Source: an uncultured Planctomycetaceae bacterium
GTDB lineage: Bacteria > Planctomycetota > Planctomycetia > Isosphaerales > Isosphaeraceae
Assembly (NCBI GenBank): GCA_963833985.1
Contig: CAWIAD010000001.1
Span: 2,912,001 to 2,976,000 of the forward strand
Length of the DNA stretch: 64,000 nucleotides
Direction of reading: 5' to 3'
Below the pieces are notes generated by a model. The model saw only the letters and a program-made list of their open reading frames with translations, was not told the DNA's origin and did no database searches. Positions 1 to 64,000 of this stretch are shown in pieces; positions within the stretch are counted from its first letter, which is position 1; each line of letters opens with the position of its first letter. The position numbers were made by a program, and so were the translations under genes.

Positions 1-633
1 CGCGGCGAGGAATGTGAAACCCTGGGCGCCCTGATCGGGCTGAACGACCAGGGGTCTGCCGTGACGGACGGCGCTGCGAAGGTGTTCCTCTGGCCGGGCT
101 CGCACACCAAGGTCGTGGAGGTGGACGGACAAGGCCGGATCACCCGGAGCCATACCACGCTCACGGGAGAGATCATCCAGTCAGTTGCCCGCCATACGCT
201 GCTCGCGGGCAGCCTCCCCGAGGAATTGCCCGAGACCCTGGATCTTCCCGCTGCCGACGCCGGCGCAACGGCCGCACGGGAGGAGGGGCTGGCGCGCGCG
301 GCGTTTCTGGTCCGGCTGTCCGCTCTGCTGAGCACGCTGGGTCCCGCGCAGCGTGCGTCGTTCTGGATCAGCGCGGTGGTGGCCGACGATGTACGGCACC
401 TGGTCCGCCAGCCCATGCTGAGCGCTCCAGGGCAGGTGTGGGTGGGCGGACGCGAACCGCTCCGCACGCTCTACGCGCGCATGATTTCCCGGCACCACGA
501 CGGCCGCGTCCACACGCTCGACCAGGCACTCGCGGAGGCGGCCTCCGCGCTCGGTGCAATGGCGGTGGTGCGGGCCAGTCTGGACAGGCAGCGAAGCGGC
601 GACGGATCAATCGTCGCTGAACCGGCTCCATGA
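1..633 (+). CDS. dgoK: 2-keto-3-deoxy-galactonokinase family protein, 5'-truncated by the window edge
   Basis: The frame is open from base 1: RGEECETLG...WPGSHTKVV...TTLTGEII...HTLL, matching the DgoK motifs RGEE, PGTHSKW and TGE..L..HSIL. Confidence 0.75.
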   Translation, partial: RGEECETLGALIGLNDQGSAVTDGAAKVFLWPGSHTKVVEVDGQGRITRSHTTLTGEIIQSVARHTLLAGSLPEELPETLDLPAADAGATAAREEGLARAAFLVRLSALLSTLGPAQRASFWISAVVADDVRHLVRQPMLSAPGQVWVGGREPLRTLYARMISRHHDGRVHTLDQALAEAASALGAMAVVRASLDRQRSGDGSIVAEPAP

Positions 634-1410
634 CCAGACCACCTGGCCAAGGATCATCGCGGCGCCGGCATCCTCAAGGTCGACCGGCACGAGGGGGTAC
701 TCCCGGCTCTGCTGGTTGGGACGCAGGATCATGTGCCGGCCGCTGACCTCCAGCCAGCGTATGACGGGAACCCCGTCAGGGCAGGCGGCGACGATCCGGC
801 CGTGAAGTTGCAGCGGGTCGGTCATCGACCGGTCGATGGCGGCGATGGAACCCGCCGGCAGGATCGGGTTCATGGAATCATCGGTCATGCGGACGCCGAC
901 GGTCTGGGAGGGGTTGGGAAGCCATTGCCGGTAGGCCATGATGTATCCCTGGACCTGGGTGGGATCGATCGCGGTCTTGCTCAGCTCCGCAAGCGGAAAG
1001 AGCGCGACCGCCGCGAATTCCGAGGCCAGCGGCGACGGAAGGTTCTCCGGGGCCACAACGACCACCTCGCTGGAGGACCGCTCGAGTTTTTCGAGGCCGC
1101 GGCGAATCAGCTCGACGGGTGACAGTTCCGAGAGCATGCGTTCGTCGTGGGAATGGCGATACCTGCCTCCCTCACCAGAGATCAGGTACATGGGGTTCGC
1201 TCCGGTCTGCTCGATGAAGCCGAGCAGGACCTCGGCCGGAACGGTCACACCGGTTTCATAATTATACCAGGTTCGCGCGGGGAGATTGAGGCGGCGGGCA
1301 AGTTCCGGACCGCCGTGATCGCCGAAGAGTTCCTGGCGTATTTCTCGCAACCGGCGCGATAGCGAAGCCTTCACATTGACTCGAACTTTTGGGGTCTTCT
1401 TGCGAGCCAC
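607..1410 (-). CDS. XRE-family HTH regulator with C-terminal S24 (LexA/CI-like) domain
   Basis: N-terminal HTH (ELARRLNLPARTWYNYETG...NPMYLISGEG) and an S24-like C-terminus (MTDDSMNPILPAGS...ILGQVVWS). Confidence 0.8.
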   Translation of the reverse strand: MARKKTPKVRVNVKASLSRRLREIRQELFGDHGGPELARRLNLPARTWYNYETGVTVPAEVLLGFIEQTGANPMYLISGEGGRYRHSHDERMLSELSPVELIRRGLEKLERSSSEVVVVAPENLPSPLASEFAAVALFPLAELSKTAIDPTQVQGYIMAYRQWLPNPSQTVGVRMTDDSMNPILPAGSIAAIDRSMTDPLQLHGRIVAACPDGVPVIRWLEVSGRHMILRPNQQSREYPLVPVDLEDAGAAMILGQVVWSWSRFSDD

Positions 1411-1851
1411 GGCGCTCGATCCCGCAAGCGGGAACCTCCTGGGTTCAGATTACGAAAAGTCGTCTACTCTGTCCGAGGAGTTAGCCCTCATCAGGCGGAC
1501 CATGACCCCGATCCGTGGAATGGACCGCGGCCTCCGGCTCTTAATTGGCTTGATCCTCTTGATGCTCTGTGGTGCGTTTGATCAAGTTAGCATAAAGCTT
1601 GAACTACGTCACCACACACCCAGGCTGTTCTAAAAAACACCGGTAAAGCGGTGGATTTACTCAACAGTATGATGAATGCAAGCAAAGTTCAAGTACGAGC
1701 GCCATGAATAGCAAACATCCCTGCGCAGGCGCGGGCCGAACCCGCCATATCGGGTGCGCAGGCGCTGGGGCAGCCTGCCGGCGCGCCACGGCTTTCTGAG
1801 AAGCCAGGTTGCTGACGGGGGTGAAAGGTGGTCAGGAAGTGTGGCCACGAC

Positions 1852-2151
1852 TCAGAAGAAGCCCAGCTCGTCGCGTGCCTCGTCGGACATGCGTTCGGGC
1901 GACCACGGGGGAGACATGACAAGGCGGACATCGGCCTTGGTCACGCCCTCCACCTTTTCAAGGGCGGAGACGGCGTTGCGGAGGATCTCCGGACCGGCCG
2001 GGCAAGCTGGCGAGGTGAGCGTCATCTCCACCTCGACCCGGTCATCGTGGGTCTGGATGGAATAGACCAGACCGAGATCAACCACGTTGACATTGAGCTC
2101 CGGGTCCTTGACGGTCTTGAGGGCTGAAACGAGCGTCTCCTGGTCGATCAT
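1852..2151 (-). CDS. sufT: Metal-sulfur cluster assembly factor (DUF59/SufT-like)
   Basis: DUF59 motifs DPELNVNVVDLGLVY, MTLTSPACP and PPWSPERMS. Last gene of the suf operon. Confidence 0.85.
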   Translation of the reverse strand: MIDQETLVSALKTVKDPELNVNVVDLGLVYSIQTHDDRVEVEMTLTSPACPAGPEILRNAVSALEKVEGVTKADVRLVMSPPWSPERMSDEARDELGFF

Positions 2152-2244
2152 GGCACCGTACTCCTCGAAGATTGGTGGCCGCGGGGAAACGGAAGTGCGC
2201 CGGACTTGCAAGCCGCGGCCCGGCGTCTCGTTCGGGGGAAGACA

Positions 2245-2559
2245 TCACTCCTGGATCGCGACGAACACCTCGTCACCCTGGACGATGACTTCGTGAGTTG
2301 TGACCGGTTCGATGGCCGGCATGCAGAGCGCTTTGCCGGTGCGAACGTCGAACCGGGCTCCGTGACGGGGGCATTCAATCTCGCAGCCCGTGAGGTTCCC
2401 ATCGGCCAGCGGGCCGCCGTCGTGCGTGCAGACATCGTCGATGGCGTAGAGCGTCCCGGCCACATTGAACAGGGCGATGGCCCGGCCGTCCGCATCGACC
2501 AGCTTCTTCTCGCCAGGGGCCAGTTCGTTGCGGTTCGCCACTTTCACCATCACCGTCAT
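2245..2559 (-). CDS. Rieske-type [2Fe-2S] ferredoxin
   Basis: Rieske motifs CTH...CPRHGARFD. Confidence 0.9.
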   Translation of the reverse strand: MTVMVKVANRNELAPGEKKLVDADGRAIALFNVAGTLYAIDDVCTHDGGPLADGNLTGCEIECPRHGARFDVRTGKALCMPAIEPVTTHEVIVQGDEVFVAIQE

Positions 2560-2653
2560 GCTCCGTCCCATCTGAAGAGCAGCCTGGTGCCCATTTTTCC
2601 GGACCCGACCAGCCGCACCCGCGGGCGCAGTCCGGCCCCCGAGCCATTCCAGC

Positions 2654-3082
2654 CTACGATTGAGCCGCGGCCGCGCGGGCGACCTCGCCCTTGATCCTGC
2701 GCAGCACGCCGGTCAACCCGCGGACCCGAAGCATGCCCAGAACTTCCTGGAGACCGCAACGGTCCACAAGGTCCGCGGGCACCTTGAAGATCTCCTCGGG
2801 AACGGCCCCGCTGAGGCCCTCGATGAGCAGCGAGACGAAACCGCGAACCGTCGGGGCCTCCACCGGCGCATCGGCATGAAGCATCACACGGTCTCCCATC
2901 ATCTCCACGAAGAGGTAGACCGGCGACTGACATTCCTCGACGCGGTGCGTGGCGTCCTTCAGCCTGGCCAGATGCTCTGGCAGAGGAGGCAGATTCCTGG
3001 CGAAGTCGATGAGCAGATCGATGCGCTCCTGACGATCGCAGTCACGCAGCTCGGCAATGATGTCGTCCAGTGCGGCCGGCAT
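2654..3082 (-). CDS. sufE: SufE family sulfur acceptor
   Basis: LLIDFARNLPPLP...VEECQSPV...EAPTVRGF...RVRGLTG. The active Cys is in CQS. Confidence 0.85.
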   Translation of the reverse strand: MPAALDDIIAELRDCDRQERIDLLIDFARNLPPLPEHLARLKDATHRVEECQSPVYLFVEMMGDRVMLHADAPVEAPTVRGFVSLLIEGLSGAVPEEIFKVPADLVDRCGLQEVLGMLRVRGLTGVLRRIKGEVARAAAAQS

Positions 3083-3113
3083 GATTTCTATCCGCGACGC
3101 CGTGGCGGTCGCG

Positions 3114-3968
3114 TCAGGCTCCTCGAGCGATCGGTACCCGGACCAGGTTTCCCCATTCGGTCCACGACCCATCATAATTGCGCACGTTCGAAAAACCCAG
3201 GAGGTATGTGAGAACAAACCAGGTCAGGCTCGAGCGTTCGCCGATCCGGCAATAGGCCACCACATCGTCGTCGGGCTTCAGGCCCATCTCGTCGCTGTAG
3301 AGCGCCAGCAGCTCCTCGGACGATTTGAAGGTCCCGTCGTCGTTGACCGCCCGCGCCCATGGAACATTCTTGGCCCCGGGGATATGGCCCCCGCGAAGCG
3401 AGCCCTCCTGCGGATACTCTTCCATGTGCAGCAGCTCGCCGGTGAACTCCTTGGGGCTGCGCACGTCGATGAGCGGCTTGCCGGCCTTGATATGGGCCAG
3501 CACCTCATCGCGGAAGGCCCGGATGCGGGCCTCGTCAATACGGCCCACCTGGTACTTCGTCGCGGGGTACCGCGCGGGCTCCGTCGTGACCGGCCGGCCC
3601 TGGTCGATCCACAGCTTCCGGCCCCCGTTCATCACCCTGCAATCCTTGTGGCCGAACATCGTGAACGCCCAGAAGGCGTAACAGGCCCACCAGTTCGACT
3701 TGTCTCCATAGAACACGACCGTCGTGTCGCCGGCGATCCCGTTCCTCGCGCACAGCTCGGCAAAACGCTCGGGGTTGATGTAGTCGCGGATGATCTGGTC
3801 CTGGAGGTCCCCCTGCCAGTCGATCCGGACGGCGCCGGGAATGTGTCCCACGTCGTAAAGCAGCAGGTCCTCGTCACTCTCCACGATCCGCACCTGGGGA
3901 TCGTTCAGATGCTGCTCAACCCAGTCAACCGAGACCAGCGCCTCCGGATGAGCATAATCCCTGGACAT
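3114..3968 (-). CDS. Double-domain rhodanese / thiosulfate sulfurtransferase (SseA/CysA-like)
   Basis: GHIPGA occurs twice; active-site [10 protein letters not shown]-terminal [10 protein letters not shown] signature; GGAG RBS. Confidence 0.92.
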
Positions 3969-4028
3969 GGCCAAACTCCCGAATAAGGAAAGCAGATTCA
4001 TCTGCCCATGCAGTGTGCGATCGTTGCG

Positions 4029-5363
4029 TCAGCGCGAGCCTTCCAGCTTTTCCGCCACTGCTTGACGCAGGGTTTCCTGAACAGGTTCGAGAGTGATCCG
4101 GTCGTACACGTTGGCGAAGAAGCCCTCGACAATCAAGCGTATGGCCATCTTGCGGGGAATACCCCGCGCCTGCGCGGCGAAGATCATCTCCTCGTCCACC
4201 CTGCCGGCCGTGGCGCCGTGGGTGCAGCGCACGTCGTTGGCCTCGATCTCCAGTCCGGGAATCGAATCGGCCCGGGAGGTATCCGAGAGCATGAGGTTGT
4301 CATTCTTCTGGTAGGCGTCGGTGCGCTGGGCGTCCTTCTCAACCCGGATCATCCCCTTCCACACAATCCGCGAGCGATCCTTCAGCCCGCACTTGTACAG
4401 CAGGTCGCTGGTGGTGTGCGGGGCCTGATGGTCCTGGCGCGTGAAGTAGGCGAGGTGTGCCCGGCCGGTGGTAAACATCACGCCATTCACCTGCGCGTTG
4501 GCTCCCTGACCGGCCAGCACCACTTCCTGGTTCACCTTGGCCAGCCGCGAACCCAGGCCGCCGACGGTCCATTGCAGATCGGCGTCGCGGCCGACGATGG
4601 CCCGCTCGCGGCTGAAGTGCCAGGTTGAGGAGTCCCAGTTCTGAATGTTCACGAGGCGGAACCGCGAGCCCTCGCCCTGGATGACCTCCAGAGCGCCGAC
4701 GTGCAGCCCGGGAGCCTCGCCGCGACCACTGGAAGCCGTCTCGCGAACGAGGGTCGCCTCCGCCCCCTCCTCGAGCACCACCAGTGTGTGGCTGAAATCG
4801 ATGCGCCCTTCCTGAACGAGCCCCACCAGGCTGAACAGCGGTGCCGCGACCTTCACTCCGCGCGGCACGTACAGCAGTATCCCGCCGGTGCAGAAAGCCG
4901 CGTGCAGCGCGGCGAAGAAGTCGTCAGCGGGCGTCACGGCCTGCGTCAGAAGATAGCGGCGCAGCAGCTCGGGCTGGTCCTTGACAGCCTGGTTCAGGTC
5001 CATGAACACGGCCCCACCGGTGCGGGCGGCGTCCGGGAGGCGGACAGCCGTCCCGTTGACGTGTTCGATGCCCGTGGCGTAATGCGCGGCCAGACTGCTC
5101 CACAAGGGATCGAGCACCGCGGCCGCGCGGGCGCTGGGCTGAACCGGATCCAGAGTTCCGAACTGGTCCAGCTTGAGTGCCCGGATGTCGGTTCGCCGCC
5201 ACTCCTCGTCGCGAGCGCCGGGCCAGGGAAACGCCTGGTATCTCTCGAACGCGACCCGCCTCCGTTCGGTCAACCACGACGGCTCGTCGCGTTCTTTGAG
5301 AAAGGCATGGAACGATTCTTCGGTGAAACCGCGAGTCCCTGTGGAGAGTTCACTCGTTGGCAT
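4029..5363 (-). CDS. sufD: Fe-S cluster assembly protein SufD
   Basis: EEWRRTD...ADSIPGLEIEANDVRCTHGAT, in the suf operon. Confidence 0.92.
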   Translation of the reverse strand: MPTSELSTGTRGFTEESFHAFLKERDEPSWLTERRRVAFERYQAFPWPGARDEEWRRTDIRALKLDQFGTLDPVQPSARAAAVLDPLWSSLAAHYATGIEHVNGTAVRLPDAARTGGAVFMDLNQAVKDQPELLRRYLLTQAVTPADDFFAALHAAFCTGGILLYVPRGVKVAAPLFSLVGLVQEGRIDFSHTLVVLEEGAEATLVRETASSGRGEAPGLHVGALEVIQGEGSRFRLVNIQNWDSSTWHFSRERAIVGRDADLQWTVGGLGSRLAKVNQEVVLAGQGANAQVNGVMFTTGRAHLAYFTRQDHQAPHTTSDLLYKCGLKDRSRIVWKGMIRVEKDAQRTDAYQKNDNLMLSDTSRADSIPGLEIEANDVRCTHGATAGRVDEEMIFAAQARGIPRKMAIRLIVEGFFANVYDRITLEPVQETLRQAVAEKLEGSR

Positions 5364-5826
5364 TAATAAAGTGTCCCGTTTCCTTTGCTGGCGGCCCCGG
5401 CTGGCTCGCTACCTTGCCGGACATCGGGCCGACGAGCCTTATGCCTTCGCCGCCTACCTGTACGGCCCGACCACAATCTTTTCCCTGTGCCTGATCCCGC
5501 TCCACGGCATGCTCCAGGAGGGCGTGCGCGAGCTGGCCGTAGACACCCTTGGAAATGGGATCTCCGGCGCAGATCCGGGCCCTGCGGATGGAGTAGCTGG
5601 TCCCCAGCTGACGGTTACCCTCGGACACCCCGTCCACAATTTCTTGCCAGATGGCGTCACCGGCGTCGGGTGTCAATGGCTCGATTGATGACCCGTCGCC
5701 AGAAATGCGCTCGAGAACAGGCGCTGCCGTCGCGATATCCGGTGTGAATTGAATGCCAAGATAGTTGTGGTGCGGGCCCGTGATCCGCGTCACCACGTCG
5801 AGGTCACCGATGCGCGTAAACTGCAT
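5350..5826 (-). CDS. Hypothetical protein, candidate immunity/antitoxin partner of 5830-6207
   Basis: ATG lies 3 nt after the stop of the upstream ORF and its own stop overlaps the sufD start. The sequence MQFTRIGD..VTRITGPHHNYLGI is globular and unrelated to Suf proteins. Confidence 0.55.
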   Translation of the reverse strand: MQFTRIGDLDVVTRITGPHHNYLGIQFTPDIATAAPVLERISGDGSSIEPLTPDAGDAIWQEIVDGVSEGNRQLGTSYSIRRARICAGDPISKGVYGQLAHALLEHAVERDQAQGKDCGRAVQVGGEGIRLVGPMSGKVASQPGPPAKETGHFINANE

Positions 5827-5829
5827 GGC

Positions 5830-6207
5830 TCAATCCCCAGGGTACTTCGGGAAAGGAAAGCGCCGTTGAGCGGCCGCATGAGCCATTCGATAGCCTGGAC
5901 CGTGTTTTCGCATGTACCAGGCCTCTGCGGCCTCGTGGCGGAGGAATCGAAGATCTTCAGAAGAGAATGTTCCGGCCCGGAGTCGATGCCATGCCTCCGC
6001 AATTCCCTTGTCGCTGTCAAATCGCGCAACCGTGGCAGGCACTCCGAGCGATACGTAGGAATCGAGGTAATGAGATTGAAGGAAAACATGCGCCTTGATC
6101 TTCTCAATACTCCGGGGCTTCCAGCCTGTCCGTCGTGCGATCTCGTAGACATCTCCGTCGTACTGTCTGATCGCTTCATAAAGAAGGTCGGCAGGTTCCT
6201 CAAGCAT
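5830..6207 (-). CDS. Stand-alone polymorphic-toxin-like C-terminal domain protein
   Basis: AGGAAG RBS. Motif string YEAIR..DV..IA..TG...IKAHVF...H.L...RFDSD..IA.AW.RL..G...D...LRHE..E...GY..AH..A resembles, from memory, a toxin-tip domain of MuF/Rhs/WXG proteins. Confidence 0.6.
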   Translation of the reverse strand: MLEEPADLLYEAIRQYDGDVYEIARRTGWKPRSIEKIKAHVFLQSHYLDSYVSLGVPATVARFDSDKGIAEAWHRLRAGTFSSEDLRFLRHEAAEAWYMRKHGPGYRMAHAAAQRRFPFPKYPGD

Positions 6208-6296
6208 CTTCCTACACGCCGATTGCCTCTCTCAGCATAACACGACGAGGAACCGAGCCAGCACCTTGAACCAGGCGCGGTCTGGGTCAGTTCTCC

Positions 6297-7712
6297 TCAG
6301 CCCACCGATCCTTCCATCTGGAGCTGGATCAGCTTGTTCATCTCCACGGCGTACTCCATGGGCAGTTCCTTGACCAGGGGCTCGATGAAGCCGCTCACGA
6401 TCAAGGTTGACGCCTCCGCCTCGGAGAGGCCGCGGCTCTGCAAGTAGAAGAGCTGCTCCTCGCCGATCTTCGAGACGCTCGCCTCGTGGCCGATCTTCAC
6501 GTCGTCCTCGTCGATCTCGATGTAAGGGTAGGTGTCCGACCGGCTGGCCGCATCCAGGATCAACGCATCGCAGACGACGTTCGACCTCGAGCCGTGGGCT
6601 CCGTCGGCAACCTTGAGCAGGCCGCGATAACTGGCGCGGCCGCCATTCTTGCTGATGCTCTTGGAAATGATCCGCGAGCTGGTGTAGGGCGCCCCGTGGA
6701 CGACCTTGCCGCCGGCGTCCTGGTGCTGGCCCTTGCCCGCGAAGGCGATCGACAGGATCTCGCCGCGTGCACCCTTGCCCATCATGTAGACGGCGGGATA
6801 CTTCATGGTCAGCCGGCTGCCGAGGTTGCCGTCAACCCACTCCATGAGCGCATCCTCGTGGGCGACGGCGCGCTTGGTGACCAGGTTGTAAATGTTATTC
6901 GCCCAGTTCTGGATGGTCGTGTAGCGGCACCGCGCCCCCTTCTTGACGATGATCTCCACGACGGCTGAGTGCAGGCTCTCGGTGGAGTACATGGGTGCGG
7001 TACACCCCTCGACGTAGTGGATCTGGGCGCCTTCCTCGACGATGATCAGCGTCCGCTCGAACTGGCCCATGTTCTCGGCGTTGATCCGGAAGTAGGCCTG
7101 GAGCGGGATGTCGACCTTCACTCCCGCGGGAACATAGACAAACGACCCGCCGCTCCAGACTGCCGAGTTCAGTGCGGCGAACTTGTTGTCCTGGATGGGG
7201 ATGATCGTGCCGATGTATTCCTTCACCAGGTCCGGATACTCGCGCAGCGCGGTGTCGGTATCGACGAAGATCACGCCTTTCTTTTGCAGATCCTCGCGCA
7301 GGCTGTGGTAGACCACTTCCGACTCATACTGGGCACCGACGCCGGCCAGGAACTTCCGTTCAGCCTCGGGAATGCCCAGCTTGTCAAAAGTGTTCTTGAT
7401 CTCGGCGGGCACGTCGTCCCACGACTTGCCCTGCCGGTCGGCGGCTTTCATGTAATAGTGGATGTCGTCGAAGTTCAGCTCCGAGAGCACGCCGCCCCAG
7501 TTCGGCAGCGGCTTCTGCTGGAACGCTGTCAGGGCCTTGAGCCGGAATTCGCGCATCCAGGCAGGCTCGCTCTTCATCTCGGAGATCTGCTGGACGACCT
7601 CGCGGGTGAGCCCCTTGCCGCTCTTGAACGCGTAGTTCGTGTCGGTGTCGCGGAATCCGTACTTGTAATCGTCCTTGATCCCCGCCACCTGAAGATTCAG
7701 ATCGGTTGCCAT
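6297..7712 (-). CDS. sufB: Fe-S cluster assembly protein SufB
   Basis: [56 protein letters not shown]. Confidence 0.97.
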
Positions 7713-7811
7713 GGTGTTCTGGTCCTCTGTGTTTGGTTCGATACGCTTCGTGCTGGCGATCGCTCGTGAGTCCGTGTGAGTGATGAAACCGCGGGTTCAG
7801 CCCGGTGCGGC

Positions 7812-8663
7812 TCAGGAGGCCGTGGCGACCCCGGCGGAGGCCTGCTGCTCCCGAGCGGCAAGCTCCATCTCTTCCTCGGTTTGTGCGGCTTCGGGATAAC
7901 GCTCGCGGACCCAGTCGTAACCCTCTTTCTCAAGTTTCTTGACCAGCTCCGGACCGCCGTTCTCGACGATCTGCCCGCCAAAGAGGATGTGGACGAACTG
8001 CGGCTTGATGTAGGTGAGGATGCGCTCGTAATGCGTGATCACCAGGACGCCCGTGCCATGCTTGCCCGCAACCCGGTTCACGCCCTCGGAAACGACGCGC
8101 ACCGCGTCGATATCCAGACCGCTGTCGGTCTCGTCGAGGATGGCGAAAGCTGGCCTGAGCATCGCGAGCTGGAGGATCTCAGCGCGTTTCTTCTCGCCCC
8201 CTGAAAAACCCTCGTTCAGATATCTGCGGGCGAACTCGTGATCCATGCCCAGCTCGTCCATCTGGTCGCGCAGCTCCTTGCGGAAGTCGCGCATCGGAAT
8301 CAGATCCTCGCCCTCCTTGCGCTCCGGGTTGCGAACGTTGGTGACCGCGTGCCGCAAGAAGTTGGCAACCGTCACTCCTGGAATGGAGGTAGGATACTGG
8401 AAGGCCAGAAAGAGCCCGAGCTTGGCGCGCTCATCGGGTTCCAGGCCCAGCAGATCCTGCCCGTCGAGCGTGACCGAGCCGCCGACGACCTCGTAGTTGG
8501 GATGCCCCATCAGGGCGTAACTGAGCGTGCTCTTGCCCGAGCCGTTGGGCCCCATGAGCGCGTGCACCTCGCCGTGGCGGATCGTCAGGTCGACCCCGCG
8601 CAGAATCTCCTTGCCCGCGATCGCCACACGCAAGTTCGCAATTCGAAGTTCCTTGGTCATCAC
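7812..8663 (-). CDS. sufC: Fe-S cluster assembly ATPase SufC
   Basis: GPNGSGKST, FLAFQYP, NEGFSGGEKKR, LDETDSGLDIDA, ITHY. Confidence 0.97.
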   Translation of the reverse strand: MMTKELRIANLRVAIAGKEILRGVDLTIRHGEVHALMGPNGSGKSTLSYALMGHPNYEVVGGSVTLDGQDLLGLEPDERAKLGLFLAFQYPTSIPGVTVANFLRHAVTNVRNPERKEGEDLIPMRDFRKELRDQMDELGMDHEFARRYLNEGFSGGEKKRAEILQLAMLRPAFAILDETDSGLDIDAVRVVSEGVNRVAGKHGTGVLVITHYERILTYIKPQFVHILFGGQIVENGGPELVKKLEKEGYDWVRERYPEAAQTEEEMELAAREQQASAGVATAS

Positions 8664-8719
8664 TCAATCACCCTGAGCCGTTCGAAAAGATCAACAGGAA
8701 AGCGCGCCGATGCGTGCGA

Positions 8720-9385
8720 TCATGATGCGGAACCGGCGCACGGCTGGGCTGGCCCCAGCAGAGGAGCCGGCTTGGCCTGGAAGTCACACGAGCGGTCACC
8801 GTCCAGCCGGCACTGGCTGAGACGCAGACCGCGGCCGAGAACCTTCTCGAGCATCTTGCGCTCGAGGGCACAGATGGCCGGGTCGCTCTCGGCCAGTTCG
8901 TAGTAGGGGCAGGAATGCTGGCGCAGGATCAGGTCCGGGCCCGAGCCATCGCGTGCCACCTCGGCTTCGATCCCACGGTCGTGCAGCAGACCGCTAAGCT
9001 GAATCAGACGGCCTTCCCACTCCTGGCCGGTGATCCGCGTGCGATACAGCTCGGCAAGCCGGTCGGTAATCCGGGTGAACAACAGCCGTCTCAGCTTGCG
9101 ATCGGCGAGGCTTGCCATCATCTCTTCCCAGAGGGCAAGGGCCAGATCCGCGTAATTCTGCCCCAGCCGCTTGTGGGCTTCAACGCTGGCCTGGTAGCGG
9201 TGCCGGGGACGGCCGCGGGCGCCATGCTCGAAAGTCCGCTCCACCAGCCCCGTTGCCAGCAGCCGTGCCAGCCGGTTCCGCACCGCCGTGCCGGTGACGC
9301 AGAGATGCTTTCCCATCTCCGCCACGGTCAATGGTCCGCGGCGTCGAATGAGATCCAGCAGTTCGCGATCCGATGACTCAAACAT
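8720..9385 (-). CDS. sufR: SufR-like winged-helix Fe-S sensing regulator
   Basis: N-terminal wHTH, RGRPRHRY and Cys ligands (HSCPY, ICALE, SCDF). First gene of the suf operon. Confidence 0.8.
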   Translation of the reverse strand: MFESSDRELLDLIRRRGPLTVAEMGKHLCVTGTAVRNRLARLLATGLVERTFEHGARGRPRHRYQASVEAHKRLGQNYADLALALWEEMMASLADRKLRRLLFTRITDRLAELYRTRITGQEWEGRLIQLSGLLHDRGIEAEVARDGSGPDLILRQHSCPYYELAESDPAICALERKMLEKVLGRGLRLSQCRLDGDRSCDFQAKPAPLLGPAQPCAGSAS

Positions 9386-9523
9386 CACACGCCCGACACT
9401 CCAGAAGTCCTGGCTCGTTGCGGCAGCAGCACGGGCCATTGCGTGACACCGTGACGCCCCAATACGTTATGATTGTAAGGCTGTGTGCCAGGCGCGTCCA
9501 TGACCGCCGTCGCCCTTTTCACC

Positions 9524-9549
9524 TTTTTTACAAAAATAATTGTGAAAAA
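9524..9549. promoter_or_regulatory. AT-rich palindrome, candidate SufR operator
   Basis: TTTTTTACAA-aaataa-TTGTGAAAAA (arms match 9/10), in the divergent promoter region upstream of sufR. Confidence 0.5.
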
Positions 9550-9659
9550 TCAAGTGGGTCACTCCCGGAGCATCGTTCGCGGAACCGCAAGGGAAATCCC
9601 CGCACGGCGGGGACCTCGCGGGTCAGGGAGTGGCGATGCGCTCCGTGAAGGAGCCATGC

Positions 9660-12600
9660 TTGCCTGATATCCAGCGAGACTTGTTGCTCGCGACCCTGGC
9701 CTTGCTGACCGGCGCGGTGCCCCGGGATGCGCTCCACCGCGCGCTGGTCTCATGGACCAAGGCACCAGACTCCTCCGTGGCCGAACTTCTGCGCCAGCAG
9801 GGGGTGATCGACGACAGCCAGCTCCAGGCGCTTCAGTGTCTGGTCTCGGCTCATCTGCGCAACCACAATGGGGATATTAATTTAAGCCTGAGCGCCTGGA
9901 ATGCGGAGGCACTCACCCAGGACATGCTGACCGAGCTGGAGAATGCAGCGCCCGGAAGCACGATCGCGGCGACCATCGCCGGAAGCCTGACTCCGCAGAG
10001 AACCCGTGCGCCGCAGGGCGAGTCTGATCTGGGAGTGAATGCCAACCTGCCAAGCTACACGCCGGAGGAGAGATTCGAGCTCATCGAGCCGTATGCCAGG
10101 GGGGGTATCGGCCAGGTCTGGCGTGCCCGCGATCGCGAGCTTCAGCGTGAAGTCGCCGTCAAGGAGATCCAGCCGCGGCTCGTGGACCGTCAAGGACTGA
10201 GGAAGCGGTTCCTGCTGGAGGCCGAGATCACGGGCAATCTCGAGCATCCCGGAATCGTGCCGGTCTACAGCCTGGGACGCAACGCCGCGGGACGCCCGTT
10301 CTACGCCATGCGCTTCATCCGGGGCGAGAGCCTTTCCTCGGCGATCAAGAAGTTCCACGCCGCTCGTTCGGGCGCAAGCGAAGCCGCACGCCGGCATTCC
10401 CGGTCGGACTGGGGCATCGAATTTCAGCAGTTGCTGCGCCGGTTTCTCGACGTGTGCGATGCCATGGAGTACGCCCACAGCCGGGGCGTCATTCATCGCG
10501 ATCTCAAGCCGGCGAATATCATGCTCGGCGAATATGGGGAAACCCTGGTCGTGGACTGGGGCCTCGCCAAGCGCACCGGCAAGCATGACGTCGTGGCGGA
10601 GCACGAGGCCACCGAACTGGGGGAGGATGCCGGCGGGGAGTCAACCACGGCCGGCGAGACCCAGCCCGGAACCACCATTGGAACGCCTTCCTACATGAGC
10701 CCGGAACAGGCCCGCGGGACGATCGAAGAACTGGGCCCGGTGAGCGACGTGTACAGCCTGGGAGCCACGCTCTACGAGCTGCTCACGGGAAAATTCCCGT
10801 TCTCGGCAGAGAACGCCGCCGCCATCATCGCCAGGGTGAAAGCGGGAGACCTGGTGGCACCGCGTCAGCTCGTGCCGTCGGTGCCCCCGCAGCTCGAGGC
10901 CATCTGCCTCAAGGCCATGGCCTATCAGCCTGATCGCCGGTACCAGTCCGCCCGTGAGCTGGCGCTGGACCTGGAGCACTGGATCGCTGACGAGCCGGTC
11001 GCCGCATATCCCGAGCGGCCACCGCAGAAGCTGGCCCGCTGGCTGCGCCGCCATCGCAGCTGGACCTATGCCGCAGCCGCAGCCCTCATTGCCATCACGA
11101 TGATCGCGACCACGGCACTGGTGGTGGTGGACGCCGCCCGCCGCGGCCAGGAGATCGCCCGCAAGGAGGCGGAGGGCAATTTTGAAATGGCCCAGCAGGC
11201 CGTTGAAAACTATCTCACCAACGTCAGCGAGAACACGCTGTTCAAGGAACAGGACACGCTCGACATCCGCAACCTCCGGAAAGAGCTGCTCCAGTCAGCG
11301 CTCCCCTTCTACAAGAAGTTCGTCATCGAGCACAGCCACGATCCCCGGCTCCAGGAGCAGCTCGCCAAGGCCTACTTCCGGCTCGGCGACATCACCCGTG
11401 TGATCGCCAGCTCGCAGGACGCCCGCGAGTATTACCGCCTGGCACTGGAGACCTGGGAGCCCCTGGCCCACTCCGACCCCGCGAACCTCGAGCTGCAACA
11501 GCACGTGGCCGATTGCCATTTCGTCTTCGGACAGATCCTCCAGGCCGAGAACCTGCCGGAGGCGATCGCCTTCTTCAGCAGCGCGCTGGCCAGCTACCAG
11601 AAGCTGACCGAGCAGAAACCCTCCGAGGCGCGATACCAGTCCAGCCTGGCGGCATGCTGCTCGGAGCTGGGGCTGTGCTTCTCCCGGCTGGACCGGATCG
11701 ACGAGGCCCTCCAGTTCCTGAACAGGGCCCGCGGCATCCAGGAGCATCTGGTCGCGCTCAATCCCCGCAAGATCGAGTACAAGAAGAACCTGGCCGAAAT
11801 CATCAACCATGTCGGTTACCTCGATTTCACGCGTCGGGACTACCCCGCGGCGCTACAGGTCTACCGGCAGTTCCAGAAACTTTGCCGGGAGATCCTCGAT
11901 GAGCTTCCGGCCGGACCGAAGCCGCTGAACATCCTGGACCTGCTGGCGCGGAGCCATTACAACATCGCGTCCATCGAGCGTGACCAGGGCCATGCCGAGC
12001 TGTCGCTGGAGGCGTCCCGCGAGGCCGAGGAGAACTGGGCCCGGCTTGCCGAGTCGCATCCGTCGGTGAACAGCTACCAGAGCGATCTCGGCCTGGCCCT
12101 GTGGCTGCGAGCCTGGGCCGAGTTCACACTGGGCAAGAGCGCTGATGCCCTCACCTCCGTCCAGAAAGACATCGATATCTGTAATCGGCTGCTCAAGGCG
12201 GAGCCGGGTAATCTTGTCTACCTGATCGAGCTGGCCCACGCGTGGAACCTCAAGGGGGTGATCCATGACGAGGCCCGGCAGAACGATCTGGCGCGCCCGC
12301 CGTTCGAGGAAGCGGTGCGGTTGCGGCGGTCGATCCTGGAGCGTTCCCGCGGCATCGACGAGCACAAGAGAGATCTCTGCGTGAGCCTGGAAAACCTCGG
12401 AGAGGTTCATGTGGACGCTGGCGATGTGCGCGGAGGATTGCCCTTCTACCAGGAAGCCGCCCGCCTCCGTCAGGAGCTCGCCGCATCGCATCCGGGGGAC
12501 TGCCGCGACGCGGCAGAGCTCGTCGAGAAGCTGCTCCTGATCGGCAACATCCAGCGACAGAACGGGGACTCGAGTCTCGCCGCGGAGACCTGCGATCGCG

Positions 12601-13172
12601 CACAAGGCCGTGTGCAACCATTGCATTGCTCCGAGAGCGACAGTCACATTCGTGACCTCTGGCTTGCCGGGGTCCTGGAACGCAAGGCGGGCGCACTTGC
12701 CGACCAGGGCCGAAGAGCCGACGCAATCGGCCTGCTGAAACAGGCCGCGGATCACGCCAGGCAGGCCCTGCGGGCGACGGAAGACGGCACCCGGGCCCGC
12801 GAATTCCTCAGCGAATCGCTCTGGACCCTCGCGCGCCTGACCCGTGAGCAGGGAACCACCAGCACCCCCGACGTGCCCGATGGCAACTGGCGATCGGTCT
12901 GGGACAATCGCCCAGCCGGCGAGCTGGTCGACCTTGCGGTCCGGCTGGCCGCGCGGGCGAACCTCATCGGCTACGGGACCACCCCGGTTCCGGCGATCGG
13001 CAAGGAGATGCGCCGGCTCGATTGCGATCAGGCCGCAGACTGCCTCGAACTCGCGATCCGCCGGGGATACAAGGACTTCGAGCGGCTCAAGAAGAATCCC
13101 GATCTTCGCCCACTGCTGGAGCGCGAGACGCTCAAGCTTCTCATCGCTGGCAAGGAACAGCCTGGCCACTGA
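9660..13172 (+). CDS. Membrane Hanks-type Ser/Thr kinase with C-terminal TPR repeats
   Basis: RGGIGQV, VAVK, HRDLKPAN, DWGLAK, GTPSYMSPEQ; TM helix (AAAALIAITMIATTALVVV); long TPR-like helical tail. TTG start 6 nt after AAGGAG. Confidence 0.93.
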   Translation: MPDIQRDLLLATLALLTGAVPRDALHRALVSWTKAPDSSVAELLRQQGVIDDSQLQALQCLVSAHLRNHNGDINLSLSAWNAEALTQDMLTELENAAPGSTIAATIAGSLTPQRTRAPQGESDLGVNANLPSYTPEERFELIEPYARGGIGQVWRARDRELQREVAVKEIQPRLVDRQGLRKRFLLEAEITGNLEHPGIVPVYSLGRNAAGRPFYAMRFIRGESLSSAIKKFHAARSGASEAARRHSRSDWGIEFQQLLRRFLDVCDAMEYAHSRGVIHRDLKPANIMLGEYGETLVVDWGLAKRTGKHDVVAEHEATELGEDAGGESTTAGETQPGTTIGTPSYMSPEQARGTIEELGPVSDVYSLGATLYELLTGKFPFSAENAAAIIARVKAGDLVAPRQLVPSVPPQLEAICLKAMAYQPDRRYQSARELALDLEHWIADEPVAAYPERPPQKLARWLRRHRSWTYAAAAALIAITMIATTALVVVDAARRGQEIARKEAEGNFEMAQQAVENYLTNVSENTLFKEQDTLDIRNLRKELLQSALPFYKKFVIEHSHDPRLQEQLAKAYFRLGDITRVIASSQDAREYYRLALETWEPLAHSDPANLELQQHVADCHFVFGQILQAENLPEAIAFFSSALASYQKLTEQKPSEARYQSSLAACCSELGLCFSRLDRIDEALQFLNRARGIQEHLVALNPRKIEYKKNLAEIINHVGYLDFTRRDYPAALQVYRQFQKLCREILDELPAGPKPLNILDLLARSHYNIASIERDQGHAELSLEASREAEENWARLAESHPSVNSYQSDLGLALWLRAWAEFTLGKSADALTSVQKDIDICNRLLKAEPGNLVYLIELAHAWNLKGVIHDEARQNDLARPPFEEAVRLRRSILERSRGIDEHKRDLCVSLENLGEVHVDAGDVRGGLPFYQEAARLRQELAASHPGDCRDAAELVEKLLLIGNIQRQNGDSSLAAETCDRAQGRVQPLHCSESDSHIRDLWLAGVLERKAGALADQGRRADAIGLLKQAADHARQALRATEDGTRAREFLSESLWTLARLTREQGTTSTPDVPDGNWRSVWDNRPAGELVDLAVRLAARANLIGYGTTPVPAIGKEMRRLDCDQAADCLELAIRRGYKDFERLKKNPDLRPLLERETLKLLIAGKEQPGH

Positions 13173-13271
13173 TCGCCCGCACCGATCAGGCGGATTTATC
13201 GTGAGCGGCGCCATACGAAAGGACCGCTCTCCGTGCACTGAGTGCGGAATCTCAAGAAAAAAATGGGTTCT

Positions 13272-13297
13272 TGTAACATTCAGGCAGTAAACTCGTA
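13272..13297 (+). promoter_or_regulatory. ECF sigma-type promoter of the peptide gene
   Basis: TGTAAC-N16-CGTA (the AAC/CGT ECF pattern) in an AT-rich stretch about 45 nt before the ATG at 13343. Confidence 0.5.
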
Positions 13298-13342
13298 TCT
13301 CTTTGTAGACAATTCTGCTTCCTATCTCGCAAGGAGCCCGTC

Positions 13343-13498
13343 ATGACGGAACCGAACAAGAATGAGAAATCGACGAGCCGCCCCGAGACCAAGACCGACA
13401 AGAAAGGCTCGGAGACGGTCCATCTCTCGGCTGAAGACCTCCGCAAGATTTCCGGCGGAGCCACAACCGTCCCCGGGACGAAGGGCCCGCACGGCTGA
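13343..13498 (+). CDS. 51-aa double-glycine-leader peptide precursor (not in the ORF track)
   Basis: AAGGAG RBS at 13331-13336. Translation MTEPNKNEKSTSRPETKTDKKGSETVHLSAEDLRKISGG|ATTVPGTKGPHG*. LSAEDLRKISGG fits the LSxxELxxxxGG peptidase C39 motif. The next gene is an NHLP-type HlyD. Confidence 0.8.
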   Translation: MTEPNKNEKSTSRPETKTDKKGSETVHLSAEDLRKISGGATTVPGTKGPHG

Positions 13499-13585
13499 GA
13501 ACTGCGCGGGCGCCGCGGGCGGTCGTCGCCGGATAAGAAGCGGCCTCTATACTGTTCCACCCGCACCTGATGGTTCTCGCACGCT

Positions 13586-13625
13586 GCCCCTGAAATCGCC
13601 GCGCCGAGCGAACAGGGGCTTTTTT
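13586..13625 (+). terminator. Rho-independent terminator after the peptide gene
   Basis: GCCCCTG...CAGGGGC stem followed by TTTTTT. Confidence 0.65.
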
Positions 13626-13806
13626 GTTCGAGCAAGCTGAGCGCAGTGCAGCAGTTGCGGGCCGGTCGGCCCGCACTCGGCGTCTGAGCACGCGCCGTTT
13701 CGTCGCGCATGCCAATCACGCTGCACGAAGCGCGGCTAGTCTAAACTTCGGGGAACTCGACCGGTCCACCAAGGTGACCAGGGCAAACCTTGCAGGGAAC
13801 GAGCCC

Positions 13807-15143
13807 ATGAGCGACTCCGCGACCGAGTCGTCCGGACCTCCAATGGACCTCTCCGGAGTGGCCATGGAACAGCTGGACACGCTGGTCCACGTCACCAACA
13901 TCCAGGCCTGGATTTCGCTCGGCAGCCTCTTCGCCATCTGCGCGGGGGCCGTCCTGTTCGCCTTCGTTTACCGGGTTCCCAAGAAGGTGGTCGGAGAGGG
14001 CATCCTGCTGATCAAGAAAGATCGGCTCAGCCAGATACGCGCTCTGGGCACGGGCCGGCTCGTACGCCTGGACGTATCGCTGGGCGATACGGTCCAGCCG
14101 AACCAGCCCATCGGCGAGATCTACCAGGAAGATCTGCGAGACACCATCCGGGAGACAACCGCCCGGCTGGAACAGCTCAGGAACGAGAACGACCGGCTGA
14201 TCCGCTTCGAGGACGAGGAGCGAACCGCCCAGGACCAGGCGATCGCCCGGCTCAGGGACGCGGTCCAGCGCACCGTGGAGAATGCCACCGAAGGACTGAG
14301 GATCGCGCTGCGGATCGTCGAGGGCTCGGAGCGCTTGCGCCTGATCAGCCAGCTCAGCAACCTCGACTACCTGAAGGATCTTGAACAAAAATACACGATA
14401 CAGAACGACCTGAACAACGGCTACACCAAGCTTGCCGAGGTGGAGCTGACGCGCCTGACCTCGGAGAACCAGCGCCAGCGGCGCGGCTTCAGCGCCAGCT
14501 CGAGATCAGCAAGCTGGTGACGAAGCTTCGGCTGGACCGCGACAAGCTGGATCGGACCTCCCGGATTCTCAGCCATGAGACGGGCACGGTCACCCAGATT
14601 CTCACGGCTGCCGACGAGCTGGTGCGTGAGGGTGCTCCCGTCGTGCTGCTGTCGTCTCCCTGGCGGCCCATGCCGGGAACAGACGCCGACAAGCCCTACG
14701 ATTGCATCGCCTTCGTGCCGGCCGGCGAGGGGAAGAAGATCGACGTCGGCAATTTCGTCGAGGTGATGCCGGCGACCATCAAGCGCGAGGAGCACGGTTA
14801 CGTGCACGGCCGGGTGGTGTCGGTCTCCGAATTGCCCGCCACGCGGCTGGCCATGGAGGCAGCGCTCCAGCATCCCGACCTGGTGGAGACGTTCCTCAAG
14901 AAGTACGCGCCGGGCGTCTTGCTACGCGTGCACATCCAGCTTGTCCCGCGTGAGCCGTCCCCGGACCACGAGAGCGCGGCCGGCGATCCGGAAATCCTCA
15001 ATCGCTTCCGCTGGTCTTCCACCTCAGGCACTCGCCAGAAGCTGAAGACCGCCACGCTCTGCCAGGCCGCCATCGTGGTGGAAAAACAGCGCCTCATCGC
15101 GCTGGTCATTCCCTGGCTGAAGAAGTTCATGGAGCTTCAGTGA
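13807..15143 (+). CDS. NHLP bacteriocin-system secretion protein (HlyD family, TIGR03794-like), split by a 1-nt frameshift near 14481
   Basis: EQLDTLVHVT..AWISL..VPKKVVGEGILL, then a coiled coil, then GKKI..G..VEVMPATIKREEHGYVHGRVVSVSELPAT...WSS..G...TLCQAAIVVEKQRLIALVIP. Adding one G at cgg(g)cgcgg joins the two frames. Confidence 0.85.
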
Positions 15144-15202
15144 TCTGCGGCCTGCCCCAGCCGTCTGGGTTCCGGCCATGGCGATCAGGCAACCATCTGC
15201 CC

Positions 15203-15277
15203 GGACAAAGACAGGACAAAGACAGACAAAGACAGGACAGACAAAGACAGGACATGCGACAAAGACAGGACATGCAA
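15203..15277. repeat. Degenerate GACAAAGACAG tandem repeat
   Basis: About six imperfect copies of (G)GACAAAGACAG, two of them extended with GACATGC. Confidence 0.8.
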
Positions 15278-15588
15278 CGCAATCCATCAGACACATCGCC
15301 GGGCCCCCGGTCCGCACGTCTCGGCGCTCGTGGCGCATGGCCAGGCTGCGCCAGCGCCCTGGATCCGCGGCGCATGGCCACGTGCGTGAGCACGTGGTTT
15401 TCACGGGCGCAGCCTCCAACCTCGGGCGTGAGCCCGACCTGCATATCGCCTCGTCACACCATCCCCCCGGCGCCGGTCCGCCAGTCCCGACGCTCGGCGC
15501 GTATGGCACATGGCCACATGCGTCAGCACGTGGTTTTCACGGGCGCAGCCTCCAACCTCGGGCGTGAGCCCGACCAGAACCCGGCTGA

Positions 15589-16125
15589 CAGCCCTACGAT
15601 CTGGCTGATCTGAACCCGGTGGCCGCAGGGATCGCTGAAGTGCCCGAGGCGAGCACTCACAAGTCGATCAAGCAGCGGGTCGAGCACGTTCAGGAGCAGG
15701 GGCGAGTCGAGGACCTGAAGGCTGCCGAGGCGGGCAGCGTGGCGGGGTCGCAGGCGGCCGCGGGACTGGAAGAAGGCCTGTGGCTGTGCCCGATCGAGGA
15801 CCGCAGGAGGCTGGACTCGGACTCGGACTCCGGTCGCGGTCGCGAGGGGAGGGTCGAGGGGTTCTCGCTGGGCAACTATCTGCTGCTGGTGGACTACACC
15901 GGGCGGCTGTTTCGCGAGGGGAAGGCGGCGATCTCGGCGGAACTGGCCGGGATCCTGGAGCGGCTGGGAAGCAATGCCGAGAGCTGGCAAGCATGGCTGG
16001 CGAAGCTGGCCGGTAGCCGGCTACTGGGTGGGTTCTTCACGGCGAGCCGGGAGCGGCTGCGGGAGACAGCCGGGCGTCTGGGCCGGCATCATCTGGCGAA
16101 CCTGGGCGAGTGCGCGGCGCGGTGA
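15589..16125 (+). pseudogene. C-terminal remnant of a REP-associated tyrosine (Y1/RAYT-like) transposase
   Basis: DLNPVAAGIAEVPEASTHKSIKQR...WLCPIED...YLLLVDYTGRLFREGKAAI..ILERLG. In-frame stop at 15586; the HUH-bearing N-terminus is absent. Confidence 0.75.
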
Positions 16126-16222
16126 AGTGGCGACGACGCGGTGATAAACGTGATGCGGCGCGGTGCTGGTCGGGCTCACGCCCGAGGTTGGAGGCTGCGC
16201 CCGTGAAAACCACGCGCTCACG

Positions 16223-16354
16223 CACGTGGCCATACGCCGCGGAGTCCATGGCGCTCGCGCACGTGGCCATGCGCCGCAGAGTCCATGGCGCTGACGCACG
16301 TGGCCATACGCCGCAGAGTCCATGGCGCTGACGCACGTGGCCATACGCCGCGGA
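16223..16354. repeat. 37-bp tandem repeat, about 3.5 copies
   Basis: CACGTGGCCATACGCCGCAGAGTCCATGGCGCTGACG starts at 16223, 16260, 16297 and 16334, with no spacers. Confidence 0.9.
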
Positions 16355-17333
16355 CGCCAGGACCGGTAGACCAGCGCGCGGCCTTGCGTGCGATGCCACG
16401 ACGTGCGGGTCGGGCTCACGCCCGAGACCCCTGCGCCGCCAGCAGCTCGAGCACCTCGCGCGTGCACGGCGCCGCGCCACCGGAAGAGTCCAGGTCACGC
16501 TGAACCGACGAGATGAGCAGACGCATGGGGCACCTGAGGTGGAAGTGATAAGACCGCGCCGGCACACGCAGAGCACACCGCGGGGAATGTCGCAAACGCC
16601 CGCCGTTTTGATCGTAGACTGAATAAGACGGCACCATGCCGATGCTCTTTGACAACTCGGTCGATGGTTCAAATCAGCGCGACGCCCCGCAGCCAGGCGT
16701 CGCGCTGGCCGGAGGGATCTCCGGCAAGCCTCGCGGCCCACCACATGACATCCCGAGAAAGCAACGCGAAGATCGAAGCCAATCGAAAATGGAGGTTCAA
16801 GTTCAATCAGGCAAATGGTTAACGTCCGATGGCTTCGTTGCGCGATGGACAGAACGAAGCCATTTCGGGCAAGTCTTCGCCGGTGGGCGTACGAGCAGAC
16901 AAGCTGGTCCACCCGCACCGCTGTGAGCCAGGCAAGGCTGGAGGTGGTGGCGTCCTTCCGGAGCGGGCGTGCGAAGTTCTCGCCGCGGCCGGTGGGTGCC
17001 GATGGGACACGGAAACGGCTTCGGCAGCGAGATCGGGTACTGTGAGGGATCCGGCGGCCTGGGCGGCCCAGGCGAGGTCGCGAGGCGCACGTGATTCAGG
17101 GGCTTCCGTTCCAGCAATCGTTGAGGTTTGCGCGAGACGGACACACCGTGGGGATTGGGTAAACGAGGTGGGCGCTGGCAAGGCACTCCTTGACGCAGCT
17201 TGCTTGATTTGCCAGGCGCGACGGGGCGCGCATGCCGCGAGGCGGGTTGGGCTCATTCCAGCGCGCGATCGATCCGATACGAAGGTGGATGGAGCGGCGT
17301 GTGGCCAGCAGAGCAAGGGAGAGCAGGCCAGAG

Positions 17334-18245
17334 ATGGAAGCAATCCAGCTAGCAGTTTCCCAGGAAGCCTCAACATCCGTACGCGCGGCCGCGTCCCTGG
17401 AATCCGCACGCTCGGCCCCGCCGGTGAGTGTGCCGCAGCCCTTCACCGCGCCGGCGGCCGGCTACGCGGAGCCGCGGGACCGCGACGAGCTTGAAGCCCT
17501 GCGCCGGCAGATCGTCGCCCTGCAACGGATCAGCAGCCTGGGAGTGCTGGCCGGCGGCGTGTTCCATGAGCTGAACAACACCCTGACGCCCATCATCAAC
17601 TACGCGAAGCTGGGCCTGCGGAACTCCGACCCGGCCTACCGTGAGCGCGCCCTGGCGCGGATCCTTGACGCAGGCCAGCGCGCCGCGGCCATCACCGGCG
17701 GCATGCTCGGGCTCTCGCGGCCCGGACGCGAGCCGAAGGAACGCATTGCCATCGATCTCTCGCGGCTGGTCCAGGAGGTGGCCCTGCTGATCAACAAGGA
17801 CCTGGCGCGCCACCGCGTGCGGCTCGAGGTTCAGATCAAGGGCAAGCCCTTTGCGCGGGTGAACCCCGCGCAGATCCAGCAGGTGCTCATCAACCTGCTG
17901 ATCAACGCGCGGCAGGCGATGCCCGAGGGAGGCATGGTGACCCTCCGGCTGGCTCCCGACCCGAACGGCCGGCTGGCCGAGCTGAGCGTCACCGATCACG
18001 GCGTCGGCATCGCGCCGGGGAACCTGAGACGTATCTTCGAGCCCTTCTTCTCCACGAAGATTGGGCCCGATAGCTCCGGCCTGGGCGGCACCGGACTGGG
18101 GCTTTCCGTCTGCCGCGATATCGTCGAGGCCCACCACGGCCGCCTCCGCGCCGAGAGCCGGCTCGGCCAGGGCTCAACCTTCACCTTGCTGCTTCCCGCG
18201 TGCCCGGAATCTGCCGGCGCCATCGCACGACCGCCCGCCGCGTGA
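17334..18245 (+). CDS. Histidine kinase (HisKA + HATPase_c) with no obvious sensor domain
   Basis: H-box GGVFHELNNTL, N-box QVLINLLINARQAM, DHGVGI, IFEPFFSTK, GTGLGLSV. Confidence 0.9.
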   Translation: MEAIQLAVSQEASTSVRAAASLESARSAPPVSVPQPFTAPAAGYAEPRDRDELEALRRQIVALQRISSLGVLAGGVFHELNNTLTPIINYAKLGLRNSDPAYRERALARILDAGQRAAAITGGMLGLSRPGREPKERIAIDLSRLVQEVALLINKDLARHRVRLEVQIKGKPFARVNPAQIQQVLINLLINARQAMPEGGMVTLRLAPDPNGRLAELSVTDHGVGIAPGNLRRIFEPFFSTKIGPDSSGLGGTGLGLSVCRDIVEAHHGRLRAESRLGQGSTFTLLLPACPESAGAIARPPAA

Positions 18246-18391
18246 ACAGGCCATCCTGAACAAAACCTCCGTATTTGCATTTTTCTCCGGCTCCGCGAAG
18301 AGTCATGGATAGTTCCCCGCCGCTCCGGGCACTACTGGAGGATTCGGGGGAACGGATCCAGATTCTCATTCCATTCGCGGAGAGCCGACTC

Positions 18392-20308
18392 ATGTCCAGC
18401 GGTACGCCTGGCATGTTGCAGCGCGACCTGGGCGCCCTGTTTGAGTCCGGCAGCCTCACAGGGCTGACGGATCGCGACCTGGTCGAGCGCGTGACCGGTC
18501 CGCTGGACGCGGCCGCCGAGGCAGCGTTCGAGGCACTCGTCACGCGGCACGGGCCGATGGTCCTGCGGGTTTGCCGCAACGTTCTGGGCCACCAGGACGA
18601 TGCGGAAGACGCGTTCCAGGCCACCTTCCTGGTGCTGGTGAAACAGCGGGCGTCGATCCGCAAGCTCGATTCCGTGGCAAGCTGGCTGTATGGAGTGGCC
18701 AGCCGGGTTGCGGCCCGGTCCCGGGTCGATGCGGCACGGCGGCGCAAGTCCGAGCAAGGCGGCATGCGGCTGGTGACGGACTCGGCCGCCGTCGAGGATA
18801 CCGCGGAGGCTCTCGATCGTGCCGCTCATGGCCCGATCGTGCAAGAAGAGGTGCGCAGGCTGCCGGAGAAATACCGGTCCGTGGTCTTGCTTTGCTACTG
18901 GGAGGGTCTGACCCACGAGCAAGCCGCGCTCCAGCTTGGCCTGCCGATCGGCACGGTCCGCAGCCGGATTGCCCGGGCGCGCGACCTCTTGCGCAAGCGA
19001 TTGATCCGCCGCGGCCTGCCGGCAACGGCCGGAGCTGTCGCGGTCTTCGCCGCGCCGAGCGCTCCCGCGGCCATCGCTCTGCCGGCTCTGCCGCTGTCTC
19101 TGGTCCGTTCCTCGGTGCAAGCTGCGATGTGTATCGCGGCCGGGCAGTCCACCGCCGGGGTGGTCCCGGCGACGGTCTTATCGCTCAGTAAACGCGTGCT
19201 CTGGAGTCTGGCCATGATGAAACTGACAAAACTTGCAGCGGTTTTGACGATGACCCTTGTGCTTGCCTTCGGTGCCCGATCGTGGGCACAACGGCCGCAC
19301 CGGGAAGCACGACAACCGGCAAAGGCAGCCACGGCGAAACCGGGACAGGCCGTGAAGGGCTTTTCCCGGATCGCGCATATGATCGAACCGCCAGACCTGG
19401 TCCTGGTTGAAGTGCTGGAAGCGCTTCCAGGGCGCCCAATCTCCGGCGAGCGGCTTGTTCGCCCCGACGGCACGATCTCGCTGGGCTTTTATGGGGATGT
19501 CGAGGTCGCCGGACTGACCGTGGTCGAAGCAAAGGAGAAGATTGTCAAGCACTTGACGAAGTACCTGAACGACGATGTGCTTGGTCTCGAAATCCTTGAT
19601 CCCGAGACGGGGGAGCCGAAACGCGACGCGAAAGGCAACGAGTTACGAATCGAGCCTCGTGACAGCGACCGCGTGTTCGTGGACGTGACTGCCTATAACA
19701 GCCGAAACTACTACGTCGAGGGTGAAGTCTACGCGCCCGACAGGCTCCCTTCCACGGGCGGAGACCGAGTTCTCGATGCCATCCATTATGCCGGCGGACT
19801 TCGTCCCACGGCGGATCGAAGCGCGATCCGCCTGGTTCGTAGCTTCCCGCAAGGCGCCCCGGTGCAGGTGCTGCCCATCGACTACGAGGAAATCACGATG
19901 GGAACGGACGACTCCACGAATTATCAGATACTCCCGAACGATCGCGTCGTCGTACCGCGTATTGGAGCACTCGGCAGATCATCATCCAGCACCGGCACCG
20001 GCACCGGCACCGGCGCGGTCCGCAAAGACCCAGGGCCAGCGGATGGCGGCGCCGCGAACACTCAGTTCGGCAACAAAGACATACCCGCTTCTTATTATCC
20101 CACGGCAGGTAATGACCCAAGAAGTGCGGCGACCGACAAGCTCGAGCGAAAACTCAATGAGGTGGAAAAGAAGCTTGACAGTATTCTCAGTAAGTTGCAA
20201 GAGACCAAGCCCGCCGCGAACACCGAGGCCGACAAGGAGAAGAAACGCCGCCGACTCGAATCGCCAAGACTCGACGATGAAGATGTCAAGTCTCCCTTTG
20301 AGCGTTGA
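18392..20308 (+). CDS. ECF sigma factor fused via a TM segment to a polysaccharide export (Poly_export/SLBB, Wza-like) domain
   Basis: Sigma2 ([19 protein letters not shown]) and sigma4 ([29 protein letters not shown]); hydrophobic [16 protein letters not shown]; then [38 protein letters not shown] and [13 protein letters not shown]. Confidence 0.88.
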
Positions 20309-20404
20309 CCAGCGTTCAGCCCGCGGCGTGCCAACGTTCGGCGACCAAGACACGCCGCGGTCCTCGCAGCCCTGACGACGCTCGCATGCACATCATCACC
20401 CTGC

Positions 20405-21733
<1,329 letters not shown>

Positions 21734-21840
21734 TCCTTTTGCCTTTCACGGTCGAGAAACGCCGAGCAGATCCGCAGAAGTCTTTGAGCAGGATTTCCGT
21801 TTCCTTGCCCGGAGGCTGAGGGCCCTGCCTGGCCGCTCTC

Positions 21841-22186
21841 CTCGTGGGGTACGATTCCAATCGTGCCATTCGATTCTCGTGGGGTACGATTCCAATCGTG
21901 CCATTCCTGGTTCATCAGATGGAAAAAGTGACACGATCGGGGATCGTGGCCCACGAAAAGCGGCCGGATGCTCTCCTCGTGGGGTACGATTCCGATCGTG
22001 CCATTTCTGGTTCATCAGATGGAAGAAGTGACACGATCGGAATCGTGTCCCACGAGGTGATCGAAAAACTGACACGATCGGCGATCGTGTCCCACGAGGT
22101 GATCGAAGAAGTGACACGATTGGAATGGTGTCCAACGAGGAGATGGAAGAACTGACACGATTGGGTATCGCGTCCCACGAAAAGCG
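21841..22186. repeat. REP/BIME-like cluster of 8 palindromic units
   Basis: TCGTGGGGTACGATTCCAATCGTGCCA forward at about 21842, 21877 and 21978. Reverse-orientation variants (TGACACGAT..ATCGTGTCCCACGA) at 21928, 22028, 22069, 22111 and 22152. Each has an ACGAT/ATCGT stem after a GTGG head. Confidence 0.85.
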
Positions 22187-22237
22187 GCATTCCGGTCATC
22201 AAGGATCGCATCAACATGTTGAATGCCTGTCAAAGAA

Positions 22238-23288
22238 CTATGGCGAACCTGCTTGGTGGTTCATGTGCAGATGGTGCTTCAGCAGCAAGAGCATCTCGTC
22301 CCAGGTTCTCGGCTGCACTTCCAGCGCGTCCAGGGCCAGCCGGCGCGTCAGCACCTGCCCAGCCGGATCAAGATACTCGACCGGGCTCTTGCCATCGACG
22401 CGCGCCAGCAGGCAGGCGGCCGCGTGCTCGATGGCGCGCGGCACAAGGTTCTCGGGCCGCCACGGTCCCCCCGCGATCCGCTCCAGGTAAGAGGCCCAGA
22501 AGGCCAGCGTCAAGTCCAGGAACCGCTGCTCCAGCCCCGCCGCTGTCTTGCCGAGATGAATCGTCTTGAGCATCAGGTGGCTGAGGAAGAATCCGAGATC
22601 GAACGTGGCGTCGCCGGCATGGGCGCACTCGAAGTCCAGCAGGATCAGGCCCTCTGAGTGCACCAAAATGTTCTTGGGACTGAAGTCTCCCAGCACCAGT
22701 GTACGCTCGCGGACCGGCACGTCCATGGCGGCGATCAGGGCATCGATCTGTGCGGCCACGGCGGAATGTGCGCGGGCGATCGTGCGGTAGTAGGGATCGA
22801 CGCGAAGCTCATCAAAGAGCGTGGTGTCGGCGAGCGTCCCGCGGAGCTGCGGGTGATGCGGGGCCTCGGCGTGAATGGTTGCCAGAATCGTCCCCAGCCG
22901 GCCGGCAATGCGCGCGTCGGCCTGGCCGCTCATGAGCCGGGTTTTCCAGGTTTCCGAGTCGTCCGGCGCAGGTCATGGCGAAGAGGTAATTGGGGCGGTC
23001 TTCGAAGAGCACGCGCGGCACGGTGTTCGGAGGCAGCAGCTCATCCAGCACCTGGAGCGCGGCGTGTTCGGCCCAGATCCGGTCCAGCCGCGCCCGCCAT
23101 TCCATGGCCACGCGCAGCCGCTCGCGGCATTGCTTGATCACGAACGGCGGCTGGCCGGCCACATCGACACGCAGCACGACGTTGGAAACCCCGCCGGCCA
23201 GTTCGCGGACACTGACGCCCTGGCCGTCGGCGACCCGCCCGGTTGCGCGAAGGTAGGCGACGGTGTTCTCGCTGCGGATTTCCTGCAT
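22238..23288 (-). CDS. APH/choline-kinase-like phosphotransferase (methylthioribose-kinase-like), frameshift near 22965
   Basis: ELAGGVSNVVLRV, VIKQCRERLRV, LVLGDFSPKNILV, LLDFECAHAGDATFDLGF, ARVDGKSPVEYL. Confidence 0.8.
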
Positions 23289-23326
23289 CGGAGGGTTGTG
23301 CGCCGCGTGGGGAGGAGACCAGGCAT

Positions 23327-24097
23327 TCAGATCAACGTTTCCAGCAGCAGTCTCAGCTTGCGGACCTCGACCTCGCGTTCGAAGGCGTTGTCCGGGCGAT
23401 CGACGATGGCGACCGTGAGCGCGCGATTATAGCCGTGGCGCTGGAGCTGGTTCACGATCCGGGCGTACTCGATGAGCCCCTGGCCGACGCGTACCTGGAA
23501 CTCACCGGGCTGCTTGCCGCTATCTCGGAGATGGACATTCTGAACGTACGGGTAGAGCGGATCGAAGTCGGTTTCCTTGTACGGCCCCTGCAAGCCGTGG
23601 CTGGGGTCGAGCGTGAGAGCCAGGCCGGGGATGGTCTTGCACAGCTCCAGGGCGGCGCGGGGGTCGCCGGCGAGCGTGGCGGAGTCGGTCACGAGGGAAA
23701 GGACCAGGCCGTCGCGCATGGCGTTGCCCACCAGTTCCGTGAGCCGTTTGATCTCCTGATTGAGCGATGTTCCCAGTGAGAGTGACGGCATGGCAATGAC
23801 GGCGACACCGAGCGCCTTGGCGAACCGGCAATGCGCATCGAAGCGGCGGCGCACCGCGGGGTCGTTCCAGTCGACCGGTCCCAGGTCGATGGAGAGCGAG
23901 GAGGGGGTCAAGCTCGGTCCGCGGCGAACCTGGTGCAAGGCGGCCTCGAAATCCTCACCCACCTGGGACGGCCGCAGGTGCTGCCCATCGTCCACGATCG
24001 CCAGCTCGAACCTGTCGAACTCCAGCTCGGAGATGAGCTTGAGGGCCTTATCCAGCGGTTCCCTGGCAAAGCAGAGTGTGCTGCATGCGACGAACAT
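23327..24097 (-). CDS. Sugar phosphate isomerase/epimerase (AP endonuclease 2 TIM barrel)
   Basis: ACSTLCF, LTLDPSH, VHLRD, VGQGLIEY. Confidence 0.8.
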   Translation of the reverse strand: MFVACSTLCFAREPLDKALKLISELEFDRFELAIVDDGQHLRPSQVGEDFEAALHQVRRGPSLTPSSLSIDLGPVDWNDPAVRRRFDAHCRFAKALGVAVIAMPSLSLGTSLNQEIKRLTELVGNAMRDGLVLSLVTDSATLAGDPRAALELCKTIPGLALTLDPSHGLQGPYKETDFDPLYPYVQNVHLRDSGKQPGEFQVRVGQGLIEYARIVNQLQRHGYNRALTVAIVDRPDNAFEREVEVRKLRLLLETLI

Positions 24098-24225
24098 CGA
24101 CCCCTCCTCACCTTGCCACGGCCCGTCGGACCGGGCACCTCGATGGACGGCATCGAGCGCAGGTTCTTGACCGGTGATGGTCTGATCCAGGCGTGAATTC
24201 GATCCTCCTGACCCGTGGGGCGATC

Positions 24226-27200
24226 TTACCGCACCGTGCGATCAGGCGAAAGGGCAGAAGCCTCGGCTGGACCGGGCCTCAGGGTCCTGGAGGTCTCGGT
24301 CAGGTCCGGGTGCCGTTTCTGTGCATTGGCGGCCAGGATTCCGGGATGCCGCGCCCAGTGCGAGCCGGCCAGCCGGGCGAACTCGGCGTAACGGTGAGTG
24401 CGATAGGCCTGGAGCGCAGCCAGAAGGGTCCGCTGGGCGTTCAGCCGGGCGGCCCTGGGCACCGTTTCGCCGAGCACGTGCACGTCGTCGATCCAGAGCG
24501 TTCCGGGTGTGACCAGCTCGAACCGCAACCGCGCCGAGTCGAGTCCGCCGGCGGGTAGATCGACGGCCCGCACCGCTTTCTGCTCCCACGTGGGAGAGAC
24601 CTTGAACTCGGACTGCCGGACGTAGGGCATGCCGCCGGCCTCGCCCCGGATCCAGAGGCGAACCTGGGCATCGGGCGCCTCGGCGCGGAGATACGCCTGG
24701 ATGATCACGCTCGAGCTTGCTGCCGGCACGAAGCTGCCGCTGGAGACCGAGACCGGGGCAGCCGGGGCGTTCAGCTTCAGGCTGGCCTGTCCCGAATGCG
24801 GATGAGAGGAGTCAATCGCGATCGAACTGTCCGGCCCGCCCTCGAGCGACCAGCCGCCGGGCAGATCACTCGCGGACGGCGCAGCGCCTGCTTTCTCGCG
24901 GTTGTTGGTCAGTGGTACGGGGTGGGAAGATGGCGTCTCGAAACCCGGGTTGGGCGGCTCTCCGGTTCCGCTACCCGGGCCGCGATTGAGCCGGGCGAGC
25001 TGGTTGGAAAGCTCCTGGTACTGCGCCTCCATTCCGGCCAGGACGGCGTCGGAGGGATACGGAGTGGTCTCCAGCAGTCGCGCTCCGGGTGCAGCCACCC
25101 GGATGGCCGAGACGCCGTGGGGAGGCAGGTCGATCACGAGCTGCCGCCCGCCCGCGACGGCCTGCGGAACCAGTCGCAGTCCGCGCCCAGGTCCTCCACC
25201 GAGGCAGTGGCCGGTGCGTCCAGCAGGCCGGCAAAGCGAATCGGGTAGGGCGTGTCGTTGGCGATTTCCAGGCACGTTTGCGACGCATCGCCGAGCGCCC
25301 GGGCCACGACTCCGCAGTCCTTCTGGTCCGCGGTGGCGGCAGGCAGCTCGATCGCCGCGGCAGGCAGCGACCGGAAGACCGTGGCGAACCTGCGGAGCTC
25401 CTCCTCGTGCCCGGCGACGGCCTGCGCCGCCAGGACCAGCCACTGGGCGTCGAGGGCGGCGACCGCATGTCCCAGCGGCTCGTCCAGCGTGATCCCATCA
25501 CCCAGCGGCACGGCCGCCAGCGCCAGGCCGGCCGCGCCGGTCTCCGCAAACGGCCCGGACACTGCCGCCGGACTGGCTTGCCCGCCGGCCGCTCTTTCCT
25601 CCGCCTCCTCGTCGTCATCGCCCGTGTCGGCCACCGACCTCCCGGCACCGATCCAGGGCCTGAGATCGCCTGCTCCCGAGTCCACGGTGAGACACAAGCC
25701 GCGGAGCGATCGACCGGCGATCTTGGCATCCAGGTCGGGGCTGGTGGCCAGGTCGTGCGCCAGTGGATCGGTGGAGAGCTCGACGCCCCGGAGCAACACC
25801 GGGGCATCCATACCGGCCGGCCAGGCCTGAAGGTCCAGCCCCACGTTCCGCCAGGCCTGGCTGGGGGCCAGCCCGGCCAGGTCCACGCGCCGGGCCTCGG
25901 CGTCCGCTGCGCCGCAGTGCAGCACAGGGGTGGAGAGCGCCAGCACAGCCCCGGGCGACACGGTCCGCGCCGCTTCCTGAAGCTCGTTGTACAGGTTTGC
26001 GATGGCACGCGAGCGCCACATCAGCCACGGCATGCGGCCCACGCCGGAGAGATACCTCGATCGGCTGGCGAACCGGTTGGCATCCCCGGTCTCCAGCCCC
26101 GGTATCTTGCTGGCCGTCTCCGGACCGAACGTATCATGCACGAACTGCGCGTAGGTCGCGTCGTCCAGGCCGGTGTCCGGGTTCCCCAGCAAGCTGGCGC
26201 CAGGACCGAGCTGGATCAAGAGTCCGGCCACCGTGCCACCGGCCTGGCGTGTCGCCAGCGCCTGCTCGACGCGCCGCTTCAGGGCCTGCCGCACGGCCGG
26301 GTGCAAGGGATGGTAGCAGCTCCCATCAGGCTGGCCCTGGCGGTCCACTCTCACGAGGCCCTGCCGCAACGCTTCCGCGGTGCCGGGCGGAGGCAAGCCG
26401 GGGAGATTCTCCGGCCCGTCCAGGTTCAGCTCGAGCCAGGCAGAGCAACCCTGGCGGCGGAGCAGGCGCAGGACCACATCCAGTGGGTCCGGGGCCGATG
26501 AGTCCTCTTCGGCCTGTCCCCGCAGCAGGCGGCGGTCGGCCCGGCCAGAGAGCCGCTCGGGGAGCACAACCAGCGATGCTCCGCAGTAGGAGACGTAGCC
26601 GACAAGATTCCTGGCCATCTGGAAGTCGTCGGTGAGGCCGGCTTCCTTTCCACCCCCGAATCGGTCAAGCGGGTGGCTGCCCGTCAGGTACAGTCCCAAT
26701 GCGCGTGTGGCCGGCGGTTTGGGCAGCCGGACCGACGGCCCGGCGGGCACCTTGTCCAGCTCCACCAGTTTCACGGTGCCCAGCCGGACGGGCCCCGAGG
26801 GGCTCCGATTGAGCAGCAGCAGCTGCGGTTCGGAACATCCGGGCCAGACCAGCCAGGAGAACGTGGCGGCAGGCCCATCCTTGAGAATGGGCGGGCCCGC
26901 GACGCAGGCATCGAGCAGGAGCCTGGGACGGCTGCCTCCGGTGCCCGGGTCCACCAGCGCCACCCCCAGCGCCCTGGGGTCTCCGGCAGCGACCGTGAGC
27001 GTCAAGCGGTGCAGTTTCTCGGGGTGGGGAGCCCGCAGGGCGACAGTCGACCAGGGAAGGCCGGAATCATCGGCGGGGCCAAGGTTGGCGAGCTCGGCCG
27101 GCGTACGGCCAATCAGGTTCCTCAGGCGGTCACGCTCGCGTTCCCTCCGCCCGTTGTCCAGAATGGCCTCCGCGGGAACAGACCAGAGACTGCTGCCCGG

Positions 27201-28241
27201 ACTGGCCACCGCCGCGCGGCCCCAGGCCGTGACGCGTGCGCCGCGGATGCGGCCGAACTCGACCGAATCGACCTCGGTTTCACGCGGCGGAACCTCCGCG
27301 TTACCCCCCGGTGCGGCCGCGAAGGTGGTCTGAGAGGAATCGGCCGAGGCCGAGGCGACGACCATCACCAGCCGCCGGGTTACTGAATTCGTCGCCGGTG
27401 CGGACTTGCGGCGCCGGATCAGCCGGGCCAGCCGCGAGCTGCTCCCCTCGCGCGGTCCGGCAGGCTCCCAGCTTGTCCGCAGCTCCAGGACATAGCTCCC
27501 CTCGACGGCCGGCGCGGGAATGGTCCACACCCGCGTTGGCGGGTCGAGCCGGTTGGCTGGTACCTGATCCTTCTGGTCGGAACGCCACAGAACCTGGTCG
27601 CTGCCGATGGCGCGCAGGGCGGCCGTGGTGCGGACGGTCGCTTCGGGCGCCTCGGGGGTGATGATATTGTACTGAAGAAAAAGCTGGACAGCGGTGGAAG
27701 GCTGCACCATCCCATGCTCCGCGCCTGGCCCCAGATGCGCGAGCAGTAAATCCCAGGGTAGGCGCTCGACGCCGATGACCAGCGGTGCGTGCGGCGGAGT
27801 CCGCTGCGGGCGGTCGACGATCGCCAGCACGGGAATCCGTACCACGTTGTCGCCCCGGCGAACGATCAGGTCCGCCCCGGCGGCAGCCTCGACCCGTGCG
27901 CGAATTCGTCCCGCGTCGGTGCTTCCCAGCGTCCAGCTGCCATCCTCCGCCTGGCGTGGAGAATTGCCCGCGGCTCGAGAGGCCGTCGGCCAGGCGACCG
28001 CCTCGATGACCTGGCCCTCACTCACCGACACAACGACCTCGGAGGGGGACCGCTCGGCACCCGCCGGCTGGGCATTCGCCCCGGCCGCGGGAGCCGACCA
28101 CGTCAGGTCGATGGTGATGCCTACCGGCTCGTCCGGGCCCGCCGGCTTGCCTTTCTCCCAGCGCGCAGCCCGAGTGCTGGCCATGGTTCCGAGCAGGAAC
28201 ATGGCCAAGCAGAACAGGACCTCGCGCCCTCCTTTGCGCAT
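24226..28241 (-). CDS. Large secreted planctomycete protein with a GH-like TIM barrel and CBM-like C-terminus, frameshift near 25185
   Basis: Signal peptide; YHPLHPAVRQAL and GLDDATYAQF region; after the shift, PPNPGFE...HSGQASL...GTLWIDDV (CBM-like). Adding one C at ggc(c)gcgga joins the frames. Confidence 0.6.
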
Positions 28242-28740
28242 GAGCCCCCAGACACCTTTCCGCCGCGATTCGAGCGCGTCATGTCACGTTGTGCCGACCG
28301 ACATCCGTGCCGGATCGAACAACCACTCGCACCCTGTCCGTCATCCAGCCCGCACGCCGAGACCGGCGAAGGGACCGGACAAGAAGAAATGATCCACAGT
28401 CTGCTATCGGCAGGACAGGAGCCTTACTTCACCCGAATCCGGAAAAATCGGCAAGGTCGACCTGACACGGCGAATCTCAATGAGAAGGTGCCTACCGCTG
28501 AAGCACGCGCCGGCTCGGGCGGCATTTCTCCTCATCACCCCGGCGATGTGGCTGGCTCGCGTCGATTGCCTGAAACGGATGGCGAGGTCCCGCACCGCCG
28601 CCATCGCCGCCGATCCGGATCCCGGCTGCGCACGAGGGCGCTGCAAGCGAGCGCCCGGAGGGCCGCCTGGATGGAGCAGGCTCATTTCAACATCGACGGC
28701 TTATCTATCTGATCCAATCGGCCAGCGCGAGGCAGTCCGC

Positions 28741-28884
28741 TCACAGTCCCTTGCCGCCCACGTGCTTTCTCTTCCTTGGGTTCCGCGTGCCGTGGATCTT
28801 GCGGTGGCGGCCCTTGGCCACGGGCGAGCTATCGGCGCGTTTCCGCCACTTATGTCCCTTGCGATGCCGTGTTTTCACTTTCAT
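28741..28884 (-). CDS. 47-aa very basic small protein
   Basis: CAGGAAAG RBS; MKVKTRHRKGHKWRKRADSSPVAKGRHRKIHGTRNPRKRKHVGGKGL. Confidence 0.6.
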   Translation of the reverse strand: MKVKTRHRKGHKWRKRADSSPVAKGRHRKIHGTRNPRKRKHVGGKGL

Positions 28885-29046
28885 GGTTCTTTCCTGAGTC
28901 TTCTCTGCGCAGTGCGATGCGGCAAGGCCGTTGCTGTGGCCGGTGAGCCGAAAGATCCGTATTATGAGATCTCGCCCACGCCGCGACAAGGTGAGTCCAC
29001 CGTTGTGGACCGATGGACACCCAGGGAGCGGGGTTGACCGCAAGCC

Positions 29047-31908
29047 ATGGTGGATCGGATTGGCGGGAACGCGCGCTCATGGCCGGACCGGGTGATTGTC
29101 GTCTTGCTCCAGACGATTGCGGTCCTGCTGGCCTTCCAGGTGGTTTTTGACACGGACGTCTGGTGGCATGTCCGCGCGGGGCAGTGGATTCTGGCCCACG
29201 CGCAGGTTCCCCGGCTAGATCCCTTCACCTTCGCCTCGGCCAGCCGGCCCTGGATCGACCTGCACTGGGGGTTTCAGGTGGCACTAGCCCTGGCGCACCG
29301 GCTGGGTGGAGTGCCGGGAATTGTCGGCCTCGCGGCGATCCTCTGCGGAGCGGCCTTCCTCACGGCCTTCCAGGTTCGACTTCGACAGTGGCCGGTCGCC
29401 GTGACCGGATGGTGCTGGGTACCCGCTCTGCTGGTCATGAGCAGCCGGTTCGACCCCCGGCCGGAGATCGCCTCGCTCTTGCTCATGGCCGCGTTCCTGG
29501 CGGTGCTCTTCCGCGCCGATCGGTCGCCGCGATGGTTCTGGTTGCTGCCTGTTCTCCAGGTCATCTGGGTGAACGTGCATTCGCTGTTCGTGCTCGGTCC
29601 CATCATTGTCGGATGCTACCTGGCCGACCGCCTGGCGCGCAGCCTCCTGGGAACGCTGCCGGCGCCCCGGAGCCTGAACTGGTGGAAGCATGCCGCGCCG
29701 GCGTGCCTGCTCCTGTTGCCGGCCTGCTGGCTGAACCCTTACGGATGGCGGGGCGTATGGTTTCCGGCCGAGCTGTTCGGCAAGATCGCTGCGCCTTCGA
29801 ACCCTTACAAGGCCTACGTGGCGGAGTTCATGAGCCTGGCCAGCATGGTTCAAAGGCAGGGGCTTGCCACAGCCGCGGCCAACCTGTACTTGCGGATGGC
29901 GACATTCCTGCTGCTCGTCTTGCCCTGGTCCATCCTGGTGCCCGCCGTCTGGGAGCAAGCGGGACCCGAGACCCGGCGTCGCGATCGCTTCTGGTGGGCG
30001 CTCTTTCTGGGTGGAGTCACCGCGTGCGCTCTGGGCGCCGTGGGACTTCCGGCCAGGGACATCCCCGGCGTGCTCGCTGATGTGGGCAGGTACTCGCCCC
30101 TTGGCTTCCTGCTGCTGGGCGTGCTGAGCATCCCTTTCGTCGCGCGTGCGTCCCGTTTCTCTCCGATGCTGCTGGGTCTTGGAGTTCTCGCCATGGCCGG
30201 ATGGTGCGACTTCCTGCGCGGCCATCTGTACGGGACCGACGTGGCCTGGAGCAAGGCATGGGGACCCGCGGTCGGGCCGGTAGCCGGAATCCTCGGCGCG
30301 ATCGTGGCCATGATGGCGATCGTCGCGGGAGCGAGGCCCTTCTTCATCCTGCTGTCCGTCGCCTTTGGCATGCTCGGACTCATGGCATGCCGCAACCTCA
30401 ATCTTTTCGGGCTGGCCGCCGGAGCCGTGATGACCTTGAACCTGGGCTCCTGGGCGGATGCACTGGGTGCGGAAGCGACACGCCATCGCGCGGCCGGGAC
30501 GCGGGTGGCGACGGCGTCGCTGATCGTGCTTCTCCTGGTATGGCTGGCCGCCATTCCGACCGATCGATTCTACGAGCTCTCCGGTGAGCTCAGACAGTTC
30601 GGCTGGCGGGAGCGGCGGTTCGGTTACGCCCACGACGCTGCGCGGTTCGCTGGCCAGCCCGGCATGCCGGATCGCGCCCTGGTGTACGACATCGGGCAGA
30701 CGGGCGTCTATCTCTACCACAATGGACCGCAACGCAAGCTATTCATGGATTCGCGCCTGGAGGTCCCCTCGCTGGCGACCTTCCGCGAGTACATCGGCGT
30801 GGAGCAGTGGCTCCAGCAGGGAGACGCGCGGTGGGTTGAGGCGGTCAGACGCATGGGGAATCCGCTGATCCTGGTCGGCCATGAGGAGAATACCGACGCC
30901 GTCGCCACGCTCATCGCCCACCCGCGCTGGCGTTGCCTGTATTTCGATGCGGTCGCCGCCGTGTTCCTGCACGAGGGCAGCGTGCGCCAGGCCGCGTCCT
31001 TTCCACCCGTCGATTTCTTCACTCGATTCCTGGAAAACGCCGCCGGTCCCGTCGGCGATCCGGGCGCTGCTCTGGTGCAGGCGAAACATCTCTCCGAGAT
31101 TGGCAGCCACCTGTCCAGGCGTCCGGGCTCGCGGTGGGAGGACCGCGCTCCGATCCTGCTGCTGGGCGCCAGTCATGCCCGCAAGGCAGTCTCCGCCCTG
31201 GGCCGCTCGGCCCAGGCGTGGACCATTCTCGGGCATTGCGCATGGGGCCTGACGACAGACCTCTCACGCGGGCCCCCCGCCCTGGACGGCCCCTGGGAGC
31301 CGGCGGAGGGGCTCTCATGGGTTCAAGCAACCGCGTGTTACCGCAAGGCTCTCAAGGAAAGCCCGGCGAATCTGGCCGCCAGGCTTTCCCTGGCGCGGAT
31401 CTACGAAGTGAGAGGCATGAACGACGCTGCCACGGCGTCCCTCCGCGCCATCGACAACCAGCGGGCCGACGAACTGGCTTCCTTTCTGTCCCAGCACGTT
31501 GCGGCGCTCGAGGCTGCCGGTCGCGCCTTGACCTGGAGCGAGGCCGAGCCTCGGGCACTGGCTCTCCTGAACCTGGGATCGCCGGTGCAGGCACGAACGC
31601 TCTTCGAACGGGCCACGAACCCGCCGTCGCCCGCATTGCGGACCTGCCGGAGGGCCGAGACCTACCTCGCGGAATGGAACCTGAACGAGGCCGAGGTCGC
31701 GTTCCAACGGGCGCTCGAGCAAGATGCAACACAGGGGCAGGCCTGGTACGGACTTTGTCTGACGCGGCTGCATGCAGGCAAACGTGTGGAACTTGTCGAT
31801 GCGTGTCATCACGCCCTGGCGGGCGCGCTCACAACAGCGCAGCGCCATGACGTCGAGAAGTTCCTGGTTCTGTGCCGCGTGGACCCGGATGAGCACCCGG
31901 CCGGTTGA
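29047..31908 (+). CDS. Polytopic membrane protein (GT-C-like glycosyltransferase pattern) with C-terminal TPRs
   Basis: DTDVWWHVRAG..P..DPFTF..WIDLHW, RPE, WVNVHSLF, LNPYGW, FMDSRLEV; many TM segments; TPR-like tail. Confidence 0.7.
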   Translation: MVDRIGGNARSWPDRVIVVLLQTIAVLLAFQVVFDTDVWWHVRAGQWILAHAQVPRLDPFTFASASRPWIDLHWGFQVALALAHRLGGVPGIVGLAAILCGAAFLTAFQVRLRQWPVAVTGWCWVPALLVMSSRFDPRPEIASLLLMAAFLAVLFRADRSPRWFWLLPVLQVIWVNVHSLFVLGPIIVGCYLADRLARSLLGTLPAPRSLNWWKHAAPACLLLLPACWLNPYGWRGVWFPAELFGKIAAPSNPYKAYVAEFMSLASMVQRQGLATAAANLYLRMATFLLLVLPWSILVPAVWEQAGPETRRRDRFWWALFLGGVTACALGAVGLPARDIPGVLADVGRYSPLGFLLLGVLSIPFVARASRFSPMLLGLGVLAMAGWCDFLRGHLYGTDVAWSKAWGPAVGPVAGILGAIVAMMAIVAGARPFFILLSVAFGMLGLMACRNLNLFGLAAGAVMTLNLGSWADALGAEATRHRAAGTRVATASLIVLLLVWLAAIPTDRFYELSGELRQFGWRERRFGYAHDAARFAGQPGMPDRALVYDIGQTGVYLYHNGPQRKLFMDSRLEVPSLATFREYIGVEQWLQQGDARWVEAVRRMGNPLILVGHEENTDAVATLIAHPRWRCLYFDAVAAVFLHEGSVRQAASFPPVDFFTRFLENAAGPVGDPGAALVQAKHLSEIGSHLSRRPGSRWEDRAPILLLGASHARKAVSALGRSAQAWTILGHCAWGLTTDLSRGPPALDGPWEPAEGLSWVQATACYRKALKESPANLAARLSLARIYEVRGMNDAATASLRAIDNQRADELASFLSQHVAALEAAGRALTWSEAEPRALALLNLGSPVQARTLFERATNPPSPALRTCRRAETYLAEWNLNEAEVAFQRALEQDATQGQAWYGLCLTRLHAGKRVELVDACHHALAGALTTAQRHDVEKFLVLCRVDPDEHPAG

Positions 31909-31953
31909 CGGATCGCGAAGCAGACGGCACCGGTAACGAGCCAGGCTTGCGGC

Positions 31954-32145
31954 TCAGGAGATGGAACTGGCCTGGGAACCGCCTCGGTCGGGAGGAGGAG
32001 GGACCGGGGTTGGTTCGGGATGCGCGGGGTAGGGCGAAGCTGGTTCCTGCGGTCGGGGGATGGTGGGGAGCTCGGACGGCGGAACCGAGGAGGGCTCTGG
32101 CCTTCCGGGCACCGGGATCGAGTCCGGCACGGGATCGTCGGGCAT
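31954..32145 (-). CDS. 63-aa proline-rich small protein
   Basis: AAGGAG RBS 7 nt before the ATG; MPDDPVPDSIPVPGRPEPSS...; follows the LEA-like gene on the same strand. Confidence 0.5.
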   Translation of the reverse strand: MPDDPVPDSIPVPGRPEPSSVPPSELPTIPRPQEPASPYPAHPEPTPVPPPPDRGGSQASSIS

Positions 32146-32246
32146 GATCTGACTCCTTGAAGAAGGGGACCACGGCCCGATCGCCCCGATAGGAACAACG
32201 TCCACGGGGGGCGAAGGAGCCGTAAGCTTCCTGGAAACGCGGCGGA

Positions 32247-32480
32247 TCAATCCCTGGCCGCCTCGTCCATCTTGTCCTTGGCAGCGTCACCAGCGCGCTC
32301 TGCCGCGTTACCGGCCTGATGGAGCTTCTCCTTCGTCCAATCCTTGGCCTGTTCCGCCTTCTCGCCGATCTTGTGTCCGGCCTCCTTGGACTTCTCAGCC
32401 ACCGCGTTCCCGGCATCCCGGGCCTTGTCGGCCGCATCTTGTCCGGCGTCTTCGGACTTGTTTTTCCAGCTTTCAGCCAT
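32247..32480 (-). CDS. LEA-like hydrophilic stress protein
   Basis: A/K/D/E-rich repeats with an approximate 11-residue period (DAGQDAADKAR, DAGNAVAEKSK, EAGHKIGEKAE). Confidence 0.7.
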   Translation of the reverse strand: MAESWKNKSEDAGQDAADKARDAGNAVAEKSKEAGHKIGEKAEQAKDWTKEKLHQAGNAAERAGDAAKDKMDEAARD

Positions 32481-32608
32481 CGTTTGTGCCTGCTTCCCTG
32501 GGTGAGGTCTCTTCGTGAACAAAGCCCATATCGTCACCCTGATGGAAAGGCAATTCGCATGCCGCGGTACGACCCCGCGAAAGAGCAGGGAAGCCGGGTG
32601 GCCGCAGG

Positions 32609-33607
32609 TCACTGGGCGATTGCGAGGTGGTGGCTCTGCTTCGATGAAACGGACGACGCGGCGACGGTCCTGTTCGTGCCCCTGGCCCTGGCGAGGGTGA
32701 GCGCGTGGTCGGCCGCGTCCAGCAAGGAGTAGACGTTCCCGGCGCAGGCAGGGAATTCCGCCACGCCGACGGAGATGGTGGTGTCGGGAAGTTCCGGCAT
32801 GAGTTCCGGATTCGCGGCGACGGCACGCGCGATTTCACGAGCGACGTTCCAGGCATGATGCAGGAAGGTACGCGGCAGGACCACGATGATCCGATCATCG
32901 TCCAGCCGGGCGACGATGTCGCTCTCGCGAAGCATTGCCGCGATGTGCTGCCCCACGCTGCGCACCAGTCGGTCGGCATAATCTCGACCGAGCAGTTCGT
33001 GAACGCCGTTGAGCCGGTCAATCGCCAAACAGAGCAGGGAGAGCGGCTCATCGTGGCGCCGCGCAAGGCCCAGCGCGAACGGCAGCACCGCATGCAGGAA
33101 AGTGGCATCGTGGAAGAGGCGTCCGGCCGGGGGGTGTTCCTGCTTCAAGGAGACCGGATCCGGGCTTTCCTCGGGCTCGCTCCGGCCGTTCTCCGCCGGT
33201 GCGGCCAGCCCACTGGTTTTGATCGGCCGAGACACGAGGTGGCGGGCATTGCAGTCAAAAGGGGGCAGGGCGGAGGCGGCCATGGTACAGAGCGTTCTGA
33301 GCCGTTCCAGGGTTGCCGGCGTGTAGCTCGCGCCCTGGCCCGAGGCAGGCTTGACCAGAAGGCGTCCCCGGACGACCGAGCCGGCCTGGACGGGTATCTC
33401 CAGGATCCCTTCACCGGGTTCCATGAGTGGCGGCAAGGGACCGCGAATCCACTGGACTGAACGGGCCGATGTGAGACGGCGCGTCGCGGCCAGGAACGAT
33501 TTCTCGATCTCGTCGGGATCGTTGCACACGGCCAGTAACTCGCCCAGTTCGTGGACGATCTGCTCTTCCGCGGGGATCTCCGTCCGCGCCCGGCACCGGG
33601 CCCGCAT
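32609..33607 (-). CDS. GGDEF-domain protein with a degenerate active site (start uncertain)
   Basis: PLSLLCLAIDRL..V.ELLG...AD..VRSVG..LRESDIVARLDDDRIIVVLP...TISVGVA...AD.AL..A..RG.NR. Confidence 0.8.
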   Translation of the reverse strand: MRARCRARTEIPAEEQIVHELGELLAVCNDPDEIEKSFLAATRRLTSARSVQWIRGPLPPLMEPGEGILEIPVQAGSVVRGRLLVKPASGQGASYTPATLERLRTLCTMAASALPPFDCNARHLVSRPIKTSGLAAPAENGRSEPEESPDPVSLKQEHPPAGRLFHDATFLHAVLPFALGLARRHDEPLSLLCLAIDRLNGVHELLGRDYADRLVRSVGQHIAAMLRESDIVARLDDDRIIVVLPRTFLHHAWNVAREIARAVAANPELMPELPDTTISVGVAEFPACAGNVYSLLDAADHALTLARARGTNRTVAASSVSSKQSHHLAIAQ

Positions 33608-34319
33608 CCAGGCCCAGCGCCTTGCCTTTTGCGCCAGACCGCAAGCGATCCGGGTTGCGAGCGATCAGAAGAGACCTGCACCGGAGGCGCGGGCGGGTCG
33701 TTCTGGAAAGCAGAGGGGGCTGCGACTGCCGGATCCCTTCTCCAGTCACGCTTGAACATGATGCCGTCGCCCGTTCAATAAAGAGGAAAGCGCGCAAGGA
33801 AGCCGCACCGTCACCCGACGACAGTGGGATTGCCGTGGTTCAGGTGGTCGACGCTGCCAACCTTGCGCGATGAAGGAATAACAAGGCGTACTCACCTGCC
33901 CGGCGACTGCGCCGGAGGGGCGGGGATCGACGCGCTGGGAAACTTGATTGGACCGGACAGCAATTCCCGGACCGCAAGCTCCAGGAAGCTTTCACGCTTG
34001 CGATGACCCAGGGATCTGTCCCGGTCTCTCCTGCCGACTGGCAGGCCGCGTCAGCCGCTCCAATGCAACCGTAGGCCACAATTCGGGCCGCGCAAAAACG
34101 ACCTTGCCAGGAATCGAAAGAACCGGCAGGATACGCAACCGCCCGCAAAACCGCGCTCCCCGCATTTCTTTGGCTCACGAGCGCGAGCGAACTGGCAGGC
34201 CGCTTCAGGCGGACCGGCATCGGGACACTTCAGTCCAGATTCCGGGATGAGACGAGAAAATCATGTCTGCGGATCACGAGCGGCGGTGCCGTGATCCGGG
34301 CAGGATGAGGCCTGGGTCC

Positions 34320-34934
34320 ATGCGAAAGACGCGGATCGCGGCTGCGGCGGTTTCCTGGCTGGCGGTTGCCGCAGCGATCGTCGGCCAGGCGGGATGTTCC
34401 TCGGACGGACGACCTCACACGCTCGGCGTGGGCCGGATCTTCTCTCCCCGGCCGGTCGCCGAGAACCCCCTGGTCGTCCCATCGGCGGACTTCGAGACGG
34501 TCTGGAACAAGACGGTCGCGGTCGTCGATCAGTACTTCGACATCGCGTCGGAGAACCGGCTGTCGCGCACGATCGTCACACAGCCGAGGATCGGGGCCAC
34601 CCTGCTGGAACCCTGGAGCGGAGACTCGGTCTCGGTCACCGACCGGCTGGAGTCCACGCTGCAAACCATGCGGAGGTTTGCGACCATCAAGATCGATCCC
34701 GCGCCGTCCGGCGGATACCTCGTGAAGGTCGAGGTTCGCAAGGAGCTGGAAGATATGGTGAAGCCTGACCGCCAGGCTGCCGGTCGCGCCGTGTTTTACA
34801 ACGAGTTTCCGGTCAACCGCGCTCGAGAGATTGTTGGTCCCGTCCCCGCGCCAGTGGGGTGGATTCCACGGGGACGAGACCCGAACCTGGAGCAGGCCAT
34901 CCTGGCCGGGGTTCGTAATGCACTGTTTCTGTGA
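34320..34934 (+). CDS. Hypothetical lipoprotein
   Basis: Basic N-terminus, hydrophobic core and lipobox QAGC; globular domain ending GWIPRGRDPNLEQAIL. Confidence 0.7.
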   Translation: MRKTRIAAAAVSWLAVAAAIVGQAGCSSDGRPHTLGVGRIFSPRPVAENPLVVPSADFETVWNKTVAVVDQYFDIASENRLSRTIVTQPRIGATLLEPWSGDSVSVTDRLESTLQTMRRFATIKIDPAPSGGYLVKVEVRKELEDMVKPDRQAAGRAVFYNEFPVNRAREIVGPVPAPVGWIPRGRDPNLEQAILAGVRNALFL

Positions 34935-35208
34935 GAGCGATCAGGGGATTGTCAAGGAAGCGCCGCGGTCTCCAATGGAGGGCACGCATTCGCGCGCGGT
35001 CTCGCTCGTCTCACGGAGCACACGACCTGGACCCGGCACACCTCGCTGACCAGTCACGACGAGTGATGACTCGAAGTGCGGGCCTGGCAGCGAGCGAGTC
35101 CTCGGCGGGAAACGATCGATCCGGCGCAATCCCATCAGCTTCACGGGCTTCCTGGCAATGCTCGACGCTCGGTAGCTGTGCTGGCCGGTGGCGTGGGAAG
35201 CCCTCCGG

Positions 35209-35916
35209 TCAGTTGGCGTTGAAGGTCCAGTAGGCCCCTGCGGCCGCAATGCCGATCCAGGTGATGGTCGGGTCGAGCAGGGCGGCACGATGAGCCGGTG
35301 AGCCCATCCACATGGCTCCGGGGAAGCCGGCTCCCATGGCGGAGTTCTGGCGCCGTGCTGGCCCCATGACGAAGTGGCCCAGGCCATACGCCATCTGCGA
35401 GTTGTTGTTCATCGCCGCCCAGTTGGACAGATTCTGGTCGTGGCTCACCGGTCCCAATCCATAAGAAGCCCGGGTGGAATTGAGCCAGGAAACAAACCCG
35501 TAGGGGTCGCCGTATGCCACGGCGGGGGCCGCTTCCGGCTGTGTCGCGGGTGCCTCGGCGGCCGGTGCGGTATAGGCCGTCGGCACCACCTGCGCTCCCG
35601 CTGCCGTGGTCTGCGTCTGCTGCGGCTGCTGGTAGTATTGCGGTGCCTGGGTATATTGAGGCACCTGGTAATACTGCTGTGTTGCCGCTTGCTGATAATA
35701 CTGGGGGGTATAGGTATACTGGTAATAGCCAGGAGAGTAGCCGGTCTGGTAATACTGCGTAGCGGGCTGCACGTAGTAATACACAGGCTGGCTTGTCGCC
35801 TGCTGGTAGTAAACGGTCTGCTGGGCAATGGTTTGCGACGAGACAGCAGCGATCGCCGCCAGTCCCAGCAACAGCCGAGCAACGGTGCTCGTCAGAGGTC
35901 TTCGATTCCGTTTCAA
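35209..35916 (-). CDS. Secreted CAP/SCP-domain protein with a Q/Y-rich N-terminal region
   Basis: GAGGAG RBS and TTG start; signal peptide; CAP motifs WLNSTRASYGL, QN, WMGSPAHRAALL..IGIA. Confidence 0.8.
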   Translation of the reverse strand: MKRNRRPLTSTVARLLLGLAAIAAVSSQTIAQQTVYYQQATSQPVYYYVQPATQYYQTGYSPGYYQYTYTPQYYQQAATQQYYQVPQYTQAPQYYQQPQQTQTTAAGAQVVPTAYTAPAAEAPATQPEAAPAVAYGDPYGFVSWLNSTRASYGLGPVSHDQNLSNWAAMNNNSQMAYGLGHFVMGPARRQNSAMGAGFPGAMWMGSPAHRAALLDPTITWIGIAAAGAYWTFNAN

Positions 35917-36426
35917 TGAAGTGACTCCTCTAGAATCCATGGGTCGATGCCGCACCTCACGACACCCGCACACGCCAGAGAGATCCCCGAATCCGGGATA
36001 AGCGTTTTCGAGGTTCCCAAAGGCACCCAGGCGGAATGCCAACATGGGATCTTCTTCCACAGAATGCAACACTTTTCGCGGATGTTGATAAAAAACAACA
36101 CGGCCGTTACTGCACTTGCATTCACATAAATAGCTATGTAGTCATGCGAGCGTTCAGGTTTGAGAGATCTGGTGCACGGCGCCGGGCGTGCCGTCGCAAG
36201 TGGATATCATGTCTAGAAAAGCGACGGAGGGGCGCGCACAGGCCTCGAGCCCGCAATAGGTGCAGGTAGGTGCACGGCTGGCCTGATTCACCCACCTTTC
36301 CGCGGGGTTTCGCGCATACATCCGGCAAACATATAACTTCCTGAATACGAAGAATTGCCTCCCGGTTGCGTGGCTGACACGCTTTTCGGCTGCACTTCTT
36401 CGGTTCCGGTTCAGGACGATCGCCTT

Positions 36427-37236
36427 TCAGGGCCTTTGCAGCGCGTACACCAGCACGTCCACGCCCGCCGCGTAATGAGCGATCGGCTGGGAGCAGGGAC
36501 GTTCGATTCCAGAGGCGGCGAGCAGGTTCTCATCAAGGGTGAGAACCCTTGCCGTTTGCAGCGGATAGGGGGAGTGATAGACCTGACCCCGGTAGAGCTG
36601 ATTTCCAAAGCACGTGTAGAGCAGGTAGCGTTCGGCAAGGAAGTGCTCGATTGTTCCCAGGACTGCCGGCGCGACCGGTCCGGTCACCTCAGCGCGAATG
36701 AGATACGACGCGGGAACCGGTCCCGGCCAGCGGCGGACTCCGGCGTAGAGCACGGGCCCGGGTTCTAGCAACGCACCGGGCCGCTCCCGCTCCAGGAACA
36801 TGTCCGCACGGTGGTAGGGCAGGTGGAAGAGCCTTCGGGCAAGGCGGACCGCGACCGAGTTCGCCGCGTCCAGACTGAAGAACCAGACTCCAGGGTTGCC
36901 ACCCCGATCAAGGACGTAGGTCCTCACATTGGTTTCATGGAAGCTGGAGAGCCCCGCGAGCGCCGGGGCAACCGTGGGTCGGACCCCGGTCATGGAGAAC
37001 GGAACCAGCCCCACGTAAGCCTTGCCTTCGAAGAGATCGAGCTCCAGTTGCGGGGGAAGCAGCGGACGGATCTGCTCAGGCGCCAGCGTCCAGTGCAAGA
37101 AGAGCAATTCCTTCCAGGTCTGACGCATCACGGAGCGGCGGTCCGGCCGGCGTGTGGGGCCAGTGCGATCGACGACTCCCGGTCCGTCGCCGGCGCTCGC
37201 CGAACACGGCTCTGGTGACCCTTCCATCTCGTTCAT
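36427..37236 (-). CDS. DUF2071 (YqjF-like) protein
   Basis: MRQTWKELLFLHW, ETNVRTYV, GVWFFSLDA, HFLAERY. Confidence 0.85.
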   Translation of the reverse strand: MNEMEGSPEPCSASAGDGPGVVDRTGPTRRPDRRSVMRQTWKELLFLHWTLAPEQIRPLLPPQLELDLFEGKAYVGLVPFSMTGVRPTVAPALAGLSSFHETNVRTYVLDRGGNPGVWFFSLDAANSVAVRLARRLFHLPYHRADMFLERERPGALLEPGPVLYAGVRRWPGPVPASYLIRAEVTGPVAPAVLGTIEHFLAERYLLYTCFGNQLYRGQVYHSPYPLQTARVLTLDENLLAASGIERPCSQPIAHYAAGVDVLVYALQRP

Positions 37237-37301
37237 GCTGCGGTCTTCCGGCGTCAGGAAAGATCGGGCTCGATCGTCCTCGATGCGGCCGTTCGTGCTC
37301 T

Positions 37302-38276
37302 TCAAAGCTGGTCGGAGGAGATGATCTCTTCCCCCCGCGTCGTGCTCAAGGCGCGCCACGTCTGGATACTGATCGTGTTCTTCACGAACCGGACACTGCC
37401 GTCCGCCATGCTCGCGTTGACCCCGCCCGGGTGCCTGCTGCGGACGGCGTAGTTGTCGGGCAGCGCGGTGGTGCTCCCCGCGCAGGGAGGGTTCGGTGAA
37501 GTATCGACGCAGTAGTAAGCACTGAAGAGCACGTCCGGGAACGAACTGTTCGGTGCCAGGAAGGCCTCGAAGGCTGCGGCGTCGCCCCACCAGGAAAACC
37601 CACGAAGGTCGCGTCCCTGACCCACCACCACCTCGGATGCCAGCAAGGTCGTGCTCAACCCGTCTCTCACGGAGGCAAACCCGACCGTCTGTTTCCCTGG
37701 CTGCATGCTATCAGTCAGCGGTGAGCCAACGTCCACAAACGGCGCCCCGGCAAACCGAACGTCCTGGAAGTTGATCTGAAGCTGGATGGAGTTGCCAAAG
37801 TTTACTGCGTAATTCTGAGACGTGCACGCATAAGTGAGTCCGTTCATCGCCGCGGTGATCGGCGTGTTCGGTTGGTCGCTGGGACAATAATAAGTGCTCA
37901 CAAAAGTCGAGGTGACGGTCCGGTTCGCGACGCCGAAGTACCGCAGGTCGACGTCGTAGCCGGCAGGCAGGCCGGGCGCGTTCGATCCCATTGAATTCCA
38001 GGCGCTGAACAGCGGTTGCTGCTCCAGTTGCGGCAAGACGGCGACGAGCCAGGTTCCCCAGCAGCAGCCCTTCTTGCCCGGCGGCAGGACGTTCAGCGAG
38101 TCATGATACGCGTGCATGGCCAGGCTGATCTGCCTCAGGCTGTTCGTGCACTGAGCACGACGCGCGGTCTCACGTGCGGACTGCACAGCCGGCAGCAGCA
38201 GCGCGATGAGAACCGCCATCAGGCCGATGACGACCAGCAGCTCGATCAGGGTGAAGCCGCGACGATCACGATGCAT
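37302..38276 (-). CDS. DUF1559 prepilin-type N-terminal cleavage/methylation protein
   Basis: RRGFTLIELLVVI..LLLPAVQSARETARRAQCTN; C-terminal H-X9-DG (SRHPGGVNASMADGSVRF). Confidence 0.95.
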   Translation of the reverse strand: MHRDRRGFTLIELLVVIGLMAVLIALLLPAVQSARETARRAQCTNSLRQISLAMHAYHDSLNVLPPGKKGCCWGTWLVAVLPQLEQQPLFSAWNSMGSNAPGLPAGYDVDLRYFGVANRTVTSTFVSTYYCPSDQPNTPITAAMNGLTYACTSQNYAVNFGNSIQLQINFQDVRFAGAPFVDVGSPLTDSMQPGKQTVGFASVRDGLSTTLLASEVVVGQGRDLRGFSWWGDAAAFEAFLAPNSSFPDVLFSAYYCVDTSPNPPCAGSTTALPDNYAVRSRHPGGVNASMADGSVRFVKNTISIQTWRALSTTRGEEIISSDQL

Positions 38277-38354
38277 GGCGAGAAACCCCAGCGGTCAATC
38301 AGCGGTCCATCGGCGAATCAGGATGAAGCGGCCCGAGCACGCACCGGCTGCCCT

Positions 38355-38783
38355 TCATGGCTCGGGCTCAAGATCGTAAGCGCTCGGCCTGTTCCGGCCA
38401 GAGACGACCTGGGCCGTCAACTCGGAGTGTGAATTGTATTTGGAGGGGATCAGCTCGACCATGGGTCGCGGCTTCCGCTCGGAGGCACCCTTGGGTGCGG
38501 GTGCCTGCACACCGGAGCTGGCGTAAATGCGTACCCTGTACAAGCCCGGGACAGGGCCATCGTCCCGCGCAATGACGAACTCACCATGGCGGATCTTCGC
38601 GCCGACAGCCGTTCCCGCCCGTTCCGAGATCGGCTCGAACAGGATCGAGCCGCTCGTCAGCGGACGGCCGTCCAGCCGGACCGTGCCGCTGAGTGCTTGC
38701 CTGTCCACGCCATCGCCTTGTGAACACCCTGGCCCGGCAACCGCCAGCAGGCCCGGAACCGTCAGCACCGCACAGGCAACCAT
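38355..38783 (-). CDS. Carboxypeptidase-regulatory-like lipoprotein (usual DUF1559 partner)
   Basis: Lipobox GPGC; LSGTVRLDGRPL..GSILFEP..GPVPGLYRVRI..IPSKYN..SEL. Confidence 0.8.
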   Translation of the reverse strand: MVACAVLTVPGLLAVAGPGCSQGDGVDRQALSGTVRLDGRPLTSGSILFEPISERAGTAVGAKIRHGEFVIARDDGPVPGLYRVRIYASSGVQAPAPKGASERKPRPMVELIPSKYNSHSELTAQVVSGRNRPSAYDLEPEP

Positions 38784-38952
38784 GAATTTCACTTCGATCT
38801 TCTCGGAATGGAAACGCTTCCTCTGGAACGGCCGATGCCCGCTTTGTCCGTCAAAGATTAACTCGAAAAAAGGTGAACCCGCCGCGACGCCAGGGTGCAA
38901 TACAATGCAGATCGGCACCCGCAAATGACGCGGCTTCGAGGGGACCGTTCGA

Positions 38953-39837
38953 ATGCATGCAAGAGTCGGGCCGGATGCAGAACGACTTCGCAGCTTTGCG
39001 GACCGGAGCGATGCGAACGAGTTCCGGACCTTGATGGCACGCCATGGACCGATGGTCCAGCGCGTCTGCCATGCGGTTCTGCGTGACCCGCATGACGCCG
39101 ATGACGCCTTTCAGCTGACCTTCATGGTGCTCTTTCAGAAGGCTGAGACGATCACCGGAGAAGAGTCGCTGGAGCGATGGCTCTGCGGCGTTGCCTACAA
39201 GACCGCGGCCCGCATTCGCCATCGCAATGCCCGCCGGCGTGCGCACGAGTGCGGTGCGTCGGCAGACCCCGCTGATCAGCCGGCTGACCGGCTTGGTAAG
39301 CAGGAAGTTTTCCTGCTGGTGCGGGAAGAGCTGGATCAACTTCCCGAAAAGTACCGGGCGCCACTGATCCTCTGTTACTTCGAGGGACTCACGCACGAGG
39401 AGTCGGCAAGGCACCTGGGCTGGGCGCCGGGCACGGTCAAGGTGCGGCTCGTCCGGGGCCGCAAGTTGCTGCGCGAACGCCTTGACCGCCGCAAGGTATC
39501 GCTGGGAGCCGGTTTACTCTGGTTCTGGAAACATCACGGGGAGACGCAGCCAGCCGACGTCCTGCTCGATTCCGTGATGGCGGACACGCAACAAGCATCG
39601 GCCGGCGAAGCCGTCCACCGGGAGGACCAGACCTCGGGCTACTTCAGCGGGCGCCGATTCTCCGGACGCGCCGCTGGCTCGATCGTATCGCTCGTCTGGG
39701 CCTTGATGCTGGCTCTGGGAGTGGCCTGGAGCATCTCCTGGGGCGTCGCCGTGGCACGGACCACACCGCCCCATTCCGACCCCATGGAGGATTTGCCCGC
39801 CAACCTCAGGAATGTCCTCGCGGTGGATTGCCGTTAG
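38953..39837 (+). CDS. ECF sigma factor with a C-terminal TM extension
   Basis: [49 protein letters not shown]-terminal hydrophobic helix. Confidence 0.88.
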
Positions 39838-40061
39838 CCTTCGGCCGGCGATATCCGCCCTTTCTCGCAGCCAGCAAAGCCGTTGCGCATCTTCACAAAG
39901 CGGCCGTTCGTTCGCGGCCGTCTCTGTTCGTGCTCGCGCACGCCGGGTGCATTCCCGGCCGGCCGGAGGAGTTCCATGACACTGTCCTCCAGGCCTTCTT
40001 TCCGCGGACGCTTGTGACGCTCGAGCCTTTTTCCGATGACTCAACTCAAGGAGCATGGCTG

Positions 40062-41006
40062 ATGCAGGGATACCAGGTTCCGGATCGCGACAGAATTCAC
40101 GGGTGCGATGGGGTATTGAAAGCCTCCCCTGGCGATCATCCGTCGTCCCGCCCGCGGCGACGCTTCTTGACTCGCATGCTCGGACTGGGCGCGGGTGCCT
40201 GCGGCGCCGCGGTGGCAGGCCTCCCTCGCATCGCCAGGGCCGGTGGCGTGAACGACGCGGAAATCCTCGATTTCGCGCTCAACCTGGAGTACCTCGAGGC
40301 CGAGTACTACACCTTCGCGGTGACCGGCATGAGCATCGAGGCCGCGGGCATTGGCACCGGAGGAGCGGGCACTCCGGGCCCGGTCACCATCAAGGCCAAT
40401 CCCAGGGTCCCGTTCACGATTCCCGCCGTGGAGCAGTACGCCGCGGAGATCGCCCAGGACGAGCAAGAGCATGTGACGGACATACGCTCGACCCTCGCTG
40501 CGCTGGGAATCGAGCCGGTGGCGCGGCCGGCCATCGACCTGCTGAACAGCTTCAATCTCCTGGCGCAGGCGGCCGGGCTGGGAACGAGCTTCGATCCGTT
40601 CGCGAGCGACCTGCATTTTCTGCTCGGCGCCTACATCTTCGAAGATGTGGGGGTCTCCGCGTACCACGGTGCCGCGGGATTGATCGCCAACAAGAACATC
40701 CTCGGCGCCGCCGCGGGCATCCTGGGTATCGAGGCCTATCATGCCGGCCTGGTGCGCACGCTGCTTTACCAGATGGGTCAAGGAATGACGACCCAGGCGA
40801 TCTCCGGCGTACGCCTGTCGCTCGGCGGCGCCACCGACTATGGAGTGGCGTCGGGCCCCAACGGCACCTCGAGCATCGTGCTCAGCGACACCAGTTCGAT
40901 CGCCATCAGCCGGTCCACGCGCCAGGTTCTCAATATCGTCTACGGCGGCGTCAACGCGGCCAGCGGCCTCTTCTTCCCCAAGGGCCTGAACGGGGCGATT
41001 TCCTGA
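40062..41006 (+). CDS. Tat-exported ferritin-like (desiccation-related PCC13-62-like) protein
   Basis: RRRFL Tat motif; [51 protein letters not shown]. Confidence 0.85.
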
Positions 41007-41125
41007 GTGCGGGCTGGAGCCGCCGGGACTGCGGTCTCGGCGGTACTTCCGTCATTCCGGCAAACAAGGAACCAAGAGTCGAACACCTGTCCGATCGACC
41101 ACGATCGAATTTCCAGGAGATCCGC

Positions 41126-41995
41126 ATGAAAAGGGCTTACGCGCTCCTCGCCGCCATCACGCTTGTCGGGTTTCACGCTCCGGCCACAACCTGGGCGGGT
41201 ACCGTCGACGGCGTGACCTTCTTCGACAACCAGCTTGTCTCCATCGACACGACGACCGGAGTCGGAACGCTGATCGGCCCGCTGAGCACCGCGGTCTCGC
41301 CGTTCGGGCTGGCGAACGTCAACGGCAGACTGTACACCTTCGACTCGAATGCCGGCGTCATCACCCAGCTCAGCGCCAGCACAGGCACCACTGAGGCGAC
41401 GTTCTCCATCGGGATCGGCCCGGTCCTCGGCCAGGGAGGCCTGGCGTTCCAGAGCAGCACCGTGGGCTTCCTGACCTCCGCGCTCGACCCGACGACCTAC
41501 AACCCCGTGAACGACCTGTACCGGTTCGATATCGCCACCGGAAGCTCGCAGCTCATCGCACACACGGCCGACACGCTCGAGGCTCTGGCCTTCGGACCGA
41601 ACGACCGTCTCTATGGCCTGGGCAAGCTTGATGGCAACCTCTACGTGATCGATCCCAGTTCGGGGGCGATGACACTGGTTGGCAACGTGGGTGTCAGCGT
41701 CGGCAGCCCGAGCGGAGGTTTGACGTTCGGACCCGATGGCACGCTGTACGCGACTCTCGACGACAAACTCTACACGCTGAGCACGTTGACCGGGACAGCG
41801 ACACCCGCCGGTTCGGCCGATCCCTCCACCTACACGGGATTCAATACGATTTCCGGGCTGGCGTTCGTGACCTCGACCGTCCCCGAGCCATCCAGCATCA
41901 TCTCGCTGACGCTCGGCGCCGCGGGGGTACTCGGCCTGAGCCTGTGGCAGCGCCGGCGTCGAGAACGAATCCAGACCGTCTCGGCCGCGGGATGA
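41126..41995 (+). CDS. PEP-CTERM beta-propeller-like surface protein
   Basis: AGGAGA RBS; signal peptide; GLAF/LY.ID..TG repeats; VPEPSS-TM-RRRR tail. Confidence 0.9.
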   Translation: MKRAYALLAAITLVGFHAPATTWAGTVDGVTFFDNQLVSIDTTTGVGTLIGPLSTAVSPFGLANVNGRLYTFDSNAGVITQLSASTGTTEATFSIGIGPVLGQGGLAFQSSTVGFLTSALDPTTYNPVNDLYRFDIATGSSQLIAHTADTLEALAFGPNDRLYGLGKLDGNLYVIDPSSGAMTLVGNVGVSVGSPSGGLTFGPDGTLYATLDDKLYTLSTLTGTATPAGSADPSTYTGFNTISGLAFVTSTVPEPSSIISLTLGAAGVLGLSLWQRRRRERIQTVSAAG

Positions 41996-42115
41996 GTGTT
42001 CGCGCCGGGTCGGATCACCTGGGGCGCTGATCCGTCGAATTCCCATCCGGTACGATGCGCAGCAGTTGCTCTCCGATCCGGACGGCATCGCCGCCGTTCC
42101 TGAAGGTTGTATTTC

Positions 42116-45100
42116 TCAGCCTTTCCACGCCGCTCTCGGCGGTGATCCAGACAGGGGATCAAGCTCAATTCTCTTGGGTCTGTGCGCAAACCAGGGATAG
42201 ATGGCCGGCAAGACCAGTGAGGTGAGCATGGTTGAGGTGAACAGTCCGCCGATGACCACGGTGGCCAGCGGCCGCTGGATCTCGGCCCCGGGAGTTGTGG
42301 CCACGGCCATGGGAATGAAGCCCAGGCCGGCGACCAGGGCCGTCATGAGAATCGGCCGCAGCCGCACGATGGCAGCCTCCCGCGCCGCTTCGTGCGGCTC
42401 GACGCCCTCTTGCCGCAGGTGTTCCACCGCGCTCACCCAGACCAGACCGTTCAGCACGGCCACGCCGAAGAGGGCAATGAACCCGACCGCGGCCGAGATC
42501 GAGAAGGGCAGGTCGCGCAGGATCAGCGCGAACACGCCGCCGGTGGCGGCCATGGGGACGGCCAGGTAGATCAGCGCGGCCAGACGCATGGAATGGAACG
42601 TGCTGTAGAGCAGCAGGAAGATCATCAGCATGGCCACGGGAACGACGATGGCAAGGCGCTGAGAGGCCGTCTGAAGATGCTCGAACTGGCCGCCCCAGCG
42701 GAACATGTAGCCCGGGGGCCGCTTCACCTGGGCGTCGATGGCCTTCTGGGCTTCCGCCACGTAACCGGCAATGTCGCGGCCACGCACGTTGACTCCCACG
42801 TAAACCCGGCGCTGGACGTTCTCGCGTTCGACCTCGCTCGGCCCCTCCTCCAGCGCGATGTCGGCCAGCTCGGAGAGGGCGATCGGCCGCCCTTTGGGGT
42901 CGATGATCGGGATCGAGCCGATCTTTTCGGCGTCGTTGCGCCAGCTTTCGGGAAGCCGGACCTGCATCCGGAACCGCCGCTGGCCCTCGAAGACCGTCCC
43001 CACCGTCGTTCCGCCGAGCGCGGAGACGACATCCAGCACGTCCGACGCCTTGATGCCGTAGTAGGCCAGGTTCTCGCGGCGGACGTCGATGCGCAGCATC
43101 GGCAGCCGCCCGGTGGAGGGCACCTTGATGTCGTGCCCCCCGTGAATGGGTTCCAGCACGCGCTGGACCTCCGTGGCCAGTTGCCGCAGGACGTCCAGGT
43201 CGGGACCATAGATGAGGATGGCGACGTCGCTCTTGACGCCTGCCACCAGCTCGTTGACCCGCATCTCGATCGGCTGGCTGAAGCCGAACTTGACCCCGGG
43301 GACGTGCTCGGAGAGAAGGTCTTCCATCTCCTTGATGAGTCCGTCGCGCGTGAGGCCCGGGCGCCAGTCCTCCTGGGGTTTGAGCATGGTCCAGACATCC
43401 GTCTGGTGGACGCCCATGACGTCGTTGGCGATCTCGGGCCGGCCGGTCTTGCAGTAGACCATGCGGACCTCGGGAATGGTGCGCAGCAGCGTCTCGATCT
43501 GGGTCGACGCGGAGACGGCGCCCTCCAGCGCAGCGGAGGGAATGCGTACCGCCTCGATGAGGAGATCGCCCTCGTTGAGCCGGGGCATGAATTCAGCGCC
43601 CATGTTCCAGGCGACCGGTATGCTCGCGAGCACAAGGCCGATGGCGAGAGCGAGGGCCAGATGCGGATGCCCGATGAACGTATCGAGCACCGGAATGTAG
43701 ACGCGTTTGCAGAAGCGAATGAGCCAGAGCTCCTTCTCCTCGGCCTTGTCTTTCAGTCCCAGAGAGGCCATCACGGGCATGAAGGAGAGCGACAGGACGA
43801 GCGACCCGGCGAGGGCGAAGATGACCGTCAGGGCCATCGGCCGGAACAGCTTGCCTTCGGTTCCCACGAGCGCCAGGATCGGCAGATAAACGATGGCGAT
43901 GATCAGCTCGCCGAACATCGTCGGCTTCCGGACCTCGATGGCCGCGTCGCGCACGATCTCCAGCTTGGAGCGGCTGCCGCCCTCATGGGCGAGCCTGCGG
44001 ACGCAGTTCTCGATCATGATCACGCTGGAATCGACGATCAGGCCAAAGTCGATGGCTCCCAGGCTCATGAGGCTGGCCGAAAGCCCCGTGGCCAGCATGA
44101 TGTTGGCCGCGAAGAGCATGGAGAGCGGGATGGCGAGCGCGACGATCAGGCCGCCCCGGAGGTTGCCGAGCATGGCCAGCAGCACCAGCACCACCAATGC
44201 TCCTCCGGCCACCAGGTTGTGCAGCACGGTGCTAAGCGTCTGATTGATCAGATGCGTGCGGTCGTAGAGCGGCTCGATGGTCACACCCGGCGGCAAGCTC
44301 TTCTGGATCTCGGCGATCTCGGCCTTCACATCGGTGACCACCCTCCGGCCGTTCTGGCCGATGAGCATCATCACCAGCCCGGTGACGATCTCGCCCTGGC
44401 CGTCGCGGGTGGCCAGGCCGGCCCGGATCATCGGTGCGGGATGGACCCTGGCGACTCTGCCGATCGTCACCGGCACGCCTTCACGCTCGTCAATGACGAT
44501 GGCCGCGATGTCCTCGATCGAGCGGGCCTGGCTGACGCCGCGAATGTAGCGGGCCTCGCCCTCGTGGATCAGGTACCCGCCGCCCACGTTGGCATTGTTG
44601 TTCCGCAGGGCATTGAAGATATCGGTCATCGACAGGTGAAGGGTCCCCAGCTTGTCGGGATCGACCTCCACCTGATAGGTCTTCAGCTCCCCGCCATGGG
44701 CGTTGATCTCGGTCACTCCGGGAACCTTGCGAAGCTGGTAGGCGACGTACCAGTCGAGCAAGGTGCGCAGCTCCATCGGAGTGACGCCGGAACCCGGGGC
44801 CGCCTTCACCTGGAACTGGTAGACCTCGCCAAGCGCCGTGGCGATGGGACCGAGCATGGGCGTTCCGTACCCGGGCGGGATGGCCTCCGCCGCACGTGGC
44901 AGCCGCTCGCCAACCAGTTGCCTGGCCCTGTAAATGTCGGTTCCCTCCTGGAACACCACCGTCACCACCGAGATGCCGAACTTGGAGATCGAGCGGATCT
45001 GCTCCACGTTGGGCAGGCCGCTCATCGCTCCCTCGACCGGGAAGGAGAGCAGCGACTCGACTTCTCCAGGAGAGAGCGCGGGCGCCTCGGTGATGACCTG

Positions 45101-45241
45101 GACCTGCACGTTGGTCAGGTCCGGCACCGCGTCGATCGGCAGGTTGATGGCCGAGTAGATTCCCAGTCCGGCGACGAAGAACGTCCCCATCAGCACCAGG
45201 AACCGGTTGTTCAGCGACGATTCGATGATGGCGTTGAGCAT
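42116..45241 (-). CDS. czcA: CzcA/CusA-family heavy-metal RND efflux pump
   Basis: LPIDAVPDLTNVQVQV, SLGAIDFGLIVDSSVIMIEN, GFIALFGVAVLNG, RLRPILMTA, EIQRPLATVVIGG. Confidence 0.9.
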   Translation of the reverse strand: MLNAIIESSLNNRFLVLMGTFFVAGLGIYSAINLPIDAVPDLTNVQVQVITEAPALSPGEVESLLSFPVEGAMSGLPNVEQIRSISKFGISVVTVVFQEGTDIYRARQLVGERLPRAAEAIPPGYGTPMLGPIATALGEVYQFQVKAAPGSGVTPMELRTLLDWYVAYQLRKVPGVTEINAHGGELKTYQVEVDPDKLGTLHLSMTDIFNALRNNNANVGGGYLIHEGEARYIRGVSQARSIEDIAAIVIDEREGVPVTIGRVARVHPAPMIRAGLATRDGQGEIVTGLVMMLIGQNGRRVVTDVKAEIAEIQKSLPPGVTIEPLYDRTHLINQTLSTVLHNLVAGGALVVLVLLAMLGNLRGGLIVALAIPLSMLFAANIMLATGLSASLMSLGAIDFGLIVDSSVIMIENCVRRLAHEGGSRSKLEIVRDAAIEVRKPTMFGELIIAIVYLPILALVGTEGKLFRPMALTVIFALAGSLVLSLSFMPVMASLGLKDKAEEKELWLIRFCKRVYIPVLDTFIGHPHLALALAIGLVLASIPVAWNMGAEFMPRLNEGDLLIEAVRIPSAALEGAVSASTQIETLLRTIPEVRMVYCKTGRPEIANDVMGVHQTDVWTMLKPQEDWRPGLTRDGLIKEMEDLLSEHVPGVKFGFSQPIEMRVNELVAGVKSDVAILIYGPDLDVLRQLATEVQRVLEPIHGGHDIKVPSTGRLPMLRIDVRRENLAYYGIKASDVLDVVSALGGTTVGTVFEGQRRFRMQVRLPESWRNDAEKIGSIPIIDPKGRPIALSELADIALEEGPSEVERENVQRRVYVGVNVRGRDIAGYVAEAQKAIDAQVKRPPGYMFRWGGQFEHLQTASQRLAIVVPVAMLMIFLLLYSTFHSMRLAALIYLAVPMAATGGVFALILRDLPFSISAAVGFIALFGVAVLNGLVWVSAVEHLRQEGVEPHEAAREAAIVRLRPILMTALVAGLGFIPMAVATTPGAEIQRPLATVVIGGLFTSTMLTSLVLPAIYPWFAHRPKRIELDPLSGSPPRAAWKG

Positions 45242-45311
45242 GGTTCAGTCCCCGGGTTGCCGGTCATCTGGGTTCCGTGACTCGTGGCTGTGGGTGTTTC
45301 GCCCGACACCC

Positions 45312-46885
45312 TTACTCCTCCTCCGCCGTGTTCTGAAGCACCAGCTCCGACTTGAGCAAGAAGCGCCGCCGGCCACGACGGTATCGCCTTCCTTGAGCCC
45401 GGACTTGACGACGACGCGGTCGCCCGCGTCACGCCCGGTCTGCACCGGCAGGAAGGTGTAGGCATGTCGATCAGGTGCCAGGCTCTCGACGCCGCCGGGG
45501 ATGAAGACCCCGGTTTTGCCCTCGATCTCAACGACCGAGGCATGCGGAACGGTGAGCGCGTGCTCGGTGGTCGGGCTGTCCAGGAGAATGCGCACGAACA
45601 GGCCCGGAAGCAACAGCCCGTCCTTGTTATCAGTCTCGGCCAGGATCGGGACGGTCCGGGTCTGCGGGTCGACCAGCGCACCCACCGAGAGCAACCGGGC
45701 GGCGAACAACCGCTTGCCGTACCCGGTGGGTGAGAGCTGGATCTTGCCCCCCTTGATGCGCGGGACGCTGGCCACGTCCGATTCGGGAATATTCGCGGTC
45801 ACCCAGAGTGTGTTCAGGTCCGCGACCGTGAAGAGCACGTCGCTGAGCTCGGCCCGCTGGCTGGGGACCGCCGCTTTCTGGATGATCGTGCCGTCGAAGG
45901 GCGCGTGGAGCTCGTAAAGGGTCACATCCTCCTGAATGGCCAGCGAATCGGCACGCTCGGGGTGGTCGAGGTGCTCGCGGATATCCTCTGGCACGCCCAG
46001 GATGTGCAGCCGCTTGGCGGCGTCGATCACGTCGGACTCGGACTTGCGCACCTGCTGGTCGGCCAGCCTCTTGCCCTGGGCGGCGTCGAACTTCGCCTGC
46101 TCGATCGTGGCGTACAGCTTGGCCTGAAGCCCCTGCCGCGTGTGCAGGGCCAGCACGGCCGGGTGTTCGCCGATGACTTCCTGCCTCCGCAGGCCGGCGG
46201 TCTTCTCTTCCTCGTGCGCGGCGATGTCGAAGTCGGCGTAGGCTTGCAGCAATGAGCCCCGGTACATACCCAGCGGTTTGTCTGCGAACTCCTTCTCGAT
46301 GGCGGCGGGGTCGGTCCCTTTGCGGATCTCGGGGACGAGCAAGGCCACGGTGGCAGCGATCTCCGACTTCCAATCGGCCTCGATCCGGGCCGTGTTCAGC
46401 TCGCGCTGCCTGGCCCGAAGATTGAGCCGCCCCGTGCCGACATCGGGGCTGTCCAGGGTGGCCAGCAGATCGCCGCGCTTCACTTTCTTGCCGAGCTGTA
46501 CGTGAACCTCGCGGATCACGCCCGAGGCACGCGGTCGGATCGCGATCTGGCGATCGGCGTTGACCTCGATCCGACCCGGGACCGCAAGCTCGACTGGGAG
46601 ATCGTCGTAGTGCGCGTGTTCGGTGGTGACCTTCGCGACATCCAGCTTCGCCGTGCCGAGCACCACGGTTGTCGCCGTGTTGATCGCACCGGCTGCGGGG
46701 GAAGACTTATCCTTGACGGTGGCTGCGGACGATGACTTCGAATCTGCCGACGCGGTCTTCCATCCGGCAAGGTCCCAGGCCAGGTGAACTGCCAGGATCG
46801 CCAGACAGAAGCCCATGCCCAGCCACGGTAGAGCGAACTTGATCGCGGTGCCCCGGGCCGACATTCGAGAGAATGCGATTGCCAT
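45312..46885 (-). CDS. RND periplasmic adaptor (CzcB-like), frameshift near 45363 close to the C-terminus
   Basis: TM anchor, IRPRASGVI..VKRGD, APFDGTII, VDPQTRTV, GLKEGD. The shifted frame gives GAFLLKSELVLQNTAEEE*. Confidence 0.85.
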
Positions 46886-47141
46886 CGCGGAAGATCTCCA
46901 ACCAGACGGGTGGTGTGTTGTCGGCGCGTTTTCGCCATATTCTGTATCAAGAGACGGCAAGCTGCCGACGGTCGTCAGAGCAGCCAGGCAGAAGCCGGCC
47001 GCTGGGGGGGGGCCGACTTCGTGGCGCGAGAGCGCGGTGGGACTCAAGAGGGCCGGGTCGTGCCTACGGCCTGATGCCGGTTTGCTGCCGGTTTCCCGCA
47101 GCCGGAGTTTGTCCGGGAGGAAAACCCGCTTTCAGGCAAGC

Positions 47142-47679
47142 TCAGCAGTTGCACCGTTGCGACAGTGCAACGAGCCCGGCGCAGGGATTCCCGGCTGGAA
47201 CCAGCTCATGATGCCAGGCGACCGCGTCCGGCGGCCCGAAGAAACCGCTGAAGGCCGCCTGACTGGCCAGATGGGGACCGGGGAGGTGTCTCTCAACGTC
47301 TTTGAGGATGCGGCTGCGGTGATCGGGCACCAGCGCTGAAAACGGGGTCCAGTCCGGAGCGAGATAGTCCAGGTGATAGGCATGAAGCTGGTGATGCGGC
47401 GTCGAGCGGGAATCCTCGCCGGCCTGATTCGCGTCTTGCACGGCCCGCGCCACGCTCGGCAGGATCCAGTGCCAGTGCACGACGGCGACGTCAGCATTCT
47501 CTCGCGTTGGGATGCCAGCGCAGCAGGTGGTCGTGGTGCGGGCAAACCTCGCCCGCTGCATGATGGTGGCGGATATTGTGAAAATCAGCCTGTGGCAATG
47601 GAACGTGAATCAGCCCCGGAATCAGGCACATGATTCCGAGACATCGCAAGCCAGCCTGGATGGACGATCGGGCGATCAC
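47142..47679 (-). CDS. His-rich hypothetical protein heading the czc locus, frameshift near 47500
   Basis: PLPQADFHNIRHHHAAGEVCPHHDHLLRWHP continues in another frame as ENADVAVVHWHWILP...PHHQLHAYHLD. Restoring one GA unit joins them. Confidence 0.55.
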
Positions 47680-47844
47680 GGCAATGCCCTGCTTGCGGCG
47701 ACGAGAGAGACGGAACTGGATTATTATGGAGGTGGGAAGGTACAAGGTCAAGGCAAGGCGCTCAGCGGCTGGTCAGCCAGTTCCCCGGGGGCCGTTGACG
47801 ACTGCCCATGAACCTGCTCTCTCCTATCACGCTGGAGTCCGTAC

Positions 47845-48582
47845 GTGGTCTCGTGGAACCCTGACTCGTGCGCTGCGTCGCTGCACAGCCTGCTGGTGAC
47901 CGATTTTGACGGCACCATGACGCAGCACGACTTTTACAAGCTCGCCGCACGTTCGCTCTTGCCGCCGGCGATGCCCGATTACTGGGCCGAGTACCGCTCC
48001 GGACGCCGCACCCACTTCCAGGCGCTCCAGGCAATCTTCGCCTCGATCCGCAAAGACAGAGCCGCGGTGCTGGCCGTCGTGGCCGAGATGAACCTCGATC
48101 CTGATCTGCCCCGCGCAGTCCAGGGGCTCCGCGACTCGGGCTGGGACGTGGTGGTGACGTCGGCGGGCTGCGACTGGTACATCCGGATCCTGCTGGAACG
48201 GGCGGGCGTCACGCTGCCGGTGTGGTCGAACCCTGGCCAGTTCGAGGAAGGACGCGGGCTGCTCATGGAACTGCCCCGGGAGAGCCCGTACCTCTCGCCG
48301 TCGCTCGGCGTGGACAAGGCCGCCATCGTGCGCGATGCCATTTCCCAGGGCCGGCGCGTGGCGTTCGCCGGGGATGGATTCCCCGACGCCGACGCCGCCC
48401 GGCTCGTCCAGCCGGACCTGCGGTTCGCGCGCGGCGACCTCGCCGACGTTCTCAGCCGCGAGGGGCAGGCTTTCCACACCTTCCACCGCTGGTCGGGGAT
48501 TGCCGAGGTCCTGTGCGGTCCCCTCGGAGTGGCCGCAAGCCCCGCCCGCAGCACGCCAGCCGATACGGAGCCGCGGCCATGA
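47845..48582 (+). CDS. HAD-IB phosphatase (MtnX-like)
   Basis: DFDGTMT, VTSAG, GVDKAA, GDGFPD, FARGDL. Confidence 0.85.
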   Translation: MVSWNPDSCAASLHSLLVTDFDGTMTQHDFYKLAARSLLPPAMPDYWAEYRSGRRTHFQALQAIFASIRKDRAAVLAVVAEMNLDPDLPRAVQGLRDSGWDVVVTSAGCDWYIRILLERAGVTLPVWSNPGQFEEGRGLLMELPRESPYLSPSLGVDKAAIVRDAISQGRRVAFAGDGFPDADAARLVQPDLRFARGDLADVLSREGQAFHTFHRWSGIAEVLCGPLGVAASPARSTPADTEPRP

Positions 48583-49631
48583 ACATGATCACCCAGGTTG
48601 CCATTCCCTCGCTGGTGCGCATGAAGCCCGGGGCTCTGGACCGCCTGGGGCTGTATCTTCAGCGCTCGGGGCATACGGCCGTCCTGCTGCTGATCAGCCA
48701 GGGGCTGGTCCCCGATTATGTGGCAAGGGTGACGCGCAGCCTCAAGGACCACGGCATCGACTGCCTGGGTGCCAGCGACGTCACCGACGCCAGTTTCGAG
48801 AGCGCCGTGACTCTCTTCACCCGGCCGACAGGCCGGCCCAGGGCCGTCGTCGGGCTCGGGGGCGGCAAGGCGCTCGATGTGGCCAAGTACCTCGCCTTCC
48901 TGGCACGGCTGCCTTACTACGCCGTACCCACATCGCTGTCCAACGACGGGTTCTCGAGCCCCCAGTCGAGCCTGACGGTGGCGGGCCGCCGGCGCTCGCT
49001 GGCGGCGGCCTTGCCCTATGCCGTGGTGGTGGACCTGGACGTCTGCCAGGCCGCGCCCCGCCCGCTCTGGCTCTCGGGCATCGGCGACCTGGTCTCCAAG
49101 CTCACGGCAATCTTCGACTGGAAGCTGGCGTTTCATCGCTGCGGAGAATCGGTCAACGACTTCGCGGCGCTCTTATCCGACGCCACGGTCTATCAGTTCC
49201 TGGCCCAGCCATCCTTCGACGCCGACGGCGCCCGGCTACTGGCCACGGCGCTCATGCTCAACGGCATTGCCATGGAGATCTGCGGTTCGTCGCGTCCGGC
49301 CAGCGGCAGCGAGCACCTGATCTCGCACGCCCTCGATGCGATCTCGAAGCGGCCCAGGCTGCACGGGCTGCAAGTCGGTGTCGCCACGTACCTGGTGAGC
49401 CGTTTGCAGCAGAACCAGAGCGACCGGATTGCTGACCTGTTCGACCGGGTGGGGTTCTGGAACGAGATCCATCACGATCCGTTCTCGCGGCAGGAATGGC
49501 GCGAGGCCATCCGGCTGGCACCCTCCATCAAGGAAGGCTTCTTCACGATCCTTTCGACCAGCGGCGCACTCGAGCAGGCAGAGCGGTTGCTGGTTGACGA
49601 CCCGCGGCTGTCGGCCTGCTTCACCGGCTGA
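48579..49631 (+). CDS. Glycerol-1-phosphate dehydrogenase-like (EgsA/AraM, DHQ-synthase-like ADH) protein
   Basis: GLGGGKALDVAKY, PTSLSNDGFSSP, SGIGD, SRPASGSEHLISHALD, LHGLQVGV. ATGA overlap with the HAD gene. Confidence 0.8.
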   Translation: MNMITQVAIPSLVRMKPGALDRLGLYLQRSGHTAVLLLISQGLVPDYVARVTRSLKDHGIDCLGASDVTDASFESAVTLFTRPTGRPRAVVGLGGGKALDVAKYLAFLARLPYYAVPTSLSNDGFSSPQSSLTVAGRRRSLAAALPYAVVVDLDVCQAAPRPLWLSGIGDLVSKLTAIFDWKLAFHRCGESVNDFAALLSDATVYQFLAQPSFDADGARLLATALMLNGIAMEICGSSRPASGSEHLISHALDAISKRPRLHGLQVGVATYLVSRLQQNQSDRIADLFDRVGFWNEIHHDPFSRQEWREAIRLAPSIKEGFFTILSTSGALEQAERLLVDDPRLSACFTG

Positions 49632-49665
49632 ACTGCCTTGATTCCGGCCAGACCCCACATTTCGC

Positions 49666-49690
49666 GTAACAAACCGGTCCCGGCGGCTAC
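49666..49690 (+). promoter_or_regulatory. Possible autoregulatory ECF promoter
   Basis: GTAAC-N16-CTAC directly upstream of the ECF gene. Confidence 0.35.
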
Positions 49691-49728
49691 CAATGGAGAT
49701 GTCCGAGCTTTCCGCGTCGGGATGGCGA

Positions 49729-50222
49729 ATGGATCAGCAAACGGTTTTTCTGGAGCTCTTGCAAGCCAACTATGGCCGCTGGCGCGGCATCGCCCGCGCG
49801 TATGCGGGACATGACTTCGAGGACCTGCTCCAGGAAATCGTGCTCCAGGTCTGGCGCTCGCTGGCGACTTTTCGAGAGCAGTCGACACAGGCCACCTGGT
49901 CGTATCGCATCGCCTTGAACACCGCGATGAGCTGGCGCCGGTCGGAGCAAACGCGTCGCCGCAAGCTGCCCGTCCAGCAAGATTTCAGCCCCGCGCTGGT
50001 TCCTTCCCGTAGTGCGGAACCCTCAGGCTCCGACGAGCTCCAGCGGTTCCTGGCCGAGCTCCATTCCGCGGACAAGGCGATCCTGCTCCTGTTCCTGGAC
50101 GACGTCGGATACGAGCAGATGGCGCTGATCCTGGGAGCCACGCCGGGAGCACTTCGGCGCGAGTTCACCGCATCAAGAATCGGCTCGCGGAAATGTATCA
50201 AAGGCAAATCCATGAGTCTTGA
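49729..50222 (+). CDS. ECF sigma factor, frameshift near 50158
   Basis: EDLLQEIVLQVWRS..TWSYRIALNTAM; DKAILLLFLDDVGYEQMA. The shifted frame gives RVHRIKNRL...*. Confidence 0.8.
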
Positions 50223-50824
50223 AGACTTTCAAAACCAATGGAGAAAAGAAATGGACTGCGCCATTCCCCGTCACGAGCTCGATCGAGCTCTTGAGGATCG
50301 TCCAGCACCGCTGTGCGACGCTCGAAAAGCAGGTGCACAGTCGCGACCTGCGCGAGGTGCTTGCCGCCTTGCTGGTCGTGGGCATTTTCGCGCCCTTGTG
50401 GCCGGTTTACCGCTCGTCGCGCGTGGCCATGCTGGGCGTGACGCTGATCGTCCTGGGAGCAGCGCTCATCGTCTATGTCCTCTTGGCGGCAAGAAGCGCC
50501 GCTCCCCTGTCGCTTCAGACCTCGGTACTGGAGTTTTCTCGCAATCGGCTGGTCTGGATTGATCGGCAAATCCACATGCTTCGAACCGTCATCTGGTGGT
50601 ATGTCACGCCGATCTGCGCCGGCGTCCTGCTGCTGACCTGGGGCGTCACAAAGGGAGACGGGGCGGTCTTCGGCGTCCAGGCCGTTGCGACGCTGTGCGT
50701 CGGGGCGGTGATTGTGTACCTCAATCACTGGACCGTCCGCAACAACCTGCGGCCCATCCGGGACGACCTGATCCGCCTGATCGAGTCACTGGAGCCCGGC
50801 GCCGCGAACGACCCGACGAACTGA
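50212..50824 (+). CDS. Membrane anti-sigma-like protein, frameshift near 50284
   Basis: Overlaps the ECF stop; MSLEDFQNQW, then four hydrophobic segments, LRTVIWWYVTP and LRPIRDDL. Confidence 0.65.
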
Positions 50825-51211
50825 CCGGGTGCGATCGCGACCCGGCGCAGCACGGAGCGACCGTCCGGTCCGGGTGATCGAAGGGCTGTGGCGATGGTTG
50901 CCGGACCGCACAAGGGGAAATGAGCGCGCAACAAAAACAAGTTGCGTCCGCATTTCCGTCCTCGTTTGAATACCATCCAGGGTCCCGACGAAAGAATGAC
51001 AAAGTCCAGCTTCCCAGCACCTGTCGCACGCGAAAAAAGTTCAGCAGCGATTTTGTCGCCCCAATTCAGCTTGGCATTCGGCCTCACGAAGCGCCTCCCC
51101 AATTCAGCTTGAAACGGAGCCTCGCCAAGAATAATATGTTGATGCCCTTTCTTTCTCGTGGTTCTCCTAGTGAGTTAGACCCCGCCCCCCTGGTTTAGAT
51201 AAGGTTTGGGC

Positions 51212-53242
51212 ATGCAAGCTCAGGAAGCCCGGCTTCGAAAGCTTATTGAGGGCACGACGCAGTACGTCGTGCCCCTTTTTCAAAGGCCTTACAGCTGGTC
51301 GGAAAAGCAGTGGAAAACCTTGTGGGATGATGTCACCGAGCAAGCCGCCCATGACGACGCGCGGCCTCATTTCTTAGGCTCGATCGTCACCGCGCCCGCG
51401 AAGTCGGTGCCGGAGGGTGTGGGGAAATATCTGCTGATCGACGGCCAGCAGCGTCTGACTACGATGCAGGTCCTGCTGGCGGGCTTGCGCGACACAGCCG
51501 GAGCGAATGGTCACGACAGGCTCTGCGAAAAGGTTAACGGCAAGTTCCTCCTCAACACTTACGAGGAAGAGGATGAACAGTTGAAAGTGCTCCCCACGCA
51601 GGATGATCGGGCGGCGTTTCGATCTATCATCCGGGGGGAGAAACCGCCTGCGTCACGACTCGCCGATGCCTATCGCTTCTTTCAAGGCAAGCTCGCCCCA
51701 TTCAAGAATGACTCTGAGCGGCTGGAACGCCTGCTCACGGCAATCACCGATCGGCTGTCTCTCGTCAGCATCACATGCGACGAGCACGACAACCCACACC
51801 TCATTTTCGAGAGCCTGAACGCCAAGGGCGAGAAGCTGACACCCGCCGACCTGATTCGGAACTTCCTGCTAATGCGGGTGCACGTGAACGACCAGAACCG
51901 GGTCTTTGCACAGCACTGGCTGCCGATCCAGCAGGCGCTTGGCGACAATCTGACTGAGTTCGTGCGACACTACTTGATGAAGGGAGGGAAGATTCTCACA
52001 GCAGCTGATGTCTATTTTGAACTCAAAGATCGATTGATCAATGCCAATGCGGCAGCGGCGGAGGCGTTCCTTACTGATCTGCATCGGCATGGGATGCTGT
52101 ACGCGCGGTTCGTCGACCCAACGCGTGAGCCCGACCCCGTGATAGCCGCCTCGCTTTCGCGTTTGCAACGATTGGAATCGACAGTGGCTTACCCATTGCT
52201 GCTCAGGGTTTTCGACGCGATGGATCAGGGCAAATTAACGCGTGTCCAGGTAGCCCAAACGCTCGATGTGCTCGAATCGTTCCTCATTCGGCGATCGGTC
52301 TGTGGCCTGCCGAGCAATCAATTGCGTCGGATGTTACCGCCGGTGTTCGATGCGGCAGGCGGGGCTTGCGATGGGTTTGTCGATCAACTGCGTTCGGAAC
52401 TCGGCGGAAATCGGTGCCCAGATGACGCGGCCTTCACTACGGCTCTGACAGTTCAGCCTCTATACGCAACCGCCAAGAAGAACGCGCGGCTTCGTGTGAT
52501 CCTTGAGCGGATGGAGGAGTCGTACGAGCACAAAGAGCCTGCGAACCTATCGTGCGCGCAGATCGAGCACATCATGCCGCAGACACTGACCCCGGAATGG
52601 GAGCACAAACTTGGCCCGCAGGCGCGCGACCACTGGGCTCGGCTGTTGCACACGCTCGGCAACCTCACCCTGACCGGCTACAACGCGGACATGAGTAACC
52701 GGCCGTATGTGGAGAAGCGTAAAGCGTTCACCAGCAGCCACTTCGAGCTCAACCGCTACTTTGCCAACGCCGAGACGTGGACGGCTGACGCGATTGAAGC
52801 ACGCGGGCGGGCACTGAGCGAGCTCGCGACGAAGATCTGGCACGACTTAGTGAGGCCTGACACGCCTCAACCAGGAGGATTACCATTCGAGCCAAAACCG
52901 GTCGCTGTGAGGTTTCGGAATCAGGAGGAACCGGTCACGAGTTGGAAGCAGGGCGCACTGAAGTTGATCGAGTGGTTCGAGGTCGCCTGGCCCGGACTGC
53001 TGGTAGAACTGGAACGTAAGCAGGTGATTACGAGCGTATTGTCGGTAGACGCAAGTCGATTTGTCCGATCACGTGGCCAGATCGGCGGGGTGTATGTGCA
53101 GATGCACGGATCGGCCAAAACGCTACGGACCTATGTGAAGTGGATTGCGCAGGAGGCAGGGATCGGGGAATTCGAGTACGAGTTTGTGCTGGGCGGCTTC
53201 AAAGGGCAGGGCGATTGCGCCATAATGGGTAATTTGGCATGA
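51212..53242 (+). CDS. gmrSD: GmrSD-type modification-dependent restriction endonuclease (DUF262 + DUF1524); native 3' end displaced by IS insertion
   Basis: VPLFQRPYSW, LIDGQQRLTT, IFESLNAKGEKL, IEHIMPQ, LGNLTL..YN..MSN. The last 11 residues are read from the ISAs1 left end. Confidence 0.88.
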   Translation: MQAQEARLRKLIEGTTQYVVPLFQRPYSWSEKQWKTLWDDVTEQAAHDDARPHFLGSIVTAPAKSVPEGVGKYLLIDGQQRLTTMQVLLAGLRDTAGANGHDRLCEKVNGKFLLNTYEEEDEQLKVLPTQDDRAAFRSIIRGEKPPASRLADAYRFFQGKLAPFKNDSERLERLLTAITDRLSLVSITCDEHDNPHLIFESLNAKGEKLTPADLIRNFLLMRVHVNDQNRVFAQHWLPIQQALGDNLTEFVRHYLMKGGKILTAADVYFELKDRLINANAAAAEAFLTDLHRHGMLYARFVDPTREPDPVIAASLSRLQRLESTVAYPLLLRVFDAMDQGKLTRVQVAQTLDVLESFLIRRSVCGLPSNQLRRMLPPVFDAAGGACDGFVDQLRSELGGNRCPDDAAFTTALTVQPLYATAKKNARLRVILERMEESYEHKEPANLSCAQIEHIMPQTLTPEWEHKLGPQARDHWARLLHTLGNLTLTGYNADMSNRPYVEKRKAFTSSHFELNRYFANAETWTADAIEARGRALSELATKIWHDLVRPDTPQPGGLPFEPKPVAVRFRNQEEPVTSWKQGALKLIEWFEVAWPGLLVELERKQVITSVLSVDASRFVRSRGQIGGVYVQMHGSAKTLRTYVKWIAQEAGIGEFEYEFVLGGFKGQGDCAIMGNLA

Positions 53243-54466
53243 TTGGGCGGACGCGATTTCGCCGCTTGTTGCGAATCAGCAAGGGTCGAGGAGATCGCGC
53301 GAGCCCGGAATTCATGACATGTCGAAATCCAAGTCTGTTCGGATCGCGGACCATTTCGCGGAACTGACCGATCCGCGGCGTCGTGCGGTGACCTACCCGT
53401 TGATCAATGTGGTAGTCATTGCCGTGTGTGCTGTGATCTGTGGCGCGGATGATTTCGTCGCCATCGCCAAGTTCGGCAAGACGAAGCATGAGTGGCTGGC
53501 GCGGTTTCTCGATCTGAAGACCGGCATACCGTCGCACGATCGTTTCAATGCGATCTTCGCCGCCCTCAAACCGGCGGAGTTCGAGAAGTGTTTGCTGAGC
53601 TGGATCACGGCTCTGCATGAAGTCACCGGCGGGCAGGTGATCGCCATCGACGGCAAGACGCTTCGCCGCAGCTTCGATACGGCCAGCAGCAAGACGGCCA
53701 TTCACATGGTGAGTGCCTGGGCGACCGCCAATCATATTAGCTTGGGGCAGGTCGTCGTCGACGCCAAGAGCAACGAGATCACGGCCATCCCGAAACTGCT
53801 GGAAATGCTCGAATTGGCCGGCGCGATGGTCACCATCGACGCGATGGGTTGTCAAACCGAGATCGCGCGGCGAATCGTCGACGCAGGCGCGGATTACTGC
53901 CTGGCCGTGAAGGATAACCAACCCACTTTGCATCAGGGGATCATCGACTACTTCGCGAGGCACGTGGAGGACGACTTCGCGGGCGTCCGGATGCGTCACC
54001 ATACGACTGATGAAAAAGGGCACGGGCGAGTGGAGACTCGTCACTACATGATCTGCCCTGTTCCCGACGATTTGCCAGACCGTTTGCGTTGGCCCGGCCT
54101 GAAGGCGATTGGAGTTGCCATCAACATAACACAGCGCGACGGCGAGACGGTCGGCGAAAACCGCTATTACATCCTGAGCAAATTCGTCGCGGCCAGCCGT
54201 TTCGCCGATGCCGTACGGTCGCACTGGGGTATCGAAAACCAACTGCACTGGCAACTCGATGTCACCTTTCAGGAAGACCAATGCCGCATCCGCCAAGGTC
54301 ACGCGGATGCGAACTTCAGCATCCTCCGCAGGGCCGCACTGAGCCTGTTGAAGAACGAGACCACACTGAAAGTCGGCATCAAGAACAAACGCCTCACCGC
54401 CGGCTGGGACGAAGCCTATCTCGAAAAAGTGCTGATCGGCTCATGACTTAAGGTGCAATCGCCCTG
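53207..54466 (+). mobile_element. ISAs1-family insertion sequence
   Basis: TIRs CAGGGCGATTGC / GCAATCGCCCTG; 10-bp TSD CTTCAAAGGG at 53197-53206 and 54467-54476. Confidence 0.95.
53319..54446 (+). CDS. ISAs1-family transposase
   Basis: DPRR, GIPSHD, IAIDGKTLR, KSNEITAIP, TIDAMGCQ, HGRVETR, RSHWGIENQLHWQLDVTFQED. Confidence 0.96.
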   Translation: MSKSKSVRIADHFAELTDPRRRAVTYPLINVVVIAVCAVICGADDFVAIAKFGKTKHEWLARFLDLKTGIPSHDRFNAIFAALKPAEFEKCLLSWITALHEVTGGQVIAIDGKTLRRSFDTASSKTAIHMVSAWATANHISLGQVVVDAKSNEITAIPKLLEMLELAGAMVTIDAMGCQTEIARRIVDAGADYCLAVKDNQPTLHQGIIDYFARHVEDDFAGVRMRHHTTDEKGHGRVETRHYMICPVPDDLPDRLRWPGLKAIGVAINITQRDGETVGENRYYILSKFVAASRFADAVRSHWGIENQLHWQLDVTFQEDQCRIRQGHADANFSILRRAALSLLKNETTLKVGIKNKRLTAGWDEAYLEKVLIGS

Positions 54467-54485
54467 CTTCAAAGGGGAGACGCCC

Positions 54486-55965
54486 GAATGCCGCGAAGTT
54501 AATTTTAACTAATTGTGCCATTTGATCTTGCGCCATGGGTGAGGCTCCGGGCATCCTGTGGGAAGTACCAGGACCCACAGTTGCTGGAGGGAGCCCCACC
54601 CATGCCGCCTCGCATCATCCCTATTCTCGATCGACTGCGCCAAGATATCGCCGCGGGATTGTCCCGGGAGACGATCGAAGAAGCCTGCCGCCAGGCGAAA
54701 CACCGCTGGCGGAATCGCGTTCTCGACCCCGCGACGACCATTTATCTGTTCCTTCTCCAGGTCCTTCATGGCAACACGGCTTGTCGCCACGTGGTGCACT
54801 TCGGCGCTTGGACCTTCACCGACAGCGCCTACTGCCTGGCGCGAAAGCGGCTTCCGCTGGCCGTCTTCGACTGGCTCGTGGAGCGGACCGCTGCCGCCGT
54901 GCGGACTGCTTCGGATGGCGCGCGGTGGCTCGGGCACCGAATCTGGGTCGTCGACAGCTCCAGCTTCTCCATGCCGGACCAACCAGAACTGCAACGTCAC
55001 TTCGGCCAACCCAGCGGTCAACGCAAGGGCTGTGGCTTCCCGGTGGCGAAATGGCTGGCCCTCTTCGACGTCACCACCGGCATGCTTCTGCGTTCGAGGA
55101 CGGCCCCTTTGCGGACCCACGAGATGTCCCAGGTTGGCCCGATCTCCGACGGCCTGGAGCCGGGAGACATCGTGCTCGGTGACCGCGGATTTTGCTCGTA
55201 TGCTCATCTGGCGATATTACTGCAACGCGGTCTGCATGCGGTTTTCCGCGTGCACCAGCAGCAGATCGTCGATTTCACGCCGGGTCGTCCGATGGCCAGG
55301 AGGAAGGGTCCGTACCCCAGGCCGCAGGGTCTGCCGAGTTCGCGGTGGGTGTTGGCGCAGGGAACCGCAGATCAGATTGTCACATGGTTTAAATCGAAAT
55401 CCCATCCGAAGTGGATGTCGGCGGATGAGTTCGAGGTGCTGCCCTCCGAGATCACCGTGCGCGAGCTGAGGTACCGGGTCGAGACACCCGGGTATCGGGT
55501 GCGCGAAATCACGCTGGTCACGACTCTGTTAGACGCATCGACCTACCCGGCGACAGAGCTGGCCGAACTCTACTACAAGAGGTGGAGAGTCGAACTCAAT
55601 TTTCGTCATATAAAGATTAGCATGAAGATGGATGTTCTGCGTTGCGAGACAGTCGAAGGGGTTCTCAAAGAGCTGGCGATTTTCAGCCTGGCGTATAACC
55701 TGGTAAGATCGGTCATGCTGGAGTCGGCACGCATGCGCGGCGTTGATCCGGATCGGATCGGCTTGATCGACGCGGTGCGCTGGCTGATCGGGTCCGAAGG
55801 GGGTTCTGAGCCCGCGCGGATCGTCATCAACCCATTGCGCCGTGGACGCGTCGAGCCCCGAGTCGTAAAGCGACGACCAAAACAATACATGCGGATGACT
55901 AGGCCCAGATCCGAACTCCGCAAACAGTTGCCAATGAAGCACTTCTGACTAACTTTGTGGCATTC
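54486..55965 (+). mobile_element. IS4-family insertion sequence
   Basis: TIRs GAATGCCGCGAAGTTA / TAACTTTGTGGCATTC; 11-bp TSD GGGAGACGCCC at 54475-54485 and 55966-55976. Confidence 0.93.
54602..55948 (+). CDS. IS4-family DDE transposase
   Basis: VVDSSSFSMPD, GDRGF, Y..RW.VE..FR..K (YREK), RVEPRVVKRRPK. Confidence 0.93.
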   Translation: MPPRIIPILDRLRQDIAAGLSRETIEEACRQAKHRWRNRVLDPATTIYLFLLQVLHGNTACRHVVHFGAWTFTDSAYCLARKRLPLAVFDWLVERTAAAVRTASDGARWLGHRIWVVDSSSFSMPDQPELQRHFGQPSGQRKGCGFPVAKWLALFDVTTGMLLRSRTAPLRTHEMSQVGPISDGLEPGDIVLGDRGFCSYAHLAILLQRGLHAVFRVHQQQIVDFTPGRPMARRKGPYPRPQGLPSSRWVLAQGTADQIVTWFKSKSHPKWMSADEFEVLPSEITVRELRYRVETPGYRVREITLVTTLLDASTYPATELAELYYKRWRVELNFRHIKISMKMDVLRCETVEGVLKELAIFSLAYNLVRSVMLESARMRGVDPDRIGLIDAVRWLIGSEGGSEPARIVINPLRRGRVEPRVVKRRPKQYMRMTRPRSELRKQLPMKHF

Positions 55966-56066
55966 GGGAGACGCCCATATCAGGAAGCAGGACAGGCAAT
56001 TTGGATGAACGTCGAATTCCGGAATAACTGAACTGCAGCCAAAAAAGAAAAGAAGAGGACATTCAA

Positions 56067-58310
56067 CCTACTTTCCGCACATCTCCCTTTGATTTCCCCG
56101 AATTCGACCTGAGGCCATCTTCTCAGACGCGGCCCCAGGGTCGGTAAACATCTACAAGTCGATCGGCACGGGGACCTTGTTCGGTTCAGATGGTTCGCCA
56201 ACCGGACCGTTCCTGAACTCGAGCCATTCTTCGCCTTGTCTTATGACTTGGCAATGTCCAGCCGTGCGCCGCGATTCTCGCCGCGACGACTTGTGACACG
56301 GGCTATGAGCGTAAGTTGAGCGGCTCACAACTTACGTCAAGGCAAATTGTCATAAGTGAATCACAAGATTTTTTGTCCTTGACGTCCCGATCTCCTCCGC
56401 CATCATTGCGGCAAGCCCTGCGGCGGTCGGCCTGCTCCCCTCACGGCCCTGGAAGGCCCGGCGGCGGACACCGGCCAACTCGCTGCAAACCCTCCGGAGA
56501 TGATCCGCATGAACGAACCTCAACGACCGCGCCAACCCGGCGAGACGGCCCGCTCGAAGGGACGCACGCGCACGCTCAACACGCGGCGGATTGCCGCCGT
56601 GCCCATCCTGGAACACTTCCTGAGTCGGCTCCGCCTTCGCGAGTTTCTCTGCGACCACCTGCCCCATGAGGACGGCCGCACTCGGGTCCCCACGGCCACG
56701 GCCTTGCTCGTCCTGCTGCGCAACCTGCTGATCTCGCGTGAGCCACTCTATGGTGTCGGTGAGTGGGTGGCCCGCCATGAGCCGAAACTGTTCGGGTTGT
56801 CCGATGTCCAAGTCGCCGCAATGAACGACGATCGAGTTGGCCGGGCCCTCGACCGTCTCTTCGACGCCAATCTCTCGGGGTTGGCCCTGAAGGTCGCGGC
56901 CCATGCCGTACGCGAATTCGACGTCAGCCTCGACCAGTTACACAACGACTCGACCACCATCACTTTCCACGGTGACTACGAGTCGGCGGAGGCGGAGCGA
57001 ACCCTGCGGGGACAATTGCGGTTGGCGGTGACCTGGGGTCATAACAAAGACCACCGCCCCGACCTCAAGCAGCTACTCTACATCCTCACCGTGACCGGCG
57101 ACGGTGCCGTCCCGGTGCACTTTCGCGTCGAGAGCGGCAACGCCACCGACGACCGCTCTCACCAGGAGACCTGGGAGTTGCTCTGTCAACTGACCGGACG
57201 CCGAGACTTTCTCTACATCGCCGACTGCAAGCTGGCCACCACCGAGAACATGGCCTATCTGCATCAGCGCGGCGGTCGGTTCCTCAGCGTGCTGCCGCGA
57301 ACTCGCAGTGAGGACGGTGCCTTCCGCGGCGCCGTACTCCGGGGAGAGATCCAGTGGCGATGGACCCACGACAAGTACGACGACAAGGGACAGTTGACCG
57401 ACCGCTTCTCGATCTGCAAACCTGCGAGCCAGACCACCGAGGGTTACCGGCTGATCTGGTATCACAGCACACGCAAGGCCGAGTTGGATGCGGAGGTACG
57501 GCTGACCCGGCTGGAGAAGGCGTTGAAACGACTGGACGAACTGCGTGCCAAGCTCGCCTCGTCCCGAACCCGGTACCGCAGTCGAGCCAAGGTCGCCGAG
57601 GCGGTCGAGGAGCTGCTCCGGGACTGTGAGGTCACCGAGTGGATCTCGGTCGAGATCGAGGAGCAGGTCACCGAAAAGTTCCGCCAGGAGCGACGCGGCC
57701 GGCCTGGACAGGACACGCGGTACGTCCGAGAGGAGAAGCTCCGTTACTCGTTGAAGCATCGGATTGAGTTGGAGCGACTGGATGAGGAGGCCCGCTGTGA
57801 TGGCATTTTCCCGCTGGTGAGCAACGAATCGAAGATGACGGAGCAGGATCTGCTCTTGGCCTACAAACAGCAACCGGCCATCGAACGACGGTTCGAGCAC
57901 CTGAAGACTGACTTCGTGGTAGCGCCTATGTACCTGAAGGAGGTAAGTCGGATTCAGGCCTTGCTCTGCGTGTACTTCTTCGTGTTGCTGGTCGAGGCGC
58001 TGTTGGAGCGAGAACTCCGCCGCGCGATGGAACGAGCGGGAATCGAGAGTCTGCCACTGTATTCCGAAGGTCGGGCCTGCCGACGCCCGACGGCTCGAAA
58101 AGTGATCGACCTGTACGAGGACGTTCAAGAGCATTCCCTGAAGGCTGGGAAACGCCCTCTTGAGGTGTTCAGCACAGAGTTAACTCGGCTCCAGAAGAGG
58201 ATCCTGCGCCTGCTGGGGATACCCAAAGCCTACGAGATTTGAACCTGACAGGCCGAAAGACGGCACACGGAAATTAGGAGATAGTCAAGGCGAGATGTGC
58301 GGAAAGTAGG
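56067..58310 (+). mobile_element. IS1634-family insertion sequence
   Basis: Perfect 19-bp TIR CCTACTTTCCGCACATCTC; 6-bp TSD ATTCAA at 56061-56066 and 58311-58316. Confidence 0.93.
56509..58242 (+). CDS. IS1634-family transposase
   Basis: NDDRVGRALD, HNDSTTITFHG, GHNKDHRPDLKQ, GNATD, ADCKL, YKQQPAIERRFEHLK. Confidence 0.92.
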   Translation: MNEPQRPRQPGETARSKGRTRTLNTRRIAAVPILEHFLSRLRLREFLCDHLPHEDGRTRVPTATALLVLLRNLLISREPLYGVGEWVARHEPKLFGLSDVQVAAMNDDRVGRALDRLFDANLSGLALKVAAHAVREFDVSLDQLHNDSTTITFHGDYESAEAERTLRGQLRLAVTWGHNKDHRPDLKQLLYILTVTGDGAVPVHFRVESGNATDDRSHQETWELLCQLTGRRDFLYIADCKLATTENMAYLHQRGGRFLSVLPRTRSEDGAFRGAVLRGEIQWRWTHDKYDDKGQLTDRFSICKPASQTTEGYRLIWYHSTRKAELDAEVRLTRLEKALKRLDELRAKLASSRTRYRSRAKVAEAVEELLRDCEVTEWISVEIEEQVTEKFRQERRGRPGQDTRYVREEKLRYSLKHRIELERLDEEARCDGIFPLVSNESKMTEQDLLLAYKQQPAIERRFEHLKTDFVVAPMYLKEVSRIQALLCVYFFVLLVEALLERELRRAMERAGIESLPLYSEGRACRRPTARKVIDLYEDVQEHSLKAGKRPLEVFSTELTRLQKRILRLLGIPKAYEI

Positions 58311-58331
58311 ATTCAACGAAGTCTTCACTAG

Positions 58332-59841
58332 TTCTACTGTATCCTGGGGTTGACGAACTGTAAGGTTTTTTCTGATATTCGCTTCCGTCAAGGATGTTAC
58401 AAGGAAGCGAGGGCGTCATGGATCGACGATACGAAGCACGGTTGGCTGACATGCTGGCACAATCGCAGGTGTCGCCTGACTTGATCGATGGTCTGCTGGA
58501 ACGGTTGGACGTCTTCATCGAGCCGTTCGCTGCGACCCTGAGCGAACCTGAACAACATCGACATGCAACCGAGTACGTTACCGGTCTGCTGTCGAAGCTT
58601 GAGCACAAGACCGGCGAGGGAATCGCTTATCTCCACGATCAAGAACGACAAGGAATCCAAAAGTTCATCGGGCACGTGCCATGGGATCATCAACCCCTGC
58701 TCACGATCCTGGCGCAGCAGGTCGGCGAGCAACTGGGCGAGAAGGATGGGGTGATTATCTTCGACCCTTCGGGCTTCCCCAAGAAAGGGACTATGTCGGT
58801 GGGCGTCGCGCGGCAGTGGTGCGGCCGGCTGGGGAAGGTTGAGAACTGTCAGGTTGGCGTCTACATGGCTTATGCGTCTAGAAAAGAGCATACGATTACC
58901 AATGTAAGGCTTTACTTGCCCAAGGAATGGGCCAAGGATCGCGACCGCCGGAACAAGGCTGGCGTTCCCAAGTCCATCAAGTTCCAGACGCGCCATCAAT
59001 TGGCCCTGGCGATGCTGGATGAGCAAGGTGGGTTGCTGCCACACGCGTGGGTGGCGGGGGACGATGAAATGGGCCGTCCCGCGAGTTTTCGCCAGGCGTT
59101 GAGGGAGCGGGGGGAGCAGTATCTGTTGGCGGTTCCGTCGAACACGACGATCCGCGATCTGGAGGCACCGCCACCGGAATATGGGGGGCGGGGTCAACCC
59201 CCCAAGGCTCCTTTCATGCGTGTGGATCATTGGCGTGCGGCCCTGCCGGAATCGGCGTGGACGAGGCTCGACGTCCGTGATGGCGAGAAGGGACCTTTGG
59301 TGGTCGACGCGATCAAGCGGCGCGTCCAATCTCGAGGACCGGGCAATCGTGCAGGTTTCGAGGAGGTCCTCTTCATCACGCGTGAGCAACAGGCCGATGG
59401 AACTGTTAAACATGATTATTATTTATCAAATAGTAAAGCCGAAACTCCGTTGATCGAATTTGGCCGGGTGGCCAAACTGGCGCATCGGATCGAGGAGTGC
59501 CTGGAGCGGGGCAAAGGGGAGGCGGGCCTGGCCGATTACCAGGTGCGGAACTGGATCGCCTGGCATCACCATCAAACCTTGTCGCTCGTGGCCGCGTGGT
59601 TCCTGAATCAGGAGACGCGGCGGGGAAAAAATACAGACACCGGCATTGACGTCACCGCGGTTGCGGCAACTGATCGCAGGGATCATCGAGGAACGTCTCA
59701 ACGTCAACAGCCCCGAGAAGCTCTCCCGGTGCACCACACGTTGGTTGGAACGCAACGAGCTCGCCCGATTCTTCCAGCATTACTCACGCAAACTCTTACC
59801 CCCTTTGAAGAACCAACTACGAACGTAGAGATACAGTAGAA
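58332..59841 (+). mobile_element. IS701-family insertion sequence
   Basis: TIR TTCTACTGTATC at both ends, flanked by CTAG at 58328-58331 and 59842-59845. Confidence 0.9.
58418..59828 (+). CDS. IS701-family transposase, C-terminus probably via a -1 frameshift at 59623-59629
   Basis: FDPSGFPKKG..SVGVARQWCGRLGKVENCQVGV, RLYLPKEW, IEECL..GKGEAGLADYQVRNW.AWHHH. The -1 frame after G_GGA_AAA gives TPALTSPRLRQL...; the 0 frame runs to 59839. Confidence 0.9.
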
Positions 59842-59878
59842 CTAGAGCAAGCCGAGCCTCTGCGGCACGACGCAGGAT

Positions 59879-60136
59879 GTGACCGTCACCACCAAGCTGG
59901 ACCCCGGAGTCGATCTTTCCAACTTCCAGCTTCAGAGCATCGGCTGGGGCATTGAACTGCTGCGCGTGCCGGCGGAGCACTCCAGCTATCCCAGTCTCCT
60001 CGGACACGTGCAGCCAAACACTGGCAAGACCATCCTGGTGGACTTGTCGGCCGCGCTCGTCGTCGAGACACGCACGCTGACCTGGACCATCAGAAGATCG
60101 ACCGATCCGGCGCTCGTCCGAGCAAAGGCCCGATGA
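59879..60136 (+). pseudogene. Fragment resembling a domain of large CARDB/RHS-type surface proteins
   Basis: VTVTTKLDPGVDLSNFQLQSIGWG...VDLSAAL...TLTWT...DP resembles, from memory, the V.IT..LD..LD..TF.L...GFG...TG..TW...IDP module. No clear RBS. Confidence 0.4.
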
Positions 60137-60187
60137 GACCGAAGACCAGAAACAGGTGTCCGGCGGCTCCCGACGTGTGCTTATGAT

Positions 60188-63100
60188 TCACATGACTTGC
60201 CGGTGCACCAGCTCCTGGAATGGGCCGGGCTCGGCCAGAAGCTGATGATAGTCTCCGGACTGGACGATCTGTCCCGCCTTGACGACGTAAATGCGATCGG
60301 CATCGACGACCGTGGTGAGTCGATGCGCGATCACGAGGCGCGTGATGCCCCGCAGTTCCCGGGTAATGCTCTGGGTGACAATGGCCTGAGTCACGTTGTC
60401 CAGGGCGCTGGTGGCTTCGTCAAACATGAGGATCCTGGGGCGGCGGACGATCGCCCGCGCGATCAGGAGGCGCTGTCGCTGCCCGCCCGAGAGGTTGCCT
60501 CCCCCTTCCCCGACGAGCGTGTGCATGCCCATCGGAAAAGCCTGGATGTCCTCGTCCAGGCCGGCCAGCTTCGCCGCCTTCCAGGCATCTTCCATCGTCA
60601 GGTCAGAGGCGAATCCGACAATGTTGTTGAAGATGTCTCCCGGCAAGAGCTGGGCGTTCTGGAGCACCACGCCAATCTGCCGGCGGACCTCGCGCAGGTC
60701 CAGGGTCGTGAGCTCGCGGCCGTCGTAGGTGACCGTGCCGGCGATGGGAGCCTCGAAGCCGAGCAAGAGCCGGAGGATCGTCGACTTCCCCGAGCCCGAG
60801 GCGCCGACGATGGCCACGAACTCGCCCGGGCGCGCCTGGAGGCTCACATCGCTGAGCACCTTCGATCCCTCGTCCTGGCCCGGGTACCGGAACGAGACGC
60901 CGCTCAGTGCCAGCGCACCGCCAAGTTGCACCGGCTCCAGCACGCCGGCGGGAAACTCCGGCTGGCCTTCCAGGATCGGCTTGATGCGTTCATAGAGCGG
61001 AGGCAGATCGAGCAGGCCCATCACCGTGTACGCGGCCGCCAGCAGCGCAGTGATCATGCTCGCAAGCGCGATGGTGAAGGCGAGAAAACCGCCCGTGCTG
61101 AGCCGGTCGCTGCCCAGGTGGATGGCACCGAAGTAGACCACCATCGCAATCAGCAGCGGGAAGACGGCCAGGAACATGTGCAGCAATCGAGCATACCGGC
61201 GCGACCGGATGACCAGTGCAAGCTGGCTGGCGTAGCGGGTCGCCCAGCGTCCGAAAGCGCGGTTCTCGGCGCCGGCAGTCCGCAGCTTGGAAATGCCTCC
61301 GACGATCTCCAGCAAGAAGCTGGTGAGTGACCCTTCCAGCTTGCGGATCATCGCTTCCTGGCGAAGCTGCCCCGCCAGGATGACGGCGGTCACCGCGAGC
61401 ATGACGACCAGCAGCAGCATGCAGACGAGTGCCAGCCGCCAGCTATACCAGAAGAGCAGCCCCAGGTTGAAGACCGAGAGCAAGCTGGTGACCAGGGTGG
61501 AGACCACCGCGCCGGAGATCTTCTTGAAGATGAGGCTCAGCCCCATGGCCCGGAGCGCCAGGTCGCCGGAGGAGAACGTGCCGAAGAACCGCGTGGGCAG
61601 GCGGAGCAGCCGGTCCCAGACCGCGGGCACCACGGCGGGAACGATCTTCCCCTCGATGCGCAACAGCGCCAGGCCGCCGACCACCTGGAGGATGGTCGTC
61701 ACGACCGCTATCCCCACGAGGAACAGGCACAGCGCCAGCAGGGTTGTCCGCCCGCTCTCCGGCAGGTCCACCTCGGGAATGACCTGGTCGATGAGGATGC
61801 CGGAGCCGATGGGTACCGCCAGCCCGAAAACGCCGCCGATGAGCGCCAGCAGGAAGAGCAGCCGCAGTTCGCCCCGCACCCGCGGCAGGCTGAAACGAAG
61901 CAGGTCCAGGAGGGTGAGCCGATGATCGGGAAGCGTGGGGTAGAGCATCCAGGCCCGCCGCGCCACGCGACCGGCGAGGGTTCCGGTCACGGGCAGGCGG
62001 CGCTCGGCCGTGGGGTCCACAAGCTCGTGGCGGGACGATGCGAACCACCGTGCCTTCCTGACCGGAAGGATGGCCACGGGCCTTCGGTCGTCGTCGTTGA
62101 ACTGGCCGAGCAATGGCTCACTGAGTGGACGGGTCGCCCAGTCCGCCGGCAGGTTCACCTGCCGGAGGTGGAACCCCGACGACCGGGCGATCTCTGCCAG
62201 CGTCTCGCCGGCCGCCTCTCCCTTCTCGTCCTGGCTGCGCCTGGGCTGGCGGACCTCGATGCCCTTGGCCTGGCCGACAGCCCGGCAGGCGGCGAGCAAT
62301 TCGTCTCCGGCCGTACGAGTGAAGGGAACGGTCGTCTCGTTGGCCACGGCGGCGAGCCTGGCCGAGAAGCCGCTCACGAGCGAGCGCTCGCCGGCGACGG
62401 CTCGTTTCAGCTCTTCCCAGCGGCGCCTGGCTTCACGATCCTCCGAGCGGCCGATCTCGTCGAGCACGACCCGATGAAAGTCCTTCAAACCGGCCCACGG
62501 GTCTCCCGACCGCACCATGGTCAGCGTGTCGGTCGCCGTGACCCGGCAGGACACGCCGGCCGTCAGCCAGAGATACTCGCAGAGAGGGAAGCGTGGCTCC
62601 AGCTCGTTCACGGGAAGCGTGGCTCCATCCAGGAACCGCGACGATCCCTCGAGATGGCGGATCCAGCCGACGCCTTCGCGAATCGCATAACGCGCACCTT
62701 CGGCCAGCTCCATGGGCGTGGACAGGGCCAGGTCCTGACGTGGCTGGGCCGGCGCCACCAGGCTCAGCGCTCTGCCCACCCTGAGAATCCAGTCGTCGAT
62801 CAGCAGTGCCACCTGCACGGCGAGCTTCTCCTCGAAGCCCAGACGGATGAGGTCGCCGCGCGCAAACCGCAGTAATTGAGCCGTACCCACGCCGACAGCC
62901 ATCAGGCCGCCGCCGAGGTGCCCGCGAACGCCGCTGATGGCAAAGATCGAGCCGCCTTCCTCGACCCGGCAGAGGTGGCGACGGCGGCCCTGGATGCCGT
63001 CCGGGCCAGGAAGCGTGAAGAAGACATCCACCTGGCCGCGGGTGATCCACCAGACTGATTCGGGGTCGTCCAGCGGCAAGGGACGGTTCGCCGCGGTCTC

Positions 63101-64000
63101 CTCGCCCTCGCTGAACGGTGTGAGCTCCTCGATGAGGAAACGGGGCAGCTCCAGGTCGTCCGGGCCGGCAACCCGTGCGTGGCCGTCCTGCGGCCCGGTG
63201 AACCCAAGGCCGTCCCCGCCCGATCCCAAAGGTTCGAGCACGCGCGCGCCGGAGACGCCCGCGGCATGGTCGTGTGCGACGGAGACCCGGTTGCGGCCGC
63301 GAAACCTGGACTGAAATCGCTCCAGGGGCAGCCGTGGCGGGCGCTGCGCGGTCGTCTCCTGGCTGGCCAGGAGCCGGGCGTACTCCCCGCTGGGGTCAGA
63401 CATGAGCTGGTCATGCGTGCCACGCTGCACCGCACGCCCCGCCGAGAGGACGATGATCTCATCACAGTCGCGGATGGTTGACAGCCGGTGCGCGATGATC
63501 AGGCACGAGCAGCCCCGCCTCCGCAGATGGTCGTCGACGATGGCCTCGGTTCGTGAATCCAGTGCGCTGGTGGCCTCGTCCAGGACCAGCAGACTGGGGT
63601 CGCGCACCAGAGCCCGCGCGATTTCCAGGCGCTGCCTCTGCCCGCCCGAAAAATTCCGGGCGCCCTCGGCCACCACGGCGTCGTAGCCGCCACGGCGCAG
63701 CAGCAGGTCGCGATGGATTGCCGCTCCCAGGCCCGCCTGGATCAGGCGCTGGCTGCTCGTTCGTTCGTCCCACAACGTCAGGTTGTCCCGAACGGACCCT
63801 TCGAACATCGCCACGCGCTCATCGACCATTGCCACGGAGCTGACGAACAGCTCGCGGGGGATCTGGTCGATCGGCCGGCCGTCGTGCAGGATCTGCCCGC
63901 TCCAGGGCTGATAGAGCCCGACGACCAGCCGCGCGATCGTGGTCTTGCCGCTTCCCGAGCTGCCCACCAGCGCGATCCGCTGACCCGGCCGCACGATCAG
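60188..64000 (-). CDS. NHLP bacteriocin-system ABC exporter, partial (5' end outside the window): TIGR03796-like NBD fused to a TIGR03797-like subunit
   Basis: NBD1 (GSSGSGKT, FSGGQRQRLEIARAL, LDEATSALD, CDEIIVL); cNMP-like PLPLDDPESVWWITRGQVDVF; TMD (VWDRLLRLPTRFF..SSGDLALR); NBD2 (GASGSGKST, LSGGQRQRL). No stop codon between them. Confidence 0.88.
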   Translation of the reverse strand: MIVRPGQRIALVGSSGSGKTTIARLVVGLYQPWSGQILHDGRPIDQIPRELFVSSVAMVDERVAMFEGSVRDNLTLWDERTSSQRLIQAGLGAAIHRDLLLRRGGYDAVVAEGARNFSGGQRQRLEIARALVRDPSLLVLDEATSALDSRTEAIVDDHLRRRGCSCLIIAHRLSTIRDCDEIIVLSAGRAVQRGTHDQLMSDPSGEYARLLASQETTAQRPPRLPLERFQSRFRGRNRVSVAHDHAAGVSGARVLEPLGSGGDGLGFTGPQDGHARVAGPDDLELPRFLIEELTPFSEGEETAANRPLPLDDPESVWWITRGQVDVFFTLPGPDGIQGRRRHLCRVEEGGSIFAISGVRGHLGGGLMAVGVGTAQLLRFARGDLIRLGFEEKLAVQVALLIDDWILRVGRALSLVAPAQPRQDLALSTPMELAEGARYAIREGVGWIRHLEGSSRFLDGATLPVNELEPRFPLCEYLWLTAGVSCRVTATDTLTMVRSGDPWAGLKDFHRVVLDEIGRSEDREARRRWEELKRAVAGERSLVSGFSARLAAVANETTVPFTRTAGDELLAACRAVGQAKGIEVRQPRRSQDEKGEAAGETLAEIARSSGFHLRQVNLPADWATRPLSEPLLGQFNDDDRRPVAILPVRKARWFASSRHELVDPTAERRLPVTGTLAGRVARRAWMLYPTLPDHRLTLLDLLRFSLPRVRGELRLLFLLALIGGVFGLAVPIGSGILIDQVIPEVDLPESGRTTLLALCLFLVGIAVVTTILQVVGGLALLRIEGKIVPAVVPAVWDRLLRLPTRFFGTFSSGDLALRAMGLSLIFKKISGAVVSTLVTSLLSVFNLGLLFWYSWRLALVCMLLLVVMLAVTAVILAGQLRQEAMIRKLEGSLTSFLLEIVGGISKLRTAGAENRAFGRWATRYASQLALVIRSRRYARLLHMFLAVFPLLIAMVVYFGAIHLGSDRLSTGGFLAFTIALASMITALLAAAYTVMGLLDLPPLYERIKPILEGQPEFPAGVLEPVQLGGALALSGVSFRYPGQDEGSKVLSDVSLQARPGEFVAIVGASGSGKSTILRLLLGFEAPIAGTVTYDGRELTTLDLREVRRQIGVVLQNAQLLPGDIFNNIVGFASDLTMEDAWKAAKLAGLDEDIQAFPMGMHTLVGEGGGNLSGGQRQRLLIARAIVRRPRILMFDEATSALDNVTQAIVTQSITRELRGITRLVIAHRLTTVVDADRIYVVKAGQIVQSGDYHQLLAEPGPFQELVHRQVM

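Follow-up and report, generated by a model that had tools for sequence, protein, structure and literature searches.

A 64,000-nucleotide stretch of planctomycete DNA (the window) carries a small reading frame with a candidate double-glycine leader, placed between genes for a membrane Ser/Thr kinase and an HlyD-type export adaptor. We asked whether this frame is a gene, how its product might leave the cell, and whether the adjacent kinase could be the receptor of an exported peptide.

The peptide gene and its expression signals

The 51-aa peptide gene is real. Its frame has a codon-usage score of +8.4 and the other five frames all score negative. The reading frame and AAGGAG ribosome-binding site put forward in a first-pass annotation of this DNA stand (Table 1). 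Within the 10.2-Mb genome, a strict double-glycine leader pattern gave two matches, while a profile of the precursor family matched only the window's gene. The precursor falls into no Pfam or NCBIfam family (best match DUF5841, E 0.08), its ESM Atlas matches are unnamed clusters only (0.88-0.91), and an Rfam search gave no meaningful match.

Table 1 Features of the locus, in window coordinates.
Feature	Position	Strand	Basis and remarks
Ser/Thr kinase, single-pass, Pkinase + TPR	9630-13172	+	Pfam; start likely GTG at 9645
ECF-type promoter TTGTAACA-N15-CGTATC	13271-13299	+	Conserved
Ribosome-binding site AAGGAG	13331-13336	+	Sequence; relatives have GGAG-type sites in this position
Peptide ORF, 51 aa	13343-13498	+	Translation; uncatalogued gene
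Leader, 39 aa, ending ETVHLSAEDLRKISGG (Leu-12, Leu-7, Ile-4, Gly-Gly)	13343-13459	+	
Core, 12 aa, ATTVPGTKGPHG + stop codon	13460-13498	+	1121.58 Da monoisotopic, unmodified
G+C hairpin then six T, between peptide and adaptor	13586-13625	+	Conservation; likely terminator or attenuator
TIGR03794-type HlyD adaptor	13807-15143	+	Two frames: 13807-14520, 14517-15143
Fused C39 + TIGR03796 + TIGR03797 ABC exporter, 3' part	60188-64000	-	Starts at window-equivalent 65605

The first-pass annotation also placed an ECF-type promoter before the gene and a terminator after it. A simple scan for a sigma-70 promoter and a terminator around the gene detected neither, and it is conservation that argues for both elements. 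The promoter pattern, first derived from the same sequences that were later scored, precedes 14 of 20 kinase-type precursor genes, none of the 14 others first examined and 0.45% of shuffles; genome-wide, it lies upstream of 8 of 4483 genes. The hairpin by itself is not significant (z -1.32), but hairpin plus T-run occurs at 10/20 related loci versus 14/300 shuffles, and a terminator or attenuator is likely.

A conserved leader with hypervariable cores

The precursor profile matched 332 clusters at 50% identity. Across the family the final 17 leader residues are conserved and the cores, which are cationic and rich in Pro, are hypervariable. This is the pattern that the first-pass annotation had named as support for its proposal. 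The leader is short, unstructured and rich in Lys, Glu and Thr. Among 25 kinase-type leaders, Leu-12 is kept in 24, and Leu-7, Ile or Val at -4 and the Gly-Gly pair in every one. The window leader has the Leu-12, Leu-7 and hydrophobic -4 positions at which the peptidase LahT binds its leader (PMC6363468).

Core composition is strongly constrained. The cores are 9-47 residues long (median 20), nearly devoid of aromatic and large hydrophobic residues and without a common motif; a core motif, NPQPLPP, recurs. Of 101 kinase-type cores, 93 carry a net positive charge and every one contains Pro, a composition that may resemble that of plant Pro-rich peptide hormones. Core identity is 85% where adaptor identity is 88%, and falls to shuffle level below about 75% adaptor identity; the window core compared with its congeners is at that level. 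Cores are therefore kept among very close relatives and lost beyond, as expected of kin-specific signals.

The family also has dispersed paralogues, missed by the first-pass annotation, which often have cores derived from the type VI tube protein Hcp. The window core is not Hcp-derived.

The export machinery

The adaptor was correctly recognised in the first-pass annotation as TIGR03794-like, but its split into two frames was overlooked. Relative to two relatives one base is missing near position 14480, where a G run is shortened. The halves score 87.9 and 124 bits against TIGR03794 (cut-off 156.2; intact relative 204.6), and both retain 77-81% identity to close relatives. Frame splits affect 13 of the 63 genes tested in this assembly, and the frameshift is probably an assembly error. 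Among the sequencing runs surveyed, no RNA set was listed, and contigs from one run with a small share do not reach across the frameshift.

The exporter was likewise assigned to the right, NHLP, type, but it continues beyond the window and is a fusion, the latter having been missed. It is a single 1805-aa polypeptide comprising an N-terminal C39 domain, TIGR03796 (1259 bits, cut-off 853.3) and TIGR03797 (1115.7 bits, cut-off 709.4). The C39 domain, on which the proposal of leader cleavage depended, is present with Gln33, Cys39, His112 and Asp128, its catalytic triad intact, and is closest to LahT (6MPZ, E 1.7e-36), with ComA structures also matched. The gene lies inverted, 45 kb from the adaptor and adjoining four IS transposases; it retains 60 bases of its own upstream region, and relatives often have other genes inserted between adaptor and exporter. 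The idea that the exporter's middle region has a cNMP-like fold found no PDB sequence match.

These are the three components of the NHLP/N11P export cassette (TIGR03794, TIGR03796 and TIGR03797; Haft et al. 2010, PMC2887384), with the ABC parts above their cut-offs and a double-glycine leader in which Leu and Ser/Thr occupy their customary positions. The window differs in that the two ABC genes are fused, cores lack Cys (bar 2 of the 101 kinase-type ones), the cluster contains no YcaO or LanM, and the short, unstructured leader matches neither the NHLP nor the Nif11 type. Searched against NCBIfam, including TIGR03793 and TIGR03798, the precursor gave nothing to E 1, whereas a control precursor (L048) scores 72.3 on TIGR03793.

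The adjacent kinase

Pfam matches to Pkinase and TPR bear out the TPR Ser/Thr kinase described earlier. Its kinase domain spans about aa 146-460, a single membrane helix follows at about aa 480-502, and about aa 505-1175 form an all-helical TPR superhelix whose predicted location is the periplasm; the AlphaFold model (pLDDT 88) shows the superhelix to be OGT/LGN-like. Catalytic motifs and one hydrophobic segment are kept in 6/6 intact copies, and the kinase domain looks active and cytoplasmic. A histidine kinase at 17232 lies outside the conserved cluster, whose conserved neighbour is the Ser/Thr kinase.

The precursor family occurs in 32 of 121 genomes of the bacterial family, which two protein labels identify as Isosphaeraceae, all among the 33 with a TIGR03794 adaptor, and in none of the 88 adaptor-less ones. 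The order kinase-peptide-adaptor, which the first-pass annotation had singled out for comparison, is conserved across relatives: a TPR kinase is directly upstream of the peptide in 22 genomes from 12 genera. Where 3 kb of sequence before the precursor is available, 21/27 kinase-type precursors have the kinase on their own strand, ending less than 1.2 kb before them, versus 3/42 others. Peptide-adjacent kinases of the window type all fall in one 43-row clade (FastTree), and kinase, peptide and adaptor have relocated as a unit, leaving a gdh neighbourhood for a suf one. Gene order is, however, stable for unrelated genes too: gdh adjoins the kinase in 12 of 22 loci, and is thus conserved almost as well, and sufR does so in 8. 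Adjacency is therefore weak evidence for a functional link.

The partners also occur apart. In seven genomes the kinase ectodomain occurs while adaptor and peptide are missing, and in three of these it sits at the same suf position; a single genus supplies three genomes that have peptide and exporter without an upstream kinase; and 39 of 40 other loci of the kinase subfamily have no adjoining precursor. The ectodomain diverges faster than the kinase domain (29-51% versus 63-80% identity). This is not specific to the cluster, since the window genome has about 101 Ser/Thr-kinase-like ORFs and TPR ectodomains are common in planctomycete Ser/Thr kinases (PMC11032199). Co-folding of the ectodomain with precursor residues 22-51 scored 0.02, which is evidence in neither direction. 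An inspection by eye found kinases close to dispersed precursors at about 9 of 20 loci; this was dropped as evidence, as it does not exceed what 324-547 kinase candidates per genome would yield by chance.

A candidate peptide signal

The first-pass annotation proposed an unmodified pheromone sensed by the TPR kinase. Synteny, leader and C39 domain fit, while the general stability of gene order and the separate occurrence of kinase and peptide weigh the other way; the proposal is plausible. A secreted peptide signal read by the adjacent TPR kinase is also our own best explanation of the locus as a whole, tentatively and at somewhat below even confidence.

We propose the following route from the features legible in the sequence (gene, leader and core pattern, protease triad, exporter co-occurrence, kinase topology and promoter). 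By analogy with known families, the C39 domain of the fused exporter would remove the leader after Gly-Gly, and export would proceed through the adaptor and a TolC-type channel. The released product would be a short, probably unmodified, Pro-rich cationic peptide. It would likely serve as a species-specific signal, received by the TPR ectodomain of the neighbouring membrane kinase. Type I systems export past the periplasm, so re-entry of the peptide must be assumed; it could then bind the TPR groove and switch the kinase. The direct or indirect target of the kinase may be an ECF sigma factor of the kinase-coupled kind. The motif upstream of that sigma gene is similar to the peptide promoter, and a feedback loop would thereby be closed.

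The candidate sigma gene lies at G000:C1:2639301-2639930 and is followed by a kinase gene. The promoter motif precedes 11 of 30 orthologues of this sigma, and most others have a one-base variant. Against a link to the peptide, the candidate has its own kinase and is present in 63/121 genomes. Its layout, with a kinase bearing an N-terminal zinc finger at +1, is like that of ECF62, a group for which the supplement on ECF groups gives no conserved promoter (PMC8999054, PMC7826278). Kinases have been shown to activate sigma factors of group ECF43, and the same is predicted of the planctomycete groups ECF59-62 (PMC8999054, PMC7826278).

Membrane Ser/Thr kinases with a TPR domain in the periplasm number from dozens to hundreds in planctomycetes, and what they do is mostly unknown (PMC11032199). 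The cluster supplies a synthesisable candidate ligand of known sequence, and the family has a cultured carrier, Aquisphaera insulae JC669, so the kinase-ligand question is directly testable. Even without the kinase link, there is a large uncatalogued precursor family, in which NHLP-type exporters would serve short, enzyme-free peptides. In the literature covered, which lay largely outside subscription journals, we found no account of the cluster, of such signalling, of Hcp-derived cores or of the NPQPLPP motif.

Alternative explanations

The exported peptides could instead be mimics or decoys of epitopes such as type VI Hcp, aimed at other cells or receptors, with the kinase merely regulating the operon or a bystander. 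When 279 distinct cores were aligned to Hcp domains from planctomycetes (57 domains), 18 beat all 60 of their shuffles, versus 3/279 with control proteins, and the Hcp-like cores tile different parts of Hcp. Five dispersed Hcp-type genes in one genome (G032) share the promoter motif, so that the two groups are linked in a single regulon, and a second copy at a kinase locus (L053) contains Hcp-like pieces by eye. However, 17 of the 18 cores follow the other leader type, away from a window-type kinase. A source protein for the window core was sought in its own proteome and none was found (best E 0.91); motif matches to proteomes show no excess (39/279 cores versus 106/560 shuffles), and VgrG, tried as one target, gave no signal (2/279). 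We consider mimicry unlikely as the account of the window, though it keeps appreciable weight. A joint reading, in which Isosphaeraceae would have ribosomal peptide pheromones, eukaryote-like single-pass receptor kinases and feedback through a phosphorylation-activated ECF sigma together with a dispersed library of Hcp peptides under the same leader and promoter, is possible but doubtful. If true, signalling to self and imitation of attack signals would be combined in one system, and many orphan planctomycete TPR kinases would gain a first ligand class.

It is improbable that the core is an unmodified cationic Pro-rich antibacterial peptide, akin to a very short class II microcin. Such microcins are unmodified double-glycine peptides of Gram-negative bacteria that use the same export route, a PCAT with a membrane fusion protein and TolC (PMC12219008); the charge and Pro content of the kinase-type cores agree, and fast core turnover suits an arms race. 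The cores of this family are far shorter, their size range and composition described above are against the idea, the exporter is NHLP-type and not CvaAB-type, and the annotated loci have no conserved small membrane immunity gene beside the precursor.

The peptide might also be a RiPP that undergoes modification, either phosphorylation by the neighbouring kinase, as the first-pass annotation suggested for Thr, or tailoring by an enzyme encoded elsewhere. The cytoplasmic, active-looking kinase domain would allow this, Ser and Thr make up about 17% of kinase-type cores, the window genome has one LanC-like gene elsewhere, and NHLP-Burk precursors travel with a large Ser/Thr kinase (PMC2887384). 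However, the 101 kinase-type cores have no conserved Ser/Thr position, 16 having no Thr and 7 neither residue, and a 670-residue periplasmic domain is unnecessary for modifying a cytoplasmic precursor. The 16 annotated loci contain no conserved tailoring gene, in agreement with the earlier remark that the window has no YcaO, LanM or radical SAM enzyme, and a search of the 96% complete genome for YcaO found none. With no tailoring enzyme travelling with the cluster and 16 cores lacking Thr, a phospho-Thr RiPP is unlikely, and we give modification of any kind a small chance.

Finally, the family could be real and the window copy inactive or its core near-neutral, as the broken adaptor, displaced exporter and shuffle-level core identity would allow, but the frequency of frame-split genes, the well-kept adaptor halves, the retained exporter upstream region, the insertions seen in relatives and the constrained core composition make this very unlikely.

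Relation to known signalling systems

The proposed circuit resembles EcfP/PknT and EcfK/PknS (ECF43), kinase-activated ECF sigma pairs of which EcfK controls a type VI system (PMC8999054, PMC7826278), in coupling a membrane Ser/Thr kinase to ECF-type promoters. It differs in that the window cluster has no sigma gene, and the portions of these sources consulted describe no self-made peptide ligand.

RRNPP receptors are cytoplasmic TPR proteins that bind re-imported peptides. They share with our proposal a TPR superhelix as the binder of short signal peptides, whereas the window's TPR domain is predicted to be periplasmic and is joined to a kinase. Streptococcal ComC/ComAB/ComDE combines a double-glycine pheromone, a peptidase-containing exporter and a nearby histidine kinase receptor. 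The precursor type, peptidase exporter, variable core, nearby membrane receptor gene and likely autoinduction are common to both; the window system differs in belonging to a bacterium with an outer membrane, in having as its candidate receptor a Ser/Thr kinase of the Hanks type that bears a TPR ectodomain, and in its proposed output, an ECF sigma factor.

The peptide gene, its adaptor and its exporter

The gene, its leader, the exporter and their co-occurrence are established; leader cleavage and peptide export would follow from known families. The 51-aa ORF and its ribosome-binding site were both read as the first-pass annotation had claimed, with a codon score of +8.4 for the precursor frame and negative scores for the other five. 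Also as annotated, the gene before it encodes a kinase, 1180 aa long and bearing both Pkinase and TPR domains, and a TIGR03794-like adaptor, the only one of its type in the genome, follows. The adaptor is split over two frames by one base missing relative to two relatives, which is likely an assembly error because 13 of the 63 genes matched by a congener's proteins are split likewise. An enolase-like gene in two frames fits the same indel rate.

The NHLP-type exporter, a single 1805-aa protein, passes both TIGR03796 and TIGR03797 and has the genome's top C39 match. This C39 domain is most similar to LahT (6MPZ, E 1.7e-36) and retains Gln33, Cys39, His112 and Asp128. TolC-type genes are abundant in this genome. 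In this assembly 45 kb separate the adaptor from the exporter, which is inverted and adjoins IS701, IS1634, IS4 and ISAs1 transposases; a single inversion of ~50 kb would bring back the usual adaptor-exporter order.

Features of the window and its genome
Feature	Location	Strand	Remarks
Ribosome-binding site	13331-13336		AAGGAG
Precursor	13343-13498		51 aa
Adaptor frame split	near 14480		one base missing
Exporter and transposase region	15143-65700		
85-base repeat	15361-16300		three copies here, 111 genome-wide
Transposase-like remnant	15619-16125		flanked by the repeat
Enolase-like gene	20405-21545	-	two frames
Fused GmrSD restriction gene	51206-53242		adjoins IS cluster
Exporter	60188-64000	-	runs beyond window
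Sigma and zinc-finger kinase pair (L307)	G000:C1:2637755-2639930	-	ECF sigma gene at 2639930
Type VI secretion gene cluster	G000:C2:1182976-1196752		Hcp match; neighbours named by eye
Second short ORF	G000:C2:1489927-1490133	+	AAGGAG, double-glycine-like leader end
G000, the window's own genome; C1 and C2, contigs. Other positions are those of the window.

Leaders and cores

The precursors carry two classes of leader. The kinase type ends in (E/D)TVxL(S/T)xx(E/D)LRxI(S/A)GG and is mostly single copy, and the dispersed type ends in ELTD(D/E)EIAxVAGG and reaches 14 copies per genome. Leu-12, Leu-7 and a hydrophobic residue at -4 are almost invariant, and leader positions -12, -7 and -4 are described as bound by LahT (PMC6363468). 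The conserved leader and variable core anticipated in the first-pass annotation were found: the last 17 leader residues are 59-100% identical across the same pairs whose cores diverge, with core identities of 85% and 53% for two close pairs and values around the shuffle level for most of the ten others. Pro is present in all 101 distinct cores of the kinase type, a set from which two clear read-throughs were removed and in which pattern sorting misfiled a few; 63 have Pro-Pro and 93 are net positive. Cys occurs in two, Thr is absent from 16, and seven lack both Ser and Thr.

Distribution of the precursor family

Among 121 Isosphaeraceae genomes, which are not independent, the positive ones being mostly large, the adaptor occurs in 33 and the precursor in 32, all within those 33. 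This overlap is partly by construction, the profile having been built on adaptor-adjacent precursors; the informative part is the precursor's absence from all 88 adaptor-less genomes. The lone adaptor genome without a family precursor, G005, carries one of the classical NHLP kind in its place. Protein searches gave 158 matches (two labelled Isosphaeraceae bacterium among the 120 listed), and 332 clusters at 50% identity match the profile (150 of them listed); Pfam and NCBIfam hold no family covering the window's precursor. Across the phylum, 30 of 401 sampled genomes have the adaptor; for 29 of them the surrounding 1.5 kb was inspected, showing long Nif11/NHLP-like precursors in three cases and short-leader ones in three.

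Four proteins (P0121, P0180, P0206, P0220) comprise tandem leader-core double-glycine repeats, up to nine, some cores containing Cys. The second short ORF encodes a Gly/Pro/Ser-rich 29-aa core, lies far from any exporter and does not score on the profile.

Linkage of the kinase to the peptide

Catalytic motifs are intact, with one membrane helix, in all six intact kinase copies. The 676 residues past the helix are confidently predicted to fold as a TPR superhelix resembling OGT and LGN. This predicted arrangement, an inner kinase and periplasmic TPR, is described as the rule among planctomycete kinases, the TPR role being mostly unknown (PMC11032199).

Of the proposed kinase-peptide-HlyD synteny, the kinase-peptide pair is found in 22 genomes of 12 genera, with the adaptor next in 21 of the 22 loci; in Aquisphaera insulae JC669 (L340) the full kinase-peptide-adaptor-exporter order is identical. 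For 21 of the 27 kinase-type precursors with enough flank, the end of the kinase gene is no more than 1.2 kb upstream, vs 3/42 others, two of these three being kinase-like leaders misfiled by pattern. Since gdh (12/22) and sufR (8/22) also stay beside the kinase, the block has moved to a new neighbourhood roughly once, and little is proved by adjacency on its own.

A functional link is further weakened by peptide-less kinases (7 of the 34 genomes with the ectodomain, three of which retain the kinase at the suf site), by three genomes of one genus with the peptide and no kinase upstream, and by 39 of 40 further kinase-subfamily loci without a precursor. In a FastTree phylogeny, with frame-split genes joined by X, peptide-adjacent kinases fall in one 43-row clade shared with many peptide-less paralogues. 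The gene-level part of the original pheromone claim stands. A signalling role for the peptide, with the kinase as its receptor, is the leading but tentative reading, somewhat short of probable.

The cluster works like a ComC-type pheromone cassette, but on an NHLP-type exporter. It belongs neither to the NHLP/Nif11 RiPP families, from which it differs in leader and enzymes, nor to class II microcins, as no immunity gene is conserved at the annotated loci, nor to histidine-kinase pheromone systems. The literature searched, largely outside subscription journals, contained no account of this cluster, nor of cores derived from Hcp or the NPQPLPP motif; if the kinase-receptor link holds, the system would be categorically new.

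Hcp-like cores and tailoring enzymes

Some cores appear to derive from Hcp. Of 279 distinct cores, 18 give alignments to 57 planctomycete Hcp domains that outscore every one of 60 shuffles (three for control proteins), at differing Hcp regions. Because 17 of them belong to the dispersed type and the window's core has no source in those domains or its own proteome, mimicry is a trait of the wider family, with no sign of it in this gene. For the cores overall, motif matches in the G000 proteome are no commoner than for shuffles.

Dispersed paralogues (L209-L243, in G024, G025, G028-G030, G032, G042 and G043) number up to 14 per genome and are often paired. Their cores include several fragments of Hcp and one match to the region around the H-X9-DG motif in DUF1559 proteins; the sequence NPQPLPP turns up repeatedly.

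A RiPP modified by phosphorylation or heterocyclisation, including the Thr-phosphorylated peptide first suggested, appears disfavoured because the cores have no conserved Ser/Thr, 16 of the 101 kinase-type ones lacking Thr, and no tailoring enzyme is conserved in 16 annotated loci. The latter agrees with the original observation: the genes that lie next to the adaptor and exporter, or separate them, vary by genome, the only enzyme-like repeats in those loci are TPR-sulfotransferases (two loci), YcaO has no match in the genome, and its one LanC-like gene is distant from the cluster. TPR-sulfotransferases lie close to the exporter at L057 and L061, and at L217 and L221 precursor genes have sulfate adenylyltransferase-like genes on one side and, on the other, a 632-aa protein that carries no annotation.

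Promoter, ECF sigma factor and hairpin

In the first set, from which it was itself derived, the motif TGT(A/T)AxA-N15/16-CGTA is found before 14 of the 20 kinase-type genes and none of the 14 others; it occurs in 0.45% of shuffles. It recurs outside that set (L229, L156, L047, L072) and 5' of five dispersed precursors in G032; in G000 only 8 of 4483 upstream regions have it. It also precedes the ECF sigma gene that has a zinc-finger kinase gene as its downstream neighbour, with the strict form at 11 of 30 orthologues and a one-base variant, judged by eye, in most others.

This layout fits ECF62, for which the supplement of PMC7826278 gives the layout and reports no conserved promoter. Activation of the sigma factor by a kinase is described as demonstrated in the case of EcfP and as a proposal in that of EcfK, the regulator of a type VI system (PMC8999054). 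The sigma factor is not dedicated to the peptide system, since it is found in 63 of the 121 genomes. Throughout the family the motif ahead of the sigma-kinase pair is strongly conserved; it is a candidate for an autoregulated promoter of an ECF62-like group.

Ten of 20 precursor genes are followed by a hairpin and T-run, vs 14 of 300 shuffles; placed between precursor and adaptor, such a hairpin would leave peptide message in excess over exporter message. At L059, L061 and L065, kinase-associated ECF sigma genes are divergent from dispersed-type precursor clusters.
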